Below are positions 1-64,000 of a stretch of 64,000 bases of DNA, one piece after another (positions within the stretch are counted from its first letter, which is position 1; every line of letters begins with the position of its first letter). The position numbers were made by a program, and so were the translations under genes. The stretch covers positions 24,056,001 to 24,120,000 of the forward strand of contig CM106586.1 of the NCBI GenBank assembly GCA_048013815.1. The letters run 5' to 3'. The stretch is from Setoptus koraiensis (taxonomy: Eukaryota; Animalia; Arthropoda). A model generated the notes under the pieces. That model was not told the origin of the DNA and did not search any database. It saw only the letters and a list, made by a program, of their open reading frames with translations.

Positions 1-1
1 T

Positions 2-1318
2 TTTACCAAGAATAAAATCGGCGCAAATACAGAAAAAATCGTTGATGCCAGTGGGAGAAATAGAATTGATGGACTATCGATGAATGCCATGCAACCCAGG
101 GTGGTATCTGACAAGATCACCACTTCCACCGGTGGTAGACATAAACGAGACGCAGCATCAATTACATATAACGTTTCTAAATTGATGCCACCGTATGAGA
201 TGGAATCGATCAGGAGAAAAGAGGAAGATGAAATGAGTAACCAATCGTTGCTCAAAAGATCCTCAGAACTAGAGAATTTGCGTCCCGAATCATCGGACAC
301 ACATGTATCCGGTAAGTTACATCTCGATGAAGCGTCCAATCCTTTCCTAGAGAGAAATCTTGCGAATAATACAGAGATGTCCAACTATACTTCGGAGAAC
401 GAAATACCAATATCGACCGAAGGTAATCTGTCGAGGTCCGATCAAAGTCAGCAGGAGAGTTCAGACATAGAAAATATCAAAACCAAACTCCCAATCGATG
501 GTATAACACATTTACCTTTGTATAACGATAATGTTCAAGTCATCAACCAAAGAGAGGATACTAGTAATGTAGAGGAAAAACGGGATGCCATCATGAATAC
601 TTCTATTCCTGACATTCTTAATGATATTGATAAACCGGCGTTAGGGGGTAACTTAACTTTTGGTAACCCGGAACCAGTTACTGCGGCAGATTTACACAAG
701 GAAAACCAGATCATTTCCAATCTGTTCAACGTAGACCACGGATTACTCTTCTATCCAAGTGAATATCCAGAAGAAAAGAAGAAATATCATCACAAGAAAA
801 AACATTCGAACTATAAAAAGCAGCACAAGCACAAGATGAGCAAAGGGTATAAGAAAGGGGGCGAGAAAAAGAAGAAGCATAAGAAGGAAGAAAAGAAGTT
901 TCTGAAAGAGAAGGGATTCAAAGGGGCGAAGAAAGGTAAAAAGGTGGTAAAGGGTAAGGGTGGACAAGGAGGCAAGAAGGGTATGAAGAAATACAAGGAC
1001 AAGGGCTATAAAAAGAAAGGATTCAAAAACGTTTATCATAAGGAAGAATTCGGAGACAGTAAAAAGTATTTCGATGAATTCAGAGATAAAGATTTCAAGA
1101 AGAAGTATAAGAAATTCAAAGATAACTATGAGTATAAACAGATGAAAAAGTGGCAAGGTAAAGATGTGAAAAAGGCCAAGAAGTACAAAGATCATGGTGA
1201 AAGCTACAAGAAAATGGGTAAAAGTAAATGGAAGAAAAAAATGAGCAAATCCTCAAAAAAAGGAGAGAAGCACAAGAGTCACGGAGAAAAGAAAAAAAAG
1301 AGTTCTTATGGATACTAA
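2..1318 (+). CDS. Lys/His/Gly-rich DUF4779-like arthropod protein, 5'-partial
   Basis: The frame of ORF 80..1318 is open back to base 2, so the start probably lies upstream of the window. The C-terminal block GGKKG..KKYKDKGYKKKGFKNVYHKEEFGDSKKYFDEFRD resembles the DUF4779 motif (KGFHNVHHKDEY..FYDE) as I recall it. A furin-like RHKR site is present near the N-terminus. Confidence 0.7.
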   Translation, partial: FTKNKIGANTEKIVDASGRNRIDGLSMNAMQPRVVSDKITTSTGGRHKRDAASITYNVSKLMPPYEMESIRRKEEDEMSNQSLLKRSSELENLRPESSDTHVSGKLHLDEASNPFLERNLANNTEMSNYTSENEIPISTEGNLSRSDQSQQESSDIENIKTKLPIDGITHLPLYNDNVQVINQREDTSNVEEKRDAIMNTSIPDILNDIDKPALGGNLTFGNPEPVTAADLHKENQIISNLFNVDHGLLFYPSEYPEEKKKYHHKKKHSNYKKQHKHKMSKGYKKGGEKKKKHKKEEKKFLKEKGFKGAKKGKKVVKGKGGQGGKKGMKKYKDKGYKKKGFKNVYHKEEFGDSKKYFDEFRDKDFKKKYKKFKDNYEYKQMKKWQGKDVKKAKKYKDHGESYKKMGKSKWKKKMSKSSKKGEKHKSHGEKKKKSSYGY

Positions 1319-1447
1319 TCAAAACCGATGTAGTATTATTTATAACAATCAATATAAATTAAAATTCATTTGAAGCAATCAAATCAATCAGAAAATTACG
1401 TCGGAACCATCTCCATTTTTACTAACATTATATTATCATTTGTTATT

Positions 1448-1567
1448 ATGATGATGATTGTCGCAATTTTTGTACTGCAGCACACAGTTCTGGGCCCAAA
1501 AAACCGTAATCTCTTATATATTCCTCCACAATGTCGGGGGGCGGTCTATTATCCTGAATTAAAATAG
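1448..1567 (+). CDS. possible 39-aa small hydrophobic or secreted peptide
   Basis: First ATG at 1448 gives MMMIVAIFVLQHTVLGPKNRNLLYIPPQCRGAVYYPELK, with a hydrophobic N-terminus. No family recognised. Confidence 0.2.
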   Translation: MMMIVAIFVLQHTVLGPKNRNLLYIPPQCRGAVYYPELK

Positions 1568-1624
1568 ATAACAATCAATGAGACATAGTTAGCATAACTA
1601 TAAATTTAAATTATTTACAACAAC

Positions 1625-2962
1625 CTAAAGTAATAAACTTACTCTTATAGTGGTGGGTATGGCCTGCGGTCGAAGGAGAATTGTTTTGATATGGTATTCG
1701 GCTGAGCCGCTCTCTATTGTGGCTGGCACCCGTTCAAAGAATGGTCTTATTCTTTCTCCAATCATTTTTAGTCTTCTCAAGAGAAGACTTCTTTGTACTT
1801 CAGAGCCTAGTTCACATAGAGCGGATATAGATCCGTAGTAACTGGAAAGCGGTAGATTGGGATTATCTAATGCCCTGCTCAAAAGGCGAGTTATACGAGT
1901 TTGTAAACAATTTGTTGATGAATTAAAGTTTTTACATATTGTGGATAATAATTTTGAAGCAAAATCTCTTAATGCATAGTGATTATCTTGGTCAGGCCTG
2001 TTGCAAATCTGCTTCGATACTATGCAAGTGATAACTGTCGGACATAGCTCATGTAAATATTTTTCTAGATATAATGTTTGATTTTCGAGCAGTGACCGAA
2101 CCATACGCATGAGATAGATGAGCAAAGCCAAATTATTGTGTACAACATTGACTTTGACTCCCTCCGATATGAAAGTACACAACCTCGGTAACATTTGATG
2201 CAATCCTGGATCATAGCTCAACGATTGTAAAGCTTGGTGCCTTCTTGGCTCTACTGATCCTACACAGGCCTCAGTGATCTCTTTGTAATACAGTTGTTGT
2301 TCTACACTTAACTCATGAGTGGCTAATTGTTTAATTCTGACAGTCTCGATATGTTTTTTGGTTGGATTGCCAGCTGGATTTGTTCGCTGTCCATTAATTT
2401 CCATAGCTTTGGTCCTATGTAGATTAGTATTTGAACTGGCAAGAGATCTGAGAGGATCAACGCATTCTAATCGCTGTTGATCTTTGTTCAAAGGTGGTGG
2501 GTTTTCTGGTATAGCAGGCTGTACGCCATCTATGACGAGCCAATGAGATTTTATTGATACATCTTGGGGCAATTTTGGCAAGTTGACACGTGCAATAACA
2601 TCTGCTAATTCAATCTCTTTTTCTTCATGAAAAAATATTTCTCTGCCGCCTCCAGATGCAAATCTGAATGGTATGAATTCCTCACTGTGAAAACCTAAAA
2701 CAGGTTGTATGTTCTTGACTTTGAGAGCATTGTCAATATCTTTAGTTAATAGTTTCTTCCTTTTAGAATGACAACAAAATTTCTCTGCTTCTTTAACTAT
2801 GGATCTGAGTTTATTCGAAACGTCCTCGGCCATCATTTTGGCTGCGTCCTCGGTCAGAGTGCCTATCTCATCTGATTCTGCCATGAGTCTAATAGAATCA
2901 ATGCCAAAACAACGTTTCGAGTCCCACGGAGTGAGTGTCCTTTTATTGTCCTCCTTGCTCAT
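1625..2962 (-). CDS. TAF6: TFIID subunit 6 (histone fold plus HEAT domain), intronless
   Basis: Motifs KFCCHSKRKKLLTKDIDNAL, GFHSEEFIPFRFASGGGRE, HWLVIDGVQPAIPENPPP, HELSVEQQLYYKEITEACVG, DPGLHQMLPRLCTFISEGVKVNV and DNHYALRDFASKLL. Confidence 0.97.
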   Translation of the reverse strand: MSKEDNKRTLTPWDSKRCFGIDSIRLMAESDEIGTLTEDAAKMMAEDVSNKLRSIVKEAEKFCCHSKRKKLLTKDIDNALKVKNIQPVLGFHSEEFIPFRFASGGGREIFFHEEKEIELADVIARVNLPKLPQDVSIKSHWLVIDGVQPAIPENPPPLNKDQQRLECVDPLRSLASSNTNLHRTKAMEINGQRTNPAGNPTKKHIETVRIKQLATHELSVEQQLYYKEITEACVGSVEPRRHQALQSLSYDPGLHQMLPRLCTFISEGVKVNVVHNNLALLIYLMRMVRSLLENQTLYLEKYLHELCPTVITCIVSKQICNRPDQDNHYALRDFASKLLSTICKNFNSSTNCLQTRITRLLSRALDNPNLPLSSYYGSISALCELGSEVQRSLLLRRLKMIGERIRPFFERVPATIESGSAEYHIKTILLRPQAIPTTIRVSLLL

Positions 2963-3146
2963 TGTTGGTGATAGTTTTCTATCTATTTAATGATGAGATT
3001 AATAATTTATGATAAATTTTTGTTTAATCAACAACAACAGCAAGAATGAAATAAAATATTCTAACCTGGCCCTGCACTAAACGCGGTTTATTCAAATCTC
3101 AAAAAAAGTGATCATCTCTCCCGTCGCCTGCCAGTCTCTCCCTAGC
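2912..3146 (-). repeat. copy A of a ~235-bp inverted duplication (TAF6 upstream region, 5'UTR and first 17 codons)
   Basis: Reverse complement GAGAGACTGGCAGGCGACGGGAGAGATGATCACTTTTTTTGAGATTTGAATAAACCGCGTTTA...TTAAATAGATAGAAAACTAT..ATGAGCAAGGAGGACAATAAAAGG..TGGGACTCGAAACGT aligns by eye to 12589-12827. Confidence 0.9.
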
Positions 3147-3194
3147 AAGAGCTCCCTTCATTGTGAGATCTCCCTTGATAAAATAAGCCTTTTG

Positions 3195-3198
3195 AGTG
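3195..3198. repeat. left target-site duplication AGTG
   Basis: AGTG immediately precedes the TG start of the 5' LTR and recurs at 10887-10890. Confidence 0.9.
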
Positions 3199-5807
3199 TG
3201 TGATGCCGCGATGGGCATCGGTAGCACATAGCCGGTCTAGCTAACACGCCCCTCCGCACGGATATCCATGAGCGGATGCGACCGCGCCACTGCTCAGCAC
3301 AAGGAGCGCGTATGACCATAACAAACACTGATAACGCAATGCTTTGGCGCCGAGACGACGGTTGAAATTAGGAATAGAGGCTCTAAAGAGGATGACTAAC
3401 AACTTTTCAAGTTGTCGTGATAAGTTGGATCCCAAAAAAGGAGACTAGGAATCAGTACCGATTATCGACACGCAGGAGTAAGACATAACTCGAAAAACAT
3501 ATAACGATACAATACATGTACCCAATAAAATTCAGTAAATCAGCCAATTAGCATTGCTCGAAACCCAAATATTACGACACCTCCGTTACACTAACCGAGA
3601 TTTCAACATATAAAATCCTCACCAGTCCACCGACCCATAGTATATATAATTAAAAAATGACTTAATTAATAAAGCACATTTAAAAGTAGACTATAGTCAA
3701 GTAAAATTTAATTAATATACGTAATATAAATAAAATTATACTATAATAATCCATATTGAATTCAAAGTAATAAAAAGATAATATAAGAATAGTTTATTAG
3801 TAAAAACAATATAAATAATTTTATAATAAAATATACAAAAAATAAAATTAATAAAAAATAATAAAATAATTAAAATATATAAATAAAATATTAATAATAA
3901 AATAATATTAAATATATATATAATTAAAAATTAAAAAATAAAATAAAATAAAAAAACTAATAAAAATAAAATAAAAATAAAATAAAAAATAAATAAAAAA
4001 TTAAAATAAAAATAAATAAAAAAAAATTAAAAAATATCAAAAATAAAAAAATATAAATAATAAAAAAATAAATTAATATATTAAAAAATATAAAATAAAA
4101 AATAAAAATATTAATAAAATATATAAATAATATAAAAAATTAAAAATAAAATAAAAAATAATAAAAATAAAAATAAATTAAATAATATAAAATAAAAAAT
4201 AAAATAAATAAAATAAAAATAATAAAAATATAAAAATAATAAAAATTATAATAAAAATAAAATTATAATAAAAATATAAAAATAAAAATAATAATAAAAT
4301 AAAAATAAATAAAAAATAAAAATATAATATAAAAAAATAAAAAAATAAAATAATAAAAAATCTAAAAAATAAATAATATAAATATAAAAATAAAAATAAA
4401 AATAAATTATAATAAATAAATAAAAATAATAAATAATAAAAAAATAATAAAATATAATAAAATAATAAAATAATAATAAATAATAAAATATAAAAATAAA
4501 TATTAAAATAAAAAAAAATAATAAAAATATAAAATTATAAAATATATAAAAAAATAATATAATATAAATAATAAAAAAATAATATAAAATATAAAAAATA
4601 AAATATAAAATAAAAATAAAATATAAAATAAATAAAATAAATTAAATAAATTAATATAAAATAAAAATATATATATAAAAAATAAAAAATATTATAAAAT
4701 ATAAAAATAAAAAATAATAATAAAATAATAAAATAAATATTAATAAAAATAAAATAAATAAAAAAAATAAAAAAAATAAAATATATAAAAAAATAATAAA
4801 TAAAAAAAATATAATAAAAATAAATATAAATTATATAAAAAAAATAAAAAATATAAAAAATAAATTAATAAAAAAATAAAAAATAAAATAAATATAATAA
4901 AAAATAAATAAAATATAAAAAATATAATATATAAAAAAAAATAAAATAAAATAAAAAAAATAAAAATAAATAAATAATAAAATTATAAAATAAAAAATAA
5001 AAAAATATAAAAATAAAAATAATAAAAATAAATATAAAAAAAAAAAAAAAAAAATAAAAAAAAATAAATATAAAAATAATAATCGATTGCGAGGCACCCT
5101 CGCTTATTATTCCAATGCAGAAATTCTGACATAAATGCAAACTGATACACCAACCAATCAACACTAAGAACTGCCTCAAAGGAACGAACCTTTTCGGCAG
5201 ATAATTCACATATATTGTTACCTACTCAGTCACACCATTGCTGTACATATCCACCGATACAATCGGGTATTCGAGGCTAACTAAATTGTAATATCACATC
5301 CCATACCAAGAATCTTCGTTGCCTCAGATTCAACTACAAGTCAGTGACTTCCGAACTTAACTAAACAGCACCAACAGCAGCGCATTAACAGACACACTTG
5401 TCGATAGACTTCGCCTTTCCAAAGCATAGAAATAAATACAGACCTAGTTTCCATGAGATACTCATTTATTGTCATATACAACGACTCCTATATCAAAATC
5501 TGCCTCGGACCGCCAATCGCTTTCGGTGTAAAATTCCAGCCTAATTTCCTCTATAATATCACACTTATTCGATACAATTCTACCGACACATAACGCATCC
5601 CGAGGCAAGTCACTTGCTAGCGTATATACACAGGGTAAAACAAACAGTGCCTCGCGTTTGGTCACCGCTCAGCCATTTCTGATATTCACCATCTAATATT
5701 CACCGCCGTACATATCCGAACACCCGTACCGAAAGGTATTCCTAACCCAACGCATAAACGTCGCTGCCCGAGGTATTTACAATACACTCTGCTCCTTAGG
5801 CACGACA
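3199..5807 (+). repeat. 5' LTR (interrupted by an AT-rich segment at 3582-5094)
   Basis: Starts TGTGATGCCGCGATGGG and ends GCTCCTTAGGCACGACA. 3199-3581 and 5095-5807 match the 3' LTR with scattered substitutions. Confidence 0.93.
3582..5094. other. ~1.5-kb near-pure A/T low-complexity segment inside the 5' LTR, probably a long-read or assembly artefact
   Basis: Absent from the 3' LTR and flanked by CACC on both sides. G/C content fades progressively over the first ~250 bp to almost none. Confidence 0.6.
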
Positions 5808-5811
5808 TTTT

Positions 5812-5829
5812 TGGTAGCAGAGCGTGGTT
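5812..5829 (+). promoter_or_regulatory. primer-binding site complementary to the 3' end of initiator tRNA-Met
   Basis: TGGTAGCAGAGCGTGGTT begins 4 nt after the LTR end. TGGTAGCAGAG is the reverse complement of the conserved eukaryotic tRNAiMet 3' end (..CUCUGCUACCA). Confidence 0.88.
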
Positions 5830-5855
5830 CATCGAAGTCCAAGCTCAAGTTTAAC

Positions 5856-6845
5856 ATGTCAAGACCCCGCAGGGATACGATCGATGATACGGCCGATGTA
5901 AACATGAACACAACAAGTGTAAATCTCTCTGAGTCAGCGGTCAGTGACCTAGTTACCGCTTTGGGTCAGGACCCAACTTTGGTGCTTTCGAATCTTCCCC
6001 GATTCGCTGGTGGTAAAGACGAGGACGCTGAACTTTTCTTCCGTGAATACAAGAACAAACTCATAACGGCAACTGATAAGATCAAGTGCACTGGACTACG
6101 TGTCGCGCTAACAGGAGCAGCTTTAGAGTGGTTAAAGGCAAACTTGAGAGCCGATATTGAAAGTTCTAACTGGAAATCGATAAAAGTCAAATTCATTAAG
6201 CGCTTCTGTTCAGACCAATCTGAGTACAAACACCAGAATCGGCTCGATAATATGCGTTACGAACCTGGTAGCGACATAACTGTCACTTCATTCATTGAAG
6301 CTTCCATTAACACATTTCGTAAAGTTAACCCACGAGGGAATCCACCACACGCTGACTATGGGAAGCGAGTCATCCGTGCAGACTACAATCGACTATCAAT
6401 TGAAATCGAGGATTTCTCGGATACAATCACGACGATGTCAGGAATTCAGGAGGAAAACAGCCCAAAGCCTGGCCTCGCAGTGGCCGAAACCATTGGTCAA
6501 GTTTGGATGAATGATCGAACAAAGATTTATCGGGACGGTCATAAGAGGCCTCAAAGCCAAAGTCAAAGGATTAAACTCTCTCGCGATTATCGCCATGGAT
6601 CCAGGAGCCGCAGTAACCATCACGGTTCTGTTAGAAAGAGCGTAGAACGAAGGTGGTCTATCTTTGATCTATCAGCCTCGATAAAAGATAAAGAACGTGC
6701 TTCGCAATCCTTAACCAACACCGAGAAGGACCTGTTGCAAGCCAATTATGAGGAAAAATATGGCAAGGTGCCATACCCATGCAAGCTTTGCCGACAGATG
6801 CACTTCCATAGACACTGTCCATACAAAATTTCAGACTCTAAATAA
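5856..6845 (+). CDS. gag: retrotransposon Gag (capsid-like plus Cx2Cx3Hx4C knuckle)
   Basis: First ATG at 5856. LPRFAGGKDEDAELFFREY...LTGAALEWL...WKSIKVKFIKRF is a typical Ty3/Gypsy capsid region, and the C-terminus has CKLCRQMHFHRHC. Confidence 0.88.
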   Translation: MSRPRRDTIDDTADVNMNTTSVNLSESAVSDLVTALGQDPTLVLSNLPRFAGGKDEDAELFFREYKNKLITATDKIKCTGLRVALTGAALEWLKANLRADIESSNWKSIKVKFIKRFCSDQSEYKHQNRLDNMRYEPGSDITVTSFIEASINTFRKVNPRGNPPHADYGKRVIRADYNRLSIEIEDFSDTITTMSGIQEENSPKPGLAVAETIGQVWMNDRTKIYRDGHKRPQSQSQRIKLSRDYRHGSRSRSNHHGSVRKSVERRWSIFDLSASIKDKERASQSLTNTEKDLLQANYEEKYGKVPYPCKLCRQMHFHRHCPYKISDSK

Positions 6846-6953
6846 AACGGATCACTGGAGAACAGGATAACCCATTGACTGGACGTTGTCTAGCCAATTC
6901 ACCTGCAGACGTTGAACAGATTTTATTGAAGCATATTTATCGAGAAACATGAT

Positions 6954-7210
6954 GAGGGTTATTCATTTCTGAGCCAGAGCGTGGTGCGGTCAATACAAAT
7001 CCTGGCCAGATATGTATGGGCCTAGATCCCCAGAGAGCAGACGAAAATTGAATGCCTGAATTGATGTTAAAGTACAAAATTGAATTAAGAATGATAGAAT
7101 TGAGAAGCGTGAGGGTCTTTCATTTCTGAGCCAGAGCGTGGTGCGGCGGACACAAATCCTTGCAAAATTTGTAGAAACCTAGATCCCCAGAGAGCAGACG
7201 AAAATCGAAT
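6954..7210 (+). repeat. two imperfect direct repeats (period 157 bp) with two 28-nt identical blocks
   Basis: TTCATTTCTGAGCCAGAGCGTGGTGCGG and CCTAGATCCCCAGAGAGCAGACGAAAAT occur in both copies (starting 6954 and 7111), separated by a diverged spacer. Confidence 0.9.
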
Positions 7211-7259
7211 ACCTCATGCGAACCTCAAGTATGAGCATTGAACTAGCTAATGCTGATAC

Positions 7260-8113
7260 TTATTATATCTAAATATAAATACATACGCAGTAACGAGCCC
7301 AGCCTCAATAACGATTATATAAATAACGAGCCCAGTCTCATAAATGATATTAATGCGCACGAGCAAAGACTCGATAACTATAATAAGATCATCTTTTAGT
7401 AATGCATACCGGTTTATAACTGCAGTAGCTACATATTCCAGAACATCATCTGTCAATAACCACCAACTGGATAGAAACTTATGACAGGGGCCCCCTTTAC
7501 TCAAGAAAGTGGTACATACATCAGCTACTGATCACGACACTCTCATCTTACCCTTCCAATAATTCTCTTATACATTTAGATCAGTGCCGACCCATTCGGC
7601 ACAAAGAGGCAACTTACACTTCTACTGATACTAACACATCTACTAACACTTCTACTGATACTAACACATCTACTAACACTTCTACTGATACTAACACATC
7701 TACTGATACTAATAATTCACTTACTAACCATGACCACCCAGAGCAAGCCGAGTCAGGTGATACTCTTACCTTACAGAACGATAATCTATTTCTTCAACCA
7801 AATCAATACAACGCTCCGAATGCTCCTAACACCGAAGAAAGACCCCAAATTGAACGCACACAGTTAAGCAACACCACTCTTAAACACAACCAATGAAAGT
7901 CCGCCCGCAACTGACCAAGTCAATTTACGAAATGGAAGCCAAACTCAACCTGAGGAAAATTCTGTCTTGAGAGGGACCCAAGAAGCTCAATCAGTTAACA
8001 GCGAGACGCTAAACAGTAGCACCACACCGGACGCGTCCTCTACACCCTACCCCAAACCTTACACATTGAGACAGAGGGGACAAATACGACTACCGAGGCG
8101 ATTTGCCGATTAA
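7260..8113 (+). pseudogene. degenerate integrase C-terminal remnant of pol
   Basis: Frameshifted pieces read YDRGP(L/F)..., SLIHLDQCRPIR and a terminal PYTLRQRGQIRLPRRFAD-stop (TAA 8111-8113), resembling the GPY/F region and tail of Gypsy integrases. Confidence 0.55.
7617..7711. repeat. 30-bp tandem repeat, about 3 copies
   Basis: CACTTCTACTGATACTAACACATCTACTAA repeated (encodes TSTDTNTSTN in the pol-remnant frame). Confidence 0.9.
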
Positions 8114-8169
8114 CTCCATAACATATGCACACACAGTCGCTTTTATATATATATATATATATATCACAT

Positions 8170-9795
8170 TACCTCTCACCCGATACTCTAGTACTAACTT
8201 AACCAAAGCATTTCTGCCTCAAAATTGACAAACATATCGGCAGAAATTTCTGATAATTCCCTCCTAACAAACATACACTAACCATAGATAAATCACTCGA
8301 CAGAATAATAGTATCTCAGGCATGATAGATATTCTGCCCCCTATGAGCATCGATACAACGTATGCCTCAGAATTAATTACCCATCGACAAATTATTCACA
8401 TTTAACCCCCTAGTTCCTCCTTGATAACAGTTCTAAAATCTAGTCGAGAAAATACCTCGACGCAAGGCATAAATTTCGGAAAATAATTCATGAGAGACTC
8501 CATACACATATACCTATTGATAATCAAAATATCAACGCAGGATGCCTCGCAACCGGTAATGTATCGGCAAAGCAACCTGTCCTTCTGACAGAGACCTATT
8601 CAATCGATCAATTAAGGATCTGCCGATAGGAATGCTCCATCCGAGGCGCACCGGTTTCTATGGAGTATATATGACTTAAACAATCTGGATGTGACACGCC
8701 TTAAAAAGAGTTGCAGCTCGCTAAATAATTCTAACAATATTATACACGATTATTGAAGATGGCTGACTAATTTTTAACCGACAAGGAATTCGAATACGAG
8801 GCATAAATTCTCATAAACAAGCTGATGAGTTGGGACCCGAGAGCTCATGTACAAGTTGCTAATCGAACCTGCTTCGAAGTGCGCAAATCTACCGACGGAT
8901 ATACAAACAATTGGCACCATCCACTCATCCATTATTCATCCTATTAACATGTCGATAGCGATCTTATTTTCAAGGCAGAATTCACTCGTATGGCATACTC
9001 ACAAGCCACGAACAATTAAGCCACGAACATGTAAGACACAAAAAACCAAAGCCTCAAAGAGATAGGATCAAATACTTAATGGCTAGGAATGATCTTTATT
9101 AGGAGGCAAAACGCTGAAACCAAGGAAGACGTTTACAATCCCGAGCCTTTGGTTTATTTGTGGAAGCAATTTAAAAACGTGGTTGTTGATATGCGCTGGG
9201 ACCTTATTGAATCCATTGCCCGAGGCCAATGACAGGACGTAGGCACACTTGTAATCGCCACCGACTTTCTCTTTAACCGCAATTAGCCCATAATATTTAC
9301 CGTTTTTGAAGAATATATTTGCGGTGATCAAACCTGGCCCTTCCAATCGTTCAGGGAAATGATCTACCTGACAAAATACAACATTGCATGGATAATGATG
9401 CTGGCTTAGCCTTGCTCTTAATAGCCGATAGGCGCTAACCATCCTATTTCGCTCTCTCGGATTCTTATTCATGATGACCGTTGGATAATAATCGTAGTTA
9501 TTTATAAATAATTGAAGGTGCTCTTACAAGATGAAATGGACAAATGATAACGGAATTTCTCTGCATACAAATTCCGTTACTGACCACGTGCGTTACACCG
9601 AAAACAATGTTAGTGCACATGCGCACCGGAAAGGAGGGAATTTCAAATACTTGTATTGTAACCGACAACAAGACTCACTATCAAGGTTTCCTCGTTTTTC
9701 CCACAGAGGTTTTCGAGGTTTTTGCCCAGGTAGAGGAGATATTTGAACCGACTATGTGTTGCACTCTCGTAAAATCGTGCTCTAAGAGAGGGTGA
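8170..9795. pseudogene. extra ~1.6-kb region in the env position with fragmentary ORFs (decayed ORF3 and/or antisense ORF 9083-9472)
   Basis: Plus-strand fragments such as ETKEDVYNPEPLVYLWKQFKNVVVDMRWDLIES and ORF 9544-9795, plus a 129-aa minus-strand ORF in the same codon register. No env hallmarks recognised. Confidence 0.35.
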
Positions 9796-9797
9796 AA
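9784..9797 (+). promoter_or_regulatory. polypurine tract
   Basis: AAGAGAGGGTGAAA directly abuts the TG of the 3' LTR. Confidence 0.85.
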
Positions 9798-10886
9798 TGT
9801 GATGCCGCGATGGGCATCGGTAGCACATAGCCGGTCTAGCTAACACGCCCCTCCGCACGGATATCCATGAGCGGATACGACCGCGCCATTGCTCAACACA
9901 ATTAGCGCGTATGACCATAACAAACACAGATAACGCAATGCTTTGGCGCCGAGACGACGGTTGAAATTAAGAATCGAGGCTCAAAAAAGGATGACTAACA
10001 ACTTTTCAAGTTGTCGTGATAAGTTGGATCCCAAAAAGGAGACTAGGAATCAGTACCGATTATCGACACATAGGAGTAAGACATAACTCGAAAAACATAT
10101 AACGATACAATACATGTACCCAATAAAATTCAGTCAATCAGCTAATTAGCATTGCTAAAAACCAAAATACTACAACACCCTCGCTTATTATTCCAATGCA
10201 GAAATTCTGACATAAATGCAAACTGATACACCAACCAATCAACACTAAGAACTGCCTCAAAGGAACGAACCTTTTCGGCAGATAATTCACATATATTGTC
10301 ACCTACTCAGTCACACCATTGCTGTACGTATCCACCGATACAATCGGGTATTCGAGGCTAACTAAGTTGTAATATCACATCCCATACCAAGAATCTTCGT
10401 TGCCTCAGATTCAACACAAGTCGGTGACTTCCGAACTTAACAAAACAGCACCAACGGCAGCGCATTAACGAACACACTTGTCGATAGACTTCGCCTTTCC
10501 AAGGCATAGAAATAAATGCAGACCTAGTTTCCATGAGATACTCATTTATTGTCATATACAACGACTCCTATACCAAAATCTGCCTCGGACCGCCAATCTC
10601 TTTCGGTGTAAAATTCCAGCCTGATTTCCTCTATAATATCACGCTTATTCGATACAATTCTACCGACACATAACGCATCCCGAGGAAAGTCACTTGCTAG
10701 CGTATATACACAGGGTAAAACAAACAGTGCCTCGCGTTAGTTACCGCTCGGCCATTTCTGATATTCACCGTGTAATATTCACTGCCGTACATATCCGAAC
10801 ACCCGTACCGTAAGGTATTCCTAACCCGACGCATAAACGTCGCTGCCCGAGGTATTAACAATACACTCTGCTCCTTAGGCACGACA
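9798..10886 (+). repeat. 3' LTR (1089 bp)
   Basis: TGTGATGCCG...GGCACGACA, collinear with the 5' LTR once the AT-rich segment is removed. Confidence 0.95.
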
Positions 10887-10890
10887 AGTG
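10887..10890. repeat. right target-site duplication AGTG
   Basis: Matches 3195-3198. Confidence 0.9.
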
Positions 10891-11168
10891 CAAATGACGA
10901 ACTGACCGTATGCTAGAGCACACAACACACGCACATGAAGCGCCACAGCCTTCACAGTACAAATTTTTGTTCATGGTCCTCAAACCACTTTCTACCGAAC
11001 AAATTGAAGCGAAATTGCCATCAGACTACATAAAATCTAGATTTCCTGATTGTCCACAATTGTCAGTCGGTCATAACACTACTTTATTCAACCCTCATTG
11101 ATAGAATACATTTCTCAGTCAACAATTGAAACAATCTGATAATAGATATCTCTACCATTTGTCACAAC

Positions 11169-12115
11169 ATGTCAACGACAATACAACTAAACCCGAAGAC
11201 CGACACCATTGGTTCTATACAAAGACCAAAGCGTATTCAGACTAAAAGCTACAACGATCATCAATTCAACATCTTCTACCCCGGCCTCGGTTAGTATCTA
11301 GTCTACAGCATGACTGCTTGAAACTAATGCAAACTTCTTATCATTGAATTAACAAAATACAATCAAACCTCACGAAACGTTATGTACACATAAATTCTTC
11401 TACAGGTGAAGAGGGCAGAGAAAGATTATTAAGGGAATCTTCAACGGTCTATGTTGGAAACTTGTCTTTTTACACAAGCGAATCTCAGTTATATGAACTT
11501 TTTTCTAGATGTGGTGATATTAAACGCGTCATCATGGGACTGGACAAATTCAAAAAGACGCCATGTGGGTTTTGTTTTGTTGAGTACGAGGAAAGAGAAT
11601 CAGCACTAAGCTGTCTGAATACTTTAAACTATACTCATCTGGATGGTAGGATTATTAAAATTGACATCGACACAGGCTTTAGGGAAGGACGTCAATTTGG
11701 TAGGGGAGAGGGCGGAGGTCAACTTGCCGATGAGAAACGAAATAAAAATAACGACGGAGGTCCTTCTCCAGGAAATAGAGGAAGACGCCATTTCATGTAT
11801 TCTCTGCAGATAATCATGTGTCTGACGATAGTGATTTATTGTTGCTCAATAGTTTCTTATTCCGCTCCAACACCCCAGCAACCACAACATATTCAGCGAA
11901 TGGCCAACACTTATCGCCCGCGACGAATTCCACATACGAGTACTGAAGGTATAGCATTTGAGCAATATTTCGCCAGGCTCTTGGTAGATTTCATGAAAAT
12001 ATCTAAACCTACTCTAATGCAAGCCTTCATGCGGGCAACTATGGATGATCCAAAACTCAGAGAAACCGCCATCAATATTTTCTTCAACTCCCCCTCTGAC
12101 CCTCATGACCCCTGA
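11169..12115 (+). CDS. NCBP2: nuclear cap-binding protein subunit 2 (CBP20), predicted exons 11169-11289 and 11406-12115, with an unusual C-terminal extension
   Basis: [49 protein letters not shown]...[22 protein letters not shown] phase-matched GTTAGT...CTACAG intron joins an upstream ATG exon (exon 1 is less certain). Confidence 0.9.
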
Positions 12116-12588
12116 GAGACATGGGCCAGTGAGCCCTGCAAAACGACTTACAAGGATATCCCAAACCATCCGCAAAATATATCACCTTCGGTGGTGAGAA
12201 ATGATCTCTTACAACAAAATATTGACTTCAAACCTATGTGTTATTTCATTTTCGATTGATGGGGAATGTAAATAAAATCCAACTAACCAGTCATTATTAG
12301 AGTAACCTGTTGTCTAAGTGGTACCTTATGTATTTAACTTACTCGTTTACTAATTGAGGTGATGAGATTTTCTCATAGGGAACATTCACCACTATCGCGT
12401 CCAACTTGTGACCATTCATGATTGACATTTGATGTGTAACGAGGAACCTCGTCTCCTCATTTGAAAGATACTGCCAACCCGTTATTCTGGCGTTGGCATA
12501 TGTAACTTTGTTGCCGATCTATTCTGGTTCAACTAGGTATGGATATAAATTAAAACATTCTCTTTGGGTCACCAGTGTCAAGAATTTC

Positions 12589-12827
12589 TCTCCCTGGGAG
12601 AAATTGGCGGGCGACTCGAGAAATAATCACTTTTCTGAGATTTGAATAGAGCGCGTTTACACAACAGATAGCCGGTTTACAATATTTTTTTTTTTCGTTT
12701 CATTCCATCGTTGTTGGAAAGAACATTTATTAATTAGTAATATTACTATTAAATAGACAGAAAACTATTATTAGCCATGAGTAAAGACGACAAAAAAAGG
12801 ATAGCCACCCTATGGGACTCAAAACGT
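12589..12827 (+). repeat. copy B of the inverted duplication (p47 upstream region, 5'UTR and first 17 codons)
   Basis: GAGAAATTGGCGGGCGACTCGAGAAATAATCACTTTTCTGAGATTTGAATAGAGCGCGTTTA...TTAAATAGACAGAAAACTAT..ATGAGTAAAGACGACAAAAAAAGG..TGGGACTCAAAACGT. Confidence 0.9.
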
Positions 12828-13634
12828 GACGATAACGACCAAGAGGGTCAAGCCTTTTATGCAGGCGGATCAGAACAAAGTGGACAGCAGATTCTAGGTC
12901 CAAGAGATCACAATAATCCAGGCCCAATGATAGAGAATCTTTTCACTCAGGCAAGACAGCAAGCTGTTGCAGGGACTAGCAGCGGTAGTAGTTCTGCTAA
13001 TAGTGGCTCGTCAGCATTACCTACTCTGGCAATTAGATTCTGGCGTAATGGTTTCACAGTGGGTGAAGGAGATCTAAGACAATATGGCACGCCAGAGAAT
13101 GTACAATTTCTTGAATATTTGAAAAGGGGTGAAACACCACCAGAGCTCATAAACATTGTTAGAAATGGTTTAGTAGAGGTCAAGTTAGAGAATCATGGCA
13201 ACGATGAATATAAGCCTGTAAAAAAAATCAAACCTTTCTCCGGTGAAGGACATCGCCTGGGGGCGCCGACACCAGACACTATCACTAATGACAGTAGTAC
13301 CAGTCAGCAGCAGCAGGAACAACTACAACAGCAACAACAACCACAACAACAACAATCTCAGGAGAAAAAAGTAAACGAGATTTGTACCAACATCAATGAG
13401 CCTTCCACAAATATACAGGTGCGCTTGACCGACAACTCACGTCTTGTAATTAGAGTCAATTTGACACAAACGATTTCCGATATTGTAAGCTATGTTAGAA
13501 GTGCTAGGCCTCAATATGCTAGTACAAATTTTGTGTTAGCTACTACGTATCCAGCACGAGAATTGTGTGATCTGCAGCAAACAATTGTTGATGCCAAGTT
13601 ACAAAATGCAGCACTGTTACAAAAGATCAAATAA
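12777..13634 (+). CDS. NSFL1C: p97/VCP cofactor of the p47/p37 family (SEP, SHP and UBX; no UBA seen)
   Basis: EGQAFYAGGSEQSGQQILGP, SEP domain FWRNGFTV..GDLR.Y..PEN..FL, SHP box FSGEGHRLG, and UBX TNIQVRLTD...FVLATTYP.EL...AKLQNA. Confidence 0.92.
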   Translation: MSKDDKKRIATLWDSKRDDNDQEGQAFYAGGSEQSGQQILGPRDHNNPGPMIENLFTQARQQAVAGTSSGSSSANSGSSALPTLAIRFWRNGFTVGEGDLRQYGTPENVQFLEYLKRGETPPELINIVRNGLVEVKLENHGNDEYKPVKKIKPFSGEGHRLGAPTPDTITNDSSTSQQQQEQLQQQQQPQQQQSQEKKVNEICTNINEPSTNIQVRLTDNSRLVIRVNLTQTISDIVSYVRSARPQYASTNFVLATTYPARELCDLQQTIVDAKLQNAALLQKIK

Positions 13635-16181
13635 ATTATGTAAGCTTGTTTCATAGGTTGGCTAGTTAATCAAGCACTACTCTAACTTTCTTTCGTCCTG
13701 CGCCACTGATACATATTTTGTTTGTATAGATAATATTGCACAATGACATCTAGTTAATAAAGAACATGTCACCTCTTGTTTACATTATTCAATATTCGTG
13801 ATACAATTTTAGGTTATGAATTGTTATCATGTTAACACCATTTGTTCAAACATTTGCACTAAGGGCAAACGTTCGCCTCTTGCCCTGTCCTAAACCTACA
13901 CAGACAAACCAACAGAAGTAGCCGCGGCCTTGCTGCCAATACAATATAGTTCATTAAGCTAACTATCACAGTAACATGTTGGCCAGCAACCTGTGCGGCT
14001 ATCCATATTGACCTAAACAGCCAGCAAGAGCTTACATATCTAGCGCATATCAACAAGTTGTTTTGTATCTGCCAGACAATCATGTATATATATATATATA
14101 CGCATTTGTGAATATGTGTATGAGATAGAAAGAGAAAGAAGGAGAAGTACAAGTAGAGAGAAAGAAAGAAAGAAAGAAAGAAAGATAGGGCGAGTCAATT
14201 GGTTTGAAATGGCCTAGTCTGGCTAGAGATATCGCCAAGAGTAGAAAGGTTGAGAACATATTCGCAAAATTTTGTCTGCATGTCAAACACATTCTGTTTG
14301 TGTAAGCTTCAAATTATTGTTCACAGAAAGATCATCTAGAATAATTTTTCTGGCGACCCCTTGAATTGATAACCTTGTTGCCACACTACAACAAACATCA
14401 TGTGTCTAATCGAAGATGGGTGGTCAAGGTGTTCGCAAGTTGAATAATATGAATGTCTAGTACAGTAAAGTGGAAAGACAGAAAAACTATGGCTATCCTG
14501 CAATTGGTTATGCTTATCATTCAAGACAATCAATTGTTAGATGGCGGTGTTAACGTAATTCAAGTGTAGTGGGTTGCTCGAGTCGATTGTCCTTATCTAG
14601 AGTTAAAAATCACCAACAGAGGTGATGGTCATTCAAACAATTTGAACACAGCCAATAATACAATACAACAAAGCAGTATTTATTTGTGGATATTGATTTT
14701 GGTTGGCCACTACAATCAAGCAACGCAAGTTTGGAGGATGTCTGATATATACATGTAGTATTATTGGCATATATTGTTGGCATATACTGTGTTGGTTGTC
14801 TACTTGTCTATTGCAAGTAGTCACAGTTGTGTAACGGAATGTAACAATAATGACGGAGGACAACGTTAAAATAAAGTTATTACAGTTTGATACACGGTAC
14901 GGTAATGCTCTAAATTTACCTCTACAATAATACTATTCTATCTCTGCTAAGTTATATGTAATGCCGACTAGTTATGTAATGTCGTAATTACCAACATGAC
15001 GCTGTTTGATGCAATAAGAAGGCAACAACAACAGCAACAGTTTGAATTTGAAGAAGAAGAAAGATTTGTTCTTCTACTGCAGTTCTAAAAAAGGTATTCG
15101 TAACTGCAATCAATCAATTTCGTTTCAAGCAGCTGCTAAGCTTTACTGGCTAAACCGGACAGGCACCACATATCGATAATAGTACATAGTAATAATAATG
15201 ATAGGGTTTAGCCTGGCGCCATGTGTCAGTAGTTACTACTTTTCCAGCTTTTCTAGTCACTTTCCATCACTCAAATCTCTATGCAGTTACAGTTATGCAA
15301 TCAAACCAGCCTAACACTTTGATTTTTTGTTGCGAAAATTTCTCAAACAACAACAGCAACAACATTCAACAATACAAATATATTTATACACACCAATAAC
15401 ATGTGTATCATTAGTTTGGTTTCATTCTATCTTTCTCTTTCTAACAATTAAGTCTTGTATGGACACCGATTTTTTCATGCCTTACTTTGTTATAGCCATA
15501 TAGAGTCTAGCTGGCCCGCTGTCGTAGTTTAAGATAAAGCGTTATAAAGTGAGCGAATGCTTATAGACAAGAGGTAGACGGCCAGCGACGTCATTGCCAA
15601 TTTTAATTATGGTCCATACTCAATTATGTGATTATTTTCCATTATTATCTTCTATCGCTACAACTGAGCCTGCTGTCTAACTTTAAATCTGACTTTTGTT
15701 TTATATAACCAAGTACATATCAAGCATACTATAGTAAATGCAATGCTAAATCTTAGTTAACTGTCGTTCAATATCAAGCCCGTCATCATCAACAGGCGGT
15801 GTCTAATAGATAAACACAAAATCAATCTATATCACGACTATTTGGATCCAACATGCCTAGAGTAGACATAGTTTACATAATTTTCGTTCATACAATTTTT
15901 CAGAATACATTCTATAGCCAACCTCTATTATCAAGTGAGATCGTTTTAGATACTGCCCACCACGAGCTATAGTTGTTATGTAACAGTTTTATCTAGCTAG
16001 ACGAAACCTTGAAAAGAACTTTAGACTTGCCTCTACTCGAGAACTTTTGTATAAATATTCGAACCATTCCTGAGAACACCAACATTCAACAATCTAACAA
16101 CCAACAACCAACAATCAACGACCAACAACAACTACCAACGACCTGCTAGATCCAACATCGACAACATTCAACTATATAGAG

Positions 16182-16188
16182 TATAAAA
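16182..16188 (+). promoter_or_regulatory. candidate TATA box of the small secreted protein gene
   Basis: TATAAAA about 30 bp upstream of ATG 16218. Confidence 0.35.
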
Positions 16189-16217
16189 AGTTTTATTTAA
16201 AACTACACAAAATAACA

Positions 16218-16813
16218 ATGGCTTCTCAGATGGTGTGTAACGCAACTGAATTTAAGCAATTTAGCAATCTTAGTGCTCCAAAATGAAATAAGAAACAACA
16301 AGCAATAGTCAATTCAACTAACTCATCAATTTTCTTCCTTTCTTTTCCTCTTACAAATCATAAATGTATCAACGACAATCGAACAACGAAAAAATAGAAA
16401 ACTTACTTAGCTCTTGCCGTTATCGCCTTGGCAGTTTGCTTAGTGGCTGCCCAAGATTACGATGATGATGGTTACAGTGGCGGTGGACAGGGAAACGACG
16501 GTTACGGAGGTTTCTCCGGTGGTGATGATGACTATGCAGCACCAAGGGATACTGCTGCAACCGGAAACGAGGGAAGTGACCACAATGCCGGCTTCCAACC
16601 ACATGGTGGAGCAAGTGAGGCTGACAATGATGGAGGTTATGATGGTGATGATGTTGCAGCAGCGGCCTCGAACTCAAAGCCATCATTAGTCAGAATGTTG
16701 AACAGAGCAAGGTGAGTTTAAGCAACAACCTTAAAACACTTTCTGTGTATACACACATTTCCCTTTCATTACATTAATGCATCCACTTGTTTTGCATCAT
16801 AAACAGAAAATAA
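16218..16813 (+). CDS. small secreted Gly/Asp-rich protein, predicted exons 16218-16232, 16398-16711, 16807-16813
   Basis: Spliced N-terminus MASQMKTYLALAVIALAVCLVAAQ is a signal peptide, followed by DYDDDGYSGGGQGNDGYGG. A strong GTGAGT donor at 16712 and AAACAG acceptor give the end NRARK-stop. The first intron has weaker splice sites. Confidence 0.65.
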
Positions 16814-17256
16814 ATTAATTTAACTATGGAATGAACCCCAACGATGCACAATTACCAACAACACCATCGCGTAAATAGATAAGAATAAGCGAACATGTCT
16901 CTCAATTACAATGACAACCAGACGATACGCGGAATGAAGAACTCAACAATCGCATACAGACAAATATCAACAAAGGAACATCGAGACTAATAATGGATGC
17001 CAGTTGAGGCGAAATGAAAAGATCATCATTACTATTTATTTATATCATTATTTAGACTTGTGATTCATTCTTGTGCTCCCACAATACAAAAATCAATACT
17101 AATATATATTGAACATCAATAAATATTAATATATTCAAGTGAGACATTTATTTGATGGAACGTATGAGTTTTCTTTTTTACTTTGAACTGGTGTTTATTT
17201 AAATCGACCAGAGAACATTCGGTCAGATGTATGTAAATCATAATAGGTATAGGGGC

Positions 17257-17886
17257 TTATTTGATTTTGTGGCTAAGTATAACGTAGTCAGCTTCCAACT
17301 GGGAAGGAGACGATTTGTCTTTCGAAAATTGTAATTTCTTATAAAAATCAAGAGCTTGTTTGTTGAAGTTGAAAACAGTTAACATGATCTTATCCATTTT
17401 GAATGAAATGGCTAAATTTTTGGCAATTCTCATCAGTTCTTTCCCTAATCCTTTCCCTTGATACTCTTGTGTCAAATGGATCTCATACACATAGAGAGCG
17501 CATTCATTTTTATCGGCTCCAATCTCAAATCTATAGGACATGAAACCGACAAATCTATCAGCATCTTCTTCATCAGGTATAGCATTAACGATGTTATTCA
17601 CATCGGAACTGGTGGCCTCTGTAACTATAATTAGTCTGGTGGTTGATTTTGTTATTTCTGATAGTTTCTCTTCGTAATTCCATCCCCATTTACTTTTATC
17701 GTACATATCTTTCATATTCATCTCTATGAGAGTCATCAAGATTTGTTGCCATGATTCATCTGATTGGTCTGATCGAACGAAATGGAATTTAAAGTTTTTG
17801 TCGCTAGTTGTTATCTTCACTCGTTCAAGAACATCTTGAGTTGCGTTGGCTATTTTGAGCCTAAGTTTTGCAGGAGGTTTGGACAT
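17257..17886 (-). CDS. NAA40: N-alpha-acetyltransferase 40 (NatD), intronless
   Basis: LIEMNMKDMYDKSKWGWNYEEK, FVGFMSYRFE, ALYVYEIHL...QGKGLGKELM, KIMLTVFNFNKQALDFYKKLQF..D.SSP and YVILS. Confidence 0.95.
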   Translation of the reverse strand: MSKPPAKLRLKIANATQDVLERVKITTSDKNFKFHFVRSDQSDESWQQILMTLIEMNMKDMYDKSKWGWNYEEKLSEITKSTTRLIIVTEATSSDVNNIVNAIPDEEDADRFVGFMSYRFEIGADKNECALYVYEIHLTQEYQGKGLGKELMRIAKNLAISFKMDKIMLTVFNFNKQALDFYKKLQFSKDKSSPSQLEADYVILSHKIK

Positions 17887-18195
17887 TTTTCATTTGTGGG
17901 GAACAATAGCTCAAGGGATCAATCATATACACTTACAAATCAAAAGAAAATTAAAAGTATATAAACTGTTGTCGATTATAATTGGATTTACAATTGAGAT
18001 TACGTTCAAGCCATTGCAGGAAAGCCTATGAGAGCTGTAATCAACTTGTACGAAATGGATTGTGCGCAACACATGCTTTTCAATCATCTGGTCGCTTTAT
18101 TTAAGAGATAGATTGCACTCACTCCGTTAAGATATTAGATGATCTACATAAACTTGTACATTTCTTAAATATCTCTTCATTCATTCATACGAATA

Positions 18196-18581
18196 ATGGC
18201 AACGAACGAAGCTGAAAATTTGAGAAAAGAATTACTGGCACTGCAAGACCAAAGGAAAAACATTGAAAACGAGATATTACTCAATCGAGTTGTTCTTGAT
18301 AATGTAAGAAACACCCTCTCATGACTATCTTCTCAGTTTCTCTTTCATCGATATCGTTCATGACTAATTAGTAAACAATTTTCATTAAACAAAAGAACAA
18401 GATTGGTATGATAGAGCCTCTAGTTGATGACAAGGATTTCCCCAGAAATGACATTGATGTTTATGCAGTAAGGGACGCTAGAAGTAAAATCAACAGACTT
18501 GAAAATGATGCCAAGGAGCTCATGACAAAAATACAAGAGAAGCTAGAGCAATATCATTCATTAAATCGTCCATCGAATTAA
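18196..18581 (+). CDS. PSMD9: 26S proteasome chaperone PSMD9/Nas2, N-terminal domain only; exons 18196-18303 and 18396-18581 (97 aa)
   Basis: My translation: MATNEAENLRKELLALQDQRKNIENEILLNRVVLDN/NKIGMIEPLVDDKDFPRNDIDVYAVRDARSKINRLENDAKELMTKIQEKLEQYHSLNRPSN-stop. The intron has a GTAAGA donor, TGACTAAT branch point and AAAAG acceptor. Confidence 0.9.
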
Positions 18582-18634
18582 GAAGAATAATAGTACTATT
18601 CAGAGAAATATTATACTAAGATTATTAACCAAAC

Positions 18635-19551
18635 ATGATACAGATCATTAAGCGTACCGGGCTGAGTACGACGCCAAAAGAGCAGGTATTTTATATTGAT
18701 ATTTTAAATTAAACCGGTTGAATATTTCTTCGATAAACATCTACTGACACATTCTTCCTGTTTGCACAACCAATTGTATTCAGATAATTGAACTTGCATC
18801 ATCGGCATCAGCAACATCTTTTTTAGCGAATATAGATGCCAATGCTGAATTCATGTCCTCGAATGTGACGCCGTGTAAACGTGATCTAATTTTTGTATCA
18901 GGCAACCTAAATAAATACAACGAACTTGTAAGCTATTTCCAGGATGCTAGATTCAAAGGTGTAAATATACTGAGGCGAGAGATTGATCTACAGGAAATCC
19001 AACATTCAAGCCAATTGAAAATAGTCGAAGAGAAATGCAAATCTGCCTATCTTCTACTCAATCCCAGCTCAAGTGATAACAAGTACTCTATCCTCATTGA
19101 AGATACTAGCTTGGGTTTTGATGAGTGGAATGGCTTACCTGGACCATACATAAAATGTGAGTTGATACTCTTGTCAAGTTGGTGGTACCAACGCAACATG
19201 ATTGTGTTTGGATTGTTTGTTTAACTTTTTACACTTCACATCTTAGGGTTTTTGCAAGAAATAGGACCTGTTGGTTTGCACAAGATGCTGGATAGTTTTC
19301 CCAACAAATCAGCAACTTTAACTTGTACATACGCCATAATGCACAATCTTGACGAGATTGTATTTTGTCACGGAGCTATCCATGGTGAGATTGTATCTCC
19401 TAGAGGAAGCAACGGATTTGGTTTTGATAGTTGTTTTCAAGAAAATCAGACCCAGTTAACGTTCGGCGAAATGGACGAGGCAACTAAACAGAAATATTCA
19501 CATAGGTCGAAGGCTGTGCAAGCTCTTCAGCACTATCTTTCGACTATCTGA
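18635..19551 (+). CDS. ITPA: inosine triphosphate pyrophosphatase (HAM1 family); exons 18635-18685 (tentative), 18784-19156, 19247-19551
   Basis: LIFVSGNLNKYNE, IDLQEIQ, LIEDTSLGFDEWNGLPGPYIK/WFL (GTGAGT...TTAG intron at 19157-19246), PRGSNGFGFDSCF and KYSHRSKA. An upstream in-frame exon with a CAG|GTATTT donor would add 40 aa. Confidence 0.92.
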
Positions 19552-20180
19552 CTAATCTAGAGAATAATGTGATTGTGTTTACAATAGTTATAATTAGCCT
19601 GTGAAATAAATTGCTATACAGTAGTGTTGCACTATGGTAGGCTTCATGATTTATGACACCTCAATGGTCTTATAAACACTTTCTGGTAATGATAAGTGTT
19701 GCGAAAGTTACCATTCGACTAGCCTCCTTATGTAACCGATTGCATTTTGTGTTTAGTAAGGACACTCGATATTCAACAATGATCCCATTTCCCTCGCACA
19801 TACCAGAGCAATTAAACACGTTCTTGAAATTCTAGCCGTCGTTGCATCAGTTCCTTCATCTGCGCATGGCTTCGCATTTATCTGATGATATTTGTTTTGA
19901 ACCGTAGCGTTTCTAAGTGTATCGCACACCATCAATTTCTTGACCAATGTCTACAATAAATTTATATTGCCATCTTGCACTGTGCGGATTTTCCAATAAA
20001 TCTGCCGAGGGCTCGGGAAAAATCCGCCAGAGGCGCTATCACCGTCGAAAAAATGTACATGCGAGGGCAGACTGTTTCAATAAATATTTTATTTTTTCGA
20101 TTGCTTTAGCGACTTCTAAACGCGCATTTCGCTGAAGTTCGTAATGCAGATTGCAGATAACTACTCCTCGTGATAGATTG

Positions 20181-20680
20181 NNNNNNNNNNNNNNNNNNNN
20201 NNNNNNNNNNNNNNNNNNNNNNNNNNNNNNNNNNNNNNNNNNNNNNNNNNNNNNNNNNNNNNNNNNNNNNNNNNNNNNNNNNNNNNNNNNNNNNNNNNNN
20301 NNNNNNNNNNNNNNNNNNNNNNNNNNNNNNNNNNNNNNNNNNNNNNNNNNNNNNNNNNNNNNNNNNNNNNNNNNNNNNNNNNNNNNNNNNNNNNNNNNNN
20401 NNNNNNNNNNNNNNNNNNNNNNNNNNNNNNNNNNNNNNNNNNNNNNNNNNNNNNNNNNNNNNNNNNNNNNNNNNNNNNNNNNNNNNNNNNNNNNNNNNNN
20501 NNNNNNNNNNNNNNNNNNNNNNNNNNNNNNNNNNNNNNNNNNNNNNNNNNNNNNNNNNNNNNNNNNNNNNNNNNNNNNNNNNNNNNNNNNNNNNNNNNNN
20601 NNNNNNNNNNNNNNNNNNNNNNNNNNNNNNNNNNNNNNNNNNNNNNNNNNNNNNNNNNNNNNNNNNNNNNNNNNNNNNNN
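20181..20680. other. assembly gap (500 N)
   Basis: Run of N. Confidence 1.
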
Positions 20681-20979
20681 TTAATTGATTATTACAATGA
20701 GCTTAACTATGAAATTCTATTAGTACAATAACAATTCATTGGCCAATACAAGATCGATATGCCAAGCAGCAAAATAAATAAAATTATGACTCTCAACGAC
20801 AAGAGCAAGAGCCTCTCCGTACGTCTGCTTTATATCGTACGTATTCAATAAAGACGACGACAGTAAAAGCAACATCGATATCTTGTTTTTGGCAAACAAC
20901 CACCCACTCATAATAATAATTACAATATTGCTTACAATCTAAAAAATAAGCCCAAAGAGGCCAAAAAGTAAATCATATC

Positions 20980-22503
20980 ATGGCGAAACCTTTAAACAAG
21001 GTACCTTCAATTATTAGAAAGGTAGGAAATGTGATAGCGTCACAGCAAAAACAACAGGCCACATTAGCTGAATTAACACAGGAGACTGAAGTTGCCTTAG
21101 ACAAATTATTAATCAAGGATGTTGAGACACGCGCCCAGATATTGCAATTAATAGATGCTGTCTTAAATGATGAGATCCACAGAAAGTCCAAGCCAAATGC
21201 AGCACAAAAGACAACTATTGTGGCCTGTTGTATATATTTAATAGCAAAGAAGTTTGCATTCGGAATCAGCATAAGGGATACTTGTCATATATTGGGTATA
21301 AACACCAGAGGATTTAGCGAATGTTTGATCAAGATTAAACAAAAACATCATCCGTTCGTCCACCATGGCACTAGTGTCTGGAAGAATTTGCCTAGAATTA
21401 TCAAACGGATGAACTTTGCATCACAGGATGAGGTAGCTTATATCACCACTACAATCAAGTCAATGATTCGAATTTGCCGGTATCGGGATGCGAGATTCGA
21501 GTATGAAGCAGCTCATGTTACAATTGTATGTGCATTCTTTGCTTGGCAATCCTATGATCCATATGGTATTGTACAATTGGAAACAAATAGATACAAACCT
21601 AGGCAATTCGTCACATTCGATGAGTTTAACGACCATTTCAATGTTGCCAAAAGCAGCCGATCTAACAAGGAAGTGCTCAAAGTAAATGAGATACTTTGTA
21701 AATTAGCCGAACAATACGACCACAATATGATTACAAAAGAATCGTTGGTAGTTAAATTTCAAGCAATACTCAATTATGGTCTAGGTATGATACCAGCAAA
21801 CTCAGAACATGATATCGCTGAAATGGATGCCCACCAGCCTGACGAACCAGATGAAGACAGACCACTTCAGGATAATACTACTAGGAATGGCATCAAAACT
21901 TATTCACGTCTCGAACGAAGTGCCATCAATGTAAACTGCAACGAACGAGCCACCACCTCAAAAACTAACCAATTGATCTCAAATGCATCGACACCTATTA
22001 TTGCCATACAACAAACAGCACGCAGAAAGGACCAACGCTCACCCCGGAAGCAATTTCTGCCTTACACAAAGAACTACACTCATCCTTCCGATAATATACG
22101 TAACGGGGTCTGTGAGCCTTGGACTGCAGAGGAAATATTCGCTGAAATACCGGTACATGAGCGTAGATGTTTTTCTGATCGTGATAACGACAATACCAAC
22201 TTTCACTTTTTGACCGAAAGCTTTGACTTCACCAAGTCTTTATCCTCTCAGATATATGACAACAATTCAGTTAGAACGCGGGAGATTCCCGTTTATAAGA
22301 TAGCTGTCACCCCTGAAGAGGATGGTAAAGATCAAGCGAAAAACTTTTCCATAACTCTGAAAAAGATGATCACCGTCATAGAGTTCGATAACGAAGAAAA
22401 CGTAGCAAAGGAAGAAAAAGTAGAAAGAAGTACTCCCTCGCCTTTGATTCGCGACGACGAAATTTGTGACGAACCCGAAGTCATAGAAATAGACTGTGAT
22501 TGA
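20980..22503 (+). CDS. BRF2: TFIIB-related factor, BRF2-like (two cyclin folds; no N-terminal Zn ribbon in this ORF)
   Basis: IVACCIYLIAKKFAFGISIRDTCHILG and VTIVCAFFAWQSYDP resemble BRF2 VGCCVLITCR..W.LT..IC and VITAATFLAWQSLQP. Highly diverged. Confidence 0.6.
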   Translation: MAKPLNKVPSIIRKVGNVIASQQKQQATLAELTQETEVALDKLLIKDVETRAQILQLIDAVLNDEIHRKSKPNAAQKTTIVACCIYLIAKKFAFGISIRDTCHILGINTRGFSECLIKIKQKHHPFVHHGTSVWKNLPRIIKRMNFASQDEVAYITTTIKSMIRICRYRDARFEYEAAHVTIVCAFFAWQSYDPYGIVQLETNRYKPRQFVTFDEFNDHFNVAKSSRSNKEVLKVNEILCKLAEQYDHNMITKESLVVKFQAILNYGLGMIPANSEHDIAEMDAHQPDEPDEDRPLQDNTTRNGIKTYSRLERSAINVNCNERATTSKTNQLISNASTPIIAIQQTARRKDQRSPRKQFLPYTKNYTHPSDNIRNGVCEPWTAEEIFAEIPVHERRCFSDRDNDNTNFHFLTESFDFTKSLSSQIYDNNSVRTREIPVYKIAVTPEEDGKDQAKNFSITLKKMITVIEFDNEENVAKEEKVERSTPSPLIRDDEICDEPEVIEIDCD

Positions 22504-22631
22504 AATCAACATGGCTAGAGATAGCCATAAGTAAACCATAGTCCAGACACATCTTAAAAAAGATAGAGAGATGACTTATTGATTAGGTTACTTTTATTTA
22601 TCGATAATTGGCATATCATTCGAATTACAAA

Positions 22632-24650
22632 TCAACTTGTCAGCTCACTAAAGGCTCCGCACAATCTGAATTCATCATCACTAATCGTACAGAACATCCT
22701 CTGAGGTAATGCCGCCGTCAAACCGGATGAGAATGGTCTGGATACATTACTTCTAAGTATGAATTCCTTGACTGTAGGCTTATTGTCAATACCAAAATTT
22801 CTGTAGGATCTACCGATAACATGATCCTTAAATACATCTGAATCATTCTGTTTATATCGAGATAGATCGGTATTCTCACCGTGAGGAGGATTCGAGGAAA
22901 GCCTCTCTCTATAATATTTTTGACGTTCAAATAAAATAACTACCAATCTTCTCATATCGTCACCAGGATCATCCGATAATACAGTTTCTGGCTGAACAGA
23001 CAATTTATAGCTCAACACTTTGCATTTATCCTCTAAATCTTTGGCCGAATTATCCAACTCTTTTGCACCATCGATTGTGTCATAGACATATTTGATTGCC
23101 TTGGAGAATAAATCTCTGACAGCTTGAATTTGATACAGTTGCTTCTCATAACGTAGTAGAATGGAGTGAACGGATTTGAATTCTCTTTTCAGTAGTTTCT
23201 GTGTTAATTTTTCCATTTCAAGATACTCATGCTTAGGCCCAACGATATCATCCTCGCTGAACTCTGAGAGAATGTTTTTAAATTTGTCATTGATGACGTT
23301 ACAAGATACTACTAAAATTGCTCTGATAACATCAAGAATAGAGTTATCAGCCTGTTGAATAGAAAATTCCAACAATTCTCCAACAACAGACGCAATTGAA
23401 TTGGGGTAGTTATCACAGCTTACTACTCGCATGGTCCACAGGGGAGCCTCCGCTGGATTGAGATCACTGTGAACTTGCGTATCTGATATTACTTTATCTG
23501 AAAGAGGCGGCCAAAGGGCACTGACGTGTATATACCTTAGAATATTTTGACTATTTTGACTCTGGGTCAATTGTTTTAAGGCTACTTGGAATTGCGAATA
23601 GAACTTACGCTCTCTGGCTAGAGGTGATAGAGATTCTGTTGCTTTCTTAACTGAGCTTACAAGATTACCTAATTCCGTTTGGAAAGCTCGCGAGAAAGTG
23701 ATATCCGTGTTGAGCAGCTCGCTATGTTCTGGCTCGAATGTGTTCAGAATGAAGCTTTCCAGGCAATAGTTAAGCCTTATTGTGGCTGTTATTTGATCAT
23801 TCAAAGTACAATCAATCTTCTCGCGAAACATATTGATCAATTCAGATAGATACTGGTATTTCTCCGAGCTCTGTCTAAAATATACCATATCATACATCGT
23901 TCTTACATTATAGTGTTCTGATACACCCATAAAAAAATTGGATCTCGGATGTCTGATTTGTACAAATGCTGGTACCAAACAATCGATGTTAGCCAAAGCA
24001 ATACTGGCTGACCCTAGTAATAATTTCACCCTATCTTCATTGGCTATAATATAGTCATCTTTCGGAGAAATAATTAAAAAATTACGTTGGTTGTACCACC
24101 TGACTAGACAGTGAACTTTTGACGAGAAATCGTTTTTTGTGTCACACAGATCAATCAAAGTAGTAGGCAGATCATCTGGTAACTCGTGGTCGGCATAATG
24201 TTTTTCGTTTTCTTGAGGATCCGTCACATCTGTATTTGTATTGTCTACACAATCCTGGAATTCATCTGAGTCAGCATCAGACTTTTCGCTGCTAGTATCA
24301 CCAGAAAGAGAGACCTGGCTCGAGCATTCGTCTTTAATGCCAACATGGAGATCATCCTCAGACTCATCCAACCATCTATATTTCAAATCAAATGGGTACT
24401 CTCCAAAATTAATAGTATCGCTACGTTCATACCATCGACCTCTTGAAATTGCTCCTGGTTGAAGAGGCTTATGTTGTCTGCCGGGGCCACTGGTAGATTG
24501 TTTACTTAAATTCCATTGCGTAAGGATGTCCTCCAGATTAGATATAAAACGTTCCCAATCGGAAGCGGTCGTATAATCTGTGATTTCGAACACTTGAGAC
24601 GGATTGTCGTAAGAGGTGTTTGACACAGATCTTTTAGCTGATTTATCCAT
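22632..24650 (-). CDS. RAB3GAP1: Rab3 GTPase-activating protein catalytic subunit homolog, shortened (672 aa), intronless
   Basis: N-terminal FEITDYTTASDWERFISNLEDILTQWNL, HCLVRWY, LHVSALWP.LSD.VISD..VHSDLNP.EAP.W, and C-terminal PTVKEFILRS...PQRMFCTISDDEFRLCGAFS. Confidence 0.92.
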   Translation of the reverse strand: MDKSAKRSVSNTSYDNPSQVFEITDYTTASDWERFISNLEDILTQWNLSKQSTSGPGRQHKPLQPGAISRGRWYERSDTINFGEYPFDLKYRWLDESEDDLHVGIKDECSSQVSLSGDTSSEKSDADSDEFQDCVDNTNTDVTDPQENEKHYADHELPDDLPTTLIDLCDTKNDFSSKVHCLVRWYNQRNFLIISPKDDYIIANEDRVKLLLGSASIALANIDCLVPAFVQIRHPRSNFFMGVSEHYNVRTMYDMVYFRQSSEKYQYLSELINMFREKIDCTLNDQITATIRLNYCLESFILNTFEPEHSELLNTDITFSRAFQTELGNLVSSVKKATESLSPLARERKFYSQFQVALKQLTQSQNSQNILRYIHVSALWPPLSDKVISDTQVHSDLNPAEAPLWTMRVVSCDNYPNSIASVVGELLEFSIQQADNSILDVIRAILVVSCNVINDKFKNILSEFSEDDIVGPKHEYLEMEKLTQKLLKREFKSVHSILLRYEKQLYQIQAVRDLFSKAIKYVYDTIDGAKELDNSAKDLEDKCKVLSYKLSVQPETVLSDDPGDDMRRLVVILFERQKYYRERLSSNPPHGENTDLSRYKQNDSDVFKDHVIGRSYRNFGIDNKPTVKEFILRSNVSRPFSSGLTAALPQRMFCTISDDEFRLCGAFSELTS

Positions 24651-24879
24651 GGTTGTTTTGAGCGAATTGCCTCGATTTGGTAACAGAAAAAATGTTACAA
24701 TTAGAATAATAACCTTTCGTTATAGCTAACGAAGAGAGGCCGGGCGAGCTCGCTTCAAATTTTTATTCTTCTGTTCTGCAAATCAAACACTCCCACACTC
24801 CCACACTCTACCGAAATCTCCCAAAATCTCCCACCCGCGGCACTCTTAGAAACCGTCCCGAAGGGAACACGAACACTAA

Positions 24880-24904
24880 CGAGAACGAGAACGAGAACGA
24901 GAAC
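24880..24904. repeat. (GAGAAC)n microsatellite in the RAB3GAP1 upstream region
   Basis: CGAGAACGAGAACGAGAACGAGAAC. Confidence 0.85.
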
Positions 24905-24921
24905 ACCACAGCTGATTTTTA

Positions 24922-25059
24922 GAAGGGGAAAATTGAATGGGCTTTTTTGCTGCACGGGGGGGAAAGCACACTTTTTCTCCACTGAAGCACACAGATTTCC
25001 GACAACACGATGAAGGGGAAAACTCTATGGAATTTTTTGCTGTAAAAGGGGGAAAGAAC
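24922..25059. repeat. two ~47-bp imperfect direct repeats, 90 bp apart
   Basis: GAAGGGGAAAATTGAATGGGCTTTTTTGCTGCACGGGGGGGAAAGCAC versus GAAGGGGAAAACTCTATGGAATTTTTTGCTGTAAAAGGGGGAAAGAAC. Confidence 0.75.
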
Positions 25060-26155
25060 GAAAATGCATCTGTAAAGACCGGCTCGCTCCGCTCGCCCGG
25101 CCTAATAGGAATGAGAAGAACAAGTGAGACATTCAAGTTTGGATTTCATGATAGAAACCATATGTTTTTGAGATTGCCGTTATGCGAGATGGCAGGAGTA
25201 AAAAAGTGTTTTGCACAGTGTGCCATTGATTATGCGCATTGTGCACAATATCTGGCGCGAATCAAAGTAAAAACTTTCGAATCTCAAGTTTAGTTTGAAA
25301 AGTTTCGAAGGGACCGGGTTGATTGAGGGTCGGAAAAAGATGACCAAATTGTATGTGCATCAAATAGGTTGTTGCAACTATTCAGCATACGCCACCAACA
25401 GGTAAATCTCTGTTAATTTGAACGATCTAATTAGATTGCTCGATAGTTGAATTAGGAATTAAAGAATGATTGGATATTAAGCTGGATGAAACAATTCTGC
25501 CCAAGCTGATACCTGGAGCGTCTTTCTGGCTTAGTACCCGTGACACGATCGTTAGTTCAATTGATATGGCATGAATGAAGGTATTCACATATAGCTGTAA
25601 CTATTCTGAATGCAAGGTGACGATGATCGTGGAAGCGTGCAGAAAGGATTCATTCGACATATATGTATGTATGTATGTTTCAATAGTAATTATGATAATA
25701 CTATACAGGTGATGATGACTAGAAGTTCTAGTCTGTGTTGAGTCTGTTTTGAATAAAAACAAAAACAAAATAATATCACAAAGTTAGGTGTATATGCAAG
25801 CACAAACAATCATCATCAAAAGGACGCAGCTATAGAGAAGATTTATGCTCATGATGATACGTTTTAATCGATTTTTCGAGGTTTCATTTGCCGACGCTGG
25901 AAATAGCTGGCAAGTAGCAGAGTGAAATAAAGTAAAGTTGTTTTCCGATGCATCCCTTTCTGTAGCATCAAGCTAGTGTGTGTTTGAGTTTGTGTAAATG
26001 GTCAATCTTTACCTAAATACAACAACCTGTATACTTGTGTGTGTATGTGTGTAAATTTGTGACTCAGCTGAATAATTATCTATACGCTGATTCGACGGAG
26101 GACTTTGTGAGTCTGATGAGTAAATATCCAAAGAAAGAAACTTTAATGAAAGAGC

Positions 26156-26188
<33 letters not shown>

Positions 26189-29100
26189 TAATGAATAATG
26201 GTCATGACATAGCATGCTCATGTTAACCATTAATTCACTGCAGTGATTCGACCTATCATCGTGATGAATCATGTCTAAATTAATACTTTCTTTTCGCTCA
26301 TTTGGTTGATTGCAAGTTTATAAACAGATGCCGGCACTATAGAAGAGACGCTCGGTTTTTATCACAGGATAAGCTCTGTAGCTTGTATCGTGATGCTTCA
26401 ATTGGCGCATTGGATTTTTCTTTGGATGCAACAACGAATACAATCAACAGTCATCATCTTTCTTATATCATCTGACGACAACTATGACGAATGACTCAAT
26501 GATGTAGCGATGATATAGCGATGATGTTGCGATGATATCGCAACTCATTAATCCAACTGTCTTGTTTGCCATCATGAAACTGTTGCTACTGTTTACCTTA
26601 GACTAGGCCTCATCATCCTCATAGAACGACCATGCTACACACAATGAGAGAATCAATAAATCATCTATGTAGGTGGTCGGTTTCGGCTCTGTCTTGTGCG
26701 ATCATCAGCCATTGAGTCACAACAGGTGAGTTTTGCCAGAGATGAGCAAGATCAGAAAGAATGACAAGTGAGCGAGAGAGAAAGAGCCACTAACCTGGAC
26801 AGAGACTCACTATTCACTCATTCGTTCAACTCGCTTATTCAAATCACATTCATCTTTTCTAGGTTGACTCTTTCCTTCATCACGTCAGCATCATCATGTT
26901 ATAATTAAATTAATGCGATAAGTTGTGAGTGAAAACTATAACGCTATTTTGCATGCCAGACACAGCACAACTCCATCAACTGCATCAGCCATCAACTGCT
27001 GTATAAACTGTGTAAATGTCACTATATTCAATTAGCAAATAATATTAAAACTAACCACTAACTAGCTAACAAGATGTGGCTACTGACACAACTAGGTGTC
27101 GCAAACCCAATGTAATATATTATATCTATAGTAGTAATCTAGTTAGGTGCTAGCTAGATTAGTATATTGAAGATGTTATCAGATAAATGTTGAAATGAAT
27201 TTAAATGATAAAATATTTAGATGGAATGAATGTTGCGCAAATAATAATGAGATATGATAAATGAGAGTAACAACGAGTAACAACGAAGGTTGTTGTTGCT
27301 CGTCGTTCCACGGTAGTTGTTTAAAAAAAAATAAAAAAAAAATCGTGATATCTATTAATAATCAAATGCTCAAGTTGCCTGCTTTGTTGGCTCCTTCCAT
27401 TGGCCAACTGGTGTCCACTGTGAGTGAATTCACTGGATATGTAATGTGGATATGTAATATGGATCTGCAGTTCATCTCAGTTTAGTTGATGATTTGAATT
27501 GAAATTCAAGGCATGGATGGCAATGGTTTGAAACAAAAAAAAAGAAAGCGCTCACAAAAAGAAAGCAAAAGTCTCTAGTTGTCGGGTATCACAACACATC
27601 ACTAGCTAGCAAATAAGCAGCAGCTAAATAAAGACAAAGATAGATAAAGCGATACTAGATACAATAAATCATTGAAGCAGCCAATCTATACAAGTAATGT
27701 GCCAAGCGAGAGAGAGAGAGAAAGTTTGACCTCCACCTTTTTCTCATGTTGTGGCCCGCCGATGCTGGACAGTGCCTATCAAAGAACTCACCAGGTAATT
27801 CAATAGATGCGAATGCGAGCATTAACACTTAACCTGAACAAGATTGAATGATTGAAGGTTTATCTTTTTTTTGCATCAGCGGCAAGACAGCATCAAGCAA
27901 AAATAAAAACATGAAAAAACATATATACAGAGCTTATTCCTGTTGCGCTTGGCTTATCGCATACTTGAAATTGTGTGCGCCTCAATCTATCAGCGGTCAC
28001 TTTTATTTTCTTTCGTTGCTGTTGTTGTTGTAGTTGCTGTTGCTATCGCTGTCGCCGTAACCAGTATAGAGATTTGTTTTGAACTTATTAGAGAAGTGAA
28101 TGACTGATCTGATTTTGACTTGGATGAATTTACATGTTAAAGCGCTTTATGATAACTACACTGCATGATTTTGTCATTCAGCTCAAGTGAATGCAATGAG
28201 TCTGAAAACTGCTCTCTATTCACGATGAGGCCGAGAGTTGTCATGGAGGTACGCCCAAATGAGATGTAACGAATGAACGAAATGAAAAGATGCTACACAA
28301 TTGAGTTGAGATGAGAATTGAGAAAGAGAAAGAGAAAGAGAAAGAGAAAGAGAAAATCTATTCAAGTCGCGCAAATTCAAATATTGTCGAGTGTCTGTTG
28401 TTGTCGTGTAGAGTGATTGACAGCATGTTGCTATAATGATCAAGCAGCCACAAATCGATTGACACAAATGAGGCTCAATTTAACAAGGCTGTCTATTTAA
28501 AAAGTTGTGTCTAGTTGAGCTTTGGGTGAGGGAGAAATAATAAACTATTGAGTTACGTAAACTATTGAGTCTTTCAGCGAGCTGCAACGAACGAAACCAG
28601 ATGAGAAAAGCAACAAATGATGCAACAAAAGATCATCATCGTCTCAATGTTGACCGGTCTAGTTTCATTCATTGTGGTCAGCTACAAACAATACAAGCAA
28701 CAATGAGTCTGTTGTGCAGTATTCAATATTTAGATGCGGCCTAAATGCATTGATGCTTGAGACTGATGCTTCAGTTGAGTTAGCGACACAACAATGACCA
28801 ATGCGGCATCATTAATCATTCAATCAATCAACCAATCGATGAATCACACAATGTAACCAATCCACTCGTTGCCTGTAGCTTGTAGTATGTATCGAGATTG
28901 GTTGTTGTCAATAGCGAGTGTGGCTTTTGCAGGGTGCATAGTCAACAATGATATGATAATAGAAGAGTGGAGAAAAATTGTCTCATTACTGCAATGGAAA
29001 TTTGTGAATGGCCACCACTGACCACCAAATGACAACAACAACAACAATGCCAACAACAGTTATTATTCCAACGCATTCAATTGTGGCCGGTATGGGTATG

Positions 29101-30935
29101 TGTGTTCAATACGAATAACTTATGGGACAATTTTGACCAAACTTTTCTTTGTGTGCAAATTGTTGCGAAAGTTAGCCTCGATTCGAATAATATTCATATT
29201 CTCATTTGATGATTACATGTCGATGATTGTATGCTACAGGCCGGTATAGCCAGATATTTTGCAACAAGTTTTACAGGTTACAGTGACACATACACACACA
29301 CACACCAACACAATAGATGGTTTGATTACGTGAGATTCGATGAATTCGCTGTGGCGAAAAGAGTCGCTTCGCGAGAAAAATAGAGGGTCGACATGTGAGC
29401 GGTGGTCGGTGGCGTTGCCTCATAATCGAACATAAGCATAGGTAATTTTTGTTTATCCTCTCTTCATGTAATATATTTATTCTTTTGCTCATGCTTATGA
29501 GAGAGTTTTTTGCCTATGATAAATGCATGTATGTATATATCTGTGCTTATATTTTTGCATAAAGCCCAAAACAATTTCCACGGCACATATCAGAATAGCA
29601 CTACAATATTAGAATATAATATCAGAAAAGTTGTTGCGATATACCGCAATGGTAGTGTGTGCATTACAGTGAGCATTGAGGCCAGAAGAGCTAGCCAATA
29701 GGGCGAAACAAATGATTGGCCAGTGGACAGGTTGCCTAGCAGCCAAGATAAGAGTATGATAAGAGTTAATGATACAAGTAGACGTATGCTGTTGTCATGG
29801 TTACCATGATTATGGTGAGATAGTAAAGTCACGGAAGCGTCAAAAGCAAATTGTTTAGCCTGAGCATTTGCTTAGGCGCATAGCTTGCCGTTGATTGTGA
29901 TCTCAGCACTCTCACTTGTTATGTAACGCTTTTTTATTGTGCAACTTCAAGTGTTGTAGTGGCCGTTGTTGTTAGCCTTAACGTTGATGTTGTTGCTGTC
30001 GTTGCTGTCGTTGCTGTCGTTGCTGTCGTTGTTGTTGTTGTTGGCGCTGATGATGATGAGCAATGTGGCCGCTGCTGATGATGGCAACAAGTCGGTGATA
30101 GTTGCACAATATAGCAATCAGTCACACGGCAAGTGTGGCAATTGACAACAATCAATTGTAGCTGCCAATAGAGCGAGAAAAAGAAGCTGCTTGCTCAATG
30201 ATGCTTAATAATGAGAACCAATGGAAATTGACGATGACCTGATCGGCGCAAAGGGACCCATTAATTCAATTCACGATAACACTTTACTTGTACTTTTTTG
30301 CTGACGGTGCAATACAAAACCTCTATAAAGTGCCATAGTTGCCATAGTCACATCATAGTAGTCACATGGCTCGGGCACGGTGTCAGTCATTTATGGTCAT
30401 CAGTCAGTTTATCCTAGACAGTTTGCTAGCAGACTGTCTAGACTGTGCTGTGTATGATGGTTGTGAAGACGACAAACAACTGGTTGCCATAGTTACATCA
30501 TAGTTAGAAAAATTTATTATGCTTACATCATATAGTGTGAGAGAATAACGCAACTAAATCCCATCAAAGCGTCATTTTTAAATTGAATTACAATTGAACA
30601 ATTACAATCATCATGGTCAATAGTGTGACTGTCTTTGCATCTGGCACTTGTTAGCGTTGCATAAGTTGTAGTTTCTCATAGTGTGCTACTTATGAGAAAA
30701 TGATAACGTACGCATCACTATCACATTATGATGATATCATACAATACAAATCATAAATATTGACCAACAAATATGCAAATGCTCTTTGGACAGCGATACA
30801 TGATGGCTGATCTTGGTTGGTGTATCAGTGTGATAGATGAGAACTGATGAATAACTGTACTCTGTGCTGGCAACAACAACATCAATTTGGCCAACAATTT
30901 TTACAACAACCTGTTGCGTACGTAATACGCAGCTT

Positions 30936-30971
30936 GACCTACGTTATGGAAATTGTTTCATAACGTAGGTC
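30936..30971. repeat. near-perfect 36-nt inverted repeat (hairpin)
   Basis: GACCTACGTTATG-GAAATTGTTT-CATAACGTAGGTC has 13-bp perfect arms, extendable with a G-U pair. Confidence 0.9.
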
Positions 30972-31213
30972 GTTTCGTTTCATGGGCAATGCAAGATAAA
31001 GAGACCATAACCGCATGATGCAATCAAAATTGACACACAACAAATGCATGCGATTCGAAATCATCTCTATTCATCATAATGATAAATGGTGATCTTGATT
31101 TCTTTCATACATGACAGTGTGAGTGGTCACAATTAAATGACAACAGCGATATATTTTAAATCAATTCAATTCCATTTTGGTTCAATTCCTGTAAGTGCCT
31201 GCAACTTGCTCGA

Positions 31214-31286
31214 CGCGCTTCTTAATACATTATTGCCAGTAGTATTATACAGGTGCCTGACACAGGTAACTGCATTAAGAAGCGCG
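31214..31286. repeat. 13-bp perfect inverted repeat with a 47-nt spacer
   Basis: CGCGCTTCTTAAT ... ATTAAGAAGCGCG. Confidence 0.9.
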
Positions 31287-34200
31287 AATGTAGGTATAGA
31301 TTGAATTGAAGTTAGTGTGTCGAATCTTGCGTTGACCTCTTTCCAATTGATTTAACAAATCGTAAGTCTCACCGCACAAACCTCTCAATTTCTTAATAAA
31401 ATACAAGCAGATTTACCGAAATTCACTTAGGTTATTATGTAAGTTACATGCAGTACAAGTGACATCTGTTGCTCGCTTGTCATGTCAAATGCAATGAGAG
31501 CTAACAATGAGAGCATAACTAATCAAACTGACGCAATCACAAACACTTGCCGTTGCTCTTCAAGCCAGATAATTAATAACAAATAACAGTGCACTCAATT
31601 GATTGACTTCTTTTACCAACTGCATACACACACACATCCTAGATACACCAAATAAATACAAATTATTCAGACACCAATAAATAGTTTGCATACAATGATG
31701 GCCAGAGATTATTACGTAACATTTTGCTGCTTATTATATCAAAAAATATATTTCACGCTCATTCTACAGTGTTAAGCAAAACGAGCTTAACGAGCTTAAG
31801 CTGACAATAACTTGATAGGGAATAAATACAAACAGTAAATAACAGTATACACACAGTTAAACAGTTTGTGTAACAATGTATGTGTAGAGATACAATGCCA
31901 ATTCATCAATCGGTAATCGTTTATAGAAATTGAATATATGAAATTAATGAATCAACATGAACAAACAAACAAAAAAGGGCGCGAAATACCCGATTAGGTG
32001 TATGGCGGTGAATCTGAAATTTATCTAGGCGAAGGTCATGAGTGATGCAGTCAATTTGAGTTAAGTTAATGCGAGAGTGAGTTTTTCACGTTCAAATTTA
32101 CGTTGATACCGTAGTGATAATTGAATGACTAGTTTCAGTTTATCCAGTTCACTTTCTGTTGCCAATCTTTTCTTTTCTTTTCTTCTCTTTTCTACTCTTG
32201 TCGTCGTTTCTTTTCTTTTGCCTTCCTTTGGCCAGCTTTTATTTGTGCTCGGCTCAGCTCAGCTGGTATCGTTTCGCTTCGTCTCGTCTAGTCTTATTTT
32301 GTCTCGGTGCCCGTTTGTTGTCGGCTGTAAACAAACAACAACCGACACTCCAAGGTGAAATGAGCATTATTTATAATGACGCAATCATTGTTGTTTGCAT
32401 CTGGCTAACGCTGGCTAACCAGTCAGTCAGTCAGTCATTCAGTCAGTCGGCCAGCCAGCCAGCCAGCCAGCCAGTCAGTCAGTCAGTTGGTTAGTTAGTT
32501 AGTTAGCGAGTTTACAGGTGAGACAGGGCAAAGTGTTAGCTGGCGGGGTGAGCATATTATTTGCATAACTATTATCGAGGCAGCTCACATATACTGACAA
32601 TGGGATTTTCTTCTTCTTATCGCTCACTTTGTTTGCATGCATATTGTATGTGCAAATTGGCCCAACTCTCTCACTCTCACACATACAGTGTGAGAGATAT
32701 TCAGTTACAGGTAGCTCAACGACAGGTGCTTTCACTTGATCTCTTCGGCTCGCTACTAATTATCTCTGGATGTCTCCGTATGTGATGACTACCTTGCTGA
32801 TCTCACTACACTGCTGATGAGCCCGATAGTGGGCTCGCTTTTGATAAACACAATTGCGTAATATTAGCACTAACAACTTGTTAGTAACGAGTGAGTGTTG
32901 CCAACATGAGCTGCATTTTTGTCTAAACTTTTTGTCATATTCGCTGACATGTGCTGTTATGCGATTATCACATGATAATTATTATTGAGCGATTCTTAAT
33001 TCTTATGAGCAAATGAAACTCAATGCGAGCTAACAAGTTGCAAGTGAAAGTAAAGTGACCATGAATGGACAATTTGTATTTAAATGGTCACTTGTGTAAT
33101 TTGCATCTCACTTATCGCCATCATCGTCGTCATCATTATTATCACCAGTGCATATAATGCATATAGATAATATTTGTAATAGAGCATATGAAAGTTAATT
33201 GTGCATGGTAGCAAATCAAGATCAAATATCCAGTCGCTTGCTTGTTGTTTGTATTTAGCCTGGAAATTATTCCTATTCATCAATTTGCTGATTCACCTGT
33301 CACTGGCATGCTTCTTCACATGCTTACTGGCCGCCTAGTGGATGCCCGATTGATCGCATGATTGATATGTTACTCATGTTATGACTGATGCAATCATTAT
33401 TATTTAACAATTCGAGGGGCCAATAAACTGTCTTGATAAACGAAATTTATCATGATATTAGTTTGCATAAACGAGCCTTGGATGGACGACGTTTGCATAG
33501 ACGACATTTTCATGGGTAAAGTAATATGTCAAAACTGTTGCGTCTACTCTCATCTGTCATAGATCTATCATCTATCATAGATAGATGAGTGCAACCATCA
33601 CTGATGATCTATTATTTAAATCCTTTTCTAGTCTGTGTTGTAATTGCAACAACTCAATGGTAGGTCGTTGTGCCAGTGACACTCCACTGAATAGAGCAAC
33701 AGTTAATAGGGGATGCAGTGAGCTGATGCTTTATCTCGTGCACGTAATGAACTATGCCCAACTGTTCAACTGTTAGTCTGATCACTGATGGTCAACTCAT
33801 TTGCATGCTGCTCAACTGACGAGCTGATATTCAAATTACTATCAATTTCAATTTTACTTTCTCTTTCGATCAAATAGGCACAACTGGCTACCACTAATTT
33901 GCATTGCAATTGGCATCAATATGCATCCAATGGCCAATGTCCAATTACGTGATCGCTCACTCACTTAGACACCATCAATATTCAAATGTTTGTGACCGTG
34001 ATATCACATGCACCTGTCACAACCAACGGGCACCAGATATTTATATATATATTTGTGTTGCAATTACAATTGACCTTTTGTGTCGCTCCTTTTGTGCGAC
34101 TGGTGTCGCTGTCGCTTTCTGTTGTAGCTTGAATTTCTGTTGTAGCTTGAATTTCTGTTGTTAGCTAGCAAATAAACTTATTGTGTTATTATCCGTGTAT

Positions 34201-34727
34201 TTGTGTTGCTCTAGTTTCAGTTGCATGCGTGCAACCAGTTACAACTTGCAACCGAATCATCCTGTGACTGTTGCCACAACCAGCCATTCTTATGACAGCA
34301 GCGAATGTGTCTGCAATCCATCATTATCAATCATTTTTTATTCATTAAATCATTCAATTTGATTAGTATTAGTGTGCTCAATGAGTGTGTTATTCAGATT
34401 TATTCACATTCAAATCATATGAATGAATCGTGAATATTCGTGACTCACAATGGGCGCCCGCTCACTTTACGTTGAGTGTTTGCGCTAGGCGCCATTCACC
34501 TAGCGATTAACCTGGCCGGCAAACTGCTGCTGCAACTGCTAACTGGTTTAAATTTTGAATTGCCGATTGGTTCAATCGATTGGCCAGCACCCGCAGCAAT
34601 AGATAGAGCGTTGCATGTTGACCATCGAGCAATCATTAACTGTTTCGGAAAGAGTGCCAATTATTGCCTATTACTGCCCATTTAGCCTATTAGACAGTGC
34701 TCGCTCTAGATAGTTGCATTTGCAGCT

Positions 34728-34799
34728 AATTATCATGAGAATTATCATGAGAATTATCATGAGAACTATCATGCGAACTATCATGCGAATTATCATGAG
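34728..34799. repeat. 12-bp tandem repeat, 6 copies
   Basis: AA(T/C)TATCATG(A/C)G. Confidence 0.95.
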
Positions 34800-37700
34800 A
34801 AAATCCATAGCTGATACACAATAATTATAGCGAATTAATGCTGCTCTCTAATGGTGATTGACTACTACTAATACTTAATTAGCTGATACAGCCCTAATAA
34901 AGCTCAACAATTACAACAAGAAGCCAATGGCCGGCCTTAAATTAATCTAATGCCATTAGTGAGCATTGGATGGATTAGATTGTTGCCAGGGCAACGACTG
35001 AATCGCAGCCGAAAAGGGCCAGTTGACGATGTTGTTGTCGTTGCTGTTGTTGTCGTTGCTGTTGTTGTTGTGGCTGTGATTGCGGTTGTAATTGGATGAA
35101 TAGTTGGCCTGGATGCCAAGCTCATATTGTTCTTGCGAATGAGCGACAGGTGTCACAATAAACTGCAATGCACGCCTACTTGCAATACAAAGTAATTGTA
35201 AGTATTAGTGATAATTAGCAATTAGTATACAAAGCATGTAATTTTATATGAGCACAAGTTGATCAATTTGAGTAATCAAGTTGCTCGCTTGCCAATTTTC
35301 GCTCCTTTGTTGTTATTGTTGCTGTTGGCCACTCAATGCCACACAGTGATACACAGCATAACATTGTCTATACAGATACTAACGTGCACAGACGAGATCC
35401 ATTCAAGATTATTTGCTTTACTTACTCATTACAAATGTCGCCGATACAGCGAAAATCTTGTCATTGCAAATCAATATCACTATAAATTTGTGTGAGCGGC
35501 AACAATTATTACAACAACAGAGAGGGAGAGAGAGCGACAGAACGAGAGATGAGAGTGAAAGGCAAACAAATGTGTAACAAGTGGATAATTTAAACAATGC
35601 AACAGACAACAGGTAAAATAACTTGTGTCTACATGCTTTTCATTTCACTAATTCTTGAACAATCCAACCGGCGAGCTAAGCTAACTGACAACGATTAAGC
35701 AGATTATTGTGGCGCCCGCTTCACCATAAGTCCCTTAAACTTTAACTTTAACTTTAACTTCAACTTTAACTTTATTAGCGAGCAACTCATGGCAAGCGGC
35801 CAATGCGCTGCAAGCCGCCACCAATAAGCCGCTTACTTCCTGTTTCTGGCAATCTCGGCGTGTCGGCATCTCGGCGTCTTGGCGTGTCGGCATCTCACCG
35901 TCTCAGCCTGTCAGAGTGTGTGTATTTAGACAGCGAGTGTATTTAGGCTGACACGATGGCACAGAGCAAGATGGCGAGCATCTGCATAGGTAGCAATAGC
36001 CAGTGTCTTTATCTCTGATTGTGTCCGATTAGTGTGAGAATGCATCAACAAAACAAGACACAATCACAAAATTACAATTGCCAAAGTGAGCCTATCTGTG
36101 CCTCACTGTCTGTCTCCACTGTCAGCTCAATGCGACTGTCAGTTCCTTGTGTGTCCCTGCGAATAATTCAATTGCATTCAATTTGTTTTGTTTTGCTCCT
36201 CTGCGATCTTCGAATCTTCAATTCTTCAAATACCTGTAATACCTGTCATGCTTGTAATACCTGTAATACTCGTAATACCTGTAACACTTGTTGTAATACC
36301 TGTGTACCTGTGTGTAATACGGTTAATACTGCTGCTGCTGCTGCTGTAGGCAATTGTCTAGTTACCAACTACAGTTAGCGACCATATGATGACATGACAG
36401 CAACGCCAGTAGCAGCAGCATCTAGCGGCCGAAACTAAATAGATCAGTTTTACTGTCTTTTTTGTTCCACTACCGGCTGACATTTTGAGTGACTAACTCA
36501 CTAACTGACAAGCAACAAACAACAACAACTAACATGTTCGACCACCCGTTCGTCATTGCTGCTGTCGGCTCATCTGATGCACACTCGCCAATGACCACAA
36601 CAACCTGTTGCTCTTGTTGTTGCTGTCGTTGTTGCTGTCGTTGCTGCTGTCGTTGTGCCGTGTGTTACATAACAAGTTTTTATGATGGACAACAATGATG
36701 ATTGTCAGCGATGATGACAAATTAATTGTTGTCATTGTGGCCGCTACATCTATTTGCACTTGCCAAGCAAGTCGTGTTGTTGCTGTTGTCGTTGTTGGTG
36801 TTGTTGCTGTTGGTGATGTTGCTGTTGGTGATGTTGGTGTTGGTGATGTTGCTGTTGGTGGTGTTGCTGTTGTTGTAGTTGTTGGTGGCGGTAGACAGGA
36901 CCAGCAACAAGTGGACAGGACAGGTCTCGAGCGACAAGCGTCAGTTGACAACAACAAGTGGCAGTTGTCATAACTCACTTTGTTAGCCGATCAAATTGCA
37001 GTGTCTGTCATCATTGCAACCACTGTCATTGCAACACGACCGTTGATTGGCACTGACAAATACTGTCTAGTCTGGCAACACAATATGCCACTGAAACTGC
37101 ATAAAACAACCAAACCACACACACCCTTGCCAAATTGGTGTGTCATCGGGTGCTGCCAATCAACTGTTTATTGTTGCCTTACATTTACAGTTTATTATTA
37201 TTACTATTACTATTGTATGAATCGTACAGTATGAGTGTAGAGAGAAGAAGAACGAAATAAGAATTCTTTATTATTGTTGTCTTATTAACATACTGTCCGC
37301 TAGGTGGATGTGGACAGTGTCCGTTGTTTCATAAAACCAACACAACAAAAAGTGTTAAGGGGCATAAAATGAAAGTGATGCAACACACACAAATTGATGA
37401 TGACAAGTTTCACAATGATAAAGAAACAAGTTTTAGCTGAATGAGCTAACAGTGGCTCAACAGTTACACTCGCAACACAATAATTGATGCTGAATAAAAT
37501 CACCATAAAGTGCTTTTAGAGTGTCTCGGCAACTTGTTGTGTTCGTTTGATGCTCAAGAGCTCTTGAGACAACATGACTCATATTATATGAGACGCACTC
37601 GTTGCAACAACAACAACAACAACAACTCGAAAAGATGCTACAGCTACAACAACATCAACATCGCCTGACAATTGTTGTGAGACAACAATTGAATTCTAAT

Positions 37701-38966
37701 TCTAATTACAGCTAAACAATTGTAATTATAATGCAACTCCAACGCGTACCAATAACAATTATCTGCAATTATAGTCACAACGATGATATTGTGGCAATAT
37801 TGTTATAGCAATATTATTCTAATTATATTATGCAAGACACTATTGCATCAGTTGCAATCAAATGCCAGATTGTTGATGTTATAACACATCGTCGACAATA
37901 TCGGTGTGAGTGGTCACTTGTGATTCACTGCACACTTACTTCACCTGGCGAATAGCCGGTGTGTGCAGCGGATAAAGTGAGTGACTGGTCATCATACAAT
38001 GTATAATGAGACTGCTGTGATCGGACTGCTGTGTCATGATCAAAGTCTCATGAGTCGCATGAGTCTCCTCAGTCGCTTGAGTCTCATGAGTCGATCTATC
38101 AAGTTGCTCGGGCAATCCATTGTTTTCGCATAATCCATTTATTCTCATTTCAATCGCAGGCTTCCCATTCAACTCTCTGTAGCTGTTGTCAGTGTCGCAC
38201 TATCAGGTATTTCAGGCTGGATAAAACTGGATCACACACAATACGATCACCAATACTAATAGAGGCAGCCTCGGCGATACTGTATCAGCGATAGAGTATG
38301 CAATATGTATATTACAAGTTGTTGTTGTTGTTGTTGTTGTTATTTTGTAATGTTGCCTGCATGTTGTTGTAAGCTGGTTGTAGCAAACGGTTGTTGTGAA
38401 GTTGTGTGGCTTGCCGATTAGAGATTACCGTTATAACACTGCGCGCGCGCGCAACAACTAACGTAACGCATGATACTGTGAATCATAAATTGTCAGGTGA
38501 AAGTGGTTGCGTAATACAATCAATCATCGTTGGTAGCCAGCACACAGACACAGACACACACACACAGACGCACAGTTAGATCAGTTAAGAAAAACAACAA
38601 ACGTAGCCACTTGTTGAGCGGTGAGACTGGCGTTGGGAAAAAGTGTTTGTGAAAAGTTAGTTGCCAAAGTTAGCTCCAATTGGCTATTATTAATAGCTAC
38701 TCACTCTCATCATCGCCATCATTTGGTCACTGGTTGTTGTTCGCCTGTTGCTGCTATTCACTAGTTGCTGTTGGCGCCGTTATTCACCTGTGGCTGTTGC
38801 CGCTATTCACCTGTGATTCACCTGTGTGATGCAAGCTGCAGTTGGGCAGTTGTTGAGCAGGCACAGTTTAAATTTAAAGTTGTTTGCTGTTCAAGCTTGG
38901 CTGGTCGCTCGCTCGCTTAGACGGTCTAACTGTTTCTGGTTCGCAGACAGAGACAGACAGCGAGCT

Positions 38967-39044
38967 AGAGACAGAGACAGAGACAGAGACAGAGACAGAG
39001 ACAGAGACAGAGACAGAGACAGAGACAGAGACAGAGACAGAGAG
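38967..39044. repeat. (AGAGAC)n hexanucleotide microsatellite
   Basis: About 12-13 copies. Confidence 0.97.
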
Positions 39045-40468
39045 AGAAACAGATACAGAAAGTTGCAGTAATATGAGTGCGCATCACAAAACTTAATGAG
39101 TGCTTGTGTTTGCGAGTAGACACTTGCGACTTGCAACGCTCATTTAACCTGCACACAATGAGCATTCAGCAAATAATCAATATCTTTCGTTGCCATAAGG
39201 AAGTGACTTGTCTCGCCAGTGCCAAGTCGCTCGCCAACTCCCAAATAAACCCAAGCGAACAAATTAAACAATAATATTTATAACGATTCTTCTTTTCTTG
39301 TTGCTCTCTTGTTGTTGCTCTGTTGTTGTTGCTCTGCCGTTGTTGCTCTGCTGTTGTTGTCGTGGCGCAAAAAGTGATTGGTCACTGTTAAGACCACTCC
39401 GTTCCAATCGTTCGTCGTAAAACTGAAAATTCAATCTCTCAAAAGTCCCCTCAAGACTCCACTAATACCCCGCTCCCGCTCAGCTGATGCTCACTTTGTG
39501 CGCACCACTCACTGTAACTAACTACCACTGTAGACCATTCATCCAATTCTCTTTATCTATTTATCTGGCTGATTATCTGTCTATCTGTTCATTTGTTTAT
39601 CCGTTCATCTGTTTATCTGTATATGAGTTAGTTGTGTTGCCCGTTTTATTCTCATTTCTATTCTCAGCGTTCGCAGTGTTCTCAGTATCATCGGTATTGT
39701 CAGTTGAGAGCGAGAACGAGCAGCGAAAATAGAGAGCGAAAACAGAGAGCGAGAGCCAGTTTGTGATTGCGGGCCACTCAAGCGCGCTGCTCACAGATGT
39801 GGGTGTCCGACTGATACAATTTGGCTTCTTTTTGCTCCCCACTTTTTGCTGTCCACTGTCTACTGGCTATCGATGGCTGCACAGACAGCGCACGCCAAAA
39901 CAAAGTGGACGCCAGCAAAAGTGGCCGCACAAAGCAAAAATAAAAGTAAGGTAAGAAAGGGTTTGCCTCGTCGTCGTCGTCGTCGTCGTCATGATTGGAT
40001 CATTAATGATGACTAATTATTATTAGTTGTAGGCTACTATTACTGCCGTCGCTGTTACCAGAAGTATTACCGCCAGCGCCATGATGTAATACTAAGTAAG
40101 CAATTCTTGGGCCAGACAGAAGGAAGTGCGCTGGCATTGACACTTCCGCTTCCACTTTTTAAGCATTCTCTCACTACTGGCGACTCACCACTGGCCAGTC
40201 GCTTGTCTGGCTTGTCTCGCCGGCCTAAGAGATTAATAACTTTGCCATTTGTCCATCGCAACTCCGATTAACGATTGGCCATTCCGATCCATCGATTGGG
40301 CCGGCCAATCGAGCCAATTGAGCTCGTTGGCCGACCAATCAGTGGATGAGTTTGTGTTTATAATTAACTTGATTAGTTGCAGTTGATCCAATCACCGGTG
40401 GCTACTACTTATCGGACCAACGCACTTGTCCACTTGTTTTTCGGGCAACATTACTGTCAGCGTGCCGT

Positions 40469-40530
<62 letters not shown>

Positions 40531-43500
40531 TTGTTGTTGTGCTTGTGCCATTATGCCATCCAGCAGCCGTAGTACCGTGGTACAAGCGGTAGTACAAGTT
40601 GTTGTTGTTGCAGCGGTGGTGGCATTAGTAGTAGTAAACTGCTAACGATGATCGACAAGTCGTGATGTAGTCATAATCAATTGATCAACAAACAACTCTT
40701 TCATTCTCTTAAGTCGCCCGCTATGTGCTCTCTATGATGATTGTGTCGCCTGCCTACCAATAATACCAATGATTCCCGTGTTGCTGTTACGTAACCTACA
40801 CAATTCGCTTACCACTTTGCTCTTACGTCATTACTCTGTGTCTGTTGTATAGGCTCTATACTACTAACTAATAGCTAGTAGCTATACTGTAGAGTCTATA
40901 GCAAAGCTAGCATAGCCTAGATGACAGAGACAAAGCAAACAAACGTAATGCTGTAATAACAATAATAACAATCATGACACAAACGTGCTCACCTGTATGG
41001 TCAGTGTTGTGTTATGGTGCCAGTTGGCCGAGCGATCGTTAGCTTATTTGCATAGTTGCCATGCAGCTGATAAATTAGAAATAAAGTAACTCTCACTGGT
41101 CAGTGGTGGCAGTAGATACAGTTTGATGTAGTCGATATATCAATTAGCAGCGCTGCCAAATTGCAGTCCGCAAATTGTGCCTTTTGGCCACAGCGCACAA
41201 TTTGCAGTTTGATCATCTCTAATGAGGCCTCTGCTCGCACTCTCTCACCCTCTCGCTCTGTCATGATTTGTACAGCAACAACACATAAAACGAGCATGAA
41301 TTGAGAGGGCATAATTGCATAAAATATTTTAAATTAAATGGACATGGACCTAATTGAGTAATGGACCAACGATGATGAAGAAACAGCAACGAGCGCGATC
41401 AATAATAGATTGATTGACTGGCCAGTTTTGTTTACAACTGACCGCTTTGAGGCAGCTTGGTGCAGTGCAGTGCACATAAGTGCACACGAAAAGGATAAAA
41501 CTTGGCAAAGTTTGGTGCCTAAGGTGATTAGTTGGTGTGTTTAATAGACTAAAGTTGAGATTTTGTTGATTGATTGGTATTGTCGTTGCTGTTGTTGCTG
41601 TTGCCGTTGCCGTTGCCGTTGTTGACTTGTTGCATAATAAGAGTTTGATCGACGGCATCACAGCGATAGTGAGCAGCAGCAAAAACAAGCGCAAGTGATT
41701 CAGTGACGAACAAAACATTAGGAGAAAGCGTTTGAAATATCCAGACAAATAAACGGCCGGCGAGCAAACACAATTGCTTGGCGTAAGTGCTCGCCACATA
41801 TAATATATATATTGGTCGAGTTGTTTGTTGTAACAGGTTGCAGTTGTTTTAGTTGCAGTCGGCGCTCGGCAGGCTAACTGTAAGTTGTTAGTATCAATTA
41901 CCAGAACGACCGGTGACTTTGGCGGTGGCTGTTGCTGTTGCACGGCTGCTGCGACGCAAAAGTGGCCAAAGTGCAACGTTCACAACAGGTAAATGGAGCC
42001 GAACGAAGCCAACGAAGGAGAAAAGCGAGATAACAAAAATACAGGTGCCAATAAAGAGAGGAAATGGGCTCTTTGTTTGCGTTTAGAACGCGCTTTTTTT
42101 GCGATCTCATCATTTATCCGGCCGAAATATTTTTTGCCGGCCGTTAGAGGTGGCGACTGCGACTGCAACTGCGACTACAACTGCAACAGCAACAGCAACA
42201 GCAACTGCGACTGCAATGATACCCGCTGCCCGCCGATGATAACTACCTGTCCCACATACAGGTGATAATAATACAAAAACCTGTTAACTGTTGGCCGGTG
42301 CCTGCTACGAGACAAGGGACTCGCCAGCAAGCGAGCGCCACCAATAAACAAGCTAGACCAATAATAATAATAATAATAATACAACTCTCAGAATCGTTTT
42401 CTCTCTCTCGCTCGCTCGCCGTCGTCATGATCAGCGGTTATCGTGGTCGCAGTTGCGTCATCACGAAAAGCCAACCAACCATCGAAACCAACGAAACCAA
42501 CGCAACCGTCGAAACCGACGCAACCAACGAAACCAACAAAACCAATGAAGCCGATGCAGCCAATGCAAATAGCGGAACGGCCAGCCAAGTGTTGGCTGGT
42601 TTAATAGATGAATATTCATCAGGTTGCCCAGTTGGTCATTACTTGTGGCGCTGCTCGCATCTCGTATCTTCTATTTTATCTCATTTGAGCTGGTGATTGC
42701 ACCTATAGTGTGATCAGTTGTGCAGTTGTTAGTTTTGATCAGCGCTAATGCTAAAACTGAACCAACTACCTCGATATCATAATATTATATCATGTAATAA
42801 ATGGAGATTGTTTTGTTTGCCGCTCGCTCAATTGCAATAAATAATAACAATAAATAAAAGTGATTCCTTTTTTCTCCTTTTGCCTCTCGCTCCAAAATAA
42901 CTCGCCACTGTCAGACGGCGAGCCACAGTTTGATTGCTGGCCACAGCAGCAGCAACAACGGCAACAACAACAACTATCACCACAAGTGTTATCGCTGTGT
43001 CAAAACCAAAATAACCAAACCAGCCAAAGGGTATTCATGCGAATGAGCTTGGCCAGCGTTTAATTGTGTCCACAATTTATTCAGCCATTTCCACTTATTA
43101 GCTCATTATAGTTAGCTTATTGTGATTATAGTTCGACTCATAGATCCGGCTCGATGGCCACATCGCCCATCTCTCATTTGAAATGGATGGTCGCTTCATG
43201 GCTCGGATAATGCGCTTTTGATTGGCCAACAAGTGAATGTGTCGCTCGTCTCAACAAACATTGCCCAATAAAGATGAATAAAGATGAGCCTATGTAAAAT
43301 TGTTGTTGTTTGTTTTAAGTGCTAACTTGTTGCCGTTGTTTGTATAATGGACACAGTCAATAGCAAAGTGTTAGTGTAATTATGTGCTTTTGGCCGCATA
43401 AATCCACCACCCAAAAATAAATCTACATAATTGGTTACGTAATGGCTTCTCCGTACACTATTAGGCATTCAATGCAATTGTGCGCCAATTCCAGTATAAT

Positions 43501-46500
43501 CTGCAAATGCAAACAATCATCACCAACTGGCAATACTCGCCTGGCGTTATCCGCTTATCAACAATAACTAACCGGAAACTGGTTGCTTGCAGAAATGCTG
43601 CATGCATCTACTACCAGTCGTAGTCTAGGACACTTTGACGCGTACAACGGCTTATAAGCCAGTATACATATATTAATATACCGTATGTATAACGATTATC
43701 GGAAGTTAACAATTAATTAAACGCTCTCATAATCGCCATTAATCTAGTCAACTGTCCATCGGTTTGCAGTCGTCATAAGAGAGCACAATTTGCATTCATT
43801 TGAAGGGATTAGATTCATTTGAAGCCAACTGTTGACAACAGTTAGTTCCGTTGATTGTTGTTAACGGTTGCTGCATGCGCTGATGCGATGTCGCTGGTAT
43901 CATAACGGCAATTACAGCCAGTAAATTAGTCAACTAATTGAATAATAATGTTGACTAAATTATAAATCATGTGTTATAATGCCAGCCGACTGTTGGATGA
44001 TTTACACAAACATTGAACAATTAACTGTGAATGTGAAATGAAATTTATTAGTTGATTCCGTTACACGTAAACAATAGTTCCGGTTACAATTGATCAATTT
44101 ATGCAAAATCCGGTCCGGTCCTGTCCAATCCACATTTGAATGTGTGATGCGCGAATGCGGTCATCAGATTAGGCCCTAACTTTCAGTGTGTTGTGTCGAC
44201 GAAAGCCATTAGAAGCCACAACAACCAATCACCCAACAATAACAGTAATAGTTTGAATATACCCGTAATGATGTACAGGGTTTTCTGCTAATGTTGTGCT
44301 GATGCGATGCGTTATTTGAATTATTTGAATAACCAAACAAACAGCAAATCAAGCTTGTCAGACGACCAAACAAACCGAGCAAAGCAAGCAAACAAAATCA
44401 GAATGAGAGGATGAAATTGTGTGCTGTCGATACGGGATAATGATGATTCGAATGGACAGAGGGGGAGAGTGAGAGAGAGAGAGAGAGATCATCATTGGCA
44501 TCACATGATTGGCCCACTGAATGCGAAACAAAAGACGCCGGAAGTGAAATAAGTCGTTAGATTGGCTTCAGTCACGCAACGTTACAACAACTACAGGTGC
44601 CGATGATAAACAAATACGCATTAACTTGAACTACAAAATAGAAAAAGCCAATATAGCCGAGCAATCGGTTTCAGTTTGTTTCCGTTAAATTATAATCAGT
44701 AGCCTTTAGTGTTTGTCGACACAGTAGACAAAAATTAACCTTTTGTCTAAAAGTCAAAAAGGAAACTGATGCATACATGTTGTGCAAATCTTGCAAATGT
44801 TTTTGTTTTTTCTGTCCAACGTTGTCATGTTTTGTGGTTGCTTTTTTCGCTAGCTAACGAGCTGGCAAACAATGATGACTTATGATTGAATAATTTTTAG
44901 TTGAGATCATTAGTTCAAGGTTCAGCAAGTTTCCAACAAAACCAATTAAAAGCGGAGAAAGATTCACTAGAAAGTAATTACATGCTCTCATTGATAGTTG
45001 ACTTTATCCGCTACCAGCTAGCCAAGTTCAGCCAGCTGATTGTTGGACACTTGCTGATTGTTAGTCGGCTCACCTTGTTACGACTGGTTGCTGTTGCTGT
45101 TGTTGTGGTTGCTGATATGTAAAAAGTTCAATGTGACAACAGTAGCAACAATGACAAGTGTCCTTTTAAAACAATTATAATCAATTATAAATGTCGCCGC
45201 CGATTACTTCACTGTTAGCCACAGTAAATTACTATTGGCAATTATTGATTGAACGACATTATTTCGAAAGTTTGGTTACTTGGTTTGTCCGTCGAAGCTA
45301 CGATTGTCAGATCGAATGAATCGACTTGCTTATTCTCAATTGAAATAATTGTGTCAACAATTGTTCTAATTAAAATAGTTATAATTAGCATCTCAGGTTG
45401 CATTACATTGTTGCATGTATTGGCTTGAATAACGCAATTCACACCATCGTTGACCATGACAACTTCCGCAAGGAGTCAATTGCTTATCTACTAAATTATT
45501 TCAATTGCTCTGTGATATAATCGCTTTGACATCACATTTTGATGGCTATGCCACTGTCATTTCGCGCTTAGCTTGTGATTCTGCCTTCTGATTGGTTGAG
45601 AAGCACTAATCAGAACTGTGAGAGAAAAGGTTAGAAATTGAGAGAAATTGAAAGGATTGCAGCTAGAATTGAGATATTCAGATATTTAAAGTGTCGAAAT
45701 AAACAAACAAGACACGTGAAATTTGCGCGAATTTGTGCGTGTGTTGGCGTCTGCCGATCAAACGAACAACGGTCTATATTTGGCAACCAATTATGCAGTC
45801 GGCTAGACAAAACTATATCAGGTGTTGTCGTTTCCGCGCGCCATATTGTAAGCAATCACTGTGAACAGGTGAGTTGTTGGATAAATTGCAATAGCACGTT
45901 GTTGTATTTGTTAACAATAACAAAATGACGTAATATTTGAGTGAGTATTATTATCTGTTGTCTTTGTTGTTGTTGTTGATGTTGTTGAGCTGTGAATAAA
46001 CGGATAATAGTGTTACTTCAACGCTGTTATTATTATTCACATTAATAATAATAATAATAGTAATATTGTTATATAACGGACAAGCTAACTATGAGACTAT
46101 GAGACAAAAGGTGAGACAAATGCTTTGAAAATGCGATGCAATGAACTGTTCAGAGCGATGATTTATTCATTTGTTCAGTGCAAACGAATTGTTGAAAATT
46201 AACAGCAATTGAAAGCACCAGCACCAATTACAATTCACATTTGTACTCCATTCAACGTATTATTCACGTTCTATATAATGTGCGAGCTGACAATTGTGAA
46301 TTCAATTGAATAATAGTAGGCAATAACAACAACAACAAGTTGCTAGATAAAAAGAACAAGCAGATTTAAATGATCTCTTAATTCAATACTCAAGTCATAC
46401 ATACAAGCTGTCTTATCGAGACTGACACTGTTGCAACTGGCAAGCCATCCATCCAAATGACAATGCCAAGTAACAACTACACCTGTAATCATAACTGGCA

Positions 46501-49500
46501 ATACTCATTGTGGCTGCTACAATTGTTAACTTATCATCTCACTCGATGATTGCCTATTTGTGTTAGTGGTAGTTAGTTGTCATTAGTTGTCTTTATGTTG
46601 GATAAATCCGTATTATATTCTTTTTCAATCTTATCCAACCAAATTTGTTAACATGTAACTATAGCTTTTTGTTGTGTGCTCTGATTATTATTTCTGTAAC
46701 TGATTGCAAATGCACTCGCACTTGTTAGCACTGGCAAGTCACTGACATAAGTCGCTTTGAAAATTAAAATGAGAGATTGTTTATAATGCAAACTTGCTTG
46801 TTTGAAGTGTGCAAGTGTGAGCAATATTAAATTAACACTGGCGCTAATACCGGCGCTAGGAAGAAGCTCACTCACAATCACCTGTTATCTGCTCGGGTGT
46901 TTGTTTGTTTTTGATCTGTTGATTTAGAGAGACCATCGAGAATGATTGAGCACATATTAATACCATAGAGGTACAGTTTTTAATTCTGTCGGACATAGCA
47001 TATCGAGGACGAATCAATAGCACCACCACCACCACCACAAACAACAACGACAACAACAACAACAACAACAGGTTGTCAAGGTCATTCGAGAACATGAGAC
47101 AAATAACGGGTACGAATGCATACCCGTTATGTGGGCATTGATGAATTGCTGTTGTTCCGTTTTTGTTGTTGCATGATCCATGCATTGGAGGTTCGAACAA
47201 CAAATATTCATATTCGTTTGTTTGCTTGTTTTTCGGTTTGTTGTAATACATGCGTGCATGTAAACTTGTTACCGTTCTAGTTAGATGCATTCGGCGATAT
47301 AATAATCTCAGATATCGAGCTCTTCTTCTTCTTCTTGTCAGTCCGACACGACGTAATGTTAAATCGTTACTAATCTCTTGCCGCCATCTCTCACTGTTTA
47401 CTAAACTGACCTGAAACAGGTTGCCATACACACACTCGTTGCTACCGGCAATACACCGGTATTTTGGTGATTGTTGTTGCGGTTGTTGTTTATCTGGTGT
47501 TGTTGCCAATGACACACGCTCATTGGCATACAAGATTGTTTGATTGTCATCGTCATCGGGCGACTAATCAGATGGCGAGACTCTTCTTCTGGCCAAACAT
47601 CAAATCATCTTTTACCTGTTTGCTCAAATGCTTGCTTCAAGCAACTGTGTGAGTCGCCTAGAGGTCGCCAAACAGTGCAGTCAGCATGCGACCATACGAA
47701 CTTATTTATCTGGATATAGCTGGCATCATTGACACAATCGGAATTAGTTCAATAGTGGAGCCTCTATCGAGACTTAAAATCAATGGATATATACACAGAC
47801 AATTGAACACAAGTCAATTAAGCACAAGTGAGTCGAGTGATATCACACAGCTAATCACAGCTAATCACAGGTGATCGCAGCTAATCGCAGGTGATCGCAG
47901 GTAATGTTTACAGATGCGGTCTACTAGCGATTGGTATGCTGGTGAGCGCCAGCATTTGTAGTTGTCGGTTGTGGTTAATGGCGCTGCTTGTTGACGACAA
48001 CAAACTCACAAGTGAACCAGTGGTAAGCTCAACAACAACAGCTTGTTTTTGTTAACTGGCCGCTAATAACAACTGCCTTTCCAGTTCATACTATCAACTT
48101 ACATATGAACATGAGCATATGAACATGGACAAGTCACTGTAATGATACACACAAGACAGGACATTGCAGATATGAGGTGATATTAGTTGTGACAAGCGCA
48201 TTGACAAGCGCATTGCACACCAATTGAATTGAATGCAATTGGGCATTAGATTGCATTTAATTCAGTTATTGACTTCAACTGAATGATCGGACACAGTTAG
48301 CTAACTTGCCAGCTGATCGGCTAGTTTGAGCTAGTGCTAGGTGCTCGTAATAATAATAATACCGAATCAAACTATTCAATAGCAACTATTCACTGGAAGT
48401 GTCTCGACACGCACACAGGTAAGGTTAAATGTTGATAATTATTGTTAATGTTACACAGCTGGCAGACACTAATTAGAGTGTCTATGCGCTATTAGAACAG
48501 TCAAATGAAATCTGTGCGATAGGTGCCAACAACAGCACTAGTAACAGCAACAACAACGACGACAGCAACAACAACAACGACAACAACAACAACAACAACA
48601 ACAAATGTCAGCGGGCAGTCCTCATTGCGCCATTGATGTTGTTGTTTTTGTCTTGAAATAGTCAAACAGTCAGAGAGTCAAATACCATTAATAGTATATG
48701 ATAATCAATTACTCACTGTCACTATTATTATGAGCAGGCAAACTGGACTTGCCAGAACACGCTTGTTGCTTTACTACGATTTGCTACAATTTGCCACAAT
48801 TTGCTACAATTGTCATCTAAAAACCAACAATCTCACTTATACCTACTAACAATAAGCTAAACATAGCTAACAGCTATCGACTGGGCAGGTTTCCTTGTAA
48901 GTGGTTTGAGTTTTTTACTTTAGCAATGTGCATATAAATTGTTGTATATCGGTGTATATCGGCGTATATGAGTGTTGCATAAATTGAAAGTAGTTAAATG
49001 ATTGCTTGCGCCAGGTATAGGTTGCATAGTGCATAGTTGTCATAGAGCAACATGGAGCAAACTGTGCACTTGTTTGCAGATATCGCGATATTGTCAAGAC
49101 ACTTTAAACAGAGTTAGTTGACGGTCAAGTTTACCTGGTTATAGCTGGTATAGGTATAGCTAGATATATGTAGAGATATAGAAATGGTTGAGCACGATTT
49201 TCGGGCTAGCCAGTTCAATAGCAATTGAATAGTGTGATACTAACTTTATATTTTTACTAACACGACCTTTAACTGACCATCGCTGCATCATTCTGACAGC
49301 TGCTGCATCAAAAACAGCTGTTGTTTGTTACAGCAAGCTAGTTATCAATGCAAAGGTTGTACAGGTAAAGCTAATGATACTGTGATGCAATGTGTGTTAA
49401 CGGTGTTTACACACACTACATTTATACCTTGATACCTTTATCACTTTAACTGGCTGTATGACGCAACGACGACGCTGCAGCAGCATCAGCATCAACAGCA

Positions 49501-49807
49501 GCTATGCACCAAGAATTTGAGGTAACGGCGGTCAGTTTGGTGGTCAGCTTGTTGGCCCGATTTTGTTGTGAAATCATTGATCATTTGGTTGTTGTTAATG
49601 GAATAGAGAGAGAGGGAGAGAAAAAGGGCTGCAGCTAGTAAATGCCAGTTGAATGTCGAGACAAACTTGCTCTTGTTGCTCCAAATTGAAGCTTGATAAT
49701 CATGACGCAATCAATGTTGCTGTTGTTGTTGCTGCATACACACAAACAACAGCAACAACAACTCATGGCTCATTTCTCACTTTTTTATGTGTCCATCGAC
49801 ATGCAGC

Positions 49808-49897
49808 ATGCAACAACAACAGCAACAACAACAGCAACAACAGCAACAACAGCAACAACAGCAACAACAGCAACAACAGCAACAACAGCAACAACAA
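49808..49897. repeat. (GCAACAACA)n tandem repeat
   Basis: Directly visible; the shadow ORF translates to poly-Cys. Confidence 0.95.
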
Positions 49898-50458
49898 AAG
49901 TCGTCATGTATTGTCTCATCGTTGCCCAGTAATCGATTAGCCCAGTCAGAGGAACCAAAGTGAGTTTTGAGCAAAGGAACTGTCTGCCAGTTTTAACTGT
50001 CTCAAAACAAAGTTTTTAGACTTGTCTTATCCAATCTGCTCCATAAGCCATTTATTACGACTACTATTTATAAGCTGCGCTGTGAGCAGCCTTGTGTACC
50101 TAGCTGTATAATGAACGATGAGCTGAACGATGCCGAATCAATAACTGGAGTATCATTGAGCCACCATTAGAGCAGCAGTAACAGTGATACAGTTGGCATG
50201 CTCGTCTGGCAGTAAAAAAGTAAAAAAGTATTTCTCTACTCATCCAAAGTTTCCATTCCAAACCAAACCAAACAAACAAACACACAAACAAACATACAAA
50301 CAAACACACAGAACCTCATTTATTGATTGCTATTGATACTTGGCTTTCGATACTTGATTTTGATTCGCATTTCGGATTAAAAGTTGGCCGAATAGACAGT
50401 CGAAGAATCGCCAGACAAGCACAATAGTTTCACATCCAATATACAATATTAATAATAC

Positions 50459-50518
50459 TAAACGTAATATTAAACGTAATAGTAAACGTAATAGTAAACG
50501 TAATATTAAACGTAATAT
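50459..50518. repeat. 12-bp tandem repeat, 5 copies
   Basis: TAAACGTAATA(T/G). Confidence 0.93.
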
Positions 50519-52029
50519 ATGTGCATGATTATGTTGATTGCTGATATAATTAAATAAATCCGACTTTGTGTTTCGTTTGTTGTGTCAAGATATGTCGAGT
50601 CAACTGTTTGGCAACGGTTGCTCTCGATTTGCAATGATCATTTTGTTGCAACTTGAAACTGTCCTTTATTTCCACTGATCCCATTCAATCGTTTGCTGGC
50701 TGTCGATAGCCACTAATAAGCACAATACGAATATCGACAAGATGCTAATCTCTCGATGACGACAAACTGACTTGTGACACAAACTGACAGATGTGCTCGT
50801 TCTGTCAGCAAAACTTGGGAACTTGCCTCAGCTGATACTTTATGCCACAATTGATGGTTTGTGGCAAGGATATTGCGACGGGCAATATCCTTGCAATGAG
50901 AGTATGCGAAATCAACAAGTTAACCTGGACCAGGCAAAAGATGAATGGCCAGTGAATAGCAGCAGCCACAACTAATTATGGAGCATTTAATCAATTATCA
51001 TGTGGCAATTATCGTGCATCTGGCAAGCTTATTTGGACCACCAGATCACCAAGATCATGTCGGCATCATAAATTAAATGCATAATACATAATTTAATTCA
51101 GTTGTTATAAATGAAAAGAAAAAAATTATTAAATCATTGGCCGGTTTTCGCAGCAGCCAGTGCGATGATTTAGTAATGATTTAGTCAAGATAACACACCG
51201 TCTGGGCACACTAATTACTTGGCAATAAGGCCATCAGCTTGTTAATTACTTCATCAGCGTCATGAGCGTCATGAGCGTCATCGGCATCATCGGCATCCTC
51301 AGCGTGGTCGGCATCAAGCATCGAGCATCATGATACAGTGCAACTGGCGATAGAGCACAATTATAATAGTAATATTATATAATTATATAATATGATGCGC
51401 GGCTATATAACGAGTGCGGCCGGGCGACCCTGTTGCAAGAGTTTACCACAAAGTTTGACCTGTGACACGGCGAGGGTCACCTGATGTATTAATGCAAACA
51501 TGATGTACAAGCATGTATAAACATGATGAATAATTGGCGTTAGTGTTGACCATTTCTTGTCTTCTATGTCGTTGTTTTTTATCCCGTCCATCAAGCGTAA
51601 TTTACGATGAACAAACAAATAATTGGCCGATTTTGTTGAGTAATAGCAATAGTTTAGCTAATGATGACAGTTCTCTCTTCTCTGGGCTGATTTATTAATC
51701 ATGGGCGAGCTAGCGTGCATAATCATAGATCACTGTTGTGTTCGAGTGCCACCATTATGTGTGTCTACTCTAATACACATAATAAAAAACATGAACCAGC
51801 TAATAATCATCATCATTATAATGCGCCTGTTTCAATGTCATCGGCATTGTTCTTTGCGGCTGTGCACTTGTCGTCGTCATTGTTGCCGCCGTCATTGTTG
51901 TTGGCGTGGTTGCTGTCGTCGCTGTTGTTGCTGTAATCGCCGTATTTGCCGTCGTGCTTGTTGAAAGCAGAAACGCTGGCGATATGATGATCGAATGGTT
52001 TCGCTCAGTTTTATCTGGCTTGCCATCCA

Positions 52030-52050
52030 GTCAGCCATCCATCCATCCAT

Positions 52051-52118
<68 letters not shown>

Positions 52119-52120
52119 TT
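52030..52120. repeat. (CCAT)n/(CCAG)n compound tetranucleotide microsatellite
   Basis: CCATCCATCC...CAGCCAGCCAGC. A similar (CAGT)/(CAGC) array lies at 32420-32500. Confidence 0.95.
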
Positions 52121-53919
52121 AGTCAGCGGACCAGTCAGCGCGTCAGTTAGCTCGCCAGCCAGCGAGACTCAGTTTGTTGAGACAATCTGACAATTGACGA
52201 ACTCAGAATGTTTGTCAGAATTTATATCTCCTGTTACCTGTAACTCACCGTGCGCCTAATAACAGCGCTGTCTCATTGATAGCGTCCCCTGATAATAATA
52301 TCTAAATGGTCTCGATTGGATAGATTGACTGTGAGCTTGGCACAGACACTTTTTAATGAAGCATGCCCTTTGTTGTTATTGACAAGTGAGCAATTGGGCA
52401 CAGGTAGCGTAAGTGTGCAAAGTTATCGCGCTCCTCTGTTTGCTGTTTGAATTTTGCCTCTCGCTCTCTCTCTGTTAATTGCGACAATGCCATCAGCTAG
52501 AGAAAATTTATTTATAAGAGTCAAGTTATTGTTTGGCACACGATAACTGATTAATGACGCGCCAAAAGTTGGTCTAACCAGCTAATAAAAGCAGCAATGT
52601 GGCCAATGCAGTTGACGTTGTTAATGTTGCTAATGTGATCGTGACAAACACTGTAATGGCACACAATTAACTGGCTTCATTTGTTGCCAGACGACTCGTT
52701 GTTGTTGTCGCTGTTGTTATTGCTGTTGCTGTTGCTGTTGTTGTACTTGTTGTATTGGTTGTGCTTGTTGTAGTCGGAGTGAGAATCTTCGACTCGCCAA
52801 TTACAACGGCTCTTCCAATAGCCGCCAATGATGGATGGCAACAGTGGATGATCTTGCGACAACAACGCAATTGGCCATGCGATGTCAACCTTTATTTTAT
52901 CAACAATCGCAACACAACAATGAGTCTCGGTGTTGGCATTCATGGCATTCAAATTTATTATTAGATTATAAAATAAAATAATAATTTCTACAATGGTTGC
53001 TGTCCAAGGCACATGCACAATGGCAGCACTTGTTTTAGCATTGCTTTTGGCTCAAATACGTTGGCTTGTATGCACACATTAAATATAGTACAATAAAATT
53101 AGATTAGATACCCTAGGAGAGAGCTGAATCGGTGAAAATCGGGCTCAATTGGGTATCGCATTGATCGCTTATCGGTTTCGGCCGGCTCGAGGCTCGACAC
53201 TCGACACTCGACACTCGAGTGGAGCCAAGCCGAATCGGTGCCCATTAGACGCATGTGTGTGCGAGAGAGCGAGAGCGAGAGAAAGAGAAGGAATAAAATA
53301 AAAGAATAATAAATAAAATAAAAGAAGTCTCCACAGTGGTTGCTGTCGTCTTGCCGCCACTCTCTAGTTTGGTATATATATATACTGGCTGTATATATAT
53401 AAATATTAGCACTGGTAATAGAAGTAGTATCATAGAAGGCGAGCAGCAAGAGCAGCAAAAGCAGCAACGGGCAACAGGTGGAAAAGTGTAGCTAAGGGGA
53501 TATAGCTAACCAGATAGTTGCAGTTTGGAAGGCGCTGTTTGGAGGCTGCAGTTTAGCGGCTGCAGTGGATATATAGGAGGGCTAAATCATGAAGTGAAGC
53601 TAAATCATCTCACATGAACAGTGTTAGACGGTGTTGGACGTGGCTGCGTTGGAACTGTCGATTCTCGATTGTCGAGCTGCAACTGGGATTGCGATTCCAA
53701 ATCGATGTGACTTGGCAGCGTCGTGGTGCCACAAGTTGCAGACAAGATACCGTTCACCGTTAGTCGTGTAGCCGTATAAATGTAATGTATCAGTATGAAA
53801 GAGTTAGACCAAGATCAGGGTAATTGCTGCACACTGCTCTTTGTCTATGAGCTGCTGCTGTCTTGCTGTTTTTTCTTTATTTCTCTCAACTAGGCATTTC
53901 TCTGTTCTCACACACACTC

Positions 53920-53995
53920 TATGAGTTCTATAGTATGAGCTCCATAGTATGAATTCCATGGTATGAATTGCATAGTATGAGTTCCATAGTATGAA
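53920..53995. repeat. ~15-bp tandem repeat, about 5 copies
   Basis: Units resembling CATAGTATGAGTTC. Confidence 0.85.
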
Positions 53996-56900
53996 AGCAA
54001 ACTTGCTGGATTGAACTTACTCGTTGAGCTAAAAAACTTTTTCTCCGCTACAACTATCGCACTGGCAATAATGCTCACAGGTATGTATCACACAGTATGT
54101 GAGCCAGTATTGAGCCGCCTCGCAAGCCCGACCAGCAACAAGTACAAGCAGACAGTTGAGACAAATGGTAAGGCAAGCGACCACCATAAACAACTTTCCA
54201 CCCAACTCAACTCGCTGGCCAACTGCAGCTAACCGAGTCACCGAGTAACGGTTACTCGCCGGGCTCAGCTGTGGCGCTCAAATTTGAGCTCAAACACAAA
54301 CTTGACAATACACTCTGCAGCCATTGTAAGCCAGCGGCCACAAGCCATTCAATGGGCAAGTTACCATTGGGCAAGTTCACCTGAGCTACCAAGCTTGCCA
54401 AGATAGTTGCTCACATAGTTGCCCAGATAGTCGCTAGAGGGGAAGCGAGTGCGACACGCTACAGCTAGCAGCCAGCCAGAGTTACGCAGCTAGAAATGAG
54501 TCATCGGCGGGTCATAATGGTTGTCGTAGCAACACACACACACACACACACACTTGCGCACAGTTGGGATGGCTAGCTAGCTTGCCAAGACCAAGATCAT
54601 TTTGATTTTGCCATAGGCGCAGCATATTGCATTTGGGCATTGCATGCATTCATGCACTAGTTGCATTTAACAGCAAACTGGTGCTGCTGTATTTACTTGT
54701 GCAAATCCTATTCACTGTGCAATGCTATTTTGCTAGTCACAAAGTCACCAAGTCATACACTCACAATCACACTCGCAGTCATCGTGTAGTCGGCAGAGTT
54801 TGCCAGACAAGTAAAGTCAATGCAGTTTCAATGCACCTGTTGGCGAGCCGGAGATTATCAAGAGCGAACGTATGTAACAAGTTGCAATTGTAAATGTAGC
54901 AACAACAACAACGACGACGACGACAACAACAACAACGCCAACAACAGCGACAACGACAACAACGCCGCTGCCATTGAGCTATCACAATAGATGTGGAAAC
55001 TATCTCAGGTGGTTGTGTGTTCACATTTTATACACAGCCAACAAACGAACAGCGAACATCGCGCCGGCCAGCCAATTGGAAGCAATTGGAGTAGTCGCAA
55101 TAGTTGAGTCATTTGAGAGTTCGCAAACGGGTGACAAAAGATACACACAGCCAGAGATAGAGAAAAAAGTGACTGCTTTGCAACACAACGGCAACAACGA
55201 CAACAACGACAACAACGACAACAACGGCGACAATTATAACGACGCAAGACACTCGACAAGCGGCCACGACAACGCGATCAGACGCAACATTTACAGAGGA
55301 TCATTACAAGCTCGCTGTCTCATTTGGATGGCTCATATTAGAGCGTCTATTACGCAATCAATTGGTCGACGTCATCGCCGTAGTCTCGTTACAATTACAC
55401 AGCTAACAATTGTAGACAATTGTCTGCTAGAGTGAACTCAGCAAACAGCAACAAAAGTTCAAAAATCATCATTGTCCGACAGCATCATCAGCAACATCAG
55501 CAGCAGCATTAAATTAAATTGGCCAGTCAATGCTCATGTGGTTGGTGTCAACATTAACCTGACACTTGTACGTGACCGTTGCTAATGCTCACACAACAAG
55601 AGTGTTTGCTCAAATCAGTTTACCTACTCACACGCACAATTTATGCAACAACCGCGATAACAACTGCAACAACCTGTCACAATACACATCAATCTGAACC
55701 CGATAAACGTATTAAGTCAATCGATCTATATGCAGAATAATTCAGCAGTCACAATCAGTCAACAGCAAGCCGTGATTCAGCGATGAGTCATCACTGGCAC
55801 TAGCCAGCATCACTAGCAATCACTACAAGCAACACAACAGCGACCACATAAATCAATAGCATCAACAAACAACGACCACGACGACCTTGTATAGTGACCA
55901 TTGGTACTGACACAACTACAACATTGCAGCAGCAACAGCAACAGCAAACAGTCGCACTCTCAGCGTGATCATGATTTTATAATATAATGATGCTAGCAAA
56001 ATGATATGAACAGGTGAATGTTCCGTGAGCAACGAAAAAAACCAACAGCGACAACAGCAAAAAGTCCGCATTCATCCGTGCTGATACAACATCAGCGGCG
56101 ACCATACAACAGCCACCCTGTGACTCATTAGAATATTCTGGCACGACAAACAAATAGACGACGAGCGCTCCAACGAACGAACTGCGAACGAACTGCGAAC
56201 GAACCGGCCGACAGAACAGCGAATAAACAAACAAACTGCATCCACCTCAATCTGCGAATTGTTACGACTTGCATTGGCCAGTTCATCGAACTATGTGACT
56301 GGCTCTTCTCATGACATAGCCAGTAACAGACAGAGAGTTTATGGTCGCTATACCTAGATAGTATGATTATCATCAGAGGTGGACAACAGCAGCAGCAGCA
56401 ACAAAAAAATTGTTATTATTACCATTATGTTGACTATTCGGTAGTCATGACAACCGTCACACTATAGCATTTGTAAACTGCATTAAGCTCACATAAATCA
56501 TTACAAGTACCACTAAAGCCCCCACTTACACACAAACAACAAGACTAGATAGAGAAGAATCGTCATCGCAAACGGACAGCCATCATATAGCATCATTGTT
56601 ATGACAACTGTCTGCTGACAATTCGACGAACGAAAATTAGACAGATAAATGGAAAAGAATTATCATCTTGCATTTGTTCCATCGTTTGCAATTCAACAGC
56701 GTATGCATCAAAGCACCTATCGAAACCAGACCATCATTACCAGAAATAATAATACTCAGTAGAAATAGAAGAAAATACTCAGAAATGTAAACTCACAAAC
56801 GCATATTTGGATCCCATTATTGATTTGATTGTGACAATTGCTTGTAGCAAATGTGAACACACAAGACACGCTAATTGAGGCGAGCACAAAAAATTAATGA

Positions 56901-57376
56901 AGCAAAGTTAATAAACAAAAGAATTCATGAAAATGTAGAAGAAGAAAAGAAGGAATTGATTAATGGCTACAAAGAGAGACAACAACTAATTGAAAACATA
57001 AAATAGCTAATGATGAATAGTTTAGTGCGCGCGTAGTACGTGAAACAAATCGATACAACAGCGAATGAGAAAGAAAAAGAAACTGTTTTTTTCACACCTC
57101 ACATGCACGCACACTGTCATGATTTGGCGTGGTCATCATTTGGTCTTCTGGCAATACAATATCAAATCCCATCAAATAGAGCAACAAATCTAAACTAACG
57201 CATTATCATTATTTTTATTATAAATTTATTATTGCTATTTCATTATCTATCACCACTACTATTATTATTACTATTATTTTTATTATTGCCATTGTAATAA
57301 TTCACAAATTACCAAGGAGAATCGCATTTATCACAATAAACAACAAGCCATCGATAGGACAAGTGGACTCGTGAAG

Positions 57377-57547
57377 ATGAATTGCTCACCGGCCATTTGT
57401 AAATTAGACAGTGATGATTGTATAGATCTCCTCTCATTATTGAGAGTATTCAATTCGATTGATCAGGAACAAGCATGGGCAGTCTGCTATGAGACATGTA
57501 AATTGTTACATCATTCTTGGACCAAACAACAGAAACAGCAACAGCAG

Positions 57548-57579
<32 letters not shown>

Positions 57580-59023
57580 TCATCACAGCAACCACCATCA
57601 TCACCTACAAAATTGTCAACATCACCATCATCACAAAAACTATTCCCATGGCAACAGCAACAATCAAAATACTCCTATCAGAAAAAATTACTCAAAAACA
57701 TATCAACAAAATAGGCATCACAGCCAGCAGCAACAACAAGAACAACAACACTATTATCACATTGATTCAAATTGTGGCCATCCAACAGTGATTCTAAATC
57801 AAGCTATCACAATGAAAGATAGCACAACTACTATGACAAGTTCAACTCCTAGTAATACAACAACTCCAGCAAATGCAAATACAACACCTACTACTAATAC
57901 TCCGGGTCAATGTTGTCTCCTCTCTGGTTTAAATCAGATCTTTATCCACAAAGATGGTTATGTCCACGAAAAGACTTGTATAGTTTCCATAACGCCCCCA
58001 ACGCCGCCAGCAACGCCTGATGTTATATTAGTTGGACCGTTGATATCCGATGATGACGATGATGAAATTGATGAAGTGAACGGTGACAATGATATTAATG
58101 AATTGTCGCATTCAACTGACACCAACGATAAACAACAACAGCAACAAACATCTCTATTGTCTTCCAGCGAACATTACACTCTATGCAATAATGGCGATAA
58201 TACAACAATACCAAACAATAACACCAATACCACCAAGACTAATGAGAAACAAAAGAGTAATCATGTCATTGGTAAGGCTTATAATAAGCCCAATGAGCAA
58301 CAACAACATGTTACTCAACGAACGCCTGCTCAAAATGAATCTGAATTAGTTTCCTCATTAGGATTAGCTTTATACCTTGCTCTAGATTATGGTATACCTG
58401 ACGATGAAGAGCGTAAATTGAGCATAACAATGGAAATATTTGTTTATTTGTTGACATCGGCAAAATCCAATGATTCCACATTGTCTAGTTCATCAACATC
58501 GCCAACATCCCAGTCACCACTATCAGACAATAGTAATGATGATAGTGATTACATGACTAATATTTTAGACTCAACAAGTTCCTCGACCTCTATGTCATCT
58601 TTGGCTATTGCCATGACAGACACCTATAATAATCTTAACGGATTAGCTGAACAACAACAGCCACAAGGTCCGCAAGGACCTATTACTCTGGCCCAAGTAT
58701 TAGACTTTTGTGTTAGCAGGTTACCTGTACCCACACTGAATCATGCTGAATCTCATTATAAATCTGTTTGTAAATCATTGGTCGCTGACGCTTTGGAATT
58801 GTCCATGTTTCTAGAGAAAATTTACAAAGCCACTAAAGAACTGGGAGACATATCATTAAGCGATTGTATGGATGGCAACAATAGTAGCATGGATCATGGA
58901 GATTTTGTGGAACCATTAGCCAGTTTGCGAATCCTCAAAATTAGTGACTGGGCCAGGTTATGGATGCAAGTTATACGTGAATTGCGTCAACGTGATAAAT
59001 TCAAGCAAGCCAGAAACTACTAA
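57377..59023 (+). CDS. spir: Spire-like KIND-domain protein with low-complexity insertions, ending before the WH2 repeats
   Basis: CIDLLSLLRVFNSIDQEQAWAVCYE, IFIHKDGYV, ELVSSLGLALYLALDYGIPDDEERKLS..ME, AESHYKSVCKSLVADALELSMFLEKI and DWARLWMQVIRELRQ. First ATG at 57377. Confidence 0.85.
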
Positions 59024-59761
59024 TCATAAAAGTCTCTCTTTGCCTGTTGACTCCACCTGTTCTCACAGGAGTTCTAACTGGCCTAAACTCTGATACATCA
59101 AACCATTCGACTCTTCAAAGGGTAGCCAGTCTTTTGTGAATAGAATTGTTATTTTCGAAGGACAGGTACAATTGTATAGCTTCCTACTTGTATTGACATA
59201 ATTTGCTAGATGTTTTTGATAGATAACAATAAAAATCATTCGCTGATCTAAGCCTAACCAAGTCATGCGACCTGTAGCGTAAGGTGCAAAATATTGCACT
59301 TCCTTTATCTCTCTTGTGGTTCACCTATCTTCGTTTAGGTACCATCAGAATAAATTACTATTTATTCTGATCAGAAGTATACGATATACATAATAAAAAT
59401 AGTTATCACTTGCAGCATATTTCGCACAACAAAACAGGTGCATCATATGCACTTTATTGTGTAGCGAAGAAATGATGATAACTTGGCTTCAATTGCATAA
59501 ATTATGCGCTTCTATTCTAGCCAGTGAGCGGTGTTTCACTTGCGTTTGTTTTTGCAAAATTGAAAATCTATTCGCATTTTAGAGAATTTTATAAGAGTAG
59601 AGCATATCGTCCCGGCCCGACATGGATAATTGCAATCATTCATTAATTGTTTGAGCACCACATCACAGATAAAAAACTCCAATTAATTTGCAGCCATAGA
59701 TAGACTCGGTCGACAATTAATGCAAATTGAATTCAATAGTTAATTAATTGATCAGCCAAAG

Positions 59762-60302
59762 ATGCAAGATTTCTTCTTTGTTGGACTGATAAGCGCCCTG
59801 GCTTTGGCCATTGTTGTCATCAAAGGAATAACCGCGGCAATTCATTTTTATTATCTCAAAGATTCGAATGCAATAATTGAAGCAAATAAAACAAATATTA
59901 GACTGGCCAACTATCAGATACAACATAAACAATCGACATTAAATTCCATCGATACTGTCAATAATTGGAAAATGGAAGATCCGCGTTATACACAAGATTT
60001 AAGAAATCAATTTTTAACAAAAACTAAGACAAGAAGAACACCAACATCCTACATGAGTGATAGAGTATCACCCAGAGATAGAGTTCCTTTAGCCTCAACT
60101 GATTTTGACGTAAGTGAACTGGGTGTCCTCATATTCAAACTAAGGCTGATATAAATCTTTGTACCAAATCCCTCAGAAATACTAACATTACTTTATTCAT
60201 CCATTTATAAACAAGGTCATTGAGACGTATCCTGCTGATATCAACCCACCAGGAACCCCGAGTTACATTTACGATCCAAGTGTGGGTGGAACCCAAGTGT
60301 AA
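59762..60302 (+). CDS. orphan single-pass membrane protein with a C-terminal class I PDZ-binding motif; exons 59762-60109 and 60216-60302
   Basis: N-terminal TM segment FFFVGLISALALAIVVIKGITAAIHFYYL. A GTAAGT donor at 60110, ACTAAC branch point and ACAAG acceptor join in phase 0 to VIETYPADINPPGTPSYIYDPSVGGTQV-stop. Confidence 0.7.
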
Positions 60303-60779
60303 ATTCGGTTTTAAGTAATCAATCTCGAATGCAGTCCATCATCACGAAAGATATCTACATGCAGTATGTATCTTAGAGTCATCTCAAGGCATTTCCAACA
60401 CAACAATCACTGCCCAGGACCCTTTTCTATTTGAACCTTATTGAGTAAGGGTGAATCTTCATTCAGGTCATTTTGAAATGACTGAACTACATTTTTCCTT
60501 CGCCTGAGATCTGTATTCTATCAACAATCTTCCTACAATATCTTTATATATTTGTCTAAACCCGAAATGTCAAACCATCAAATTCAGACCCTAGCCATGT
60601 ACTACTCAGGTAATCCTGTTTCAAGAGAAGAGAAAAATAAATCCAAATATGAGATGAGGGGGAGAGCTCGTTTTCAGTGGATAAGATTATTATTATTATT
60701 CAAGGACAAGTACAATTCTATATCTCCTTAATTCTAATTGACTCAGTGAAGGAGGTGTCTCCGACAGGCAACAATTAGT

Positions 60780-62402
60780 TCACTGATCCGAGGCCAAACG
60801 TCTCATAACACCTGTGGCATAAGACGAAAATCTTTCAGCCATGTGCTTCACTCCGTCTCTTACACCTTCTTTGATATCGTAAAGATTGGCGTTGTTTATG
60901 ACTGTTGAATAACTAGAGCTTGGCATAGTCGGTCTATCAAAAAAGTCGTCACTACTAATGGCATCAGACCCTTGGAATTGGGAGAATTTCGAATGATTTC
61001 CGGAATCAGAACTTTGATTATTCCCAAAAAATTGATCAGAAGATATAGACTTTGCATTGGCAAATTTGTTAGCACCTTCATCTTTCGAGGATGATGACTG
61101 ATGATTCACCGACCTCCTTTGTGACATCTGGCTAGATGATGAAGGTGCCGGCTTCTTCAAACTTGTTGGTTCTACGGTTGACCATTTAGTAGAAATGACT
61201 TCTGGTTCAACACTAGACTGGAACCCTCTTCGGCTAGACGGTAGAATATCTTGAATATCGGTTGATCGATTGGCATACGGTGATATATTATCGTATGACT
61301 CAAAATCTTCAAGTGTTAGGTTGATGAAATCGTTAGTTGTAGTGACGGGATCATAATCTTTAGAAATAGCTTTGTCAATATTCTTTCTTCTGGAATTCTT
61401 CACGACATCATCTTGCCCGATGAAACCGACATCAGCGAAAGCCGAGTGTGAAACACCACCCGTAGATTTCGAACTCCTTGATTGTGGGGCTGCTGTTATG
61501 GTATCAAAACCCATGCCTAGTCTATCAAGTTTCTCTGCTTTCTTAGGGTCGATTTGCCTAAGTTTCTCTTCAGTTTTCTTTTTGCTATCGTTGATGGTTT
61601 CGTAAGTTTTTTCCAAAACTGCAATTTGCTCCTCTTCATTGGCAGGGACTTTGGAATCGGATTCAGATAATATTGTTTCAGGTTCAGCCGCTGGTTGAGT
61701 CCCTCTTTCTGCCTCTTTTTGTACCTCTTCATTATTTATTGTCCCGGATTTAATCCTTTGAGCACCAAGACCAAGTTTATTTTTTGCAGGGTTTGCCTTT
61801 GTCAAGTTTTTTTGCCAATGAGAGGGTGGAGGCTGCCGCTGACGACCGGACAACTTAGCGTCTGTGTTAATGGGTTCACTATTTGTAGGTAGTTTCTTAC
61901 TGTTTCCAGTAATAACACTTTGATTATCTTGCACTGGTGGTGGATTTTCGTTTTCTTGTAATATTAATTTCGAAGGGTCTATGTGCAATTGATCGGCACC
62001 ATAAATTTTAGCTGCTTGCAAAGCCAACTGTTCTAATTTGGTTTTGTACAAAGAGGCGGCTTTGGACTTGTATTTTTCTTTTGCGTTCGTTGTTTCTAGA
62101 CAATCATGTTGTTTAAAAAATGTAGCGGCATTCGCATTTCCTCCAACTTGCATCTTTCTCAATTGCAACCATGTCCAATTAGTATCTAATGTTATAGATC
62201 TCACAAACGTGATGTGTGTTCCTAGTGACCTATGCGAGGCTGAGCAATCAATGCAAATAAAAATACCATAGGATACGCTGGCCCAACAAGCAAATTTGTT
62301 TCCACAATCAAAACATGATTTATTTGCTGGCTTTAATTTCAATTTGGCTAGACCTGATTTCAAATCCTCATGAGGAACAATAGCCGTTTCGTAATCAACC
62401 AT
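60780..62402 (-). CDS. ARFGAP2: ADP-ribosylation factor GAP 2/3 (Glo3-type), intronless
   Basis: ANKSCFDCGNKFACWASVSYGIFICIDCSASHRSLGTHITFVRS, LRKMQVGGNANA, KLGLGAQRI, RLGMG and KFANAKSISSDQFFG. Confidence 0.95.
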   Translation of the reverse strand: MVDYETAIVPHEDLKSGLAKLKLKPANKSCFDCGNKFACWASVSYGIFICIDCSASHRSLGTHITFVRSITLDTNWTWLQLRKMQVGGNANAATFFKQHDCLETTNAKEKYKSKAASLYKTKLEQLALQAAKIYGADQLHIDPSKLILQENENPPPVQDNQSVITGNSKKLPTNSEPINTDAKLSGRQRQPPPSHWQKNLTKANPAKNKLGLGAQRIKSGTINNEEVQKEAERGTQPAAEPETILSESDSKVPANEEEQIAVLEKTYETINDSKKKTEEKLRQIDPKKAEKLDRLGMGFDTITAAPQSRSSKSTGGVSHSAFADVGFIGQDDVVKNSRRKNIDKAISKDYDPVTTTNDFINLTLEDFESYDNISPYANRSTDIQDILPSSRRGFQSSVEPEVISTKWSTVEPTSLKKPAPSSSSQMSQRRSVNHQSSSSKDEGANKFANAKSISSDQFFGNNQSSDSGNHSKFSQFQGSDAISSDDFFDRPTMPSSSYSTVINNANLYDIKEGVRDGVKHMAERFSSYATGVMRRLASDQ

Positions 62403-63204
62403 TTTCTCTATTTGTATTCCTTCTTTATTTCTTTGATCCGGATGAATGTATATTTCTATAATTATAATAAGTATATTTATATGTAGATAAGATAATTGAG
62501 ATTATCTAAAGATAAATGACACATACTGACTTACGGACCAACTATGTATAGAAGACTGTTGAATGAACAGTAATAGACTTTTGACAACAACTCTGCGCTG
62601 ACTTCAGCACACAAAAGGCTGAACTTGGTTTTTGAGCGTATTTCGGCCGGTTTTGTGCAGGCGATCTAAATGTTGTGCAAAAGGTAAACTGAACTATCAC
62701 GGCACAAAATAATGTATTTGTGTTTTGTGCCGTTTATCTGCTGTAGGTCACGCACAGATGATCTTTGTGCCTTAGGACGAGTTTGCCTTCAAGAGTTTGA
62801 TTACACCCAGTATATACACTCACTGACTAAGCAGCGGGACAAAAACCAGCAGTCTGGTGCGCACACACATTCAGACCTTGATTTCTCCCCTCATTCTGTG
62901 TGTGTCGTGTAAAATATTAAATGTTGTTTCATCACTAAATTCTTCATAGAGAAGCATGCGCACCAAAAAGAATTGAGTTTTAAATCAAGGCGCCTTTTCA
63001 GCAGATCATGCGCAGAATGGCATTAGCAGGATCCGGGCAATGTGGCTTAAATCGTTCTGAACCGACCACGGCGTTAAGAAATCTTTTATATTAGTCTTCT
63101 TTAATTCTCTAGCCAATCACCAATTTCAATCATTAATATATTAATACCACTATACCATCAACTAACTTTATTAGACCAGATCGTCGTCTCAAAAATCTCA
63201 TATA

Positions 63205-63399
63205 ATGGATAAAATCACACTGGCTCGTGTAACAAAATTGTTAGGCCGTACAGGTTCCCAGGGACAATGTACCCAAGTTAAGGTGGAGTTCCTTGATGAC
63301 TCAAATCGATCTATCATTAGGAATGTAAAGGGGCCAGTAAGAGAGGGAGACATATTGACACTATTAGAGTCGGAGCGTGAGGCTAGGAGACTCAGATGA
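63205..63399 (+). CDS. RPS28: 40S ribosomal protein S28, intronless CDS
   Basis: [59 protein letters not shown]. Confidence 0.99.
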
Positions 63400-63538
63400 G
63401 GCCCTGATATAATAATCAATAAATGACTCCATTCAAGTGACTATTCGCCTCTACATATCCCACTCTTTATTCATTTAGGTAGTCTCTTATTCGTTTATTT
63501 TATAGTATTTATCTACTTTATTGTCTCATGTCCACTTA

Positions 63539-64000
63539 TCATGCGAATTTTCTAATCCTTTGGAAGATCCTATTCGCCAACCAAACTACTAGTGAAAACA
63601 ATTGTAAGGGATATTCGCTATGTGTATTTTTAGTGTAGATAAGAAATAGAAGGCAAAGTATGGGTGTTAGACGGGTGTTGATCAAGCCTGCTGTTTTTCT
63701 TCCAGACTAGTATTTCGGTTGGTCTTATGTTGATACTAACCCATTTCCAGATGGTTTGGCCTCGTTGCTACTGATTATGAAGAGGGGAAAGAACATGGAA
63801 AACATACAGCCGCTTGTAGCATAAGACTGTGGTATACTAGTTAACAGTGCAAGTGGCAATCCAAAGCCAAAAAAATAGGGCCAGTTGTTCTCAATAAAAT
63901 GAAGTCGACGATGGAGTTCCCATCCAATGTTGAACCATTTGTATTCAAATGAGTATAGTGAATATAGTAGACTTAAATGGAATAGACTAACAAATTGACC
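63539..64000 (-). CDS. EI24: EI24/tank autophagy-associated membrane protein, 3' part; exons 64000-63741 and 63617-63539
   Basis: Not in the ORF track. My translation [51 protein letters not shown]...[20 protein letters not shown], then a GTTAGT...CATAG intron, then [18 protein letters not shown]..stop, matches EI24. Confidence 0.93.

Follow-up and report, generated by a model that had tools for sequence, protein, structure and literature searches.

The TAF6 and p47 genes of Setoptus koraiensis lie on opposite strands of a 64,000-nucleotide stretch of DNA, hereafter called the window, and encode proteins that open with similar peptides, 12 of the 17 residues being identical. This raises the question of how two such different genes came to share a start, and which of them supplied it. 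The genes and the DNA that they share are:

1625..2962, minus strand: TAF6 gene, a single 445-aa ORF whose residues 1-17 are p47-derived.
12777..13634, plus strand: p47 (NSFL1C-type) gene, a single 285-aa ORF that encodes SEP and UBX domains but no UBA.
2912..3151, minus strand: derived (recipient) copy, comprising TAF6 codons 1-17 (2962-2912) and about 181-189 bp upstream; missing from the TAF6 of the closest relative, locus L011.
12588..12827, plus strand: source (donor) copy, comprising p47 proximal upstream DNA and codons 1-17 (12777-12827); its peptide is conserved in relatives.

In each gene the repeat begins about 181-189 bp ahead of the ATG and ends with codon 17; its limits are 2912-3142/3151 (minus strand) and 12588/12596-12827 (plus strand). 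An alignment of 2912-3151 with 12588-12827 gave 74% identity (171 matching and 60 mismatched positions, plus 9 gap columns), with 73% in the upstream DNA and 78% in the 17 codons, and in TAF6 and p47 alike the similarity ends abruptly past codon 17. An earlier sequence-only reading had placed the repeat within a few bases of these limits, with an upstream reach of about 180 bp; the start peptides that it quoted read exactly as given, and its three DNA blocks were all found. The similarity also withstood controls: the local alignment score of the copies was 95, compared with 11.4 ± 1.5 (maximum 18) in 1000 dinucleotide-preserving shuffles and a maximum of 20 in 1000 real 321-nt pieces cut from the window. 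BLAST of the repeat against all 48.7 Mb of the assembly gave an E-value of 1.6e-25, and this search yielded no third copy. A search for a small RNA gene within the shared block gave no Rfam match above noise and no tRNA. These data confirm a real repeat that is unique to two loci of the assembly.

We then considered the identity of p47 and the origin of its start. The protein carries a Pfam SEP domain (E = 1.6e-21) followed by a C-terminal UBX domain (E = 4e-14), no other SEP-UBX gene is present in the assembly, and a profile of p47 and its relatives matches PDB p47 chains at 1e-94. Between the two domains, the SHP box (F.G.G..LG) has all of its invariant residues (F154, G156, G158, L161 and G162). 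The UBA domain is absent from the window p47 and 23 close relatives and present in more distant p47 proteins; human p37 is likewise drawn without it. The UBA-less relatives (P0001-P0023) have the N-terminus MS(K/R)DNKKIATLWDNK, and the core of the peptide is found in 25 of 97 p47 hits, compared with none of 120 TAF6 hits. The p47 start peptide aligns to human p47 at residues 69-82, with the RVTSFRDL segment, and to yeast Shp1 at residues 122-138, with the D1-binding motif. The earlier equation of this peptide with the native RVTSFRDL segment is borne out by these two alignments and by its conservation in about two dozen relatives. The comparison identifies p47 as the donor, with a start peptide that is native to it.

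The TAF6 protein contains the TAF histone fold (PF02969, E = 1.2e-18, residues 20-81) and the C-terminal HEAT-repeat domain TAF6_C (PF07571, E = 5.6e-69, residues 215-399) and shares 61-65% identity with named TAF6 proteins of mites, the figure for Tetranychus being 65%. It is the one full TAF6 in the assembly, the sole other match being a histone-fold paralogue at 32% identity. Leaders of TAF6 relatives vary from 3 to 122 residues, are unrelated in sequence and, in all outgroup TAF6 N-termini compared, lack the p47-like peptide. Two relatives, P0098 and P0099 (94% and 90% identical; on these identities, P0098 groups with the window TAF6 and P0099 falls outside the pair), read ...GTHFGI(D/E)SIRL, and His-Phe-Gly is common in other mite TAF6 proteins where the window TAF6 has Arg-Cys-Phe-Gly. 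At L011, the locus of the closest TAF6 relative and our representative of the sister lineage, the protein is 94-96% identical to the window TAF6 and the DNA is 92% identical from codon 19 on; upstream of codon 19, the score of the same comparison is 11, no better than that of shuffles, where the control reaches 247. This 5' region of the sister has no counterpart in the window or the genome, except for one repeat end, and remnants of the ancestral TAF6 5' end are absent from the window, the far side of the LTR element described below included. The sister contig stops 317 bp upstream of TAF6, and the flanking neighbours there are unassembled. The point at which the two kinds of sequence meet is sharp:

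2909..2914, minus strand: junction; codon 17 (CGT) is the final p47-like codon, codon 18 is TGT (Cys, where relatives have His), and similarity to the sister begins at codon 19.

The junction is in frame and the chimeric reading frame is open, with the break at most 3 nt from the repeat end; no microhomology is clearly readable at the junction after about 30% divergence. The loss of DNA similarity to L011 at the repeat end and the count of 0 in 120 TAF6 relatives identify TAF6 as the recipient, with a start that is derived, and thereby uphold the claim that p47 was the donor and that TAF6 was given a borrowed N-terminus.

The DNA between the two copies is occupied as follows:

3143..3198, strand not assigned: spacer of 56 bp from the derived copy to the LTR element; matches nothing tested; 3195-3198 is the target-site duplication.
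3199..10886, plus strand: LTR retrotransposon with TG...CA ends and the target-site duplication AGTG, inserted after the duplication.
3199-5807, plus strand: 5' LTR, broken by an AT-rich block at about 3582-5094.
5811-6845: gag-like ORF inside the LTR element, with a weak gag match.
9798-10886, plus strand: 3' LTR, which pairs with the 5' LTR.
11169..11815, plus strand: CBP20 (nuclear cap-binding protein subunit 2); exon 1 11169-11290, intron 11291-11405, exon 2 from 11406, 3' end approximate.

No pol ORF was seen in the LTR element (3199-10886). Without this element, which is real, the copies would be 1,761 bp apart, in line with the earlier estimate of about 1.8 kb, which had overlooked CBP20 in between; before its arrival, TAF6 and CBP20 stood head to head with about 515 bp between them. 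CBP20 has an RRM_1 match, and its exon 2, used alone as query with the exons unjoined, is 60-69% identical to named NCBP2 proteins. The CBP20 locus of the sister was not found in the exon 2 search (best match 69%), nor was its p47 locus in the p47 search, where the best match was only 59% identical.

The age of the event can be gauged from divergence. The copies differ by a K2P distance of 0.33, and the window and sister TAF6 genes by a dS of 0.40 and a four-fold-site distance of 0.34, which places the duplication close to the split from the sister lineage or shortly after it. In the non-coding DNA 3' of TAF6, window and sister share 84% identity, above the 74% of the copies. If that region were neutral, the duplication would appear to predate the split, contradicting its absence in the sister; we assume that the region is constrained, because two convergent 3' ends fall there. 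The LTR element is younger than the duplication, since its 5' and 3' LTRs are 95-96% identical, and they are too alike to predate the split. An LTR insertion shared with the sister was also considered and rejected: bases 90-141 of L011 match repeat ends elsewhere in the Setoptus genome and do not significantly match the window LTR.

The explanation that best accounts for the whole, and that we hold with considerable confidence, is that about 235 bp of the p47 5' end was copied in inverted orientation onto TAF6, replacing its native start. On this account, the piece copied to TAF6, then some 1.8 kb off, would have held p47 codons 1-17 together with the untranslated leader and proximal upstream DNA of that gene; it would have replaced the native upstream DNA of TAF6 and the first 24 or so codons and joined in frame one to two residues ahead of the histone-fold domain. 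Behind the observed duplication, with its direction, breakpoint, relative age and motif decay in TAF6, the molecular mechanism of copying may have been a local DNA-level repair or template-switch accident in the window's lineage, the product of which then became fixed; the LTR retrotransposon would have inserted between the copies much later. TAF6 would now start at a p47-derived ATG with a p47-derived leader and most likely fires from p47-derived promoter DNA. The new start was presumably tolerated because the native leader is variable and dispensable and because TAF6 and p47 are both housekeeping genes.

The case for a promoter follows from the geometry of the locus. From the TAF6 ATG to the LTR element there are 237 bp, of which 181-189 are p47-derived, and the element is oriented away from TAF6. 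It is reasonable to infer that the borrowed DNA acts as the TAF6 promoter, with a predicted transcription start and the first ATG as putative initiation codon. One candidate element is present in both copies:

12641..12655, plus strand: TTTGAAT with a GC-rich element, at -135 of p47, positioned like TTTGAAT..GCCCGC in five relatives.
3082..3096, minus strand: copy of this element, at -133 of TAF6, within the 13-nt longest identical run.

In the five relatives, the TTTGAAT..GC-rich element is found between -135 and -166 of p47; upstream of TAF6 in L011 and L015 it is missing. In an unbiased scan with an HMM from the five relatives' sites, the window's element sites were not among the top hits, and TTTGAAT occurs 30 times in 128 kb, or about 0.01 times per 40-nt positional window, in what is a post hoc, position-restricted 7-mer argument. 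As a p47-typical promoter element it is suggestive only. The upstream 181 bp may be assigned to p47 by this weak motif match and by contiguity with the 17 codons. The sequence-only reading had gone further and taken conserved blocks among divergent spacers as a sign of function, a view that the alignment does not sustain: the longest run identical between the copies is 13 nt, with 12.1 expected, matching runs cluster along the repeat no more than expected by chance (p = 0.20, permutation of match/mismatch states), and the upstream divergence of 27% is near the neutral ceiling set by the split.

A larger, complex rearrangement might have produced the same outcome. In this scenario, p47 came as a small unit to lie beside CBP20 and TAF6, and the replication-based repair that brought it there also templated the inverted 5' copy at another breakpoint, within TAF6. 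In five of seven p47 loci fetched from relatives, a convergent PIG-L gene comes next after p47, and in two of them an Arf-like GTPase precedes it; in the window's genome, PIG-L sits on the other contig, and the Arf-like orthologue lies at a distance of 10.6 Mb. These displacements speak for the larger event, as does the palindromic sequence at the p47-side end of the repeat, whereas synteny is generally fluid in this clade and the sister contig ends too close to TAF6, at the 317 bp mentioned above, to reveal its neighbours. We regard this scenario, which refines rather than opposes copying of the p47 5' end onto TAF6, as possible on a tentative footing.

The near-neutral divergence and unclustered matches of the upstream DNA would also suit transcriptionally silent baggage, in which only the ATG and 17 codons matter and TAF6 is driven by antisense LTR activity or, before the LTR element arrived, by the side shared with CBP20. 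The former head-to-head arrangement favors this idea. However, the LTR element has separated TAF6 from the CBP20 side and yet the sole TAF6 gene is intact, and the element is directed away from TAF6, so we consider silent baggage unlikely. More doubtful still is an RNA-mediated capture, in which part of the p47 mRNA, from its 5' end, was reverse-transcribed and entered TAF6 at a break, without any promoter transfer. The segment terminates in coding region and could fit entirely in a long 5' leader, the last 105 or so nt before the start codon lack an upstream ATG in both copies, and retroelements are active in this genome. Against this, retro-copies normally retain 3' rather than 5' ends, and the copies are near each other and inverted, as is typical of local DNA events. 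Capture from RNA would moreover require transcription of the p47-typical element at -135 and would leave TAF6 with only 56 bp of other DNA ahead of the later LTR insertion and, prior to that insertion, with the CBP20 side.

The reverse direction, from TAF6 to p47, or an ancient shared 5' module has nothing in its favor besides the similarity itself and is refuted by the N-termini of p47 and TAF6 relatives together with the L011 DNA, as the peptide starts p47 in about two dozen relatives, is an internal conserved motif in UBA-bearing p47 and Shp1, and occurs in no TAF6 relative, the two at 90-94% identity included. A dispersed repeat, a mobile promoter cassette or an assembly artefact, which the LTR element adjoining the TAF6-side copy might bring to mind, is just as implausible: the whole-assembly search gave two copies only, without Rfam or tRNA matches, the copy lies outside the LTR element and its target-site duplication, and a 26% difference with the frame kept is beyond any assembly error.

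In textbook chimeric genes, a new gene is added and the parents are unaltered. Tumour promoter-swap fusions such as TMPRSS2-ERG resemble the proposed copying of the p47 5' end onto TAF6 in that the recipient retains a functional body and acquires, at its own locus, the promoter and first exon of a different gene; such fusions are somatic and pathological, with a strong change in expression, whereas the TAF6 case is germline, fixed and concerns two housekeeping genes. Chimeric genes of Drosophila yakuba arise from partial or tandem duplication with exon shuffling (Rogers et al. 2017, PMC5460883; Stewart and Rogers 2019, PMC6776367). There too, a DNA-level duplication has fused the regulatory DNA and first coding portion of one gene, in frame, with the body of a second, but the chimeras are extra genes with intact parents, while here the sole TAF6 copy has lost its native 5' end, and the copy is inverted, very small (235 bp) and old (26% diverged). 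In a Schistosoma japonicum gene family with a common core promoter and signal-sequence exon (Mbanefo et al. 2012, PMC3434034), a promoter and first-exon unit has likewise been duplicated as DNA to head different gene bodies, the promoter role being presumptive in our case; that module is dispersed genome-wide at many loci of lineage-specific secreted proteins, in contrast to the one extra copy on a conserved essential gene described here. The TAF6 start is a chimeric gene by partial duplication, which is a known kind and brings no new principle; what sets it apart is that the alteration struck the sole TAF6 gene in situ. A core essential general transcription factor with no second gene copy lost its start codon, leader and probable promoter to those of a neighbour, and the lineage survived. 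With mapped breakpoints, known direction and a relative date, the case shows that a change of 5' end can be tolerable to an essential housekeeping gene.

The transferred peptide has had different fates in the two proteins. The D1-binding (D1B) motif of yeast Shp1 comprises residues 125-138, and it has been termed weakly conserved in p47, with a call for validation (Cooney et al. 2024, PMC11362554). Over its residues 8-17, the transferred peptide aligns to this motif and to human p47 RVTSFRDL; of the 14 motif positions only 10 were transferred, and the TAF6 copy has since altered three core residues, one of them to proline. Of the five residue differences between the copies, four are departures of TAF6 from the p47 consensus (D to E, I to T, A to L and L to P) and none is attributable to change in p47. 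The same 235 bp has been a natural experiment under two constraints, the motif remaining intact in p47 and decaying in TAF6, where the p47-derived peptide is a decayed passenger. It is very improbable that the borrowed segment puts TAF6 under the cis-regulatory input of p47 and that a remnant of the Cdc48/p97 D1-binding motif, kept at the TAF6 N-terminus, lets the p97 segregase engage TFIID directly. Two smaller observations concern the p47 locus itself: the gene has left its ancestral neighbours in this genome, a move that the sequence-only reading overlooked, and the upstream end of its repeat copy is the centre of a short imperfect palindrome.

TAF6 (ORF 1625-2962, minus strand, starting MSKEDNKRTLTPWDSKR) and p47 (ORF 12777-13634, plus strand, starting MSKDDKKRIATLWDSKR) share a 5' segment that, in the DNA alignment, takes in the first 17 codons in full and roughly 181-189 bp ahead of each ATG, essentially where the sequence-only reading had placed it. 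The global alignment of the arms has 171 matching columns, 60 mismatched and 9 gapped, corresponding to 74% identity (upstream 73%, 17 codons 78%) and a K2P distance of 0.33. Their local score of 95 stands against 11.4 ± 1.5 for 1000 dinucleotide-preserving shuffles, so that the similarity passed the comparison with shuffled controls, and against a best score of 20 among 1000 genuine segments drawn from this window. A search of the whole 48.7 Mb assembly recovered the second copy at E = 1.6e-25 and no third one. The locus is organized as follows:

2912-3142/3151, minus strand, and 12588/12596-12827, plus strand: repeat arms (DNA alignment)
3199-10886: LTR retrotransposon with TG..CA ends and a gag-like ORF, separating the two copies
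3195-3198 and 10887-10890: 4-bp target-site duplication AGTG, flanking the LTR retrotransposon
ATG at 11169, intron 11291-11405: CBP20, two exons, between the copies

This is the only full TAF6 gene in the assembly; according to Pfam it encodes a TAF histone-fold domain from residue 20 plus TAF6_C, and its top named matches are acariform mites. p47, the only SEP-UBX gene in the assembly, carries SEP and UBX domains without UBA (Pfam). Between the copies, the LTR element had been recognized from the sequence alone while CBP20 had been overlooked; subtracting the element leaves the copies 1,761 bp apart, in line with the predicted 1.8 kb, and places TAF6 and CBP20 head-to-head with their ATGs about 515 bp apart. 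The CBP20 search used exon 2 alone. The exon-2 frame stays open for about 100 codons beyond the usual CBP20 end (11816-12115), a stretch with no Pfam match that may reflect an overlooked intron, an extended C-terminus or a frame left open by chance. No pol was visible in the retrotransposon, whose 5' LTR contains an extremely AT-rich, internally repetitive 1.5 kb block (3582-5094; GC about 0.20 across 4001-6000) that has no counterpart in the 3' LTR or in two further LTR copies of the genome.

The proposal that p47 was the donor is supported by its relatives, to which the start peptide is native. The closest p47 proteins (P0001-P0023, 43-59% identical) are all UBA-less and start MS(K/R)DNKKIATLWDNK, and where p47 proteins do carry a UBA, the IAT(L/F) segment immediately precedes the invariant QAFYAGGS..SGQQ block. 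In a profile of p47 relatives the segment aligns with human p47 starting at residue 69 (DNRVTSFRDL...) and with yeast Shp1 starting at residue 122; the D1-binding motif comprises Shp1 residues 125-138 (Cooney et al. 2024, PMC11362554). Among the p47 matches, 25 of 97 contain the peptide core T[LP]WD[SNKG]K, against none of 120 TAF6 matches. The p47 locus of the sister species was searched for and not found, p47 relatives being at most 59% identical. As a separate observation, neither the UBA domain nor the N-terminal SHP box is present in p47 here or in about two dozen relatives (loci: window 12777-13634, L012, L013, L016-L020), and these UBA-less proteins begin right at the segment aligning with the Shp1 D1-binding motif; a minimal SEP-UBX cofactor is thus the only p47-type gene across a whole clade.

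TAF6 was confirmed as the recipient, since the peptide is also absent from its two closest proteins, P0098 (full-length identity 94%) and P0099 (90%). These read ...NSYGTHFGIDSIRL and ...NNNGTHFGIESIRL, respectively; the junction residues are His-Phe-Gly in many more distant mites too and Arg-Cys-Phe-Gly in the window. Pairwise identities place P0099 outside the pair formed by P0098 and the window, so the TAF6 start in the window is derived. The sister contig L011, which encodes P0098, shows 92% DNA identity to the window beginning at codon 19 (TTTTGG...) and does not align upstream of it. A sister piece consisting of 317 bp of upstream DNA and the first 24 TAF6 codons scored at shuffle level against the TAF6 5' region (11), the p47 5' region (11) and the DNA beyond the LTR (10), while the next 300 nt of TAF6 coding sequence scored 247. 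Because non-coding DNA 3' of TAF6 still aligns with L011 at 84% identity, the loss of similarity upstream reflects replacement of the TAF6 5' region rather than mere divergence. The junction is in frame, sits in the 3 nt between codons 17 and 19, and falls one to two residues ahead of the Pfam TAF domain match. L011 itself ends in repeat-like sequence (90-141, about 180 bp upstream of the TAF6 ATG) that is 85-90% identical to repeat ends at two sites in the present genome; a different repeat may also lie just upstream of TAF6 in the closest relative.

TAF6 differs between the window and L011 by a dS of 0.40 and a dN of 0.019 (424 codons), with a distance of 0.34 at four-fold sites, and the two copies have diverged by K = 0.32-0.33. 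If the segment is nearly neutral, the duplication occurred around the time the L011 lineage split off or shortly afterwards, consistent with its absence in L011; this also implies that the segment as a whole evolved near the neutral rate. At odds with this dating, the 3' intergenic region has only 16% mismatches between window and sister, less than between the copies, which we assume to reflect constraint on two convergent 3' ends. The LTRs are 95-96% identical, indicating that the retrotransposon arrived long after the duplication.

We propose that neighbouring-site break repair or replication template switching made the TAF6-side copy, because there are only two copies, which are close, inverted, small and without prior homology, and because the event was a replacement and not an insertion. 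In five of seven p47 loci fetched, p47 is followed by a convergent PIG-L gene, and in two of those an Arf-like GTPase lies ahead of it. In this genome, PIG-L is on another contig than p47 and the Arf-like orthologue is 10.6 Mb off:

C1:5644642-5645400 and C2:13497163-13497684 (contigs of the same assembly): ancestral p47 neighbours PIG-L and Arf-like GTPase, scattered

p47 therefore relocated alone, away from its ancestral neighbours, and the rearrangement that placed it here may have produced the TAF6 fusion as a by-product.

On geometric grounds, we infer that p47-derived DNA would act as the TAF6 promoter: the TAF6 ATG lies just 237 bp from the LTR, 181-189 bp of this interval being p47-derived, the element is oriented away from TAF6, and the sole TAF6 gene has survived intact after the insertion severed it from the CBP20 side. 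A hint that a p47 promoter feature was carried to TAF6 comes from a TTTGAAT(1-3 nt)GCC(C)GC element at -135 to -166 of p47 in five relatives (variant in one). TTTGAAT followed by a GC-rich stretch is present in both window copies, at -135 of p47 and -133 of TAF6, the TAF6 site falling within the longest identical run of the arms, and is absent from the TAF6 upstream regions of L011 and of another relative, L015. The strict form of the element has six matches in 99 kb on both strands, five of them upstream of p47, with the serious caveat that it was defined post hoc, after the data had been seen; an HMM from the relatives' sites did not rank those of the window. Judging by sequence alone, an Inr-like TCATTC about 105 nt ahead of each ATG is a possible start site. 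The suggestion that conserved blocks mark function in both copies did not hold, as match runs are no more clustered than in permuted alignments (p = 0.20).

The p47-derived peptide most likely has no specific role in TAF6. The copies differ at five residues; at four of these the TAF6 copy has departed from the p47 consensus, in one case to proline, and none is a change in the p47 copy. The motif is retained in p47 and decaying in TAF6. In relatives, TAF6 leaders are 3 to 122 residues long and show no sequence relationship.

The case belongs to the same class as chimeric genes formed by partial duplication or exon shuffling (PMC5460883, PMC6776367), and groups with duplicated promoter-plus-first-exon modules (PMC3434034); its oddity is the in-place exchange of the 5' end of an essential general transcription factor gene that has no other copy. 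We regard it as well supported and moderately interesting, with no new principle. Elsewhere in the window, a run of N, either withheld bases or a gap in the assembly, spans 20151-20688, and a 412-aa lysine-rich ORF (80-1318) with a weak DUF4779 match is convergent with TAF6; in L011 and L015, a gene at the same place and in the same orientation follows TAF6.
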